Part shown: piece after piece, positions 1-64,000 of the stretch
How the letters are laid out: every line of letters starts with the position of its first letter
How positions within the stretch are numbered: the first letter of the stretch is position 1
Assembly: GCA_951406725.2 (NCBI GenBank)
Contig: OX597834.1
Location: 2,542,001-2,606,000 of the forward strand
DNA length: 64,000 nt
DNA from: Octopus vulgaris
Lineage: Eukaryota
Reading direction: 5' to 3'
Program-made: the position numbers and the translations under genes
Notes under the pieces: model-generated
The model's input: the letters and a program-made list of their open reading frames with translations, nothing else
Told to the model about the DNA's origin: nothing
The model's database searches: none

Positions 1-756
1 TTTAGTATGGCTCTGAATGAAAGATGAAAGAGGGCACTTGCCTTTGATGGTTAGGGCAACATTGGTTAGCACTGAATATGTGGGGATTCCTTGATGGAAT
101 CCCTGGGTGACTTTATCGTTGGTCTCCCACTACGATGCTATCCCTACATCCGTGGTCAGCCCCTACCAACGCTGCTTCCCAAAACGCAACGTGGCCTTCC
201 ACAACACACGTTGTCAACTATGGTAACATTCTCCCACACTAACTCTTAACCCTTTAAAATAAATACTAACCCTAAACAAATCTAACAAAAACAGGGTCAC
301 TTAAACACTTTCCGACCCTAAGTAATTATTTTCCATCCTCTGCATCACCCCCCCCCCCCATACGCCACCCGGGGTTAAGAATCCTGGATCTTGAAAGAAG
401 GACAAATTATTTGCTAGTATTCGGTTGAATCGTTGAATGTTGTGGGTTCTGATCCCACCAAGGGGCCAATTTAGATTTTTTTTGTTCTTTATTCTACTGA
501 GCGTGGAAGTGGGTGACCTGTTACGTACAGGAAGACGGGGGTTGCGATTTAATCGAATACATCTCTATCATAAAATTTGCGGCCTTATGAACTGGCAGAA
601 TCGAAAGAGCATCGGACGAAATGTATTGCGGTATGCACTCAGTTATTTACCCTTATGTTCGAAGTTCAAATCTCACTGAGGGTGACATGGACGGTTTTAG
701 CCTTCCGGGGGTTCGATGAGTTATAGTACTAGGCAGGTCGATTCTGATCCAGTACG

Positions 757-1010
757 TGATGGCGCGTGGATTAGTGGTTAGGGGTGTTGGACTCATGATC
801 GTAAGACTGGTTTCGATTCCTGGGCCATGCAATGCTTTGTGTTCGTGAACAAAGCACTTCATTTCACGTTGCTCCAGCCCACACTCAGCTGGCCAAAACG
901 AATAATCCTGCGATGGATTAGCGTCTCGTCCAAGAGGTAGGGAATATATACACCACAGAATCCGGAAAACCGGCCCTTATGAGACTATGGCTTGGGAAGG
1001 ACCTTTTATC
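757..1010 (+). mobile_element. tRNA-derived SINE with V-domain-like central segment
   Basis: A-box-like TGGATTAGTGG and B-box GGTTTCGATTCC, then CCTGCGATGGATTAGCGTCTCGTCCAAG resembling the V-SINE domain; T-rich tail. Confidence 0.65.
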
Positions 1011-1844
1011 TTTTTTTTTTTACTCCTAAAAACAAAAGCATTTCAACCAGGACCTCTTATCTTAAAAGGACTATCCCACGTGTCCGTCTCGTTTTTTCAA
1101 TAGTGTGATTTTAGAGGAATTTAAGTGTTATTTCTAGCAGGAAGAATGATCAGATAGTGGCTCTGTCGATGGTCTACAGTTATAGCTTAACGTTGGGTCA
1201 ACCTGATTGAGTAGATTTATGAGCAAAGACATTCCATCCATGACTATCCCATCTTTTCCCTGTAGGTATTTACAGGTAACCCGGAGCCACGATGTCCTAT
1301 ATCCCCCTTTTTAAAGATAGTTCGGTGCTGGATTAGGGAGGGAGATTTGGCTGTTATTTCTAGCAGAAAGAGCATCCACGAAGGAGAACTCTCGGTGACC
1401 CTTTGTCGAAAAGTGAGTACGAGTAATGAGTGTGACCCCAGAGAATGGACCCAGCGTCTTGTAAGGGAGAGGTCACTGGCCCTTGGTGGTCACGGTAACA
1501 CTGGATCTATTCGGCTTCCTTGTTTAAATCCCGAGCTGGTTGTACCCATCCCTCTGCTGAGGGCGAGGAACCTCCCCATTGTGCTTTTTGTTAGCAGTTA
1601 TAGTTGTTGTTATTGTGGTTGTTGTTGTTGTTTTTTTTTTTTGTCTCTTAAATTATTTTTGTATAATACCTCCCCCTTCCTTCGTGATGTTTTTGTAATG
1701 TCCCCCAAAGTGTGCGGGGCCCTTTGGGAACCGAACTAATACAGAAATTATCGTTTAAAAATAATCAATAAAATTAATTAGATAATTAATAAACTAATTA
1801 ATATTATTAGTGTCATCATCACCGTCATCATCATTATCTTCAGG

Positions 1845-2290
1845 GTGGTGGCGAGCTGGCATTTCTTCCGGCTCTTTGCGTTCTGGGTTCAAATACCGCC
1901 GAGGTTGATTTTGTCGTTCATTCTCTCGGGATCGATAAATTAAGTACCAGTTATGAACTGGGGTCTATTTAATCGACTAACACCCCACCCTAAAAGTGCT
2001 GGCCTTGTGTCCAAATTTGAAACATCCTCTTCTTCCTCCTCCTTACCATCATCATGATTATCATCACCATCATCATCTTCATCATCAGGATAATGAGCTG
2101 ACAAAGTCATTAGTGCGTCGGACAAACCGTCTCGCGGTATTCGCTCCAGCCGTTCATGCGCTGGGTTCAAATGCCATCGAGGTCAAATTTTGACTTTTAT
2201 CCCTCTGGAATCAATTAAATAAAGTACCAGTTATGAACTGGAGTCGAATGGTCGAAGTAGTCTCGTCTGTGGCCTTGGGCTAAACCCAGA
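1845..2290 (+). mobile_element. Two degenerate copies of the GGCGGCGAGCTGGCAG-headed tRNA-derived SINE family (called family B here)
   Basis: GTTCAAAT B-box and the shared GATAAATTAAGTACCAGTT..CTGGGGTCGA core, matching the copies at 30617 and 34224. Confidence 0.7.
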
Positions 2291-2369
2291 AAGAATTATT
2301 GTTTTTGGTTTTGGTTCAAATATCTTTTTGAGTAACTCAACGGTTTTCACAACAGAATTAGCTCAAACA

Positions 2370-3331
<962 letters not shown>

Positions 3332-3661
3332 AGGACGTCATAATAAATGCTCTAATTAGCAGGGTACTTAATTAGTTATGGGTGTTTGCTCAAACCTATA
3401 TTCACATTAGAGTGCTCACACAAACATGCATACAGTCACTACATGTAACATATATATATATATATATCAAAGTAAACGACAAAGATATCCAGAGTGTCGT
3501 GCAGTGGGACTGAACCTAGAACAATGTGATTAGAAAGCAAGCTTCTTACCACACAAACACGTCTCCACTTATATATATATTGTGTGTGTGTATCGTCTGC
3601 AACATAAACCCTGTCACACATTGCACTGGCCTACACAAAGTGAATCAACAAGTTTGAAAAT

Positions 3662-3704
<43 letters not shown>

Positions 3705-4103
3705 TACACGCACACACACACTTCTAAATTGAGCACAAGTCTATCTTGGCTAACATTCTCAGACACAATTGATGACTGTTTGTTACAGCGACTGCATTGT
3801 TGTTGTTGTTTAACCACAGGCCATTGCAGATCCAACGCCCTAATCATCAAAGACGTTCCTGCCCTGGCTATAATATTTAGTCGGACTCAATGTTTAAGGG
3901 ACTACCTTAACCAGTAGGTACTTCCTTTGTTTTAGACAATGAGGTGTGATTTGAGGGATATCTGGCTGTCATTTCTAGCAAGTATAATAACCTTGTAGAG
4001 GTTCTTTGTTGGCTCTATTTACACACACACACACATACACACACACACATACACACACACACACATACACACACACACTTAACAAATAGTTTACGGGACC
4101 CAA

Positions 4104-4680
4104 TTATAAAATATGAAAGCGGATCTGGAAGAAAGACTGCGGTTTCCCCAGGTTGTTCATACAATCCTGAGACCAGATGTAGTTTTGTGGTCTGAAAAGG
4201 CGAAGAAAATAATCTGGATTGAGCTTACAGTCCCGTGGGAAGAATGGTGTGGTCAGGCAAATGGAGTGAGGCGTGTCAAATATGAGAGCCTGGAGCAGGG
4301 ACAAGGGAAGGCAGTCAGGATTTTCCCAGTCGAGATTAGCTGTAATGGATTTCCCGGTATGGAGGGTGCTTACAGCCATTGGAATAAGAGAGAAAAAGTA
4401 AAGGGTGGCTGCGCGCGGGATGGGGGAGACAGCTGAAAGGGACTCTTGCTGGTTATGGATCAAGAGAAAGGGGTTAAGCTGCAAGCCAGGAGGAGACAAT
4501 GGGCAGTGATTTGGTCACCTCTGCTGACCCACCGAAGGGTGTTATGGTTCAAGGTCGAAACTCCCGATGGTCGTTAGACACCGTCTGATGACATCAGTCT
4601 CTCCTGGCCCAATTCCCATTCACTTTGGTGCGTGGAAAATAGAAGCGCTTTCGTCTAAGTGTTATTAACATCTTACTAAT
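4104..4680 (+). mobile_element. 5'-truncated non-LTR retrotransposon of the restriction-like endonuclease group (Hero/NeSL-like): ORF C-terminus and 3' UTR
   Basis: ORF 4113-4436 contains LRPDVVLWSEKAKKIIWIELTVPWEE..KYESL..FPVEISCNGF, the PD..(D/E) REL nuclease signature of Hero-type elements; frameshifted at its end. Confidence 0.85.
4537..4595 (+). ncRNA. Non-circularly permuted hammerhead-like motif in the Hero-like 3' UTR (degenerate stem II)
   Basis: GGGTGTT-ATGGT (4537-4548), GAAAC-TCCC (4557-4565) and ACCGT-CTGATGA (4580-4591). Stem I pairs ATGGT/ACCGT; stem III pairs GGGTGT/ACTCCC with one mismatch. Confidence 0.5.
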
Positions 4681-5799
4681 AGTTGTCCATCAGATCTCTT
4701 GATAATCGTCTCCTCATCCATTTCTGGATCCTTTGGTCAGTCCTGGATCCCAAGGAACAGTTTTGGTTACGGACCAGACGTGTGAATGGCTGGAGGGAAT
4801 AGCTGTTCCTCTCCGATCCAATATCTTTCATCCCGCCTCGAAGTGGCGCTGTCAACGTGTCCCCTTCATACATCTTCAGTTCGCCCCCAGCATTGACATC
4901 GAATGTTCGAGAACAATATCTTCCATTCTTGAAAGGTTGGTGTTGTTGGTCTTCAAAATAATCTCCAGCTGGTCTTTGGACCTTTTGTTTAGCCTTGAAC
5001 TGAGGTGTGGACCATTGCATATTGACAGTCATGGACGATTCTATGAAGGAAATATAAGTCAGACATGCGCACAACGTGTCCCAGTCATTTCCGTTGATGT
5101 ATGTATAGCGTGGACTCGATGTTGCTGTTCTATGTTTAATCCTACCTCCCCGGGAGATTGAATGAATTTTCTGTAGCCCCAAGGTGATAGGGGCCTTTTG
5201 AGGACTTCGGTGTTTCCACTGTATGTGATCCATATTTTGCAGTATACAAGAGGAAACACGGACTGTCCGATGGACAAGGAGCTTGGTAAGGAGAAGAAGA
5301 GGAGGAGGAGGACGACGAAGAGGAGAGGAGTTAAAAAGGGTCTCTTTTTGAGTCTTCCAAATGTAGGGTGTATATTTTATACACACACATACACATATGT
5401 ATATAAACATATATACAAAAATACGTACATATATACATACATATACTTACATACATGCATACACACCAACCTAAAAGCATACATATGCACACACACACAC
5501 ACACACAATACACATACGTACATGCATGTTCATATACACATATAGAAATATTTATATTTTCACATACACACACATACATGAATACACATACATTCATACG
5601 CTCGCACATATATGTATATGCATACATACATTATTACATACACACATACATACATACATAGATTCATTCATCCATATATACATATATGCACATACACACG
5701 TACTTAGTAACATATATGCAGACATCATTGCGTGCGTTTAACAGAATTCCCTCATGTTATAAACATTTCCGTCTCGTCCTCATTTTCCCCTGTAGAAAT

Positions 5800-5995
5800 G
5801 ATTTCAAATTTTGACACAAGGCCAGCAATTTTGGTGGAGTGGGGTAAGTCGATACGTCGACCCCAGTGTTTAACTGGTACTTGTTTTATCGATCCCGAAA
5901 AGGATGAAAGGCAAAATCGACTTCGGCGGAATTTGAACTCTGAATATAAAGACGAACGAAATTCCGCCAAGGAACTGACTGTGCCAGCTCGCCTC
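5800..5995 (-). mobile_element. Family B SINE
   Basis: Reverse complement of the 30617 copy (CGACCCCAGTG..ACTGGTACTT..GAAAGGCAAA..GGAATTTGAACTC). Confidence 0.75.
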
Positions 5996-6958
5996 CCTAT
6001 CACGGCGCAATTATTGAAGGAACATGTTCGAAGGGGTAAAACGGTGCGGCACTGTGGCGTTGGTGTTGGGCTTAGCATCCGAAAGTTTGTTCCTTGTTGT
6101 AGCGATGACTTGTTGCACCGTTTTTAGTTAAGGATGCCGAGCACTGAGAGACGTGTTGCTCTTCAGAGTGTGTCCTGCAGCACTTTCTGTTGTCAGGTGG
6201 TTGCCCTGATATAACCGATTCTTGGTGACGCTCGTTCGAATGTTGAGTGGTGACGTTATCGATCTCGAAGTTATGCGGTTGAGCCTAGGTCGGTAGCCGT
6301 TGATTGAAAAGAGCCTCGATTTAGGGCTTAGAGGCTGTAGTGGACGCAAACAATACAATTTTACATCTAAGCCAACATGGAGCGACACGGTTTCGGTTTC
6401 TGCTGGCGGATCGGTGGATAGCAGTTATTTGTTACCTTGCTGCTGAAGTATGGTCCAAAACAGACGTTCAAACGGTGTTAAATAGTCAACTGAGAATTAG
6501 TGTGGGCCGAAACCACTGTCTAATTACGAGAGATAATTGTTAAATGACTCTCATAAACAGAGGGAGATAATTTCGAAAAAGATTAAGAATTAATCTCAAA
6601 ATTAATTTACGTAATTAGGGATATTTATTGTTGTTGTTGGGGATCTTTTCTGTTTGGCTGTCACTTTTCAAGTTCTCCAATTTTGTTCCATATTTGTTTC
6701 ACATAAGGTGTACTGGTGTAGTTTTGTATGATAATAATTGACATGAAATTCATTTTTACCATAAATCATTAAATAGAGTTAATAGTTTTTAAATTTGTAA
6801 ATTTTGGGTAATTTTAGCAAATCAAAAGCCACAGTAAGCTAAGCTGTTACCAAGTTGCTTATCATTTTTCGCTTATTAAATTCTTAAAACACATGAGGTA
6901 TGAGGTCGTCGTGAGATGTGCTAAAAATAGCTAAAAAGGCCTTAAATCACGCACCAAA

Positions 6959-7012
<54 letters not shown>

Positions 7013-7396
7013 TACATAATCATATGAATCGTGTGTAGAATACAAATTCGCAAGAATTTTCTGAAAATTTCAAAAAATAAAAAAAGTTGTGGCAGGGTAT
7101 ATGGCGTGCATAAAGCGGAATCCCGCCACCATTTCATTTTACAGTCTGATATCAAAGCATGTGCCATCGTCGCAATGTTGACAACAAGTACTGTCACGCA
7201 CAAAATGACGGCTTCCAAGTCCTGTTTTCGGATTGGATAAAAACGATCAAACTTTAAACCTCTATAACTCTTTAAAAAAAATGTTTTTCTGCAAAAAGTG
7301 AATTATCTCCTGATACATCAATACACTAAATTTTAAGATTTTCACTGAAGTTTAAAATTTCCACAGCTGTAGCCAAGCAAAAAAAGGATCCTCTTG

Positions 7397-7531
7397 TTCT
7401 TCTTCTTCTTCTTCTTCTTCTTCTTCTTCTTCTTCTTCTTCTTCTTCTTCTTCTTCTTCTTCTTCTTCTTCTTCTTCTTCTTCTTCTTCTTCTTCTTCTT
7501 CTTCTTCTTCTTCTTCTTCTTCTTCTTCTTC
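7397..7531. repeat. Pure (TTC)45 / (GAA)45 trinucleotide tract
   Basis: 135 uninterrupted bases. Confidence 0.97.
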
Positions 7532-7799
7532 CAATCAGGACTCACGCCATTAGCCACAAAGAATAATCTCTAATTCGAGCCTACTCTAAGCTACTAAGAA
7601 TGCGTGTGGTAACTCGAAGATCCAACTACCGCACGCGATAGACTGGCGGTTGCACGGGCGCGAAAGCTCCGAACGTAAACGGTGGCTTTTAACGGGTGGA
7701 GACCCGAACTATTCCTGGGGTGCAGAGGATTCGCAATCTAGACTAGGGTCTGAAAATTTACCACACCATAGTGGGTTACACCATGGTGCCTCTGTTTTG

Positions 7800-7991
7800 T
7801 GGCAGAAGTAGGAAGAAAGAGAAAGTTGTGGTGAAAGAGTACAGCGGGGTTCACTCCCACCCCCGCTGGAGCCTCGTGGAGCTTAGGTGTTTTTGCTCAA
7901 TAAACACTCACAATGCCCGGTCTGGGAATCGAAACCGCGTTCTTACGACCGCTAGTCCACTGCCCTAACCACTGGGCCATTGCACCTCCAC
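7800..7991 (-). mobile_element. tRNA-derived SINE
   Basis: Minus strand starts TGGAGGTGCAATGGCCCAGTGGTTAGGGCAG..GGTTTCGATTCCCAG (A and B boxes) and runs into a non-tRNA body. Confidence 0.75.
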
Positions 7992-9267
7992 TCCTGTTGT
8001 TGTTTCTTTACTGTGACGTCAGACTATGAGTGTGTAAAGTTGAACATATAGTTTCTATATCCTCACCAACGGTGGTGTGTTGGCCGAATCGTTAGAGCGT
8101 CGGATAAACTGCTTAGCGGTATTTCTTTCGGCTATGTTTTGCGTTCAAATCCCACCGAAGTCGACTTAATTTATCATCCTTTTGGGTTGATTAAAATAAA
8201 GTACCAGTTAAGTACTGATGCCAATGGTATCAACCAATCCTCTCTTTTCAAAATCGAGGGCCACGTGCCTAAATCAGAAACCGTTGAATTTGTAAGTAGT
8301 AGTAGTAGTAGTAGTAGTTGTAGTAGTAGTAGTTGTAGTAGTAGTAAAACTCGTAATGGAGGCGGCGGTTGTTAATTTCGTTGCTACGTAATTCTACACT
8401 TGAGCTTTGAGTGCCATCAGCTTAATCATCATCACCAGCATCATCATTATCATCACTACCACCACCACCACCACCACCACCACATTCTCATCATCATCAT
8501 CGTCATTACCATTTCTACAACTCTTACCATCACCACAGTAGCCACCACTGCCACCATCAAGTTCACGTTTCAAACCTCGCTTTAGCTAAAACTCACAAAT
8601 TTCATCCACCCGCGGATGGACAGATTGACTAATAGCACCAGTCATACATTGGGGGAGCAAAGGGCTTGGTAGTGGTGGTGGGTGCAGACGCAAACGACTA
8701 CATCCCATCCCTTCCTCGCTGCCAACGCGCCCATCCTTCGCAAATTCTGAATCATATGCTTAGCACATGGTTCCGGGTTCAGTCCCACTGGGTGCCACCT
8801 TGGGCAAGTGTCTTCTTCTATGGCCCCAAGTCGACCCAAGCCGTGAATGTATGTAAACATTTATACAAGAAGACGGAATGGACAGGCTTTAATTACAAAC
8901 CACAGCAATTGTTTCTGTGTCATGGTAACAGCTGTCAGTTGCTGGGTTTTCCTTTATTATATTAACAGAAATCCCTCGACTATCGCGGGTGTTACGTTTC
9001 CACCCCCACCACCGCGAAGTAGAAACAGTACAGTGCTGTATATATTTTAAAATCATTTTTATAATTTATATATATTTATTTTATTATAAATGCAAAATAC
9101 GCCCACGGAGGAATGGCGGTCAGCTTAAATAAGAAAAGGCGACAAGTGAACCGTGACATGGCGAGAGTTTACGGTGTTAAATAAAAAAAATTATAAATAA
9201 TTATTTAGATCTGATCCAGCGGCAGTCTGGTGAGTGAATTGGAAACTAAAAGAAGCCGGTCATCAAT

Positions 9268-9406
9268 CACCTGGCTGCGGCCATGCTGGTGCACTTCTTT
9301 GAATCGACCCCAGAAGTTAGCCTGGTATTTATTCTATCGGTCTTTTTTGCCGAGCCGCTAAGTTACGGGGACGTAAACACACCAACATCGGTTGCAAGCA
9401 GTGGTA

Positions 9407-9451
<45 letters not shown>

Positions 9452-9812
9452 CGACGGGCTTCTTTCAGTTTCCGTCACAAAATTCCTCTCACAAGGCTTT
9501 GATCGACTTGAGGCTACATCAGAAGACACTTGGCCAAGGTGCCATGCAGTGGGGCTTGAACCCGGAACCATGTGGCTGGGAAGCAAACTTATTATTACAC
9601 AGCCACGCCTCTGTATGTGTGTGTGTGTGTGTCTTTGTGTTTCTTCCCCATGAGTGCTTGACAACCGGTGCTGGTTTGTTTACAGTTCGGCATAGGAGAA
9701 TGACATAAGTATCAAGCTTAAAAAAAATACTGATATTAATTCTTTTGACTGCACCCATTGAAGGCGATGCCCCAGCATGGCCGTAGTCCAATGACTGAAA
9801 CAAGTAAAAGAT
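9268..9812. mobile_element. Family A SINE (tRNA head, internal TA/TG microsatellite) on - strand, followed by the 3' half of a + strand copy
   Basis: Matches the family consensus GGCTGTGTGGTAAG..GGTTCAGTCCCACTG..GAAACTGAAAGAAGCCCGTCG(TA)n(TG)n..CAGCATGGCCGCAGTC..GACTGAAACAAGTAAAAGA seen more than ten times in the window. Confidence 0.8.
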
Positions 9813-10264
9813 AAATATATAAATGAAACCCTCAGATAATTATTATGCTTCAGTTAATATTTTAATACGAATATCATTTAATTAAATGTATTTCAGTAAT
9901 TAATTTATTATTCTTAATTATTTTGATTTTTTTGCTATTTTTGTATCAAGTATTTTTGTTTAAACGTTTTCTTTTCTTTTATAACAGCTTTTCTTTTCGA
10001 ATATAAACAACAACAACAACAAAAGCAATAATAATAATAATAATCTGTTATTATTATTATTATTAATCAACGCTAATTATCAATCCGAAGAATTGTACTT
10101 CCTGTCGAAAATACAGAGAAGTAAAAAACGAAACAGAACAACAAATTATAACAAGAAATCTTAAAAAAAAGAGACTTGTCTAAAGTTTTGAAAACTAAAA
10201 TAATTACTTAAAAAAAAGGAATACACAAAGTAAAAAAGAAAGAAGAAATTAAGACTCACACCCT

Positions 10265-10308
<44 letters not shown>

Positions 10309-10772
10309 ATCACTCGCCTTTCTGTCTACACACACTGCCATCTACTTATATATAAATATATATACACCCTCGACATTAACCTCTGTCTCTATATATAGCT
10401 TAGCAACGAAGCTCCTAATCTCTCTACCAAATTACCAACTATTTCAACACCCTACCTATCTACCTACCCCGAAATATTTCAACACCAACACCGCCAACAC
10501 GCGCCGAACGGTTGCAACAGCATCCACCATGTTTGTTTATCGGCTGCGTTGCTCTGTTTTGCCAAAAACAGGTGTGTTTCCCTCCTCAGCAAAACTAGAG
10601 GCAGCAGCAGATACCGAGTTCTTCTCCAACACCGAACACTGTGCCTGTCATTTCATTACTCAGGTAACTTAAGTAGAAGACTTTCTTCCACAGAAGATTC
10701 TCTTCAGATACCCAAACTTAGTTCCTTACATTCACGCCTTCTTAACTTCTTCTTTCTTCGGCTGCAACTCGA

Positions 10773-11320
<548 letters not shown>

Positions 11321-12475
11321 CTGCTCGCACGGACTTTGATGTATAAACAAACATAAGCACGCGTGTATTTAATTTTATACATTCATATAGCCATATACTT
11401 ATTGAAAGAGTTAAGTGAACGCACGCGCTGTATATATATATATATATATATATATACACAAGCAACAGAATCCGCAGTTCTTTTATATACATCTGTATAC
11501 AACTAACATCGTATAATTTTATCAAGTGATAATCGCACCAATCTATCTATCTGGCTACACACACACACACACACACACATACACACATATACACACACAC
11601 AGATTCAGGCATAAAAAGGGGAGAAAGCACGTGTCCTTACCCTTATACACACACACGCGCGCGCGCGCGCATTCACTCGCTTGCGCGCACTGACGTTGAT
11701 TTCAAGAGCTACGAGTAAGATAGAAAGAGAGGAAGAAGAGAGAGAGAGAGAGAGAGAGAGGAAGGATTGAGTAATAAAGAGAGTGGGTAGGAGGGAAGAG
11801 GGTTGGTTAGAGAGGAGTAGGCAGAGTATAAGAAAGAGTGTGAGGGAGGGAGAAGCAGTGAGAGAGGTGGAGTGAGAGCGAGAGGAGGAGGGAATATATA
11901 AAATAATTTAAATAGGTGGGAGGGAGGGAGGGACGTTTTTTACGGTGGGAGGAGAGGAAAGACGTGAGGAGTTGAGATAAAAATAAGATAGAGAGGGAGA
12001 GAGTAGGAGTGTGAGGCGGAGGTGTCGAACGAGAGGGAGTAGAGAGAAATAGAGATAGAGAGAGAGAGAGAGAGAAAGGGGTTGAAGTGCGTTTAGTGGT
12101 GGGGGCGTCGGTGAAAGGTAAGAGAAGCTCTGAAGCGGTAGAAAGGTTTTCTGTTTTGTTTGTTTGTGTGTGTGATTGTAGAGTGTGAAGCGAAACTGTT
12201 GAAGAAATCGTTGCATCCAGCACAGACGTCATTTTTAACTTGTGTTCACTTCCCAGCCAACATCGACACCAGCACCAACACCAACACCAACACCACATCG
12301 CATCAATTTTCGCGTCAGTTTGCCTCAAATTCCACAGGCTGACACGAACAAAATCAGCAGCAACAACAATAATAATAACAGCAACAGCAACAACTCCGAC
12401 CCACTCACCCCCTCCACCGCCAGGAAATATATAAATAAATAGAAACCACGAGCATTTCAGAAAGTGTGAGTAACT

Positions 12476-15400
12476 ATGGCAACGAACCTGAAACTTATGA
12501 AGGAGATTAACGAGCAGTTTCTGGTGTGCAAGATCTGCTTCGAGGCGTACAAGAACCCCAAGACGTTGACGTGTCTGCACACCTTTTGCAGCAACTGCTT
12601 ACAGAAACATGTCGACTCCGAGCAGGAGAGAACCTCTCGTTACACGCTCTACTCACGCCACGTTTATTGTCCAATATGCCGTAAGAAGACGGAGATACCG
12701 ACCGGAGGAATCCGGAGGTTACCGGATAACTTTCTGGTTTCCAACCTCACAGACGTTCTCAATCGGTTGAAGACTACAAAAGTGCAGCCCTGTGAGATTT
12801 GTCACACCGTGCGTAGCAGAAGCAATGAGGCGTGTTCGAAGTGCTTGGAATGTTCCAAACTGATGTGTAAGTCATGCGTGAAGCTTCATATGACCACGAA
12901 AGTAACGCAGAACCATAGTTTGTTTGATTTAGAAGGGGAGAAGGACATTGAATGTAAAGCTCATTCCGGGGAGATTGTGCGCTTCTATTGCGAACCTTGT
13001 GATGAATGTATTTGTGTGGTTTGCACATTCCAAGAACACCGTGACCACGAAATATGCTCGTTCAACGAGGGTTCAGCCAAATATAAATCGACCATCGAAA
13101 ACTTACTTAGTCATGGTAAAGACCGCTTGATTGATTTACGAATGAAATTGGGGATGATCAATAAGTGTGAAGGGGCCTTAAAGGATACCAGGGAACGCAT
13201 ACGAGACTTAGCCATCAGTTATATATCGCAAGTTCGCCAAACAGAGAAACAACTTCTGCAGAAAGTAGACGCCATGTTTGGAGATGAGATTCTTGATTTT
13301 CTCGAAAATAAATCCTGGCTTCAGGAAAACTTCGATAATTTACAGAATACTTGCAGCCTGGCTGAGATCATCGTCAAAGATAAAGGAATTGAAATTCTTC
13401 TTCTCAAAAAAGAACTCCAAAAGAAACTGGATGTCTTACTGCAACCGGATTTACCGGAAGTTCCACAACATTTGGCAACTAATATAAAGTTTGTACCTGG
13501 CTTCGTTAAGTTGGGCCACATCAGTGTTCCGGGCCGAGAAGAAGAAGATATGAACATCACCAGCGAAAAAGAAGCGAATTGTTCAGCGTTTAATCGGTCG
13601 ATGAGGTCTGAGATGAAACATATCGATATGCAGACCGATTGTGTGACATCGATGACAAGTTCCACCACAATGTCGACCGATGTTAACCGGGGAACTGCAG
13701 CCTCGCAGACGGCGAAAATAGAAACGGTGAATCGGTTGGCTGGCACCGATACCAACCACACAAGAGATAAATCGACGGAAGTCTATTGGATTGATCCAAA
13801 GTCACGTGGAACAATGACTGACCCACCACAGAGTCGGTCAAGGAGGAGTCAGACGTATTTGAATGACGATGCAAATATTACATCGATCTGCGAGACTTTG
13901 AAGAAGAATGTCACCACTGAATCAAAATCCATGGAAACGGAAGTGAGTATATCGTCTCTCGATGACGTCAGTACTGAAGATCTGCTGCTGCTGCAACGAG
14001 CCAAAAAATCTGGTTTGGAAATACAAAGTCTTTTATCTCCTTCACGAGGTCCAGCAGACAAACAGCCGGCCAGAACTGAAGAAAAAGGTATTGGAGAGGG
14101 TTCAGTTCTCACAAGCTGTGCGTCGATCAATACGGACAAGGTATTGATTTGTGACCGTAGGGTTAGTTCGCATCTTTCGCATGACTCCGGGTCTTGCAGT
14201 CCTGTCGTCGACAGAAAATCTCGCAGACTCAGCGCCGATATCCTTGCTTTGCAGCAGAAGTTTTCTGAACCTCACGTGCCTCGCTATCAAGATAGTGGCA
14301 AATCTTCCCCTCCATCTCCCAGCACGCCCCCAACCCCGACACGGTCATCTGGGCGTGGAAGTCCAGAGAGCACCCACTCTCGCAACGGTCAGAAAGAGAC
14401 GAGAAACATGGAAACTGATACTTCATCTTTACTCTCGTCACAGATTACCACCCAGGGAACATCTACGGATGCAGTGAAAACGGCCAGTGCCTCGAGCGAG
14501 GTCAAACCGACCACTAATTCGGTGGGGATCAGTGTCAGACCGAACTATAAAGACACTGGAACCGGTGACCAAATACTCACCTTAGAGGAGAAAGTATTTG
14601 TTGACGGTGAGACGTCTCCAATAAATGATTTGCCTGGAATTCTATTCGAAGACATTGAAGGATCCACAAATCGTTGCTTGTCGGCCACATCGGCATCGAA
14701 ACGGTCATCCAGCTGTTTTAGCGACGTTTGCACCGAAACAGAATCGCTAAAGATGAGGGATTCGCAGACTCTGACGTCAGTGTTAAAGACGGTCGATAAC
14801 TGGACACTGACGGACCGCACAGAATTCATCAACACCGCCACATCACCCATCTTAATACCGATGTGTGAAGTCGGAGTTTCAACGCTGAATCCGGTGCTCG
14901 TCAGTCAAGGAATGTCGACGGAGGCGGTGGAGCATGCCGACTGCCAAACTGAAACCAGTATATTCACACAGGACAGTGAGACGTTGACTGACAGAGTGAT
15001 CTCTACTGATGCACAGACCAACATCCACATCCACAGTGAGGACAGTCAAACGTGGATCGATTGCAGCACGCAATCGGAGACGGGAACCATGACGGAGACA
15101 GATGCAGGGACCAGCACCATTGAAGATTTTTTACTTTTAGCCGAAGGGGAACCGAGCGGAGATATAGCTAACATATCGGAGGTTATTGATTCCGACCAAG
15201 GGGCCAGCGAGGACGATATTTTCTTCGAACTTACAGAAGACGATGACGATCGAATGATGCACCAGTGTGTTCGAGGCTGGAATAATACGATGACTTTGCT
15301 GGAATCAATGGAGAACCACAACACGTCCCTTTGTAACAAGTGCTGTCTCCAGAAACCCGTTGAAGTGGCGCATAGGGCCACGATGTCGTCGCCCACCCTG

Positions 15401-17986
15401 ACTCACGATCAAGGGACTATGGTTCTATCCTTCAACACGGCACTAACAGAGTTCACTGACCGCAATGTCCAAACCATTCAGACCGCCGTGGCGGACAAGT
15501 CGATCGAAGCAGCTTTCAGCGACCCTCCGGGAAACTCGAACCTGGTCGCTGCCGAATGCAACGACGTTGCAACTTCGACCGAGTCGCTCGCCTACATGGG
15601 TCTGATGAGTGAGGTCGACATCAACGACCTCTATCTCTTGCCCGACTCGGCGTTCGATTTGCACTCGGATACAGATACGGCCAACTCCGAGTACGATTCG
15701 GACACACAGATCGAGATGGTGGACAGCGAGACTTCTATGGAGAATAGTCAGAGTGTTGAGGCTGGCACTCAAACTCCGATGATCACTGAGTGTGAAGGGC
15801 AATCACTGGGTCAGGAACCGGACCCACAGACGTTGTTGCAGATGATAAACGATGATGATTCGAAACATCTAGTGAGTATAGGGGTAAATACCATGCGTAA
15901 GGTAACCTATGAAAAGGAGACTAGCACACAGTCACGATATCTCTTTTCCAAAGGAACCATGACTTTCTATTTGAATAAATCAGATAAATCAACCGGTTCC
16001 AACAGGTCTTCGATCGCTTCCAGGAACAGCTTACTGATCGATCGTGTGGACAAGGACACAATGACATGCAGTGGTGGTACAAGTGAGAAGGGAGTTTCCA
16101 CTGACTCATCACAGCTCAATGAACAGGTAGCGGCTTGTATCAACAAGTTGAAAAATGTTCGCGATAAACTACAGAGCCCTACTTCGAAACAGGCCCCTGA
16201 GATTGGGGAACTGTCGCCGAAATCGTTGGCCAGAAAAAACAAGCCCGAGTTGAAAGACTTACTGGGGTCTACCAGCACCACCGAGTCAAGCAGCGTTGAC
16301 TCGGTTGGAACTGTTTCTGCGACGACATCAGGTTCCGAACCCTGTTCTCTGACGACCCCAACAACAACAACAAGACCAAAAAGTTCTTTATTTTCGTCTC
16401 CGTTGTTAGCGTTTTCTTCAACACCAACTTCGGTGACGTCATCAGGACATGGCGACAATAAACATTCGAGCTGTCCCGCAGCAGCAACGACGGCGTCAGC
16501 AACGGCGATAACAATGAGTTGCAGTGTCGGCTGTTCAACGACTTTATTAACAACGATGGCTTCGTCAAACAACACAATGTCCACGTCACTGTCGTCTGCT
16601 TCGCCATTGAGCGATAATCAACGAATCAGCGAGAGAACCACAACTCGAAAAGCGCAGCCAATCACCACATTAAAATGTAGATACAAAGACGTCAATGCCG
16701 CTGCCAATGGCCTCGATAAAAGCCAGACTCTTCCGCGTCAGTTTAGTGCACCAACTAATGATCTGCAGTTACAACAACAACAACAGCAACTACAACAACA
16801 ACAACTGCAACAACAACAAGCTGGTTTATTAAATTCTTCTCCAAGTCGTCTGCCTTTGTTGCGGTACAACTCGGCACCCGGAAAAATTGTCACAGTTCCC
16901 AAACACGCCCCCCCTAAAGATCTTAGTGTCTCCCCACAAACCTCGCCAAAGTCCACAAGTAAAATACCAACGACCAGGAAACTTAACGAATCCCAGAAAG
17001 ACACTATAAAAGATTACTACACAATAACTAATGCAAAACCAACAAACCAGCTACCATCGCTACCGGCAATCACTGAGACTCGAACCCCGCCCGGCTGTTC
17101 AGACCCTTCTGACTTGACTACCATGTCAAACTGTTATTCGAACTCCATGTCAGATTCATGCCCAGCACAAACCTTCTCCACTTTGTCTCCTACCTGTACA
17201 TCTCTGACCGCTGACGACACTTCTGTCGAGCCAGCCTCTCCAGCTACCGGCAAAAGGAACACGTTAGCGACACCAGATAGTCCATGTATAAGCGGCAGTA
17301 GTAGAGAATGTTCCCCTCAGACCCGGAAAACTGGCTTCATGCAGCGACTTCTCACTCGAAAACCAAAGAAAGACACTTCAAATGATTCCAGCAAAAGGCA
17401 ACAACGTCACCACCAGCGACCAGATTCTTCACCTGCCTCCGTATCGACATCGTCCAGTTCTTCAGCTCTGTCTATCAATGATTCCAAAAGTGCTACACCT
17501 TCTCCGAAGTCGCCACCAAAAAGCGGTCTGAGAGTGGGCAAGAAAGCCATGTCACCATCGCCAACATCGTCCTCAAAGACGTCAAGCACCAACGCCAATA
17601 CCAACAGACCTACAAGTGCCATTAATATGACGAACTCCGCGTCTCCGGCTTCCTCTGCGCAAGCAGCGGACGATAAAACGGCCAAATCGAAGAAAAGCCG
17701 TCCGTTTGTCTACATGCGACAGAGAATATTTTCGATCCAACACGATAACGAAGACAGTCCGGAGAGGAAGGCACGAGCGTTGGAACGTCAGAAGAAAACT
17801 GAGAAGAAGACGGAAAAGAAAAAAACAGGTTCGAGTGCAACTGACGGTAGCAACAGTAGCAGCAGTCCTGGTCTGAGAAGAGATCGATGTGAAGGAAACG
17901 GTAAAAATGGTCAGGGTCTGATCAAAACGAACGGAGAAGCGAATTTGTTGACGGTGGAAGGGCAATCATTTGCTGATGTGTGCTGA
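12476..17986 (+). CDS. TRIM/RBCC E3 ubiquitin ligase (RING, B-box1, B-box2, coiled coil; TRIM56/TRIM2-3/TRIM45-like N-terminus) with a ~1480-aa Ser/Thr-rich disordered tail; single coding exon
   Basis: Uninterrupted 1836-aa ORF with no microsatellite origin. RING: CKIC..CLHTFCSNC..CPIC followed by the LPDNF motif. B-box1: CEIC..CSKCLECSKLMCKSCVKLH. B-box2: CKAH..FYCEPCDECICVVC..EHRDH. Helical coiled-coil region to ~aa 330. Start context actATGG with an in-frame TGA 9 nt upstream. No filamin, NHL or SPRY domain recognisable. Confidence 0.95.
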   Translation: MATNLKLMKEINEQFLVCKICFEAYKNPKTLTCLHTFCSNCLQKHVDSEQERTSRYTLYSRHVYCPICRKKTEIPTGGIRRLPDNFLVSNLTDVLNRLKTTKVQPCEICHTVRSRSNEACSKCLECSKLMCKSCVKLHMTTKVTQNHSLFDLEGEKDIECKAHSGEIVRFYCEPCDECICVVCTFQEHRDHEICSFNEGSAKYKSTIENLLSHGKDRLIDLRMKLGMINKCEGALKDTRERIRDLAISYISQVRQTEKQLLQKVDAMFGDEILDFLENKSWLQENFDNLQNTCSLAEIIVKDKGIEILLLKKELQKKLDVLLQPDLPEVPQHLATNIKFVPGFVKLGHISVPGREEEDMNITSEKEANCSAFNRSMRSEMKHIDMQTDCVTSMTSSTTMSTDVNRGTAASQTAKIETVNRLAGTDTNHTRDKSTEVYWIDPKSRGTMTDPPQSRSRRSQTYLNDDANITSICETLKKNVTTESKSMETEVSISSLDDVSTEDLLLLQRAKKSGLEIQSLLSPSRGPADKQPARTEEKGIGEGSVLTSCASINTDKVLICDRRVSSHLSHDSGSCSPVVDRKSRRLSADILALQQKFSEPHVPRYQDSGKSSPPSPSTPPTPTRSSGRGSPESTHSRNGQKETRNMETDTSSLLSSQITTQGTSTDAVKTASASSEVKPTTNSVGISVRPNYKDTGTGDQILTLEEKVFVDGETSPINDLPGILFEDIEGSTNRCLSATSASKRSSSCFSDVCTETESLKMRDSQTLTSVLKTVDNWTLTDRTEFINTATSPILIPMCEVGVSTLNPVLVSQGMSTEAVEHADCQTETSIFTQDSETLTDRVISTDAQTNIHIHSEDSQTWIDCSTQSETGTMTETDAGTSTIEDFLLLAEGEPSGDIANISEVIDSDQGASEDDIFFELTEDDDDRMMHQCVRGWNNTMTLLESMENHNTSLCNKCCLQKPVEVAHRATMSSPTLTHDQGTMVLSFNTALTEFTDRNVQTIQTAVADKSIEAAFSDPPGNSNLVAAECNDVATSTESLAYMGLMSEVDINDLYLLPDSAFDLHSDTDTANSEYDSDTQIEMVDSETSMENSQSVEAGTQTPMITECEGQSLGQEPDPQTLLQMINDDDSKHLVSIGVNTMRKVTYEKETSTQSRYLFSKGTMTFYLNKSDKSTGSNRSSIASRNSLLIDRVDKDTMTCSGGTSEKGVSTDSSQLNEQVAACINKLKNVRDKLQSPTSKQAPEIGELSPKSLARKNKPELKDLLGSTSTTESSSVDSVGTVSATTSGSEPCSLTTPTTTTRPKSSLFSSPLLAFSSTPTSVTSSGHGDNKHSSCPAAATTASATAITMSCSVGCSTTLLTTMASSNNTMSTSLSSASPLSDNQRISERTTTRKAQPITTLKCRYKDVNAAANGLDKSQTLPRQFSAPTNDLQLQQQQQQLQQQQLQQQQAGLLNSSPSRLPLLRYNSAPGKIVTVPKHAPPKDLSVSPQTSPKSTSKIPTTRKLNESQKDTIKDYYTITNAKPTNQLPSLPAITETRTPPGCSDPSDLTTMSNCYSNSMSDSCPAQTFSTLSPTCTSLTADDTSVEPASPATGKRNTLATPDSPCISGSSRECSPQTRKTGFMQRLLTRKPKKDTSNDSSKRQQRHHQRPDSSPASVSTSSSSSALSINDSKSATPSPKSPPKSGLRVGKKAMSPSPTSSSKTSSTNANTNRPTSAINMTNSASPASSAQAADDKTAKSKKSRPFVYMRQRIFSIQHDNEDSPERKARALERQKKTEKKTEKKKTGSSATDGSNSSSSPGLRRDRCEGNGKNGQGLIKTNGEANLLTVEGQSFADVC

Positions 17987-18574
17987 GAACTTATACATTT
18001 ATAGATGCATATACACATAGATGCATGCATGCATACAACATATAATATATATATATATGTATGTATGTATATAAAATGAAAATAGTGATGATAAAGGACG
18101 ATAAAAGTTGTAGTAACAATATTTATATTGATGATGATGATGATGATGATGGTTACACGAAGAGAGATACCGAAGGAATAGTTCCGTGTCTGCTTCCTCT
18201 GACTCCATTTTCACACAGACGACGTTACAAGGTGAAGTGTCATACGACAGTCAGTGCGGGGTGGGAGGGGTGGGGCTTCGTTAGCATATCTAACTGAAAA
18301 CCTGGAAGAAGGAAGAGGGGGAGGAGAAGGGAGAGGAAGAGTTGAAGGGAGAGAGGGAGAAGAAGGAGATATTGAGACAGAGAAGCCGGTAAGACGTGTC
18401 GGTCATGGTGGAATAGATCATTTCTAAATGTTACTATGACCACCCCTAGTAAGACTTGAACCCGGCACTGTGAGATATTGAAATATTACAGTGTAGCGAC
18501 ATTATCGTCGCCACCATACCATCGACATCAGTACTCTATCCAGAGCAATTGCACTCAGTCTCCCACTGAATAGG

Positions 18575-18925
18575 GATATATCATGCGACACTCATCCATG
18601 TGGTGTTCAACCATGTGGGAATGTGCACCATGGAATTTTGTATTGTGGTATTTTAACATGTGGTACCAGACCATTTGGTACTGTATCATGTGCTATGATA
18701 ACTTGCGGTATTATTCCATGTGGCCTTCTACTATACAGTATTATAACATGTAGTAGTATACCGTGTGGAAACGGACCATATACCATAGTACCGTGTGGTA
18801 CTATAAAAATATTGTGTTGTACCATGTGCTGTATTGTACCATGCGGTGTGATAACATGTATAATAGCACCATGTAGTACTGTATTACGGGATACCGTACC
18901 ATGTGAAATTCTATGTTGGAATATT
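18575..18925. repeat. Degenerate 15-bp minisatellite, consensus ~TGTGGTATTGTACCA, about 22 units
   Basis: Recurrent ACCATGTGGTA junctions at 15-nt spacing; translates as C-G-I-[IV]-P pentapeptides. Confidence 0.8.
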
Positions 18926-19842
18926 CTGCTGCAACATGGCGGTCGATTGGCAGAATCGCCAGAACGTCGAACAAAATGCTTTATTTGTTCCGACTTTCTG
19001 CGTTTCGAGTTCGAAACCCGCTGCAGTCAATTTTGTTTTTTATCCTCTCGGGGTCAAAAAAAAAAAAAAAGGACAGATTCATAACTGAGTGTCAGCCTGT
19101 CTCTCGCTCCAGCACTCACATTCTGGGAGTTCAGCTGGGTTAAATGAGGGAGGACTGAGAAGATATCGATCTCGATTTGTGCTCCCCACTTCATGAAACG
19201 AAGAATGGAGTACGCGATTCCACCCAGGTGGTATTCTACCCTGCTATTCTACCCAATGGCCGGCGGTATTTTAGTGGAGTGTCTTTACCATGGACATAAC
19301 ACAGGGTACGATCCACAGCTCTCCCTCTCCGACACTCTTTCTTCTCCCCTACCCCTCCTCCTCTTTTTCTGCTTGCTGAGTGTTCATAAATCTTACACAT
19401 AAATCTTCACCAGACAGTCAGCCATCCGTGCCAACCTCTACATTTCATATTATTGTGCCAAATATTTCTGTGGGACGTTGTAAAACTAAAACAAGGCAAC
19501 AAATTATTCGTTAATGATTTGCTGTTGTTGTTATTGTTGTTGCGGTTGCTATTGTTGTTGTTCTTTTCAATTTACGGATCGTCCACTTCTCCCTTCTCAA
19601 CATACATTGAGTAACTGAAGGCACGACGAAGCTGCAACCTCCTCAGCCGTCGAAACTACTCGATACTCACCAATAAGTTCGGGAGGGGCATGAAGCCCAC
19701 CGATTCTCATTCCTCTACACGAAGTAAATATACGTGAGACGTATTCGGTCATATCTTTTAGAAATATGTTTCAAAAGAAAAAGGAAAAAATAACATACAT
19801 TAAGCACAAATACACACACGATACGTACACACACACACACAC

Positions 19843-19873
<31 letters not shown>

Positions 19874-20020
19874 TGTGTGTGTGTGTGTATGCATGTATAT
19901 ATATATATATATATATATACATACACATATGTATACATATATATATATATATATACATATATATATTATCTTATATATATATATATATATGTATGTATAT
20001 ATATGTATATATCTATATAC

Positions 20021-20078
<58 letters not shown>

Positions 20079-20208
20079 TAAAATAACTTCGTTTTCTTGA
20101 TGCTTTAAAACATGTAGCATGAAATCGTGCTTTGAAACATGTAGCATGAAAAGATGATACATGTGCCTCTGGTTTTATAAGCGAGGTGACATTTCACCAT
20201 TATACACC

Positions 20209-20264
<56 letters not shown>

Positions 20265-20291
20265 GTATGTATATATATATATGTATGTGTG

Positions 20292-20343
<52 letters not shown>

Positions 20344-21672
20344 CACACACACTTTATATAACCAAGATACTTCTCGAAATGAACCTCTTCAAGGAATTTA
20401 TTTAAAATAAACAATCAAGGTACACAAAAAGTAAAGAAAAAAAACTTGCATTACGGCATCACCACCACAACAACATTAACATCAACAACACAAATTAGAA
20501 CAACAAGAATCGCACCAAACATGGTTAGGGTTGTGCTTTAATCTCAATTTTTTTTTCGTATTTTTAAAAATAATCTTTAGAGATGTTTCTAAATTCTAAA
20601 CAAAAGAAAATTGTTTATTTTCGTCGTAAGGAAATCGTTTGTTTCATCCTCCGTTTCGTGATTCTAGATAAACGTGACAAGTTTATATCACTAGTAAGAC
20701 AAATACAGAGTGGTGTAGACAGGATAGCAAGGACGAGACCTATATATATATATGTATATATATATATAAGTGTATAAGGGATAGATAGAGGGGTGTGTGT
20801 ATGGAGTGTGTGAGTATATGGAAAGAGGGATATCTAGAGTTTAAAGAAAACGATAGATAGATCGATGCTCTTAAAATTAGTACCCCGCCCCTTACCTATC
20901 CCAGTAAAACGTGGGTTAGAGAACGTTAGGAGGAAGAACCGCAGGCGATTGTCACTTGCTAACATATATATTTATATATATATGTATATATATATATATG
21001 TGTATATATATGTATATATATATATAGTGTATGTGCTTATGTGTGTATATATTTATACACATATTAAACACGCTGTATATGCTATAATGAATTATACGCG
21101 GGCATGTTGCGTTCGCACACCTATTTAAATCAATTCTACGCACAGAAATGCAATCATGAATATCAGACAGAGAAATGCACATAAACACATTTATCCTTAT
21201 AAGCTTAGCTGCGCACAAACACAATTCACCCCCCCCACACACACATAATCAAACAGGCACCTTTGTATACATAGGAATATGTACATATATACACACACAA
21301 CTGTTTTATACTCCTGTTATGACAATCACGTGTTTGACGTTACCATGGATATTACAATATGAAGAAAATCGATGACCGGAAGCGATGAAGAGGCCGGAAG
21401 TTTGAGAGAAGCCATTGGATAACTTACATCGAGGCAGCCCTTCTCCATTTGGGGTGAAGTATCCCCTGGATATATCATCGTGGGATTGTATCAAGACGAA
21501 GGTGAGTGGTGAGATGTTTAATGCCCTTGTTTCTGTGATGTTGTGACGTTCATGCAGTTCTTGTAGAGCCGAGTGAGGCAGTTCTTTTGGTTCTCAATTC
21601 TTTTTATCTTTTACCTGCGTTTTGTCAAGTTTGTCGTCGTCGTTATCGTCATCGTCATCATCATCGTCGTCA

Positions 21673-21703
<31 letters not shown>

Positions 21704-21945
21704 TATCGTCATCATCATCATCGTCGTCGTCGTCATCAGAGTCGCACCAATCATATTCATTATGGTATTAAGTTACGTTCCTGGCAACAACTTATTCATT
21801 GTTGTTAAAAGAAATATCTGAGGAGCGGGGGCTGCTTTGTCTTTTACTGGTTTGATTAGATAAAGGACAGCGTTCTTCACTTTTTCTGATTAGGGCCTTC
21901 GACCCTGGCAGCAGAAAGGGCAGAATGGTATTTTCTCGGATTAGC

Positions 21946-22009
<64 letters not shown>

Positions 22010-22811
22010 CGAATTACTTACAGTAGAGTGGACCCTAGTAAACCCATCCTAGGTTTTAATGATAAGGTTTTTAAACCGGGCGGTGGTTTGATGAATTGGA
22101 AGCGAGGAACAGATCCTTTGTCCATTTTCAGGATCTCAAAGACTCAAGTGGAGGAGTTCTATAAAGGTCGCAGATTCGGTTCTGTTTGTAGTGTTACTAC
22201 GATTGTTATATCTAGAAAGTTCGACACAGTTGGCATATTCAGTTTGTGTGTGGTGTGTGATGTATTGTTGCTGGGACTTCGAAGGAATTCTCGTCTTAGA
22301 TTTTATACAATTGGTTTGTTATTCGATTCAAATTCTTTAATCACTCAGTTCTCTCCAGCAACCCCCATCTCTCTTCCTGTCCCCTCTCTCTCTCCTGCCA
22401 GTCAGAACAATGTCACCCTCACCGATTGGACATTTGTCAATATGTGGAGCTTTTTTTTAACTGGAAGTTTTATCGTTGACTCATAATGGCACCCTCAATA
22501 TAGGTGCCTGACAGCGCATCTGTACCCTTGTCTCATAAAGGTACCTTTAATATAGATCTCAAACACTGCCTTTCATTAGCTTCCAGCCTGCGACTATCAT
22601 CAGATTTCAAACTCCAGATTTCCAAGTCGTAGGTTCTGATTTCAAAGAAACGTGGGCGTTGTTCCAGTCTCATGTGATGGGTTTACGGGTTGAAAGCCCA
22701 ACCAATTCAGATTGCATCTCTTACACTTTCAAACGTTGTAGATGTTGGTTTGACCTGTCTTTCCATATCTTTGAAATTATTTGGTTCCATAGAGCTGAAA
22801 AAGCAAACACT

Positions 22812-22958
22812 GTATGGTTGTGTGGTAAGAAGTTTGCTTCCCAACCACATGGTTCCGGGTTCAATCCCATTGTGCAGCTCATTGGACAAGTGTCTTCTAG
22901 TATGGCCCCGTGTCAAGCAATGCCTTGTGAGTGGATTTGGCAGATGGAAACCCGTTGT

Positions 22959-22995
<37 letters not shown>

Positions 22996-23210
22996 TGTGT
23001 GTGTGAGTTTGTGTCTGTGTTCCCCCCCCCCCACCCATCGTTTGACAACTGGTTCTGGTTTTTGTACGTCCCCGTAACTTAGCGGCTCGGCAAAAGAGAC
23101 GGATAGAATAAGTACCAGGTTTTAAAAAATGCTACTGGGGTCAATCTGTTCAACTAAACCCTTCAAGGTGGTGCCCCAGCATGGCCACAGTCCAATGACT
23201 GAAATAAGCA
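22812..23210 (+). mobile_element. Family A SINE
   Basis: Head GGTTGTGTGGTAAGAAGTTTGCTTCCCAACCACATGGTTCCGGGTTCAATCCC, internal (CA)n/(TG)n, family 3' end. Confidence 0.85.
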
Positions 23211-23379
23211 AAATATATTCTACTTCACAACAATCCAGTGGAATCAGCATTTTGCTAAATCAGAGCCCCCCCCCCCCCTTAAGACCATTTCTGTCTACAC
23301 ACTGTCTTTGAATTTGGTTTTTCTCTTTAATGAATATTTCTAAAATGTCCGTGGATGTTAGGGTTGTGTCGCCGGTGTA

Positions 23380-23937
23380 TCTAGGAGAAGAGGAAATAAC
23401 CACTCTGAAATGCAGGCATTCCACAGTTTGGGAAGGGGATGCTGTCGGCTGATTCAGTCCATTTACACCTATTTCTCTACTGCGAGAAATTTTCTCCGTG
23501 ACTAAATACAGAGACTGACTTTCTTACGGATTCAAATATGCTTCAAGCACATTTGAATTGGTAACGAGTTGGTATTTAGTCACTTCACTGCTTACTGCTG
23601 TCACGCTGTATTTTATTAATTTTATTTATAGCGAAACCAGTCATTGAACGATGACATCAATATCATAAGAGGGATCTGTCTCTTGAGTCAGTTGACAGTG
23701 CCTGCTTTTTCAGTATCTGCTGCTGATCAGGAGATAACCACTCCGAAATGCAGGCATTCCACAGTCTGGATACTGTGATGTTGTGGGTTGACTCAGTGCA
23801 TTTACACCTATCTGCCTGTCTACTGGGAGATATTTTCTTCATGACAAAGTGAATAGCTTTCTTAGGGTTTCAAGTATATTTGAAGAGGTAACAAGTTTGT
23901 ATTTGTACACATCACTGCTTAATGGTGTCACCCTGTA
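23380..23937 (+). repeat. Diverged ~338-bp-period direct repeat; each unit begins with a hammerhead-like motif
   Basis: ATAACCACTC(T/C)GAAATGCAGGCATTCCACAGT at 23396 and 23734; similarity continues for ~200 bp to GTCAC(G/C)CTGTA. Confidence 0.75.
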
Positions 23938-24434
23938 GTATATCTAATCTCTGATTTGGGATGCGGAATGGAGATGGAGCCGGTGAGGGCCCATTCTATC
24001 AGGTGCCTATCCATGATTGCAGCACATAGAGCATTGTTGTATTGTGCCCTTATACTTCATACCACCCTTGGGTATACACCCTGTTGCTGCCGTTATCCTT
24101 TCCTCTTTCTTGGGCCTTCCGCCCACCCCAGAAGGAGAAGGGCTTCATGAGATATAATGACAGCCTAAAGGCAGTTTTAAAGACATTAAAATAATGAGAG
24201 ACAACAAAGACACAAAATGATTTGACCTGTGTGTTGGTGACGTCTATATGATGGGCTTCCATACAGTTTCCGTGTCCCCAAATATGACTCGAAGCTAAAG
24301 TAAAGTTATTTGCCTCAAATGGCATGCAGTAGGATCGAATCCAGGACCTCGTGATTGGAGAGCGAAACCCTTAACCACTTGGCCATGCATACTAAGATAT
24401 ACTACTACTACTACTACTACTTATAAATTTGTTT

Positions 24435-24785
24435 CATTCATTAGACTGCGGCCATGCTGGGGCACCACCGTGAAGAAATTTTTGTCGAATGAATCAAGCT
24501 TCATACTTATTATTTTTCTTAAACTTGATACTGTCGGTCTCTTTTGCCGAACCACTAGGTTATGGGATGTAAACTAACCAACACCGGGTGTCAAGTGATG
24601 GTATGGGACAAACACAGACACAAAGATATACACACACACACATATGTAGAATGGGCTTCTTTCAGTTTCCGTCTACCAAACCCAGTCGCAAGGCTTTGGT
24701 CGTCCCGAGGCTATAGTAGTAGGCACTTGTCCCGGGTGTCATGCAATGGAACTGAACCTGGGACCATGCTGTTAGGAAGCAAACG
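24435..24785 (-). mobile_element. Family A SINE
   Basis: Reverse complement of the family consensus. Confidence 0.8.
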
Positions 24786-24804
24786 CTGCGATATATATGT
24801 GTAT

Positions 24805-24856
<52 letters not shown>

Positions 24857-25061
24857 GTGCGCGTGTGTGTGTAATAAGTAAGTATATTGGTGGAATAGCG
24901 GGATCGTCAGAGCGTCGGTGAAAATGCTTTGCGATATTTCTTCCACCTCTTTACGTTCTGAGTTCAAATCCCGCTGGGGTCAACTGTCTCTCATCCTTAT
25001 GTGGTTGATAAAAATAAATTTCCAGTCAAGGACTGGGGTCGATGGCAATGACTAAACTCTT

Positions 25062-25093
<32 letters not shown>

Positions 25094-25094
25094 A

Positions 25095-25163
<69 letters not shown>

Positions 25164-25353
25164 GAGAGAGAGAGAATTTCTGTTGTTTGGGGATTATAAA
25201 TCTTCCCTTCTGAGTCTCTGGTCGTTTATTTTCCATAAGAACGAGCTTCTCTGCTGTGAACTTACCATTCACCTTTTCACTCGGTGATGGCTATTTAAAT
25301 ATTCCCCACTCTCGTAAAATTTACACACACACACACACACACATACACACACA

Positions 25354-25568
25354 CGAAGGGGTGCTGAAAAATTCCTGGCTTTAAGGATGTCACAAAAGGC
25401 CTGGCTGGAGGCCCAACATCCCAAGTTCTTTTACAGGGTTTAGAAAAACTGAAGGACCACTGCAATGTGTGAATCTGAGAGAGGAATATGTTGAATAAAT
25501 CATAATTAACACATCCTTCTCCTGTATTTTCTTTTACCCAAAGCCAGGAACTTTTCAGCACCCGCTTG
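25354..25568. mobile_element. Mariner-derived MITE
   Basis: TIRs CGAAGGGGTGCTGAAAAATTCCTGGCTTT / AAAGCCAGGAACTTTTCAGCACCCGCTTG followed by TA; second copy in the opposite orientation at 33562-33776. Confidence 0.8.
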
Positions 25569-25569
25569 T

Positions 25570-25609
<40 letters not shown>

Positions 25610-25935
25610 TTACTATATAGACAGACAGACAGATAGATATACAATAGCTGCATACGGACAGATATTGATTATTGAAGAAAAATGTTGTCGCATATTTAAA
25701 TATAGTTACTGATATTGATTTCTGATTAATATAAGTTACCAATACTTTTACCAGTGACTTTTATCTAGGGGTGTGCGCGGGTGGGAGATCTTTGCTTCTT
25801 TCTTTTGTTCTCGTCTTGAGACAAAAAAGGAAAAAGAAATGACAGCTAAGAGGCACAGTGGTGTAATTCTCAAACTGCAATCTTACATTGCATTTTATCT
25901 CTCTCTTCTCTCTGTATATGTGTATATATGCATTG

Positions 25936-25972
<37 letters not shown>

Positions 25973-26014
25973 GTACATATGAATATATATACAGTATATA
26001 CAAGCATAGACACA

Positions 26015-26070
<56 letters not shown>

Positions 26071-26112
26071 CATGCAGCCATGCTGGGGCACCGCCTTGTG
26101 AAATTTTAGTCG

Positions 26113-26355
26113 ATGCACCATTTGAGAGTGGCCGTTGCCAGTACCACCTAACTGGCCCCCGTGCCGGTGGGTGGCATGTAAAAGCACCCACTACACTCAC
26201 GGAGTGGTTAGTGTTAGGAAGGGCATCCAGCTGTAGAAATTCTGCCAGATCAAACTCTGCCTGGTGCAGCCATCTGGTTCGCCAGCCCTCAGTCCAATCG
26301 TCCAACCTATGCTAGCATGGAAAGCGGACGTTAAACGATGATGATGATGATGATG
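26113..26355 (+). mobile_element. SINE with RTE-like 3' end and (GAT)n tail, nested in a family A SINE
   Basis: AGGAAGGGCATCCAGCTGTAGAAA core, ends GGACGTTAAAC(GAT)n; flanked by direct repeat TAGTCG at 26107-26112 and 26356-26361. Confidence 0.75.
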
Positions 26356-28941
26356 TAGTCGTACCAATTTTTTTAAAGCCTGGTACTTATTCTATTGGAA
26401 TATTTTGCGGGATGTAAACACACAAATGGGATGTAAACACACCAACACTGGTTGCCAAGACACAAAGACACACACACGCACACGTCCTGTTGGATCACCT
26501 TTGTGGCTTCATTATATGTTTTATGGCTGTTTTGTAAGGACGATGTCGGTTCGTTTTGGAAGTGTCTTCAGGAAATCAAGTGACACCACAAGAGTTCGAA
26601 TCTCAATCGTTCCCATCGACAGTCATTTTGGGGCAACGATAAACAGCAGCCGTTGATTCTGTTTAGTTGTGAACTGGTTTTAGAGTTTGTGTGGCTTTCA
26701 TTCCACTCATTCATTAAATAAATCGTATAGAAATGATTAAAGGAATCCCACGGGGTTTTTGGTAGCAGAATAAATCTTTATTCGAGCGCAAAACTAAAGT
26801 GAGAAGAACTGGCGCCCTCCTAGATAGTCCACAGGTCTGATTATTCTGTTGATGTTCATGGTGGTACTACAGTTGGTGGGGTTATGTGGCTTATTACATA
26901 AGGGGAGTAGAATCTATGGTAGTGGTGGTGGTGGTGGTGGTGATGGATGATACAGAGAGAGAGAGGGGAGACTTTGCATCAGTGAACTAAAAGCCATAGT
27001 GTGTCAGTAGAGGAATATTTGACAATCTGTTGGATGGCTTTTTTTTTTTAATAATAGGCTGGAATGTCAGTGTCGGATGTTTTATTCAAGCACAACATGA
27101 CCATACTGGAGCACCGTCTTCATGGCTGTGTATCATCTTACTTGCTGGAAAAGTGCTTCAATATCGGTCTTGAACTTTTGAAACGTTCAGCCACCGGTCA
27201 AGATTGACCTGTTTGTCCGACACCAAAGAGAGATCTCGATCTCTTGTCACTTCCTTCCTCACCATTCAAACCACCGCCAAGGTTTTGCATTTCATCTTTT
27301 CAGGGTCGATAAAGTAAGTACCAGTTGAATAATGGGGGTCGATGTAATCGATTCCGACTCCCCTCAGACTTCAGGTTTTGTGCCTTTAGCTCAGCCCTAG
27401 ATCCCAATCATTAAGGAACAGTTTTGGCTACAAAATCCTATATCTTTTATCACTCCTCCAGGTGGCGCTGACAACGTCTCCTCTTCATATTTTCATTTAC
27501 TCTCTAGCAGTAAGAACGCCAAAACAAATGTTTGAGAACAATATATTTCATTCTTGAACGTTGTTGTTATTGTTATCATTTTGTACTGCAGACCAATCAA
27601 AAGCGTTCCATCTGTGATCACCTCGTCCTTTATTGACACAGTGTATCTAGGATTACATTACCCAATGTATATTTACTTTTAAAGACGACGCTGTCTGTGT
27701 TAGTGTGTGTGTGTGTGCTTTTGTGAACACATTTGTGTGTATGTGTAGGTTTGTACGCTTGTGTATGTATGTGTATGCATCTGCATGTGTGTGTGTGTGC
27801 ATGTGTATGTTTATGTATGTGTGCGTGTATAAGTGTGTGCATGCACATGTGTCAGTGTTGGCTGTAAAACAGACGCCAAATGTGGTAATCTGGAACATCT
27901 TTTGTGCCAACAGATGTTCAGTACAAACTAGCTGCTTGTCCATCTGTTGTGCCTCTCGCTATATATGGAATACAGAATGATTTAGTTGTTTGTATGTTGT
28001 GTATCTGTTGTGCCAACCAATGTACAATAGACAACAGTGTCGTTATTTGTAGATCTGTTGTGCCGCCAGATGTCCTATTGGGCATCTGGTGGCACAGTAT
28101 TATTTACATCAAGAGCAACATTATATTCATATTTTCTCTGCCAACACACGTTTTTGTCTTTAATTCGACATTTTCTAATCAACATTTTTTCTACATTTCC
28201 AGACAACATCTGAAGCCATCAACACATCAGAGGAAGAGACAAACAGACAGACACGAAGAACGAGAAGAAAAATATAATGAAAGGAGGATAATTATAACAA
28301 CGACAGCAACAACAACCACAATAACAATAGCAGCAAGAACAACAACACGTCTCATAACAAACCTGACACGAAATCGTGTTTGGGAAAGGGCAGTTTGCGC
28401 CTAAAAGGGAGTAGGAGTAAGAAGAAGAGGAGGCAGAAGAAGAAGAGTAGTAGGAGTTTATTTATTAGTCGAAAGAGAGATGGTTTTTCAATTAGATAAG
28501 AGTGAACAGCATTACTACATACATATTTATTATATACGATCTATAAAGCAGTGTACATAGATATTTATACATACAGTAATATAAAAAGTCTATATAAATA
28601 AACACATATATATATATATAGTATATATTTATAATATATATATATTATATATGTAGAAAGAAATTGTGTTATATTTGTGTTTGCGTTATTTCTGTCATTT
28701 CCTATCTCCGTGTGACTGTTTTGGTTGCACACCCAAGACTTTTTGCACCTTCCATCTGCAAATTATAAATATTATGATTGTTACGTAACTCTGAATTTCT
28801 TGAAACAGCTGTTGTGTATTTATTTGCATTCATCTTTGTGAATATATGTAGAGATATGTGTGTGTGTGTGTGTTGTATGTATGGATATACGAGTCAAGCC
28901 TGATTGTGTTTACTCACTTCATCCCTCCCCTCTCTCTACAG

Positions 28942-28989
<48 letters not shown>

Positions 28990-29264
28990 TAGTACCGAAG
29001 AGTGAGAATGAGTGTTCAACACCGCATTTGGTTGATAAGACAACCAATACTAAACCAAAATCTAGGGTCAATGCAAGGACGATAATAATTAAGAAAGTCT
29101 TACCTCCCCTTGTCTATGTACTATTTTGAAGTCTTCATAGTCTCGCGTAACCACATGTATTCTCATTCGAAAAGGGGACAGTTTCCAACATTCCGAAGTG
29201 GATCGCTTGAAAATTGTAGGGGTCTTTTCTCCATGATACCATTTGTTGCCTTCTTAATCCAGAA

Positions 29265-29670
29265 AAAAGTAGCTTGCTTACCAACCACATGGTTCCGGGT
29301 TCAGTCCCACTGTGTGGCACCTTTGGAAAGTGTTTTCTGCTATAGTCTCAGGCTGACCAAAGCCTTGTGAGTGGGTTTGGTTGATGGAAACTGACAGAAG
29401 CGCGTCGTATATATATAAATAAATAAATGAATATATATAAATAAATAAATGTGTGTGTGTATGTTTGTGTGTTTATCCCCACTAACATCGCTTGGTAGCC
29501 GGTGCTGGTGTGTTTACGTCCCTCAAACTTAGCAGTTTGGCAAAGGTAACCAATAGAATAAGTACTTGGCTTACAAAGTATAAGTCCTGGGGTGGATTTG
29601 CTTGACTAAAGGCGGTGCTCCAGCATGGCCAAGGCCAAATGACTGAAACAAGTAAACATATAAAAGAATA
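29265..29670 (+). mobile_element. Family A SINE
   Basis: Family head, internal AT-rich microsatellite and 3' end all present. Confidence 0.85.
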
Positions 29671-30188
29671 TATACGTGTGTGTGTGTGTGTGTGTATTGA
29701 TAAGTTTAGATAATGTTTCAAGGTGAAACACCTGTATTAAAAAAAAGACCAAGCATACCTTGTTTGTTCTCTCTATCTCTCTCCCCCACTCTCTCTTTCT
29801 CTCTGCGCGCACGTGAGTGTGACTGTATGGCAAAATGCTTTCTTCCCAGCCGCATGGTTCCAGGTTCAGTCCCATTGCATGGCACCTAGGGCCAGTGCCT
29901 TCTACTACAGCCGCGATCCGACTAAACCCTTCTGAATGGGTTTGGTTGACGGAAAGTAAGATAAAATGACCTTTTCAAGTTAGAGCAGAATATCTGATTC
30001 TCGTCCCCTACTCTGTTTTCTTACTCCCACTACTACTTCTTCCCTATCTCCCTCCCCGTTCCCGTCGCCCTAATGATTTTCATGTATAAACTACTAACTG
30101 GGGTCAGCAAATTATTCTTTGACTGAAGCTAACCCTGAATCATGAAGTGGCACATAAAGCTGATTCTTAAAAGGTTTAGTTCATGTAT

Positions 30189-30276
30189 ATTCACCTGAAG
30201 AAAACTGGGTTTTTTTGGCATGATGCAATAACATTATTCATTAAAAAAAAACTCGTTTGAAACAGCTGTAGTGAAT
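30189..30276 (+). ncRNA. Minimal type I hammerhead ribozyme motif
   Basis: ATTCAC-CTGAAGA-[AAAC...GTTT stem II]-GAAAC-AGCT-GTA-GTGAAT: 6-bp stem I, intact core, palindromic helix III, GUA site. Confidence 0.75.
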
Positions 30277-30336
30277 GAACTACTTTCCATCTGTTGTTCA
30301 TATATATATATAGGAAAAACACGAGAAGTGCATTCG

Positions 30337-30965
30337 GGGCTATATGGTAAGAAGTTTCTCTTCCAACCATAAGGATTCAGGTTCAGTCCCACTGCATGGC
30401 ACCTTGGCCAAATGTCTTCTACTTATAGCCCTGGGCCGACCAAAGCCTTGTGAGTTGATCCTGTACATGGAAAGTGAAAGGAACTCGTATATCCACGCCT
30501 TTGTGTTTTTATATTTGTGATATATTCCTAATCCACCACGGCTTGGCAACCGGTGCTGGCCGGTTTACATCTCAGTAGTTTTGCCGTTCGGCAAAAGAGA
30601 CCGATAGAATACGTGTCGGGCGGTGAGCTGGCAGAACCTTTAGCACGCCGGGCGAAATGCTTAGCGGTATTTCGTCTGCCGTTACGTTATGGGTTCAAAT
30701 TCCGCCGAGGTCGACTTTGCCTTTCATCCTTTCGGGGTCGATAAATTAAGTACCAGTTATGCACTGGGATCGATGTAATCGACTTAATCCATTTGTCTGT
30801 TCTTGTTTGTCCCCTTTATGTTTAGCCCCTTGCGGGTAATAAAGAAACAGATAGAATAAGTGTCAAGCTTAAAAAAATAAGTACTAGGGTTCATTTGTTC
30901 AAATAAAACCCTTCAAAGTGTTGCCCCAACATGGCCGTAGTCCCAATGACTGAAACAAGTAAAAG
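30337..30965 (+). mobile_element. Family A SINE interrupted by a young family B SINE (30612-30849)
   Basis: The inner element starts GGCGGTGAGCTGGCAG and ends AATAAAGAAACA; flanked by a 9-bp TSD GATAGAATA at 30603-30611 and 30850-30858. Confidence 0.88.
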
Positions 30966-31003
30966 ATTATCTATCTATTTATCTATCTATCTATATGTAT
31001 ATA

Positions 31004-31133
<130 letters not shown>

Positions 31134-31143
31134 TGCGTGTGTG

Positions 31144-31174
<31 letters not shown>

Positions 31175-31620
31175 GATATATGAGTATGTGCATGTGTGTG
31201 TGAGGGAGATCTTCATTCATTGTTAACAGAACAGGAAGTAAAAATGACCTTTTTTTTACAAGGTAAGGACTGAAATCAGATTCCAGAGAGGGAAAGAGAA
31301 AGACAAAGTGAGAGAGAGAGAGAGAGAGAATGGGAAAGCCTTTCTCCGGCGTAGTAGTTACATGATCACTGCCATCCCTCACACCTTCCTCTCTTTCTCC
31401 GAATGGCGGCAGCAGCATACATAGCAGCGCCCTCTTTATTAAAAACATAGATTCCCTTTCTTTTCAAGCCGAAATTAAATATATCTGGTGTCGCTAAAGT
31501 GGCTTAGAGATTTCCTCCCATGTTCCAAAGATGGCTAGTTTCTCTCTCTCCCCCTCTCTTTCTCTCTCTCTGTTCCTCTGTATTTGCTCTCTTTGAAATA
31601 TATGTATATATATATATATG

Positions 31621-31700
<80 letters not shown>

Positions 31701-31735
31701 TTATATATATATACATACATATATATATATATATA

Positions 31736-31796
<61 letters not shown>

Positions 31797-31851
31797 CATA
31801 TATACATATACATACATATATATATATATATATACATACATATATATATAC

Positions 31852-31898
<47 letters not shown>

Positions 31899-32130
31899 TA
31901 TACATATATGTATGTATGTATGTGAGTACAACATATATGAGTGTGTGCATGCGTGTATTGCACACACACACAGTCAGCCGTATATACGTAGATCACAATG
32001 GGACGATCAATCACAGCCCCCCTTCACCCTCTGCCTTCGCCTTCTCTCCTTTCTTTCTTCCCTTTCTCTGACTCACACTCGTTCACTCAAACCGCTTTAC
32101 CTATCTTAGCCATCTCCCTACCTCTCTGTC

Positions 32131-32171
<41 letters not shown>

Positions 32172-33561
32172 CTCTCTGTCTGTCTGTCTGTCTATCCATC
32201 TCTCTTTCTCTCTGTCTATCTGTGTGTGTGTGTGTGTGTGTGTGTGCCTGTCTATTAATATATCTGTAAGAGATGTTGACGGTGGTGGATGCCCCATAAA
32301 GAACAATCATCAACACATCACCACCACCACCACTTCCACCACCATCATCATTATCATCATCGTCATCATCAACACAAGTTTAATGACAACATCATCACCA
32401 CCACCACCACCACCACCACCACCACCACCACCACCACCATCACCACCACTACTGTCAACATCTTTGAACAGCAACTGACAATTTCTGCCATTTCTATCGA
32501 AGAATGCTCTGGGTAATCTCTTGGGGAAAAAGTGAAAGTATTTCCCACGATGGAATTGGTGACCAGGAGTGTGTAATCATGGAATGTAATAACGGCAGAA
32601 TAAAAGGTCGAATATCTTCCTTGGACTTACCACATTCAATAAAAGAATGAGTTTATTGTGCCAGTTCTCAAAATCTTTAGGCTGTATGTGCCCCATGCCA
32701 ACATTTGGGTCACTCGGTGAGTCGCCATTTAAGATTGGAGCTATTTGTGTTAAAACCCTTAACATTTTTGATCCATTCCAAAAATGCATCAGCAATGGTG
32801 TGGATCGAAAAGACGGAGGCAAGGATTTAATACGGGTTTCAAATTTAGGCACAAGGCCAGCAATTTCGGAGGAGGGGGGGATGAGTCGATTACTTCGACC
32901 CCAGTGCTCAACTTGTACTTATTTTATCGGCCCCAGAAGGATGAAAGGCAAAGTCAACGTCGGTGAAATTTGAACTCAGAACGTAAAGACTGACGAAATA
33001 CCGCTAAGCATTTTGTCCAGCTCGCCATCTTAGGTGGCAATTTACTATTGATCAAAACAGAGTTTGAATGTGGTAGCATATCTCTTTAACAACCCTTACC
33101 AATCAGAGTGAATCCTAGAGTTAAATCCTCTTAACATGAGGTGGATCACATAATGAGAGAGTGAATGGAGCTTCAGGGATGGTTTTTCTTGAGCGATAGA
33201 CCAGGGGTACACTCTCAGACAAGTTGCACAACTCTACCCCAACACGTCATCCTATGAACAGGTGCCTCATTATTAGCAGGAGCTCAGGCATGGTTAAGAT
33301 TGTTAGGAACACTCAGAATGACTGTGATAAGCCCCACCATTGTAGGACCATCGGAACAGTATTATAGAACAAGGGGCAATGCATTGAAGTCCTTTATTTT
33401 GCATTGACATCATGCCACAGTGTATTCAGATTAGCAATAACTCCCTAAATCCACGGAAGTACGCCAATAATAGCCCAGAGTCTCCCTGACTTAAGAATGG
33501 CACTGAATCGGCAACTAAATACCATGAAAATATGAAAAATACTCAAGACGTTTTGCATGCC

Positions 33562-33776
33562 TGAGGGAGTGATGAAAAGATCCAGGCTTTGGGTAAAAGA
33601 AAATACAAGAGGATCAGTTAATCGTGATTATATTCAAGATATTCCCCTCTCAGATTCACACACTTATTGCAGGGGTCCTTCAGTTTTTCTAAGCCCTATA
33701 AAAGAACTTGGAAGGTTGGGCCTTCAGCCAAGCTGTTTGCGAAACCCTTAAAACAAGGAACTTTTCAAAACCCCTA
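33562..33776. mobile_element. Mariner-derived MITE (same family as 25354)
   Basis: Reverse-complement similarity across its length; degraded TIRs. Confidence 0.75.
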
Positions 33777-33789
33777 ATACTTATACAGG

Positions 33790-34115
33790 CACATGAGTGG
33801 CTGTGTGGTAAATAGCTTGCTTACCAACCACATGGCTCTGGGTTCACCTTGGGCAGGTGTCTTCTGTTATAGCCTCGGGCTGACCAAAGCCTTGTGAGTG
33901 GATTTGGTAGACGGAAACTGAAAGAAGCCCGTCGTATATATGTATATATGTGTGTGTGCGTGTGTGTGTGTGTGTGCATGTATATGTATATGTTTGTGTG
34001 TCTGTGTTTCTTCCCCCATCATCGCTTGACAATCAATGTTGGTGTGTTTATGTCCCCGTAACTTAGCGGTTTGGCAAAAGAGACCAATAGAATAAGTACT
34101 AGGCTTACAAAGAAT
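33790..34115 (+). mobile_element. Family A SINE (3'-truncated)
   Basis: Family head and internal microsatellite. Confidence 0.85.
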
Positions 34116-34223
34116 ACACTATAACGAGAAATCTGCAAAAAAATCTGTATTTCAAATTTTTTATTGTACAGCCCCCCCCCCCCCAAAAAAAAACCCCAAA
34201 AGAAACAAAACAAATGACAAAAC

Positions 34224-34462
34224 GTACCTGTTTCTTTATTACCCACAAGGGACTAAACACAGAGGGGACAAACAAGGACAGACAAACGGATTAAGTCGAT
34301 TATATCGACCCCAGTGCGTCACTGGTACTTATTTAATCGACCCTGAAAGGATGAAAGGCAAAGTCGACCTCGACGGAATTTGAACTCAGAACGTAACGGC
34401 AGACGGAAATATGGCTACGCATTTCGCCCGGCGTGCTAACGTTTCTGCCAGCTCGCCGCCTT
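34224..34462 (-). mobile_element. Full-length family B SINE with TSD
   Basis: Close reverse complement of 30617-30849; flanks CAAATGACAAAAC (34211-34223) and CAAACGACAAAAC (34463-34475). Confidence 0.88.
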
Positions 34463-35414
34463 CAAACGACAAAACACAGCTTTACTCTCTCTCTCTCTCT
34501 CTCTCCCCCTCTCCCTCTGCACACGAAACCGAGTTGTGCTTTTGGTCCCCGTCTAAAATGTCGGCGCCAAAAATTACTAAAGGTAACACTTGATGCCATT
34601 TCAAAAATGTTTTGTAGCTTAGGTCTTTTACAACCCGGGACCTATATATCCAGTAATTTTAGCAGGTATGTAAAAGATATTGTTTTAATACTCTTTGACT
34701 TGTTTCACACAAACACTATCATAGTTTTTTGTCCAGACATCGTTACCAACAATATCTTATAATTTCAGCTTCGTTTATTATTCTTTTAAAACTTTGATTT
34801 TTCAGTCTAATGTAAACCACACCCTAGAAATCGTATTTCTGCAAAATGTCATCTTAAAATATGTGTAAAGAAAGGGGGCTGATGCAATTTCGCACCTCAC
34901 CTTCAAAAGTGCATTTTTTAAAAAAGATGTCTTCGGAAAGGTGCCTGTATATGTGTGTGTGTGTCTGTCTCTCTCTATCTATACATATAGATAGATAGAG
35001 AGATAAAGTAATAGCAGGTGAATGCAGAATAACGACAGAAGGATTAAAAAAGCGTAAAAATAATTGAAGATAAAATGAAACAAAAATGAAGCCAAAACAT
35101 TAAGAAATATTAAAAGTGAGTAGAAAAAAAACACTACGTAGTGTAGTCCTTCTACGCTAGGGAATCTGTAGAAAGTTGAATGTTTGCCGTTTGAAAAGGT
35201 ATTTCTATAAAACTTCTTTGAAAAAGAACCCCATTTTCCTAAAAGTTACGAGGGAAATGCTCGGACCTTGTGAATTTTCCGAAGTCCTCTCCGCACCCTC
35301 CCGTTGTTTTGCGCGCGTTTTTTTCTTCATATTCGTTTCCTAAACATTGTTTTACACCCATTCCAGTATATTTTTGGGATATTGGTTTTCGAGTCAAGAA
35401 GTAAACATTAACTA

Positions 35415-35525
<111 letters not shown>

Positions 35526-35614
35526 GGGGAGAATTAAAAAAAAACAAAAGACGAAGACAGGTGGTGTAGACAACAAACAGATGTATTAGTTTAACGCTCG
35601 AGAAGTGAAAAAGT

Positions 35615-35650
35615 CTTTAACGTTTCGAGCCTATGCTCTTCCACAGAAAG
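35615..35650 (-). ncRNA. Ultra-minimal hammerhead-like motif within a ~200-bp Penelope pLTR-like element (35525-35730)
   Basis: Minus strand reads CTTT-CTGTGGAA-GAGC-ATAG-GCTC-GAAACGTT-AAAG; the core deviates from CUGANGA. Confidence 0.45.
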
Positions 35651-35858
35651 GAACAAAGAAAGAAACAAGGAGAGAAAATAAAGAATATGTAATGGCTAGC
35701 GATCTATCATGGCGAATGCCGGACAGAGGGGCCACATATTGCACGTACGTATGTATATTTGAACGATACAGAACTTTTAATCAACAATGTCAGTGAAGTC
35801 TACTAAATTACACCAAGTAAATGGAGTTTCTGTATATATGCATGTATGTATGTATATT

Positions 35859-35927
<69 letters not shown>

Positions 35928-36647
35928 ACGTGTGTGTGTGTTTGTAAGTATGCATATATATATATGTGTATGTGTATATTTATGTATAATGTATGCATAA
36001 TTATATGAGTATGTACGTATGTATACGTGTGTGTAGTTATTTATATATGTATGTATAATGTATGCACATACTTACATGAGTATGTACGTATATATATGTT
36101 TAAGTATGTATACGTATGTGTAAATATTTATATATGTGTGTATAATGTATGTATATACATATATGTGTATGTACGTATGTGTAACTGTTTATATGTGTAT
36201 ATATCTATGATTATGCATGTATATTTGAACGATATAAAACCACTATTAACCAACAAGATGTCAAGACTATTTATTTACACCAAGTAAATGGAGTTTGGGT
36301 CACCAAAATACTGTGTCCTAGGTTACCATTGTTAAACATTCAATGAGATTTCGAAAGGACAAAAAACGAACATTGCTTTCAGCAAGATGTTTTCTCCAAA
36401 TTAATGGCGGCTGTCTTCAGTTCAGTTTTGAAAGAATTCACTGAAGCAGACGACAGGAAGGAAATGTTAAAAGAAAACATCTTTATTTAAACTTAATACA
36501 TTAATAAAGTGGGAGTGTATATAAGCCGTTTAAAGTACACTGTGCTACAAGATTCCCCCTCACTGGCCCACAAACACAGATGTTTGGGGTTGACTTGTCA
36601 ATAGAAATCGATATAAATACAGGATCCCTTCGTATATTCTTCTTCCT

Positions 36648-38228
<1,581 letters not shown>

Positions 38229-38344
38229 CGTTAGTTTGAACGTCTGTCTTTCTCCCATTCTTCTTCCTCTCTTTCTCTCTCTCTGTCTGCCTCTCTCTCT
38301 CTCTCTCCATCCATCCATCTGCCAATCAATTTCTGCGTGTGTAT

Positions 38345-38555
38345 CTCTTTTACTCTTTTACACGTTTCAGTCATTTGACTGCGGCCATGCTGGAGCACCG
38401 CCTTTAGTCGAAGAAATGGACCCCAGGACTTATTCTTTGTAAGGCTAGTACTTATTCTATCAGTTTTATTTTTGCCGAACCGTTAAGTTTCGGGAACATA
38501 AACACACCAACATCGGTTATCAAGTAATGGTGGGGGGACAAACACAGACACAAAG

Positions 38556-38618
<63 letters not shown>

Positions 38619-38770
38619 CGACGGGCTTCTTCCAGTTTCCGTCTACCAAATCCTCTCAGAAAGCCTTGATCGGCCCAGAGCTGTAGTAGAAGACACTTGT
38701 CCAAGGTGCCACGAAGTGGGACTGAACCCGGAACGATGTGGCCGGGAAGCAGGCTTCTTAACACAGCCAT
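38345..38770 (-). mobile_element. Family A SINE
   Basis: Reverse complement of the family consensus, near full length. Confidence 0.85.
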
Positions 38771-39225
38771 TTATGTATTTGAAAGTCTCTGAAAATTACT
38801 TAACACAGATTTGAAGTGTAAAGGAGATTTTTAAAATAAAAGAATATTTAAAAAATGTTATGACATCTTTTATCAGGATGACACGAACCATTTTTGGGAA
38901 AGGTTTTTTTTCTCGTGTCTCAACGCTTTCAATTAAACATAAAGTTTATGCGTTTCGTTTTATCATACACGCACGCACGCACACACACACTCATGTATAT
39001 ACATATTGATAGATAGATATACATATAAACCCTAACCCCTACACCCATACATACATATATGCATGCATACATACATACATGCATACATACATACATGCAT
39101 GCCTACATGCATACATACAAACATACATACATACATACATGCATGTATGCATGCATGCATACATGCATACATTCATACATACATACATACATATATATAC
39201 ATACATACATACATACATACATACA

Positions 39226-39258
<33 letters not shown>

Positions 39259-39265
39259 GTATATA

Positions 39266-39870
39266 CGAGGAGGTATCCAAAAGTCATCAGAAACGTCCTC
39301 TATCGGAGAAGCCCGTTATAGTTCAGGCTTTCGCCTCTAGGAGTCACTTGATGCGACCCTCAGTCTGCCGCGCGGCGTCGTCGACTGGTGTCGTACTGCG
39401 ACGTGGTGCGTCTTTGTTTTGCAATGTATCTCTCCTGTTCGTCGATTTTTGCGATTGCTGAAACGAAGGAACAGCTTTCCATGCTGGGAAAACGGCAGCC
39501 GAAACAGTTGCCATGCTTCAGACAGCTTACAAGAACGCTGCCATGTGCAAAACACAAGTTTACGAGTGATTTCCATGATTTAGGAATGGTCCCTTTTCGC
39601 TTGAAGACTATCCTCGTTCAGGGCGACCGTCGACCTCCCGAAAGAGTAAAAACATCATGAAAATTCATGAATTGATCTTGGAGGACCATCACCGAACAAT
39701 TGACGGACTTGTTGATATCACTGCTGTGTCCTGGAGCCCCTACCAACGAATTTTCAGCGAGGAATTATGAATGAAAAGAGTCTCAGCAAAACTTGTGCTT
39801 CGTTTGCTCACCGAAGATCAAAAGCAGTCACGGCTGAATGCGTGTCGTGAACTGAAAAAACAGTTTTCAG
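39266..39870 (+). mobile_element. Mariner transposon, 5' half, pseudogenised
   Basis: Starts TA-CGAGGAGGTATCCAAAAGT; translates as GKTAAETVAMLQTAYKNAAMCKTQVYE*F..LEDYPRSGRPSTS..MKRVSAKLVLRLLTEDQK (mariner HTH and WVPR-like linker) with stops. Confidence 0.85.
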
Positions 39871-40015
39871 AAGGTCATCGTTGTTGACGAAAGCAGGTGT
39901 TACGGAATTTGCATGTGTGAAAGAGGTGAAGAAAAGGCATCATTTCGCAAGAATTTGAACACTGGAAAATGCGCCCGGACCGATGCATTGCTTTGAAGGT
40001 GATAAAAATGTAAAG

Positions 40016-40860
<845 letters not shown>

Positions 40861-40939
40861 ATGTAAAACTAAGTGCATAAAATAATATTGCAAAATTCCG
40901 GTTTCTTCTTACCACAGACGTATACAGACGTGCAATCTT

Positions 40940-41830
40940 TTACCCGAAACCTCCAGGACCAAATATGTTTCGGAATTCGGAGTTGTTTTTCTGAATGAAC
41001 GCATGTAGCTTGTTAATGAAGCAATCAGTAAACAATTCTTTGGTCATCCATGATTTCATGTCTTCACAATAATGCACAGATAAATGGTGTTTACCTTTAA
41101 AACAATTTGGATCCTTACTTTTCCCAACCACTGCCAACCTTGTGTCCGCCTCTGCAGCCTTGACGCTTCCATAAACAGTTGTCACCACTGGTCTCTGTTC
41201 TCTGTCATGCTCAGCAAGTTCCCTGTGTTGCTTCCTGTCCAATCCTCGATGTTGTCAAATCTGGATTTTCTCTGTTTGTTTTTCTTTCGCCTTCCCTCAA
41301 TTACACCCTGAAGAATGGTTTTGGGCACAGAGTTGTGGCAGGGCACGTGACCATACCAGGCAAGCTTTTGCCTTCTTTTTTTTTTACCTGCGCAAGCAAT
41401 GGTTCTTGCTACATGACAAAGCTGTTCGTTTTGTGTTCTGTGTTGCAGCTTTCAGAACGGGACCAGTGTGTTGTAAATCGGTCGAGAGAAGGGCCTCGAA
41501 ATTCTTTCCTGATAACCCCCGAAATCTACCAGTATCTGATATGTGGTGGGACGGGGTTCCGATTCCCAGCTCTTGTACAAACAAACTTTTTCCAAGTCTC
41601 TAGTAACCATATCGCTTCGAAAATTTCTCTGTTAATGTCCAGTTCTTCATTATGATTTCGAGCTTGTTTTAGGAGCATCAGTCAAATGAATGGTGTATGC
41701 TTAGATCTTCGATGCGAACCCATCCAACCAGCACACGCTCAAGGTCTATGCAACATTTTCCTATTTTCTATTTCTGTTTGAACATCACCATTTTGTCTTG
41801 CGTATTTTAACAACAAAAGAACTCCACGAC
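40940..41830 (-). mobile_element. Tigger/pogo (Jerky/CENP-B-like) transposase relic split by an RTE insertion
   Basis: LAVVGKSKDPNCFKGKHHLSVHY..KSWMTKELFTDCF (DDE_1-type) at 40990-41150; ENRKMLHRP..KQARNHNEELDI (CENP-B HTH-like) at 41600-41780. Confidence 0.75.
41155..41380 (-). mobile_element. RTE LINE ORF 3' end
   Basis: Minus strand translates KLAWYGHVPCHNSVPKTILQGVIEGRRKKNKQRKSRFDNIEDWTG, a typical RTE C-terminus. Confidence 0.8.
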
Positions 41831-42200
41831 TACTCATATCAAGTGGAAACCACCACTCGCCCTCCAAACATGAGTGACACTCAGCTAGACTCAGTGATGG
41901 GTCAACCATTAAGCAAAAAAAAAAAAAAAAGTGCGGCACGACAAAAATGGTAAATGGTTGACGGCACAAAACAAAATATCTTAAACTTGGTAAAATATTA
42001 TTTGGGATGTTTTATCTCTTCCAAGCATAGAAGCGGATGTGTTCCGTAAGATTAATTTTCTGGATCTCATAAGACTTTGCGATTAAAAACAAAGAGAAAG
42101 CTTTTCAAATATAATAAACTTCATTTTCCGTTTTAGTGTTTTGTTTCGTTTTGAAAAATAATTTATTTCATGGTTTATTATTGTTTATATTTTGAATTAC

Positions 42201-42275
<75 letters not shown>

Positions 42276-42277
<2 letters not shown>

Positions 42278-42396
42278 GGAATAAACACATAAATGTGAAA
42301 CAAGGTGGAAAAAAGAGTACTCAAATACCAGTGGTAGAGTAATATGCTTTATTTTAAGCAGCAGATTTTGTTGAATTTTCTGCTGCTTAAAATAAA

Positions 42397-42402
<6 letters not shown>
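42276..42402. mobile_element. Centre-deleted copy of the 44456 hairpin element, inside (TA)n
   Basis: Shares CACATAAATGTGAAACAAGGTGGAAAAAAGAGTAC with 44456; ~24-bp stem 42342-42365/42379-42402. Confidence 0.7.
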
Positions 42403-42471
<69 letters not shown>

Positions 42472-42475
42472 CATG

Positions 42476-42520
<45 letters not shown>

Positions 42521-42544
42521 ATATGTATATATATATATGTGGGG

Positions 42545-43140
42545 CCACCAACATCTTTTAAGTGGTGAGGGCCTCTATGGGTCTTAATCCAGCCCTCACA
42601 GTCACTCCAAATGCTGGCCTTCACCGAGGATCTCTCTTGGCGAAAGTACATCTATAGCAAAGGTTTTCAACTCCAAACAGCTACTAAAACCCTTTATATT
42701 CCACAACAGAATATTGGTCTAGCATCTGAAATGGTGCAGCTTCTATGCCCGATGCGAACCTGCACTGCATCCACCGAAGAACCACTCGACTGATTGGTGT
42801 TCCATCTCTAATGGACACACCCCGACCTCCTCGTCCACACGTCTGTTGTGTCTCCTATCCCCAACTTGTCTCTGTCTGTCTGTCTGTCCCCCCCTCTCTC
42901 TCTCTCTCTTCTATAGCTACTACAATGGCCGTATTCCTCTCGCCACTAGTTACACTCGTACTTTAACCACCCAACTGCCCCTGACTCGCCCTTCGTCTCT
43001 CCCAGCACCTCTTGTCACACTTGCTGCCCTGTCCATCATGCCTTTCCCTGCACAATCCCAGTCTTTCCTCTCCACAACATCGTCCCTCTGGAATTTTCTC
43101 TTTGTTCATGTCTTCCCTGCACAACAATAACGGCATCAAA
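42545..43140 (+). mobile_element. CR1/Jockey-group LINE ORF2 C-terminal relic; a second fragment lies inverted at 44148-44255
   Basis: Frameshifted pieces LHCIHRRTTRLIGVPSLMDT, LFYSYYNG and SFLSTTSSLWNFLFVHVFP. Confidence 0.65.
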
Positions 43141-43374
43141 CTCTCCATCCTCGGACGGAATGCCACGTTCACGGGCACTGTCCCTCCCTTCAACCTCAGC
43201 AAGTGCGAAAATATATATGCACACAGACACACAGACACACACACACACACACATACATTTACAAATATACATGCACACGCATGCCCATACACACACACGC
43301 ACTTATATACAGACCCCAAACCCATACACACACGCACACAGTGGATTTGGTGGACGGAAACCGAAAGAAGCCCG

Positions 43375-43425
<51 letters not shown>

Positions 43426-43699
43426 CATGTATGTATGTATGTATGTATGTATGTATGTATGTATGTATGTATGTATATATGCATATGTGTGTCTGTGACA
43501 CCGCTTGACAACTGGTTTTGGTGTGTTTACGTCCCTGTAACTTAACGGTTCGGCATTAGAGTCCAATGGAATAACTACCGGGCTTTACAAAAACAAAACA
43601 TTTGCCCGACTAAAATTCTTTAAAGCGATGCCCCAGCGTGGCCGCAGTTTAATGACTGAAACAAGTAAAAAGCTAAGCAATATGAACCCAGACAGACAC

Positions 43700-43713
43700 G
43701 GGTGGATGGATGG

Positions 43714-43749
<36 letters not shown>

Positions 43750-44018
43750 ATGGGTGGATGGGTGGATGGATGGGTGGATGGGTGGATGGATGGGTGGATG
43801 GATGGGTGGATGGATGGATGGATGGGTGGATGGATGGATGGATGGATGGGTGGATGGGTGGATGGGTGGATGGATGGGTGGATGGATGGGTGGATGGATG
43901 GGTGGATGGATGGATGGGGTGGATGGATGGGTGGATGGGTGGATGGATGGGTGGATGGATGGATGGATGGGTGGATGGATGGATGGATGGATGGATGGAT
44001 GGATGGATGGATGGATGG
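43700..44018. repeat. (GGAT/GGGT)n tetranucleotide tract
   Basis: Directly visible. Confidence 0.95.
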
Positions 44019-44455
44019 AGTGTGTGAAATGTTTAACAAAGATTTATACTGACGTCTCAGAAAATAAAATACAGGGACAAGATTTGAGATAGGGGGAGTA
44101 ACTCTGAAACTGTTAAGTAACGTGAGATTTATGTCCCTTGTTAAGTCAGCAGCAAGTGTGAGAAGAGGTGCTGGGAGAGACAAAGGGTGAGTCAGGGGCA
44201 TTTGAGTGGTTAAAGTACGAGTGTAACCAGTGGCGAGAGGAATAATAGATGCCAAAAGAATCCGGAAATCCTCAGAGAGCGGAAAACCAACCTTTTAAGT
44301 CTATGCCTTGGGAAGGACTTTTATTTTGCTTTTATTTTATTGATAGTAACGGTGCCTGAAACATTGCCAAAACATACTTGTTCCGTTATAGCAAATGCTG
44401 AGAAGCTCAGAAATGATGGAGAGGATGGGTACATATATATATATATATATATATA

Positions 44456-44656
44456 CCAGAGTAAGCACATAAATGTGAAACAAGGTGGAAAAAAGAGTAC
44501 CAGAGGTAGATTAATATTGTTTATTAAAAAGCAGCAAAAATATCACAAAAACTGTTACTCAGAGTTTCACATTCCTGTTCGTCAGACAGTTTTGTTTAGA
44601 ATGTCCCACGAACGGGAACATGAAACTCTGTAATATTTTTGCTGCTTTTTAATAAA
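44456..44656 (-). mobile_element. Penelope pLTR-like asymmetric hairpin element
   Basis: Arms 44520-44589 and 44604-44656 are inverted; the longer left arm ends in (TA)n; contains a hammerhead motif. Confidence 0.65.
44548..44593 (-). ncRNA. Minimal type I hammerhead ribozyme motif
   Basis: Minus strand reads AAAACTGT-CTGACGA-ACA-GGAA-TGT-GAAACTC-T-GAGTA-ACAGTTTT: 8-bp stem I, intact core, GUA site. Confidence 0.8.
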
Positions 44657-44697
44657 AGTTGTCAAGCGGTGTCACAGACACACATATGCATATATAC

Positions 44698-44736
<39 letters not shown>

Positions 44737-45912
44737 CGTTTAAATATTTGTTGTGCAAGATTTTTTATGTGAAGTCGTGTGTTGAAACAGATATTGTTAT
44801 ATTTCGGAATGGTCATATTGCCAGTTTAGCCAATAAAAACACACGCACTATATATTTGGTGTTATTTTGCTTCAGTGATATTTATTTTTTACATTAATCT
44901 TAATCTTATTTCGGCCAAAGTTCTTTCGTCACACTCCTGTGACCGCATCAGTGGTCCTTTGTTTTCTTCTCACTTACTTGTGTCTCTCCTTACTAACCGT
45001 CAGCCATTTTGTATTTCTATTGTATGTCTTCATTTGCGCATGCTTATATCTCTATGTGCGTCTATGTTTATTTAGTGTGTGTGGGGGGGGATGCCTGTAA
45101 TATTTGTATCTTCTGGTTATATACATTCTTGTAATTTGTATTTTGTTTTTGTTGTTGTTGCTTTTGTTCTAATTTTGTTCATGTGTTTACATCCACCCAT
45201 TATTATCATTACATATGCTTGTATGTATGTATAACAACAATATTAGTAATAATAATAATAAATCTAATCGAAAAAAAAAAAAAAAAAAAAGAAAAGAATA
45301 TACATATACATATATATATATACATACATATACATATACATATATACATACATATACATATACATATACATATATATGCACATATACACACATATATACA
45401 CATATAGATATTCATTTCTATTTCTTTAATTTTTTTCGATTAGATTTATTATTATTATTACTAATATTGTTGTTATACATACATACAAGCATATGTAATG
45501 ATAATAATGGGTGGATGTAAACACATGAATAAAATTAGAACAAAAGCAACAACAACAAAAACAAAAACAAAATACAAATTACAAGAATGTATATAACCAG
45601 AAGATACAAATATTACAGGCATCCCCCCCCCCACACTAAATAAACATAGACGCACATAGAGATATAAGCATGCGCAAATGAAGACATACAATAGAAATAC
45701 AAAATGGCTGACGGTTAGTAAGGAGAGACACAAGTAAGTGAGAAGAAAACAAAGGACCACTGATGCGGTCACAGGAGTGTGACGAAAGAACTTTGGCCGA
45801 AATAAGATTAAGATTAATGTAAAAAATAAATATCACTGAAGCAAAATAACACCAAATATATAGTGCGTGTGTTTTTATTGGCTAAACTGGCAATATGACC
45901 ATTCCGAAATAT

Positions 45913-45920
<8 letters not shown>
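44737..45920. mobile_element. ~1.2-kb fold-back element with ~490-bp near-identical arms, flanked by (TA)n; hammerhead-like motif in each arm
   Basis: 44791-45277 is the reverse complement of 45431-45920 (ORFs 44875+ and 45636- translate identically); microsatellite spacer; 54-nt unpaired left extension. Confidence 0.9.
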
Positions 45921-45955
<35 letters not shown>

Positions 45956-46949
45956 CATACATCCGTGCGCGCGCGCGTGTATTAAAACTTGTTTTTACGT
46001 TATGCTATAATGGTTTCAAATTTTGGCACAAGACCAGCAGTCTGAGGGGAGGGGCTATGTCGGTTACATTGACCACAGCAGTAAAATGATACTTATTTTA
46101 TCGACCCCGAAAGGTTGAAAGACAAAGTTGACCCCGTCGGAATTTGAACTCAGAACGTAAAGGCGTATGAAATGCTGCTGAGCATTTTGTCTGGGGCGCC
46201 AACGATTCTGCCTGACCCCTACCACCACCACCGCCTTTATAGTCCATGTTGTTATAAAAGCAATTTAATATTAAAGCTGAAGCCTTACTCAATATATTTT
46301 GTAGAGTGTGTCATGTTAGGATTCTTCTGGCCATTCCGTTTGTAAGTCTTCCTGTTATTGCTTAGATTAAGTGATCAGATGAGTTCGTGGTAAAGGCCTA
46401 GCGATCCAGAACATGTTGAGAGAGCATCAAATGGAATTTAATTTATGAACATTAAATGGAATTTAAGGAAAATTTTATTTTACAAGTTATTGCATTTGTG
46501 AATCGTTAGTTTGTTCAAGTTTTTCTCACTAATTTTTATATTCGTAGTTTTGCTTAAAATGATTTCAATGGATTATTACGATATATCTCGTTCACTGGTT
46601 TCAGCGTGTCTCTAACACATATTTCTGATCAATATCTGTACCATATATTTAGTTTAGTCTAACTGTACTGTATGCTTATATTTACTGTACAATTATATAA
46701 GGATTGTGTTCAAGTGAATGTATATATTTGTTTATATAAGAAACTCGTATATAAATACTAAATTATTGCTTTCATATTTAATAAACCATGTCAATTGCTG
46801 CTTTTCGTTTGATCGACTGTGATCATAAACAGCCGTTAATGACTAGGAAGATGCTTGAGCAGAAATTAATCTAGCCACTGGGAGACTTCTTCATGAGCCA
46901 TTTCTCACCAAAAATCCTTCCCAAAGAACTGGTTTTTATTATTGACTGG

Positions 46950-47200
46950 TCCTCCATCGGTTGCGACGACAAGGGTTCCAGTTGATCCGATCAACAGAAC
47001 AGCCTGCTTGTGAAATTAACGTGCAAGTGGCTTAAGACTCCACACATGCGTGTACCCTTAACTTAGTTGTCTGGGAGATTCAGCATGGCACAGAATATGA
47101 CGAGGCTAGCCCCCCCTTTTGAATTACAGGTACACCTCAGCTAGGTGAGTGAGCTGCATCCCCATGAAATAGTGCTTTGCTCAAGGATACAATGCACCTT
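46950..47200 (-). mobile_element. SINE (same family as 60348-60660)
   Basis: Shared GTGAAATTAA(C/T)GT(G/A)CAAGTGGCT..GGAGATTCAGC..GAATTACAGGTACA..TTGCTCAAGGA blocks. Confidence 0.7.
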
Positions 47201-47349
47201 CATGAAGAATTTATTTTCCATTGATGTGCACACGAGAAAGTGGTGTTGCATTCCATGTGTTGGTCTGCATTGAAATAATGCCTTCAGTTGTGATCCATTT
47301 CGTAGCAGCAGAAATTGTTTCTTTTATATATAAAGAGAAAGTTGTAGAG

Positions 47350-50048
47350 CAGAGGTTCCCAACCTTTTTCAGCCCAGGGACCATTTTACACTTGAAAAAG
47401 TTTCTAGGGACCATTTCTACTTAATGCTGTTCTATTTTCACACTAAAATATTCGATGAAAATACAATATAGTCTATTTACACTTTGAAATTTATTTTAGC
47501 AAAAAAAGAGATAAAATTTAAAATTTAATAAACAAAGATAAACATGAGATATCAAAATCATTTCTCATAAAGTCTTTCCTTTTGAGTCCATTCTGTTAGT
47601 GACTAGCTTGATATTGGTGTTTCTGACTCAAGATATCATAATCAATTTTAACGAACTCATTTAGTCTGAGTCTGATAGTTCCTCTGCTGTTGACATCTAA
47701 TTTATTTCTTTTTCTACTTAAAATATCTACAACAGCTGAAAATACAGATTCCATCATCCATGTGGCAGGGAAAGAAATGATGCTTTCTTCTACATGTCGA
47801 AAAATATCTGGGTGTGATCCCTTTATCGATATGTAGGCAAAGACCCCTTCCTTCTCAACTCTTCTCCTCAGTTTCATATTCTCTTTCAAATCCAACAACA
47901 TTTCAGCCACCTGAAAATTTCCATCTCCTGGCTTATAATTTTCTAGGTCTACAAACCAGAATGGATAATCCATCTTTAATAAATCATTGTATTTTCTCTC
48001 AAAGTCTACATGAAGACCCTCAAGATGGGCAATGCATGCAGCCATGCATTCTGATGTAGGAACGGTGGTGTTGGAATTTTGAAATGATGCCAATTTTTTT
48101 TTCAAACTGTTTCTTCCAAAATGTTAACTTCCCCATATACCCTTTTATCTTCCGAGAACAGGTGATCAAATCTGATTTTCTACCTTGCAGCTCTAACAGA
48201 TTCACTGTTTTAAAAATATCACTCAAGTAGAATATTTTTGATTTAAACTCAGAAAGTCTTTCCAAAATTTTCGTAGCTGTATCAGCTTGCTTCTTGGAGT
48301 TGTAAATGAGTTATCTGACTCTTGAACATGAGAAAGTTGATTAATGGTTCCCACCAATTCACTAGTCTTTCAAGCCTCAGGCCTTTTGACAACCATTTTA
48401 CTTTTGTGTGAAGCAATAGGGTTTTTAAATTTTCATCTTCACAGAATTGCATTAAAAATCTATTATTCACTGAGTTTGATTTGACAAAGTTAATTGCATG
48501 TATGGCAGTGCTGAGTGCTTCTTCCATCTGTCCTCCAATATTCTTAGCAACGAAATGCTGTCTGTGGATAATGCAATGTATATAAAAAAATGTGAGGAGC
48601 AACTGATTTCATTTTAGAAACAAAGCCTTTCACTTTTCCAGTCATGGCTGCAGCTCCATCTGATGCAATGTTAATCAGATTTGTCAAAGGAATATTATTA
48701 TCATTAAAATACTGCATTACTTCATTGAATATTTCTTCTCCATTAGTTGTTTCAGACAAACTTTTAATGAATAACATTTCTTCCCTTATATCATCTTCAT
48801 GGATGAATTTGACACAGACCAGAAGCATAGCTTACTTATGAATTGTGCTATCATCAACCTGGATAGAAAAATTTGTTTTTTGGAGAATTTCCACAACCTT
48901 CTCCTCAACAAAATTAGACGGAATTGTACTCAGAGTAGATGCAGCATCTTTTCCCAGAACCTCATTTGCACAAGCGATCATGGCAGGCTTGACACGTTTC
49001 TCACCATAAATCTGAGTTGCTGTAACCTTGGCAATAATTTCAGAGACGAAATAACTTGGTTTGAATGTCTTTGCTTTTTCAATATTTATCTTCTTTACAA
49101 AGTCGGGTAGTTTGATTGGCTGTATTTTCTTTTTATTCTCAAAATATTCCCTACTTTTACCAAAAGATGATGGACACCTTAATTTCTAGTGCTGTTCCAG
49201 CTTAACTTCTTCGTGGAATGATTTGTCATGATGGCATCACATTCAAGACACATAAGTTTTGAGTCTACAGATACAAAACCAAACATGATAAAATCTTCTT
49301 TGTAGTTCCTCAGTTTTGCCTTCTTAGCAGTTGGTTGAGACATAATTTCAACTGATCTTAAAAATAAAATAAACATAATAAATACTTTATTTCTATAAAT
49401 TAAAAGTATCAAATTTATTATTAAACAATATTGTGTAGTGATCTATCAAAAATATCAAATTTATTATGAAACTGTTGTGATTGTAAAATTTAAATTATGT
49501 ATTTGTTGATTGTGCCGACCAAAGCCTTGTGAGTGGATTTGGTAGATGGAAACTGAAAGAAGCCCGTCGTATATATGTATATATATATATGTGTGCGTTT
49601 GTTTGTGTGTCTGTGTTTGTCCCCCTAGCATTGCTTGACAACCGATGCTGGTGTGTTTATGTCCCCGTCACTTAGCGGTTCGGCAAAAGAGACCAATAGA
49701 ATAAGTACTGGGCTTACAAAGAATAAGTCCCGGGGTCGAGTTGCTCGATTTAAGGCGGTGCTCCAGCATGGCCGCAGTCAAATGGCTGAAACAAGTAAAA
49801 AGGGAAATATATTACTGATTATATATTGTACCTTATTGATTCTTATGAAATAATTATTGAATTTTGTTTTCTCATTGTTATTACTCTGTCTTCATGTAAA
49901 TTATTAACTAACAGTGTCTTTATTATCGAACAATATTTTGTAGATCTGAAATGGTTCCAATTTTTTTATGGCTATGAATTCTGTGGGGACCACTAGAAAT
50001 GCTCAGGGGGACCACCGGAGGGCCCCAGGGACCTGTTGGGAATCACTG
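47350..50048 (-). mobile_element. Full-length decayed hAT transposon, Buster/Charlie (ZBED5/SCAND3-like) group
   Basis: TIRs CAGAGGTTCCCAAC / GTTGGGAATCACTG (12/14); perfect 8-bp TSD TTGTAGAG with central TA at 47342-47349 and 50049-50056; family A SINE fragment inserted at 49513-49800. Confidence 0.95.
47596..49343 (-). pseudogene. Frameshifted hAT transposase
   Basis: BED-finger-like MSQPTAKKAKLRNYKEDFIMFGF..CLEC; FSIQVDDST, IASDGAAAMTG, HCIIHRQH, KWLSKG and FPATWMMESVFS motifs spread over several reading frames. Confidence 0.9.
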
Positions 50049-50740
50049 TTGTAGAGGTTGCCTGCTCCATAGAACATCGACGGAAAGTCTGATGAGGGTT
50101 TAGCAGGTCGAGACTTCAAAGTGAAGAAGTGAAACGCTGTCTTTCTTTGCCTCACGAATGAGGAGAGCTCGGTGACAGGGGGCACTGTCATCGTGAAGAA
50201 CCCAATTCTTCGCGTTCTGCAGACCTAAACAACCCCCTTTCACCGCATCCAACGTTGAGACACGGGAACGTCAAAAGTGCTTCAGCTGGTGATTGGAGGA
50301 GAGAGAGAGAGCGAGAAAGAGTGAGTGAGTGAGAGAGAGAGTGAGAGAGAGAGGGAGAGAGAGAGAGAAGGCTTGGACCAATACTCGGTTGGTACACATT
50401 TACAGCCGAGTAGACTGGAACAAAGTGAAATGAGACGCATTGCCCAAAGTCACAACTCACTGCCCAGTCCAGAAATCGAACTCATGATCTAATGAAGCAA
50501 CTAGAAGTAAGCTGCGGTTGTCCGCATCACAGGGTAATACTCGCCAATAGTGATGACATACAGCAACAATCCTTGCAGACCGCATTACATTAAATAAACG
50601 AAATTTCGGTTAAGGGGAAAAACTCTTTATAACCAAATGGACTTCGGCATCTGAACGCAGTTGCTTCCCTTAGATAAACAATTTTTTTTTTATAAACCCT
50701 AAAAATTATTTACAATTTAAAAACAAGTCCAGTAATATAT

Positions 50741-50804
<64 letters not shown>

Positions 50805-50806
<2 letters not shown>

Positions 50807-51025
50807 TCCGTAAATATAAGAGAGCCAACTTTGAATATGTTAACTCTAGTGCTAGAAATAGCTCCAGAGCTATTTCTAGCACTAGAGTTAACATATTCAA
50901 AGTTGGCTCTCTTATATTTACAGATAAATATGTATTTGTCTCCCTGGTTTATTGTGCTAGATCGCTTGGTGTTAAAATAAGGGTATTATTGAATTAATAT
51001 CTAAAATTTTTTCACCCTCATTATT
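50805..51025. repeat. Perfect 55-bp-arm hairpin with unpaired 3' extension, between (TA)n tracts
   Basis: 50810-50864 is the exact reverse complement of 50867-50921, with a 2-nt loop (CA). Confidence 0.92.
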
Positions 51026-51149
51026 GAATGTATATATATATATATATATGTAAGACACACACACACACATATATGTGTATATGTATATATGTGTGTGTGT
51101 ATATGTATATATATATGTGTGTATATATATGTGTATATGCAAATGTGTT

Positions 51150-51191
<42 letters not shown>

Positions 51192-51275
51192 TGTATATAT
51201 ATATGTATATATATGTCTGTATATATATATATATATGTATATATATGTCTGTATATATATATGTATGTAAGTATG

Positions 51276-51313
<38 letters not shown>

Positions 51314-51594
51314 TATGTATATATATATATATAGGTATGTATGTATGTATATATATATATGTATGTATATATGTGTGTGTATATATATATATACATATAT
51401 ATATGTATGTATATATGTATGTGTATATATGTATGTATATAAATAAGAAAATGGAGGAACAAATTCATTTCGATCATCAACTTACGGATATTACAATTTC
51501 ACATTATTTATTAATTATACAAATGGGAACATCAAAACAATATACATCAATATATAATATAATAATAAAAATAAAAATAATAGAAATAAACTGC

Positions 51595-51726
51595 TCCTTA
51601 CAGCTGTTTCAGCCTATGGTCGAGAGTCAATTCAACTTAAATTGCCTATAGATGCCATTGTAATATAGTCCTAGGCATTAAAGATTATATTTGTCTGTTT
51701 AAATAACCAAAGGCCTTGTCAGAGGA
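51595..51726 (-). ncRNA. Minimal hammerhead motif with large loop II; core G8A change
   Basis: Minus strand reads TCCT-CTGACAA-GGCCTTTGGTT...GACCATAGGCT-GAAAC-AGCT-GTA-AGGA. Confidence 0.6.
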
Positions 51727-52468
51727 TATACATAACTAGAAGAGTATGATAATAATATTGATATATAAAAAAAAACATGCTTCACTCACTGTCCAATAAA
51801 AACAAGAAAATAAATAATAAGACAAATATTCAAAATACATATATATACTACTAATATAGGATGATGTTTTTTACAGAAAAAAATTCCATCAAAAATTGTG
51901 GCAGCATATTAAAATACCTTTACAGTTAAAATTATAAACAACTAATAAATAAGAGCTAAAGAAAATTATTTCTATGCCAATATGCTGATAACAGACTTTT
52001 AAATCGTCAATTTCCACATATTATTTACTCGCTACAGAAAACACATAGAGCTGAAATCGAGGAAAGCCGGCCGATAGAATTTTTTTTTAAACTTCTTTAT
52101 TTCTATATTGAATCAATTTCGGAATTAATCTCATAATAGATTTTTTCCTCTTCAGTAGAAAATACGAAAAGATATAAATAAGATACTACCATACGCCCAT
52201 GGAAAAAAGCCGAAGCAAAAATCATGAGTACATACAAGTACCCCAGATATATCTAAAAATAAAATTCTTTGGTCAGCCTCAGCACACGTGTGAACTGTTC
52301 TCCACTACAGCTTATAGTGGTTACCAGTCCCTATAGCGAATTGTAATAAGTCTACTACTAATATAGGATGAAGTTTTTTTACAGAAAAAAATTCCATCAA
52401 AATATGTGGCAGCATATTAAAATACCTTTACAGTTAAAATTATAAACGATTTATAAACAAGGGCTAAA

Positions 52469-52508
<40 letters not shown>

Positions 52509-52825
52509 CATAAACACATATATACATATAAAAAAATATACAAATATGCATACATATACATACATGGGCAAATCGTACATAGTAATCACATGTGCAAAAT
52601 ACATAAAGAACAACATTGAAGAATATATCGCATTACATTGGATTATCATGCTTCGTATAGTCCAGTAAATGCATTCTAACGTAATATACTATCACTTTTA
52701 ACAATAACGATAATACTAAACAATAAAACAAAAATTCATGAAACAAGGTACGAAGTATAAATATTCACACATACACATACACATATATATATATGTATAT
52801 ATATATGTATGTACGTATATATGTT

Positions 52826-52884
<59 letters not shown>

Positions 52885-53358
52885 AATAGTTATCGCCATA
52901 TTAATATGGCATTCTTATAAAAATAAGAATAAAGCTGTCCGCTTATTAACTCCATGAGGCCATCGCCTTAAGTTAGCTATTTGATACACAAACTGTATCC
53001 ATATAACCTTCGAACAAGGGAGGTCAGTCGCTCCACACTACTTGATCGACAGCTACAGACGCGTTTCGGGGTATTGCCCCTTTTCAATGCAGCGTTGAAA
53101 AGGGGCAATACCCCAAAACGCGTCTGTAGCTGTCGATCAAGTAGTGTGGAGCGACTGACCTCCCTTGTTCGAAGGTTATATGGATACAGTTTGTGTATCA
53201 AATAGCTAACTTAAGGCGATGGCCTCATGGAGCTAATAAGCGGACAGCTTTATTCTTATTTTTATAAGAATGCCATATTAATATGGCGATAACTATTATT
53301 TTCCAGGAACGCTGCCGTGATCTCTTTTAGAGAGACTTAGTAATTTTAATATTTCTAT
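52885..53358. mobile_element. 413-bp near-perfect palindrome (52885-53297) plus ~60-nt extension, in (TA)n; Penelope pLTR-like
   Basis: 206-bp arms around A53091 with 3 non-matching positions found by eye; ORFs 52977- and 52981+ translate identically. Confidence 0.92.
53052..53093 (-). ncRNA. Minimal type I hammerhead motif with compensatory U3-A8 core pair
   Basis: Minus strand reads GCTGCA-TTGAAAA-GGGG-CAATA-CCCC-GAAAC-GC-GTC-TGTAGC. Confidence 0.75.
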
Positions 53359-53380
53359 TATATATATATATATATATATA

Positions 53381-54618
53381 CGAAGGGCGTTCAATAAGTA
53401 ATGCCCCTGACCCACTTCCCATAGGAGTAGAGCAACGAAACTTGGCACAGTTATTAGTCTTTTTCTACATAGGAACCACCCAGAGTTATGCATTTCTCCC
53501 ATCGTTTGATGCGGCTCTGGAGACCGTTTTTGTAGAAGACCCCAGCTTGGTCCTCCAACCACGACATGACTTCAGAAATCAAGGCTGCATCATCTGGGAA
53601 ACGCTTTCCTTTCAAAAACAACTTCATGCCTGGGAAGAGGTGAAAATCGCCTGTGCTTCTGATCTGGCGACACGCGAGTTGTGGACCGGAGCGTTGTCCT
53701 GCAGGAGGAGGATGCCTTTGCTGATCTTGCCCCGCCTCTTGATTTTGATAGCTACTCTTAATTTCCTCAAAAGTGAAGCATAATAAGCTCCTGTAATTGT
53801 GGTACCCTTTGCCAGGAAATCTGTCATCACTACTCCGTCCTGGTCTCAGAAGACTGTGAGCATGACCCTGCCAGCGGAGGGCTGCACCCTTGCCTTCTTT
53901 GGAGGAGGTGAGTCACGGTGCTTCCACTGCATTGACTGGGCTTTGGTCTCTGGATCATTGAGATGGACCCAGGTTTAATCCTGTGTAATCAGTCTTTTGA
54001 GAAAGTTTGACTCATCTTCTTGGCACATCTCCAAATTCACCCTCGAGCACTCGACGCGTTCTTGCTTCTGGAAAGGCGTGAGCAACCTGGGAATCCATCT
54101 GGCAGACACCTTTTGCATATGCAAATGGTCATGAATGATAGTTTCCACAGACCCGGTACTAATCTTGACCTCATGGGCTATTTGGCGAATAGTTATGCGT
54201 CGATCTTCCAAAATGGCAGCCTCAACTTGACGGACAGATGCCTCATCAATGGCAGAAGATGGGCGACTAGATCTGGGAGCAGTTTCCACAAAGTTCCGAC
54301 CATGTTTGGATTCCCGATGCCAGCGTTTTACAAGGTCATATGATGGGGCATCATCACCATAAGTTACTTTCATTTCATCAAAATTCTACCGTGGTGTGCG
54401 TCCTTTCAAATACAAAAACCGGATCACTGCTCGACACTCAACAGGCTCCATTTCACACTTGACTAAGTTCAAATACATGTAAATCAGAAACCACAATTAG
54501 TTCAGAGCTGTAATTTGCCACTTACTCTATAGAGATATAAATAATTGCACATGCAAAATTTCAGCTAGATCAAACAATTGCAAGTGGGTCAGGGGCATTA
54601 CTTATTGAACGTCCCTCG
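53381..54618 (-). mobile_element. Near full-length mariner transposon with disrupted transposase (54451 to 53454)
   Basis: ~37-bp TIRs CGA(A/G)GG(G/A)CGTTCAATAAGTAATGCCCCTGACCCACTT with TA flanks. Motifs VSARWIPRLL, ITQD* (premature stop), LLQDNAPVH and GSYVEKD; the PHPPYSPDLAPS segment is deleted with a frameshift. Confidence 0.95.
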
Positions 54619-54696
54619 TATATATGTATGTATATATATATATATATGTATGTATATACGTATATGTATGTATATATGTATGTATATATATATATG

Positions 54697-54737
<41 letters not shown>

Positions 54738-54889
54738 AAATATATATATATATATATATATACATATATGTATGTATATACGTATTTGTATATATATATA
54801 TGTATATACGTATGTATGTATATACGTATGTATATATATGTGTATATACATATGTATGTATATATATATATGTATGTATATATAAACAT

Positions 54890-55440
54890 GTCAGGTCACT
54901 TTCGAATGCTACTGGTAACATATAACCCAGTACAACCTGTTGCATGGTCGGGTCGTTGGCGACTAAACCGGCAACCCCACCAAGCTTGCTTGGTGAAAAG
55001 GGTGTTTATTGGACACCTTCCGGGATGAAGAACAAAACCCGTCAAAGGGCGGAGGAACTCTTGAGAGTCAACGGCCATCCAATAAATGTCTTAAGGGTGT
55101 ATCATGCGCGGGGACATAGAAATAATCGGACTGATACCCGATTACGCGGTTAAACCGTTGGGAGTGAAGGACTCCTAGAATTTGTTAGGGCATCATTCTA
55201 GGAGAAGGTAACTCAGGTAACTGGGATAACTCCGACATAAAACCTGCGGCTCAGTGGTTACCGATGATGTTGATTTGTTCTTCTTTTCGGATTATGGCTG
55301 CTGTTGCTTAGTGAGTGGGATTGACTCAGTACACAGCCTTTCCTCACTTTCAAAAGAATCTTCTTGCACAGGCATTGCACGATAACAACATTGATTAAGC
55401 TTCGTGCAATGGCCATACTCGATAACGAGGGGGGCAGCCA

Positions 55441-55443
<3 letters not shown>
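54890..55443 (+). mobile_element. ~550-bp hairpin-rich element between TA-rich microsatellites, possibly derived from an RTE 5' UTR
   Basis: GC-balanced island; hairpins CACCAAGC/GCTTGGTG, CTCCTAGAAT/ATTCTAGGAG and TTGCACGA/TCGTGCAA; CTAGGAGAAGG..AACTC motif recalls RTE 5' regions. Confidence 0.45.
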
Positions 55444-55521
<78 letters not shown>

Positions 55522-55823
55522 TATATGTGTGTATATATGTATGTATATGTGTGTATATATATGTATATATGTGTGCATATATGTGTATGTATGTGTGTGT
55601 GCATATATATGTGTATATATATGTGTGTATATATGTGTGTATATATGTGTATATATACATGTGTGTGTATATATGTATGTATATATATATGCGTGTGCAT
55701 ATGTATATATATGTGTGTATATATATATGTATATATGTGTGTATATATGTGTATATATGTGTGTGTGTATATATGTGTATATATATGTGTGTATATGTGT
55801 ATATATGTATATATATATGTGTA

Positions 55824-55868
<45 letters not shown>

Positions 55869-56027
55869 GTATGTGTATATGTGTATATATATGTGTGTGT
55901 GAGTGTATATGTGGATATATATATGTGTATATATACATATATATATACACAGACATATGAGAGGTAATGATGTCAGTAGGACAGAAAGGTGTCAGGTAAT
56001 GCTGAGTAAGTGCTATGGATAGACCAT

Positions 56028-56141
56028 ATGAATAGATCTTTCAGGTGTTTCCAGGATATTTTGTATATCCTTTTATCAGAGCGTCTCCGATGAAGGGATA
56101 TAAAAAATATCCTGGAAACAGCTGTAAGACCTTCTATTTAT
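56028..56141. ncRNA. Head-to-head pair of minimal hammerhead-like motifs (duplicated at 58059-58172)
   Basis: Plus strand 56083-56130 reads GTCT-CCGATGA-AGGGATAT-AAAAA-ATATCCTG-GAAAC-AGCT-GTA-AGAC; a degenerate mirror copy lies on the minus strand. Confidence 0.65.
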
Positions 56142-56750
56142 CAGCCGAGTCTATCGTTAATATCGTCACGCCTCCTTCTTTCAAACGGGAAGGAAGACCT
56201 ATTTTCATCATCCTTGTGGCTATGGCGAAAGAATGTATTTGGTGGACGCGTCTGAAAGGATTAGAGACAAACACTTTCCTCTCTCGTCAGTCTCTCATCA
56301 ATGTCTTCAAGTATCACTTGAAAAGGAAAGTGAGAGTAGAGAGGCAAGTTTTGTCTAGCGAATGTATAAAAAAAAGATGCGTGAATGTAGCAAGGATGGC
56401 ATGTATGAATGACGAAGCCACCTTGAGCATGATCCTATGAACCCGGAAAAAATATAAAACAGAGAGTTACTTACTTGCAAACAAATGTGTTAATAGGCGA
56501 CATTATTGACCGAGGTTACTGTGGTCTTTTCCGTAGGCTTTTCTTTCCACGGATAAACCTTATCTGCTTCCCCCTTTACACTTTACATCATGACATTTCT
56601 GTGATACACGATCTCTATTGATCGTTTCCTTTTTCTTTTTTCTTTCCCTTTTACGATCCCTTTTGATCGGAAACCTACCTCACCTCCCCCCCCCCCCTCT
56701 CTCTGTAATCTGTCCCGTCTATGTTCAGCCCTGTGTGGCTAATAAAGAAA
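56138..56750 (+). mobile_element. 5'-truncated L1/Tx1-like LINE: ORF2 C-terminus and 3' UTR (duplicated at 58169-58797)
   Basis: IFIILVAMAKECIWWTRLKG..KRKVRVERQVL resembles Tx1 ORF2 ends; UTR ends AATAAAGAAA at a (TATC)/(TC)n tract. Confidence 0.65.
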
Positions 56751-56767
56751 CATATCTATTCTATCTA

Positions 56768-56843
<76 letters not shown>

Positions 56844-56879
56844 AATCATATATATATATGCATACATACATATCTTTTA

Positions 56880-57312
56880 TGAAGCCTGGTAACTATTCTG
56901 TCGGGCACTTTTGCCGAACTGCTATGTTACGGAAACAAAAGCACCAACACCGGCTGTCAAGTGGTGGTGGGAACAAACACAGACACAAAGACAGACAGAC
57001 ACACACATATTACATACATACATACACACACACACACATACATACACACACACATACATACATACATACACAGATACACATACATACATACATACACACA
57101 CATACATACACACATACACACATACACACATACATACACACACACACATACATACATATGACGGGCTTCTTTCAGTTTCCGACAACCAAACCTAGTCACA
57201 AGATTTTGGTCGACCCAAGGCTATCGTAGAAGACACTTGCCCAAAGTGCCATGTAGTGGGACTGAACTCGGAACCATGTGGTTGGTAAACAAGCTTCTTC
57301 CCACACAGCCAT
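56880..57312 (-). mobile_element. Family A SINE (duplicated at ~58930-59352)
   Basis: Reverse complement of the family consensus with an expanded internal (CA/TA) microsatellite. Confidence 0.8.
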
Positions 57313-57848
57313 GTATGTGTGTGTGTTTATGTATGTGTGCGCGTGTGTGTGTATAGGTGTGTGTGTGTGTGTGTGCATATACGTCCCTACGTATAGACAT
57401 GTATCTAAGAATTCTATGCAGTAGACATGAGTATATATATATATCTATATGTTATAATGTATCCCGCCCCTATACTTTATATATATATATATATATGTGT
57501 ATATATATATATATGTGTATATGTGTGTATATAAAGTACATATGTATATGTGTGTATATATATGTATATATGTGTGTCATATATGTGTATGCATGTGTGT
57601 GTGTGCATATATATATGTATATATAATATGTATATATGTGTGTATATATGTATATATATACATGTGTGTATATATATGTATGTATACATATATGAACGCA
57701 CATATGTATGTGTGCATATGTATATATATGTGTGTATATATATATGTATATATGTGTGTATATATGTGTATATATGTTTGTGTGTATATATGTGTATACA
57801 CGCACATATATGTGTGTATATGTGTATATATGTATATATATATGTGTA

Positions 57849-57899
<51 letters not shown>

Positions 57900-58815
57900 G
57901 TATGTGTATATGTGTATATATATGTGTGTGTGAGTGTATATGTGGATATATATATGTGTATATATACATATATATATACACAGACATATGAGAGGTAATG
58001 ATGTCAGTAAGACCGAAAGGTGTCAGGTAATGCTGAGTAAGTGCTATGGATAGACCATATGAATAGATCTTTCAGGTGTTTCCAGGATATTTTGTATATC
58101 CTTTTATCAGAGCGTCTCCGATGAAGGGATATAAAAAATATCCTGGAAACAGCTGTAAGACCTTCTATTTATCAGCCGAGTCTATCGTTAATATCGTCAC
58201 GCCTCCTTCTTTCAAACGGGAAGGAAGACCTATTTTCATCATCCTTGTGGCTATGGCGAAAGAATGTATTTGGTGGACGCGTCTGAAAGGATTAGAGACA
58301 AACACTTTCCTCTCTCGTCAGTCTCTCATCAATGTCTTCAAGTATCACTTGAAAAGGAAAGTGAGAGTAGAGAGGCAAGTTTTGTCTAGCGAATGTTTAA
58401 AAAAAAAGATGCGTGAATGTAGCAAGGATGGCATGTATGAATGACGAAGCCACCTTGAGCATGATCCTATGAACCCGGAAAAAATATAAAACAGAGAGTT
58501 ACTTACTTGCAAACAAATGTGTTAATAGGCGACATTATTGACCGAGGTTACTGTGGTCTTTTCCGTAGGCTTTTCTTTCCACGGATAAACCTTATCTGCT
58601 TCCCCCTTTACACTTTACATCATGACATTTCTGTGATACACGATCTCTATTGATCGTTTCCTTTTTCTTTTTTTCTTTCCCTTTTACGATCCCTTTTGAT
58701 CGGAAACCTACCTCACCTCCCCCCCCCCAAAAGAAGGAAAGCTCTACTTTGTAATCTGTCCCGTCTATGTTCAGCCCTGTGTGGCTAATAAAGAAACATA
58801 TCTATTCTATCTATC

Positions 58816-58892
<77 letters not shown>

Positions 58893-59383
58893 AATCATAT
58901 ATATATATGCATACATACATATCTTTTATGAAGCCTGGTAACTATTCTGTCGGGCACTTTTGCCGAACTGCTATGTTACGGAAACAAAAGCACCAACACC
59001 GGCTGTCAAGTGGTGGTGGGAACAAACACAGACACAAAGACAGACAGACACACACATATTACATACATGCATACACACACACACACATACATACACACAC
59101 ACATACATACATACATACACACACATACATACATACACACACATACATACACACATACAAACACATACACAGATACATACACACACACATACATACATAT
59201 GACGGGCTTCTTTCAGTTTCCGACAACCAAACCTAGTCACAAGATTTTGGTCGGTCCAAGGCTATCGTAGAAGACACTTGCCCAAAGTGCCATGTAGTGG
59301 GACTGAACTCGGAACCATGTGGTTGGGAAGCAAGCTTCTTCCCATACAGCCATGTATGTGTGTGTTTATGTATGTGTGCACGC

Positions 59384-59416
<33 letters not shown>

Positions 59417-60119
59417 CATATACGTCCCTACGTATAGACATGTATCTAAGAATTCTATGCAGTAGACATGAGTAAACGGTTCCCCGCTCCCTCACATCTA
59501 ACACGGTGTTAGCTAATGGTTCGATCCCGCTCCTAGGGACTTTTACAATAGTATCTGTGTGTGTGTGTGTGTGTGTGCGTGTGTGTGTGTGTGTAAAAGT
59601 AGTAAAGTACATAACTTAATATTCCAGCAACGTGTATTGTATAAACATGCATATGTATGTGTGTGTGTATGTGTATGCATGTATGTATATATATTATATA
59701 TATAAAATATCTATTATATGTTGTATATATATATATATATACAAATGTATACATAGATATATTTCCAAAGATGTACGTACATACATATATGAACGCACAT
59801 ATGTATGTACACACACATATACACACACATATATATCTGTATATATATAAGTATATATATGTATAGACACACACACATTGACACTAACACACGAAAAACA
59901 CAAACACGAATACACACGCACACGCACAGCCACACACACACACTCGCAGATATATGTTGAAGTAGAGATATTAAAATTTTTGCCGCCGTCCATTAGACGT
60001 GACCAGACAGTCTTAAGACAATCGCGGTTCTTAGTTACTTCTTACACGGCTTTTACACGTCTCTGGAATACTAATCGCCGCAAAGTAATACTCACGCACA
60101 CATACACACATACAGCAAT

Positions 60120-60202
<83 letters not shown>

Positions 60203-60347
60203 CAAACACACATATATATATATACATATAAATATGCACACAGAAGCCTCTTACTAGACACGCTTTGTTTGTTATCAATCACAAACATACACACACATAT
60301 ATACATATACGGAGGCTCATACGTGTGTGTGTATATATATATATATA

Positions 60348-60660
60348 AGGAGCACTCCGTCGGTTACGACGACGAGGGTCTCAGCTGATACCATCAACGG
60401 AACAGCTTGTTCGTGAAATTAATGTACAAGTGGCTGAGTACTCCACAGACACGTGTACTCTTAAGGTAGTTCTGAGGGAGATTCAGCGTGACACAAAGTA
60501 TGAGAAGGCTTGCCCCTTGTGAATTACAGGTACAACTCGTTTTTGCCAGCTGAGTGGACTGGAGCAATGTGAAATAAAGTGTCTTGCTCAAGGACACAAT
60601 GCACTGCCAGGAATTGAACTCATCACGAGCCGAATGCCCCTAACCGCTAAGCCAAACGCC
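60348..60660 (-). mobile_element. tRNA-derived SINE
   Basis: Minus strand head GGCGTTTGGCTTAGCGGTTAGGGGCATTCGG..GAGTTCAATTCCTGG; same family as 46950. Confidence 0.8.
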
Positions 60661-60699
<39 letters not shown>

Positions 60700-60993
60700 A
60701 CATACATCAGTACGAATATGCACCCATACACACACACTCACGCACATGTACCCCGAACAGATATTCACGCACATACACTCACTAACACTCACACACACGC
60801 ATACATATATATATATATATATATACATATACGTATATGTGTATATATATGTATATATATATATAGATGTGTATATATATATGAATATATATGTATATGT
60901 ATTTATATATATATATATATATACATGTATACACGCATATATATATATATCTATACATTTATATATATGTATGTTTGTGTGTGTGTGTGTGTG

Positions 60994-61037
<44 letters not shown>

Positions 61038-61780
61038 GAGATAGAGAGAGAGAAAAAATTAGAAAAAGCGAGATAGACGCTGAACACAGAAAGAGATAAA
61101 GGTGCACCAGTAATTGGCTTGTACTTTATTTAAAGAACGGGAAGGAGGTGTAAGTGGAAAAAGAGGAAGAAGAAGGAGAACCGTAGAACGTGAGGATAAA
61201 AAAGATGAAGAAGGAGGAGCAGGAGGGGGAGGAAAAGGCAATAATTGTACGTTAAAGATGAGTACAAATGTTGGATTATCTGTCTTTGAAGGTGTTGGTG
61301 GTGTATCTTGTACGATCCGTTTCAATATAACGCCGAATATATGCGTGCTCTATATACTCATCTAGATAACCTAGCATAGTCCTCTCTAAGGTATGCCACT
61401 CATTCAGGGACAAAATCTTCAAAGAATTTTAACCCATGTATGTGTTTGTGTGTCTGTGTGTGTGTATGCATCTCAGTGAACATACGTATGTTGCGCGTGC
61501 GTTGGTGTTTATATAAATGGTATCTGTGTGTGTGTGGATATATATATATATATATAGCTGTTTGTGTGTGTCTATGTCCGCGTGTGTTTGTATGTGTGAC
61601 CGTATGTCTGTACATTACATATCTATATATATCTGTATAGGTACATATATTTACATTCACACATACACACACACATATATTCACATATATGTGCATATAT
61701 ATATATATGTGCATATATATAGCTATACTTACAACTTTGTGGCGTCACAGCAATTTGATATATCTCGTTCTTCCTCACCC

Positions 61781-62095
61781 CCTCACTTCCTCTCTCCCTC
61801 TTTTCCTCTCTCCCTCTCTCCCTCACTTCCTCTCTCCCTCTTTTCCTCTCTCCCTCTCTCCCTCACTTCCTCTCTCCCTCTTTTCCTCTCTCCCTCTCTC
61901 CCTCACTTCCTCTCTCCCTCTTTTCCTCTCTCCCTCTCTCCCTCACTTCCTCTCTCCTCTCTCTCTCTCCCTCTCTCCCTCACTTCCTCTCTCCCTCTTT
62001 TCCTCTCTCCCTCTCTCCCTCACTTCCTCTCTCCCTTTTTTCCTCTCTCCCTCTCTCCCTCACTTCCTCTCTCCCTCTCTCCCTCTCTCCCTCTC
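61781..62095. repeat. 40-bp polypyrimidine minisatellite, ~7.5 units
   Basis: Unit CCTCACTTCCTCTCTCCCTCTTTTCCTCTCTCCCTCTCTC recurs at 61781, 61821, 61861, 61901 and onward. Confidence 0.93.
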
Positions 62096-62517
62096 TTTAT
62101 CTCATTTAAACTTCCTATTTCATAAGGAAATAATGATAATAATTCTACAACGTTTTATAAAATGTTTAAGAAACAAGTTTATATATATATATATAGTCTA
62201 CAAATTGTTATATATAGTATACAGATTGTTATATATGGTACACAAATTATCATATATGTTATATATATATATATTACCTTATTTTAAATTATGTTTATGT
62301 TATATCTATATCATATATACTTATATAATATTATGTTATTTTATATATTACATTAGACGATATTATATTGAATTATCTTATATAATTTAATCGAGAAACT
62401 AGCAACTCCTACCAACTTGTTCTACGACCAAGAATTCCTGTTTATAAATATTATAATTAGATTTAATTTAATATTTTTAATCCAAAATCCTTTTACCTTA
62501 ATATGTAACACAGTTAA

Positions 62518-62883
62518 TACACACGCACATGCACACACACACACGTACACACACACACTCACACGCACACGCACACTCACACACACGCACACGTACACGC
62601 ACACGTACACGCACACGTACACGCACACGCAAACACGTACACACACATACACTCACACGCACACGCACACGCACACACACACACACACGTACACGCACAC
62701 ACACACACACGTACACGCACACGCACACATACACTCACACGCACACACACACACACACGCACACACACACACGTACACGCACGTACACACACACACACGC
62801 ACACACGTACACGCACACGCACACATACACTCACACGCACACACACACACGCACACACACACACACACGCACACACACTCACA

Positions 62884-62929
<46 letters not shown>

Positions 62930-62930
62930 C

Positions 62931-62964
<34 letters not shown>

Positions 62965-63090
62965 GCACACGCACACACACATGCACACGCACACAAACAC
63001 ACACGCACACTCACACACACACACACGCACGCACACACACACACACGTACACTCACAAACACACACGCACACTCACACGCACACACACAC
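62518..63090. repeat. Degenerate (CA)n/(CACG)n microsatellite
   Basis: Directly visible. Confidence 0.95.
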
Positions 63091-63268
63091 AAGTTTACTA
63101 AATTCAAAATCGTATCCTCAGTAATTGATTTGCTATTTCCTATAAACTGATCAACGATGCATTCTCTCCTCCCTCTCCCTCTCTTCCTCCCTCTCTTCCC
63201 TCCCTCTCCCCCTCTTTCCATATCTTTTTCTCTCTCTCATTCAGTCTCACTTTCGTCTCTCTCTCTCT

Positions 63269-63305
<37 letters not shown>

Positions 63306-63402
63306 TTCTCTATATATATATATATATATATAAGCACACACACGTTCATACGTATATGTATGTATATATATATATATATATATATATACATACGTATATG
63401 TA

Positions 63403-63441
<39 letters not shown>

Positions 63442-63707
63442 GTATATGTATGTGTATATATAAATGTATATACACACACATATATTTTTTTACATATGTA
63501 TGTATATATATATATATTGCTGAATAGGTAAAAAATAAGAATTATGCATAACGTTACATTAAATAAGTTCCAAGATGGCTAGATATAGTTATACACACAC
63601 ACACGCACACATATACCTACACACAAACAGATATATATGTATGCATGCAGAGATATATATATAAACGCCTATATGCGTGTATACACATACATGCGTTTCT
63701 GTGTATA

Positions 63708-64000
63708 CGAGAGGGATTCAAAATGTTCTCGGAATAGATATGTTTAATGAAGAATATCTTATTTACCTAAGTTTTAACATTATCGATTTCGAAATAGTCA
63801 CCTTGCGCAGCACTACCCTGGTCCCAGCGTTCCTGCCACTTTTGGAATCCGGCCTGAAATTCGTTTTCTATAAGCGAGTCGAGAACCTTCTGCGATTTGC
63901 TCTTGATCTCGACAACGGTGTTAAAACTGCGTCCTCCGAGCTGCATTTTCCTTATGGAGAAGAGATGGATGTCCGCAGGTGCTAAATCTGGTTAACAGAG
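63708..64000 (-). mobile_element. Mariner transposon 3' end, runs off the window
   Basis: TA-CGAGAGGGATTCAAAATGTTC terminus; minus strand translates PDLAPADIHLF..FQKWQERWDQGSAAQGDYFE. Confidence 0.85.

Follow-up and report, generated by a model that had tools for sequence, protein, structure and literature searches.

A TRIM protein of Octopus vulgaris with a conserved, clustered array of candidate LC8-binding motifs in its tail

The locus and the RBCC head

The window analysed here is a stretch of 64,000 nucleotides of Octopus vulgaris DNA, and all nucleotide positions are counted from its first letter. It holds an uninterrupted open reading frame of 1836 aa, in which a RING, two B-boxes and a coiled coil are followed by a tail of about 1480 aa. 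Since one contig of a public run spans positions 12303-18008 without joints, the frame is not an artefact of assembly. A protein of Octopus bimaculoides is 94% identical over the full length and is labelled a "serine-rich adhesin", and other homologues have been named "mucin-like" or "serine-rich" by annotation pipelines. A CA microsatellite of about 600 bases lies upstream of the gene (positions 10700-11320), and some of the other long frames in the window may be simple repeats. The frame and the elements of its head are the following.

12476-17986, plus strand: single open reading frame of 1836 aa, TRIM (RBCC) head and long tail
12527-12679, plus strand: C3HC4 RING, aa 18-68 (Pfam PF00097, E 1.2e-9)
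12791-12916, plus strand: B-box 1, aa 106-147 (Cys/His pattern; confident in the AlphaFold2 model)
12944-13060, plus strand: B-box 2, aa 157-195 (Pfam PF00643, E 3.8e-8)
13061-13441, plus strand: long coiled-coil helix and hairpin helix, aa 196-322 (AlphaFold2 model)

The N-terminal order of RING, B-boxes and coiled coil is that of the TRIM (RBCC) proteins. The AlphaFold2 model of aa 1-370 (mean pLDDT 83.8) comprises the RING, two B-boxes, a long helix and a hairpin helix, with helices at aa 196-277, 279-301 and 306-322 of the modelled monomer, and was matched by Foldseek to the KAP1 RBCC (E 3.5e-8). Pfam recognises only the RING (aa 18-68) and one B-box (aa 157-195) and no domain in the tail; matches of homologues to PF22586 (B-box 1) are all below the cut-off. 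TRIM2/3 and KAP1 are the nearest solved structures to the head, and for the RING region the closest ones are those of class VII TRIM2 and TRIM3 and of TRIM56 (E 1e-21 to 1e-30, 42-44% identity). Unlike TRIM2/3, the octopus protein has two B-boxes and a tail of the length given above without filamin or NHL domain, and no Pfam match to these domains was found beyond the RBCC in the query or in six relatives, which places it outside the class VII TRIM-NHL proteins.

The zinc ligands, the linchpin Arg and the ubiquitin-contacting Phe are all present in the RING region, and the linchpin Arg is kept in 63 of 66 proteins. Because Arg69 and Phe86, located just past the RING, align with R64 (linchpin) and F81 (ubiquitin-contacting) of TRIM2, whose roles are described in PMC9732051, the RING looks intact, and the protein is probably a ligase. 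The coiled coils of TRIM proteins are antiparallel, L2 packing back at the centre in TRIM5alpha (PMC5667893, PMC9732051), and TRIM RINGs generally need dimerisation (PMC9732051). By analogy, the octopus RBCC would form an antiparallel dimer with L2 returning to the centre.

The motif array and its conservation

A preliminary description of this locus, made from the letters alone, had pointed to a hexamer, [DENS]-x-x-[TSVM]-x-T, recurring every 11-12 residues between aa 382 and aa 1210, most densely at aa 750-881. The positions given there (aa 382 at nt 13619, aa 750-881 at nt 14723-15118, the end of aa 1210 at nt 16105) all lie inside the frame, and the repeat is real. The pattern occurs 29 times in aa 382-1215, compared with 12.6+-3.2 in composition shuffles, none of the 3000 shuffles having reached 29. 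It is concentrated in aa 748-886 (11 vs. 3.3 in shuffles); aa 382-747 hold 7 vs. 5.3 (p 0.28), and the equally Ser/Thr-rich aa 1230-1836 are not enriched (8 vs. 7.7). The autocorrelation of Thr over aa 382-1215 peaks at lag 12 (z 4.9). The motif groups recognised in our analysis are as follows.

13616-13855, plus strand: first, looser group of LC8-type motifs, aa 381-460 (profile sites aa 386, 435, 447)
14720-15118, plus strand: dense ladder, aa 749-881 (anchors 754, 766, 778, 790, 802, 814, 826, 837, 849, then weaker to about 880)
15404-15583, plus strand: three spaced single motifs, anchors aa 982, 999 and 1034, conserved despite their isolation
15719-15778, plus strand: motif pair, anchors aa 1087 and 1099, the second being the only literal TQT
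15872-16003, plus strand: run of three to four motifs at period 12, anchors aa 1138, 1150, 1162 and a weaker 1174, strongly conserved
16046-16105, plus strand: last motif pair, anchors aa 1196 and 1208 (profile, alignment)

While the motifs are thus enriched and periodic, the array is discontinuous and forms several clusters in octopus, not one ladder. Eighteen of the 26 hexamers originally listed fit the pattern proposed for them and the other eight do not, and the period, well reflected in the lag of Thr, is broken by the final step of the dense run, which is 8 residues. The first group is not enriched for the original pattern but is enriched for a wider one. The motifs are of the Thr-x-Thr type, and a single literal TQT occurs in the tail; an ELM-like LC8 pattern, in the form we assume it to have, gave no match there. 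Between the clusters, at about aa 1037-1060 (positions 15602-15660), a block of hydrophobic and acidic residues that does not belong to the repeat is kept in molluscs.

As had been supposed, the period is not obvious in the DNA: no tandem DNA repeat underlies the motifs, and codons at lag 11/12 are the same in 13 of 31 cases within the dense run (9.5 expected, in frame). An origin of the array as a DNA tandem repeat was rejected on these two grounds. The array is single-copy, only one significant genomic match to it being found. It has no Pfam domain, and AlphaFold2, run on the array alone with 52 aligned sequences, gave no confident fold (pLDDT 49.8, pTM 0.16); both results would agree with a disordered region but do not prove it.

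All 65 long homologues that were found carry the array. Those with names come from one cephalopod, gastropods, bivalves, a chiton, the annelid Paralvinella and the brachiopod Lingula, and for Thr, lag 12 ranks in the top three in 63 of 66 proteins (mean z 5.4). With a 12-column profile, trained on 63 homologues that did not include the three closest sequences, seeded with D/E, T/V/I and T and built from orthologues that are not independent, 27 sites were found in the query (3.2 in shuffles) and 20-80 per protein in the 66 proteins (2-7 in shuffles). At a looser cut-off the query has 31 sites, only 12 of them in runs of three or more. Gaps between neighbouring sites of the family amount to 12 residues in 1284 of 2478 cases and to 11 in 141 (together 1425). 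In 40 of 59 proteins, 30-49 residues separate the first site from the conserved strand at the end of the RBCC.

The expectation that the anchors and the 12-residue period should be conserved above the linkers was borne out in 48 aligned mollusc-type rows. Between aa 766 and aa 849 all 48 orthologues share one and the same spacing, and the spacing of the run at aa 1138-1162 equals 12 in all 47 rows with letters. Mean conservation over 19 sites and 48 rows is 0.90 at +1, 0.79 at -1 and 0.70 at -4 (0 being the middle residue of Thr-x-Thr), as compared with 0.45-0.50 in the linkers, so that the anchors are about twice as conserved as the linkers.

Site numbers vary from about 27-45 in molluscs to 50-80 in some relatives (68 in an annelid, 60 in a brachiopod). 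At the looser cut-off, a further run of 6-9 sites, absent from octopus, lies upstream in each of the five other bivalve and gastropod proteins that were checked, and two relatives have unbroken runs of 15-16 sites. One relative (P0053) has up to 95 sites, and its many near-identical 12-mers (aa 894-1347) look like a recent amplification.

A search with the array against 1.84 billion representatives yielded 18 matches at E <= 0.001, of which 13 were known family members and three were fragments with the array. Two prokaryote-like matches were unrelated and without the period, and were rejected as composition matches. In ESM Atlas the array gave no usable match, and a near-identical full protein gave only matches below 0.9; the best, at 0.88, is a RING cluster dominated by arthropods and no more than a lead. 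A PDB sequence search with aa 1129-1235 returned only lamin, at a non-significant E of 0.33.

Site chemistry, distal tail and short-tailed relatives

To be independent of the seeds of the profile, the residue preferences were also derived from 1465 sites for which nothing was required but [TVI]xT and a partner at a distance of 12 residues. At these sites Asp is enriched 5.7x and bulky hydrophobics fall to 0.11x at -4; Lys (4.3x) and Arg (2.0x) are enriched at -3, Gly (4.3x) and Ala (2.5x) at -2, and Asp, Glu and Pro, each about 2x, at +2, while Pro is depleted to 0.05-0.19x from -6 to 0. With T/V/I at -1 and Thr at +1, these flanks agree with the position rules for LC8 sites stated in PMC6607443 (a polar residue at -4, a large basic one at -3, a small one at -2, D/E/P at +2 and no Pro within). 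At -1, Thr is swapped for Val/Ile (22.6%) and rarely for Ser (3.9%), and at +1 Ser makes up 1.0%, though it constitutes 10.8% of the region; both preferences fit buried branched side chains.

Other properties depart from the canonical TQT anchor. Gln stands at position 0 in 3 of 27 query anchors and in 212 of 2546 family anchors (8-11%), and some 41% of the anchors in the family, among them Glu, Ala, Cys, Leu, Thr and Trp, are outside the set Q/N/M/S/G that PMC12057147 gives as observed in LC8 sites. According to PMC6607443, anchor deviations abolish the binding of single peptides, bulky aromatics at -2 are absent from tight binders, and binding is disfavoured where several like charges occur; one site of the ladder carries Trp at -2 without exception, and acidic residues prevail in the dense run (24 D/E vs. 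5 K/R). The non-canonical octopus sites would, judging by their residues, not bind LC8 singly. The genome encodes an LC8 of 89 aa (L006), more than 90% identical to vertebrate DYNLL, as well as two more divergent PF01221 dynein light chain matches (L007, L008). The tail also has features reported for KANK1, namely runs of weak-type sites on uniform linkers of 3-4 residues and adjacent elements predicted to dimerise, the RBCC coiled coil upstream and a conserved helix at the end. The initial view of the tail as an LC8 scaffold is thus supported in part, by motif density, conservation and flank chemistry, and is weakened by the few Gln anchors and the clustered layout; binding of LC8 by the tail motifs appears likely.

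The short helix noted earlier after the array was recovered, and the roughly 600 residues past it hold further conserved motifs that the preliminary description did not include.

16115-16171, plus strand: conserved, likely amphipathic helix (by its residue pattern), aa 1214-1232, ending the array
16862-16879, plus strand: RxxSxP, aa 1463, which we take to be a 14-3-3 motif and hence a candidate site; in register in 46 of 48 rows
16958-16969, plus strand: SxIP, candidate EB-binding (microtubule plus-end) motif, aa 1495; 29 of 48 rows
17060-17077, plus strand: LxxIxE, candidate PP2A-B56 docking motif, aa 1529; 40 of 48 rows
17336-17368, plus strand: short hydrophobic-then-basic motif, aa 1621-1631; 45 of 48 rows

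The core of the helix is present in 62 of 66 long proteins, and in 55 of these 62 the last site lies 13 residues before it (range 12-15); sites per 100 aa number 4.09 up to the helix and 0.08 beyond it. LxxIxE, which corresponds to the PP2A-B56 docking motif as defined in PMC8786283, was matched 45 times (2.5 in shuffles). The basic, non-acidic context described for SxIP (PMC4834103) is found in octopus and in 18 of 47 mollusc-type rows, and the motif is patchy outside molluscs. As pattern matches, these distal candidates suggest a phospho-regulated cytoskeletal anchor. A CAA-type triplet array (positions 16771-16819) encodes polyglutamine in the distal tail, and such a stretch is also present in one other cephalopod-like homologue (P0003).

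A sister family with short tails exists in molluscs, annelids, rotifers and flatworms. Its one copy in the octopus genome (L002:943-2766, minus strand) is 48% identical over the RBCC and has three profile sites, including a 12-spaced pair. Among 104 short hits, 51 with a locatable tail carry 164 sites, compared with 19.6 in shuffles, 18 of the 164 coming from one long-form fragment. The sites number 1-7 per tail and are mostly scattered; their anchors are more canonical (Gln 39%, Asn 27% in the 51 tails, the long-form fragment included), and the 12-spaced pair is conserved. In a FastTree tree of 49 RBCC regions the long forms make up one clade (support 0.998) together with a nemertean and a Priapulus protein. 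The latter (P0261) has a weak NHL trace (E 0.02, below the cut-off) and a few QT-type motifs past the RBCC, and may mark an ancestral TRIM-NHL state, its gene model being possibly incomplete. We infer that the array arose by amplification of a few ancestral sites, and that an NHL domain was possibly lost.

Proposed mechanism, alternatives and known systems

We consider it probable, on the basis of residue preferences and spacing, that the conserved Thr-x-Thr-type clusters bind LC8 (DYNLL) dimers cooperatively and that two tails are thereby zipped into stiff segments joined by flexible hinges. As the coiled coil would be antiparallel and L2 packed back at its centre, both tails would leave the RBCC dimer near the two-fold axis and would be pre-paired. 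Each motif of 8 residues would then add a beta-strand to an LC8 dimer, and the linkers of 3-4 residues would permit weak sites to be filled cooperatively, as in KANK1; held in register by the LC8 dimers, the two tails would form hinged rod segments. With about 3.5 nm for each dimer, a value taken from KANK1 (53 nm/15), the octopus dense run would span 30-40 nm. The zipper would end in the short helix, whose two copies may, as in Swallow, form a coiled coil after LC8 has bound. In the weakest step of this proposal, the rod would serve as a spacer, double the avidity of the distal candidate 14-3-3, EB and PP2A-B56 sites, and hold the ligase at a set distance from its cytoskeletal anchor. Phosphorylation may regulate the sites of the array.

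The preliminary description also proposed that LC8 occupancy could tune the clustering of RINGs. Our results do not support this; the RINGs of an antiparallel dimer are at opposite ends of the coiled coil and would not be joined by in-register zipping of the tails. Control of the ligase by LC8 would need bridging between dimers, of the kind described for 53BP1 and LCA5 (PMC12017986), and is a speculation by analogy.

Four other explanations of the array were weighed. That the protein is an ordinary LC8 client is unlikely: here only the near-canonical motifs (the first post-RBCC site, aa 1099 and aa 1138-1162) would bind, and the ladder would stay at low occupancy, acting as an ASCIZ-like heterogeneous rheostat and not as a rod. 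The rarity of Gln anchors, the short paralogue that manages with few better sites and the long gaps between clusters, which favour heterogeneity in ASCIZ (PMC10046861), would all agree with this, but no part of the tail is better conserved than the non-Gln ladder, its spacing being fixed in every one of the 48 rows, and weak sites on short even linkers are the KANK1 signature of cooperative loading (10.1101/2025.07.16.665182). Self-folding of the repeats without LC8, to give a beta-solenoid or a cross-beta rod that displays a Thr-x-Thr ladder, is in our judgement quite unlikely. It would account for the strict period; hydrophobics at +4, -6, -1 and +1 could supply two strands for each turn, and TxT solenoids do exist (PMC4838330). 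Their middle residue, however, points inward (PMC4838330), whereas that of the motifs studied here varies, with Glu, Ser or Asn in many of them; prolines occupy +2 to +4, isolated single motifs are conserved, the 1-7 sites of the short paralogues are too few, and the AlphaFold2 run predicts no fold, although this last point is weak evidence.

Very unlikely, in our estimate, is an array of sites for another strand-adding dimer, of Tctex type or a divergent dynein light chain paralogue. The departure of the anchors from the Gln rule and the two divergent PF01221 matches in the genome speak for it, yet all flank preferences match canonical LC8 and the Gln-anchored sites of the paralogue look canonical. 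Finally, the acidic residue three before Thr, the acidic residues after it, the abundance of Ser/Thr and the "mucin-like" or "serine-rich" annotation could be taken as signs of a modification array, with phospho-sites of CK1/CK2 (by the consensus we assume for these kinases) or O-glycosylation; the exchange of Thr for the unmodifiable Val and Ile, not for Ser, largely refutes it. Together with the related idea of a decayed minisatellite, against which stand the lack of a DNA repeat and the spacing kept across mollusc classes, this explanation is hardly credible.

The zipper of LC8 dimers, if true, would mean an LC8-built rod on an E3 ligase, with several times the 15 sites of KANK1; no described case of such a rod was found in the open-access literature searched, within which this type of head, the number of sites and the family as such also appear undescribed. 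The new elements are the TRIM head, the number of sites, the conserved end helix and the conserved distal docking motifs, while the mechanism is of a known kind. The family supplies more than 2500 aligned natural sites, mostly non-Gln, and a short-tailed paralogue as a built-in comparison, which makes the rules of weak-site cooperativity and the limits of ladder length directly testable, and a role that can be put to the test is offered for an invertebrate TRIM that is conserved and labelled as "mucin-like" or "serine-rich adhesin". A wider scenario, which we hold to be rather doubtful as a whole, is that a spiralian TRIM subfamily has swapped its substrate-binding domain for the largest known LC8 ladders by amplifying a few ancestral sites (unbroken runs of up to 16), giving a hinged rod of 100-300 nm with the ligase at one end and phospho-regulated microtubule-tip motifs at the other, which would be both a ruler for the place of ubiquitination and a large LC8 sink.

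Among known systems, the TxT ice-binding beta-solenoids share Thr-x-Thr at a regular period (PMC4838330), but they are self-folding coils with an inward middle residue; the octopus tail is without an inward hydrophobic or Cys middle residue, contains prolines, has no predicted fold and belongs to a cytosolic-type TRIM head. In Swallow and the dynein intermediate chain an LC8 site adjoins a weak self-associating helix (PMC12017986), and here the last candidate site is close to the conserved end helix, although the coiled coil of Swallow is N-terminal to the LC8 motif (PMC12017986) and the octopus helix caps the array C-terminally. ASCIZ/ATMIN (7-11 sites) and Nup159 (5 sites), which were named earlier as the precedents, also have multiple LC8 sites in a disordered region, but their sites are stronger and predictable, their complexes are described as sub-stoichiometric, and the linkers of ASCIZ are uneven (PMC12017986, PMC10046861); the octopus TRIM protein has a strict period and mostly non-Gln anchors.

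KANK1, with its weak non-TQT sites, linkers of 3-4 residues and cooperative rod, is the closer precedent. In its L2 region 15 weak sites form an LC8 rod of about 53 nm; five peptides were tested and none showed measurable binding, but 7 and 15 LC8 dimers load cooperatively over linkers of 3-4 residues, and weak sites on short even linkers are presented as the signature of full cooperative loading (10.1101/2025.07.16.665182). The same report asks whether LC8-driven rods are a general design and states that predictors miss non-canonical sites. An octopus KANK gene (L010:746-6094, plus strand, frame of 1783 aa) has Val/Gly/Thr motifs at 11-12 spacing in aa 520-730, and our profile detected in it a run of three 12-spaced sites (0 of 300 shuffles, in a region picked after seeing the sequence); over the whole frame it found 6 sites vs. 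4.1 expected (p 0.23). These motifs are suggestive of conservation of the KANK1 LC8 ladder in octopus. The octopus TRIM tail resembles KANK1 L2, as described in that report, in being a long, probably disordered linker past a coiled coil, with weak non-TQT anchors (TNT, TST, VNT, VMA and IGC in KANK1), linkers of 3-4 residues that give the 11-12 period, and hinges that split the clusters. The two differ in that KANK1 has ankyrin repeats at its end and measured binding of 7 and 15 dimers, whereas the octopus protein combines an RBCC head with a tail that has no folded C-terminal domain and, across its homologues, 20-80 candidate sites per protein.

What the first reader, a model, noticed from the sequence alone, without database searches (positions are those of the whole stretch)
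52885..53358. 413-bp near-perfect palindrome centred on a hammerhead with a compensatory U3-A8 core
Seen: 206-bp arms with a 1-nt centre. The minus strand of the left arm reads GCTGCA-TTGAAAA-GGGG(CAATA)CCCC-GAAAC-GC-GTC-TGTAGC. Known: hammerhead C3-G8 is a Watson-Crick pair, so UUGAAAA is a double change that preserves pairing. One of only three arm differences hits the catalytic G12 of the plus-strand copy (A53115), leaving one intact motif. Inference: a recent insertion that could extrude a cruciform or yield ~200 bp of dsRNA (ADAR or Dicer substrate).
Basis: partly seen in the sequence, partly recalled or inferred. Interest (0 to 1): 0.75.

Follow-up and report, generated by a model that had tools for sequence, protein, structure and literature searches.

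The report
Mirror-image Penelope-type retroelement stub in octopus
The 413-base palindrome is real, but it is most likely an ordinary landing scar of a Penelope-type jumping gene: two short copies of its ribozyme-bearing end set head to head in a TA repeat, a known arrangement with a known ribozyme variant, and common in this octopus genome.

Summary
Observation confirmed: arms 52885-53090/53092-53297 with three mismatches, and a type I hammerhead with a U3-A8 core on the minus strand (none in 40 shuffles). It is one copy of a highly repeated octopus family (1,630-3,958 contigs per DNA run). No other letter reached 3% in the core, so U3, A8 and G12 are the family's letters; G12A is near-private.

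Corrections: the true junction is at 53095, not 53091. The plus copy starts at U3 and lacks the 5' strand of helix I. Only two differences are mutations, one per arm. A 61-nt tail lies on one side only, and (TA)n on both.

This is the described anatomy of Penelope-like insertions: inverted 5'-truncated terminal repeat, one-sided tail, TA target. U3-A8 is already reported in Penelope hammerheads. Other copies show head-to-head joints at varying points (11 of 15 listed). Three more hammerhead-like fold-backs lie in the window, and this scan noted the same kind in other genomes.

No link to an RT/GIY-YIG gene could be shown. In a read-through RNA the long hairpin would prevent the ribozyme fold. 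Open lead: such stubs may supply much of the octopus's unusually high near-perfect dsRNA load.

The parts
52828..52884 (.). Left (TA)n tract, the target; it lies at the end of a longer TA/CA-rich run
52885..53095 (-). Left arm: 5'-truncated copy of the element end, read outward; starts 8 nt upstream of U3, has no tail; one private difference at 52949
   Evidence: native upstream letters and absence of an alternative at mirror place 53233
53052..53093 (-). Type I hammerhead: helix I 6 bp, core U3(53087)-A8(53082), helix II 4 bp with CAAUA loop, G12(53067), palindromic ACGCGU helix III, predicted cut after C17 (53058)
   Evidence: dimer fold
53088..53095 (.). Junction zone: native quasi-palindromic 5' strand of helix I of the minus copy; 1-nt overlap with the plus copy at 53095
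   Evidence: tables 5c and 7
53095..53297 (+). Right arm: second copy, truncated exactly at U3, read outward
   Evidence: 203 nt, 99.0% to the left arm
53095..53130 (+). Disabled hammerhead remnant: no 5' strand of helix I, and A at position 12 (53115)
53298..53358 (+). One-sided 61-nt tail (ends uncertain by about 2 nt); summed contig depth is high here and drops at 53359
   Evidence: table 2
53359..53380 (.). Right (TA)n tract, followed directly by an unrelated mariner-type element

Best explanation
A stub insertion made by Penelope-like (PLE) retrotransposition machinery into a (TA)n tract of an Octopus genome. Shown: two head-to-head copies of the hammerhead-bearing end of a highly repeated family, both facing outward; a tail on one side; TA on both sides; other copies with the same layout and different junctions. 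Inferred: the RT/GIY-YIG protein cut both strands of the TA tract and primed a cDNA from each end, at two start sites on the RNA 61 nt apart, which leaves the tail on one arm only. Both cDNAs ran through the uncut hammerhead and ended at its 5' side (8 nt before U3, and at U3), where they were joined with 1 nt of overlap. A simple fold-back of the left cDNA cannot by itself give the tail, so a second cDNA from the right end is needed. In the source element the hammerhead would work as a dimer through its palindromic helix III; at this locus it is probably silent. About 0.8 for the PLE-machinery origin, about 0.55 for the two-cDNA detail. Whether the RNA came from an autonomous PLE or a non-coding derivative is open.
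For: Anatomy matches text seen in PMC8557442 (inverted 5'-truncated copy next to the 5' end, a tail often at one end only, (TA)n bias) and PMC3846280 (head-to-head most frequent, palindromes at the inverted junction, terminal repeats of 181-218 bp). PMC11167929: a purified PLE protein cuts and extends both strands of AT-rich DNA, starts at two adjacent RNA sites that bound the tail, is predicted to be a dimer, and uses uncut RNA; 3958, 2140 and 1630 contigs laid in three DNA runs; depth is high at the tail and drops after it; 11 of 15 listed joints are head-to-head, with one arm ending 8 nt before to 22 nt after U3 and the other starting 42-234 nt after U3. Both arms share letters that about 88-96% of the depth reads otherwise (53133, 53136), so they come from one template lineage. 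Two-copy fold gives the canonical dimer with a 6-bp helix III, -31.9 kcal/mol against -12.9 per monomer. Three more hammerhead-like fold-backs lie in the window.
Against: No RT or GIY-YIG frame was recognised among the window's 98 frames of 120 aa or more (read by eye; no family scan was run), and no whole genome was held, so linkage to a PLE gene is not shown. The tail (61 nt) is longer than the 30-40 bp given in the papers. The ribozyme has the 6-bp/4-bp helix plan of retrozyme-type hammerheads, not the long helix II and extra unpaired base of minimal PLE hammerheads. No target-site duplication can be read in (TA)n. The junction hairpin is not the lowest-energy DNA fold, and the best self-duplex uses another register, so energetics do not support a specific joining route. 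None of the 32 listed pieces (of 7,856) bridges this junction, so this exact locus was not confirmed in independent reads.
Confidence: 0.8

Rival explanations
1. Same machinery, but the template was a non-coding retrozyme-type RNA (tandem units, circular RNA) moved in trans, not the end of an autonomous PLE. This is a variant of the best explanation, not exclusive of it.
For: Helix plan 6/4/2 bp with a palindromic helix III is the canonical metazoan type I form (PMC4209133) found in non-LTR retrozymes (PMC7229834); a 2026 preprint derives retrozymes from PLE terminal repeats. One listed joint (53094/53361, run X1) can be read as tail-to-head.
Against: No tandem unit at this locus; only 1 of 15 listed joints fits tail-to-head; loose ends show that some copies continue past the tail in non-TA sequence (15-23 contigs per row, mixed, agreement 0.53-0.68).
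Confidence: 0.3
2. The short palindrome arose after insertion, by central deletion of a longer inverted pair or by fold-back repair, and the arms were kept alike by conversion.
For: Long palindromes are unstable (general knowledge); junctions vary among copies; the longer fold-back at 44738-45920 has a degenerate centre.
Against: Each arm keeps one private difference; one arm end falls near the 5' half of the hammerhead in 11 of 13 inversion joints, against about 23% expected from uniform ends (p about 5e-6 under an assumption of equal detectability); two other families in the window also join just upstream of the core.
Confidence: 0.12
3. Assembly fold-back artefact.
For: Near-perfect arms; no listed contig bridges the junction.
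Against: The flanks are not mirrored; a 61-nt family tail sits on one arm only; each arm has the family letter where the other deviates; native upstream letters lie on one arm only; the same layout appears at other loci in independent runs.
Confidence: 0.04
4. A MITE or foldback DNA transposon that happens to carry a hammerhead-like motif.
For: Palindromic body in TA; a mariner-type element lies next to it.
Against: Ends are not symmetrical, junctions and arm lengths vary between copies, and copies share the tail end rather than both ends.
Confidence: 0.03

Closest known systems
EN+ Penelope-like element insertions with an inverted pLTR and a one-sided tail (Arkhipova et al. 2013, PMC3846280; Craig et al. 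2021, PMC8557442; passages seen)
   Same: Head-to-head inverted 5'-truncated copy, palindrome at the junction, repeat of about 200 bp, tail at one end, (TA)n target, hammerhead in the repeat.
   Different: No ORF at this locus (stub only); tail 61 nt rather than 30-40; clade and autonomous partner not identified.
U3-A8 hammerheads of Schistosoma mansoni Cercyon PLEs (Cervera and De la Pena 2014, PMC4209133; parts 1-2 of 4 read)
   Same: Same core covariation, about 1,300 hits there; the paper also notes pairs of motifs 100-700 bp apart on opposite strands.
   Different: Those are minimal motifs with a long helix II and an extra unpaired base; this one has a 4-bp helix II, a 6-bp helix I and a 2-bp helix III, and the family is fixed for U3-A8.
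Non-LTR retrozymes (Cervera and De la Pena 2020, PMC7229834, passages; Li et al. 2026 preprint 10.64898/2026.07.22.740005, part 1 of 5 and passages)
   Same: Canonical type I helix plan, non-coding, linked to PLEs.
   Different: Retrozymes are head-to-tail tandem units; this locus is head-to-head with a tail.
Poseidon PLE of Anolis (PAc) in vitro (Frangieh et al. 2024, PMC11167929; parts 1-2 of 4 read)
   Same: Both-strand priming in AT-rich DNA, two start sites that bound the tail, uncut RNA as template: these account for the layout seen here.
   Different: That work did not show formation of a head-to-head product; the link to this locus is inference.

Membership tests
Type I hammerhead ribozyme | Core 3-9, G12-A13-A14, A15.1-U16.1, H17, with 3-8 paired | tested here: met
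   Minus copy meets it as the U3-A8 variant; the plus copy does not (A at 12, no 5' strand of helix I).
Type I hammerhead ribozyme | Three helices; short palindromic helix III that allows a dimer | tested here: met
   6/4/2 bp; the two-copy fold gives the canonical dimer, -31.9 kcal/mol. Prediction only.
Type I hammerhead ribozyme | Match to an Rfam hammerhead model | tested here: not met
   No hammerhead family among 20 matches at E up to 10; the C3-G8 motif at 44585 was missed too, 0 of 35, so the models are a weak test for these short forms.
Type I hammerhead ribozyme | Distal helix I and loop 1-loop 2 contact | tested here: inconclusive
   Native upstream letters from one contig could pair 4 bp with 53141-53144 across a 10-nt bulge (read by eye); this locus keeps only 2 of those 4 letters.
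Type I hammerhead ribozyme | Self-cleavage after C17 | not testable with these tools
   Needs an in vitro assay; U3-A8 was reported active in other contexts (PMC3088659).
EN+ Penelope-like element insertion | Hammerhead within a terminal repeat of about 200 bp | tested here: met
EN+ Penelope-like element insertion | Inverted, 5'-truncated copy head to head, junction variable between copies | tested here: met
   This locus, and 11 of 15 listed joints.
EN+ Penelope-like element insertion | Tail of 30-40 bp at one end only | tested here: inconclusive
   One-sided tail present, but 61 nt long.
EN+ Penelope-like element insertion | AT-rich or (TA)n target | tested here: met
   (TA)n on both sides.
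EN+ Penelope-like element insertion | Linked ORF with PLE-type RT and GIY-YIG endonuclease | tested here: inconclusive
   None recognised in the window (by eye); no genome held; no hits in three contig collections.
EN+ Penelope-like element insertion | Target-site duplication | tested here: inconclusive
   Cannot be read in (TA)n.
Minimal PLE hammerhead (min-HHR) | Long helix II (7-8 bp) and an unpaired base between 9 and 10.1 | tested here: not met
   Helix II is 4 bp with no extra base.
Non-LTR retrozyme | Head-to-tail tandem units, each with a hammerhead | tested here: not met
   No tandem here and no second copy in the window; 1 of 15 listed joints could be tail-to-head. Arrays elsewhere are not excluded.
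Non-LTR retrozyme | Circular RNA | not testable with these tools
   Only assembled contigs were available.
MITE / foldback DNA transposon | Symmetrical terminal inverted repeats and a fixed structure among copies | tested here: not met
   One-sided tail; variable junctions.

The most novel reading that the evidence does not exclude
Penelope-type fold-back stubs in TA tracts are a main, so far unnamed source of the octopus's exceptional near-perfect dsRNA and hyper-editing load; and their junctions gather at the 5' half of the hammerhead because the folded, uncut ribozyme (or the RNA 5' end just before it) is where reverse transcription stops and the two cDNAs join, a role other than cleavage. 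In this window three one-sided-tail fold-backs hold 1,122 of 1,251 non-simple 50-mers with a near-perfect inverted partner (the window was picked for its palindrome). PMC5625713 reports the octopus dsRNA excess without assigning a repeat family in the passages seen, and names Penelope as massively edited in lizard.
Probability: 0.3. Interest if true: 0.6.

Novelty: new member of a known kind. Interest (0 to 1): 0.3.

Why it matters
The locus itself is ordinary: a known insertion layout with a known core variant. Its value is as a clean, young example. The junction is mapped to one base and the tail is on one arm, which fits the two-start-site, both-strand priming shown in vitro and allows a test of how inverted Penelope ends form, a step the cited papers call unresolved. 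A very abundant family fixed for U3-A8 would be missed by C3-G8 descriptors and was missed by Rfam here, so cephalopod hammerhead counts may be low. If such stubs are transcribed, they would be ready-made ADAR substrates in the animal with the strongest hyper-editing signal in PMC5625713.

Tried and rejected
Rfam scans gave only generic hairpin (microRNA-type) matches below their gathering scores. Exact and degenerate hammerhead patterns found 0 matches in metagenome, viral and prokaryote contigs, so no annotated relative or linked ORF was obtained. No whole genome was held, so copy number and partner ORF could not be measured; summed depth is not a copy number. No RNA holder is on record: runs marked 'RNA?' are guesses. 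Run X12 (28 contigs) has no cover over 53040-53094; this says nothing about expression. A>G places numbered 7 in X12 against 4, 7 and 5 in the DNA runs: not a test of editing. X12 record 9 covers 53115 with 3 other letters of which only 2 are listed, so its letter at 53115 is unknown to me; the claim that G12 is the family letter rests on depth (1.4-2.7% of it lies on the A12 copy) and on no alternative being listed at 53067. Six-frame translation of the right arm plus tail shows no convincing ORF. A snap-back mini-hairpin at the junction is not favoured by DNA folding. For the joint count of 13 I left out 1 internal skip (53141/53276) and 1 joint with the tail end (53094/53361); 1 further row was not shown. 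Copies reaching further upstream than 53095 cannot appear in that table, and same-strand skips may be found more easily than strand changes. Literature searches: octopus + Penelope + hammerhead (4 listed, none describes this family in the listing or passages seen); hammerhead + C3-G8/U3-A8; hammerhead + C3U + G8A; Penelope + inverted + twin priming (2 listed, listing only); octopus + hyper-editing + repeats. Lunse et al. on dimeric PLE hammerheads was not available; I know it only from a review passage. No supplements were seen; those of PMC4209133, PMC8557442 and PMC5625713, and repeat libraries such as Repbase or Dfam, may already hold this family.

Full report
Host and setting. The window is from the genus Octopus: a RING/B-box frame at 12470-17986 is 98% identical over 358 aa to an Octopus bimaculoides protein. 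The finding lies about 35 kb from it, among microsatellites and dispersed repeats. No whole genome was held.

The observation. The arms 52885-53090 and 53092-53297 are 99% complementary, with mismatches at 53088/53094, 53067/53115 and 52949/53233. The minus strand 53093-53052 is a type I hammerhead with a 6-bp helix I, core U3-U4-G5-A6-A7-A8-A9, a 4-bp helix II, G12-A13-A14, a 2-bp helix III whose six letters are palindromic, and a GUC site. The same descriptor found 2 motifs in the window and 0 in 40 shuffles. Two copies fold into the canonical dimer with a 6-bp helix III, -31.9 kcal/mol against -12.9 per monomer, and the monomer's lowest fold is not the catalytic one. Rfam's hammerhead models did not match, and also missed the C3-G8 motif at 44585.

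The right arm runs on for 61 nt (53298-53358) with no partner on the left, and (TA)n flanks both ends. Both copies read outward, so the pair is head to head.

The family. Of 24 listed runs, 20 from 9 studies and four organism labels hold at least half of the sampled words. I laid 4 of them on 53040-53362 at 80% likeness. The three DNA-type runs gave 3958, 2140 and 1630 contigs. Summed depth reaches about a million, while single joint contigs mostly have depths of 24-136, so the family is very highly repeated; this is not a copy count. No other letter reached 3% between 53040 and 53132, so U3, A8 and G12 are the family's letters. Only 1.4-2.7% of the depth lies on the A12 copy. No alternative is listed at 53233, so the left arm carries the other private change (52949). 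Both arms share letters at 53133 and 53136 that about 88-96% of the depth reads otherwise, so they descend from one template lineage.

The junction. One contig of run X12 continues upstream of the plus copy in 14 native letters, and contigs of X2 and X3 show the next three of those letters after 53095 (tables 5c and 7). Hence 53088-53095 is native sequence of the minus copy, the plus copy begins at U3, and the overlap is 1 nt. The '1-nt centre' comes from the native strand being nearly self-complementary. True arm divergence is 2 of 203 (1.0%, 95% interval 0.1-3.6%).

Other copies. Of 15 listed joints (1 more not shown), 11 join a copy ending 8 nt before to 22 nt after U3 head to head with a copy starting 42-234 nt after U3; 2 are strand changes further downstream, 1 is an internal skip, and 1 involves the tail end. 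Under uniform ends, 11 of 13 has p about 5e-6, but equal detectability is assumed and copies reaching further upstream are invisible. No listed joint lies at the predicted cut site, and both arms here include sequence upstream of it, so the template was uncut or re-ligated. Depth is high over the tail and falls after 53358; some copies continue in non-TA sequence. None of the 32 listed pieces (of 7,856) bridges this junction, so the locus is not directly confirmed. The unmirrored flanks, the one-sided family tail and the reciprocal private changes argue against an artefact.

Neighbours in the window. Three other fold-backs have hammerhead-like motifs reading outward: 44456-44656 (C3-G8 core on the minus strand, decayed partner, tail on the left), 44738-45920 (motif with C at position 9 in both arms, 53-nt tail) and 56028-56141 with its duplicate 58059-58172 (long helix II, decayed). 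Two more, 50800-51025 and 42276-42400, show no convincing motif. The layout is commonplace here.

Comparison with what is known. PMC8557442 (passages) describes an inverted 5'-truncated copy next to the 5' end, a 30-40 bp tail often at one end, and a (TA)n bias. PMC3846280 (passages) reports head-to-head as the usual arrangement, with palindromes at the junction, and proposes self-priming. PMC11167929 (parts 1-2 of 4) shows that a purified PLE protein cuts and extends both strands of AT-rich DNA, starts at two RNA sites that bound the tail, and does not need ribozyme cleavage. PMC4209133 (parts 1-2 of 4) reports U3-A8 in about 1,300 Schistosoma PLE-type motifs and opposite-strand pairs; PMC3088659 (passages) reports natural U3-A8 and earlier proof of activity. 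The helix plan here is the canonical one of retrozymes (PMC7229834, passages), which a preprint derives from PLE ends (part 1 of 5 and passages). Passages of PMC6765202, PMC6962438, PMC2377424, PMC3884650, PMC7151607 and PMC9989829 added background only. I found no description of this octopus family, but saw no supplements or repeat libraries. Three earlier notes of this scan reached the same reading in other genomes; I saw them after stating my reading and did not check their loci.

Mechanism. Shown: layout, junction, family letters, variable joints. Inferred: both ends of the cut TA tract primed a cDNA, the left at the start site next to the arm and the right at the site 61 nt further out; both ran through the ribozyme and joined at its 5' side. 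The top strand carries the cDNA-type junction letters of the tail-less arm, so fold-back of that cDNA alone cannot supply the tail. DNA folding does not favour a junction hairpin, so the joining route is open. It works like a PLE insertion; membership lacks the linked RT/GIY-YIG frame.

Function at this locus. RNA spanning both arms folds into one long hairpin (-378.9 kcal/mol) in which helix II has probability 0.000, against 0.96-0.97 for single-arm RNA. The locus is therefore an unlikely active ribozyme and a good ADAR substrate if transcribed; transcription, editing and cruciform formation were not testable.

Why not lower. PMC5625713 (passages) found the octopus to have an exceptional share of near-perfect inverted sequence (4.4 per thousand 50-mers), left it out of the repeat-annotation analysis, and named Penelope as massively edited in lizard. 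Here 1,251 non-simple 50-mers (2.0% of the window) have such a partner under a similar, ungapped rule, and 1,122 of them lie in three one-sided-tail fold-backs. The window was selected for a palindrome, so this is a lead only. Verdict: real, ordinary in kind, a new member; interest 0.3.

Noticed in passing
window 44456-44656: Second head-to-head pair: intact C3-G8 hammerhead on the minus strand (core at 44585), decayed partner from about 44601, tail on the left, TA/CA repeats on both sides.
   Followed up: partly
window 42276-42400: Very short sister of the 44456 element (80% over 89 nt): about 20-bp inverted arms plus a long one-sided tail inside pure (TA)n; no hammerhead left.
   Followed up: partly
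window 44738-45920: 1.13-kb palindrome (97-99% arms) with a microsatellite centre, a 53-nt tail on the left and a hammerhead-like motif with C at position 9 in both arms, reading outward.
   Followed up: partly
window 56028-56141 and 58059-58172: Decayed head-to-head pair of minimal-type hammerheads (long helix II, palindromic helix III), centred just upstream of the cores; present twice within a local duplication, 55948-56752 / 57979-58798, 97%.
   Followed up: partly
window 50800-51025: 65-bp arms, 97% complementary, (TA)n on the left and about 90 nt of one-sided extension before the next microsatellite; no convincing hammerhead.
   Followed up: partly
window 53379-54618: Mariner-type element with 37-bp terminal inverted repeats (94.6%) and a broken transposase frame on the minus strand, in the same TA tract as the finding (the family name is recalled from the protein motifs, not from a scan).
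   Followed up: no
window 12470-17986: 1,838-aa single open frame, RING/B-box (TRIM-like) N-terminus with a long Ser/Thr-rich C-terminus; long relatives across molluscs and annelids.
   Followed up: partly
window 40076-40529: Two near-identical copies of a dispersed repeat in inverted orientation about 270 nt apart.
   Followed up: no
window 47596-48123: 175-aa minus-strand frame that looks like the end of a DNA-transposon-derived protein (impression only).
   Followed up: no
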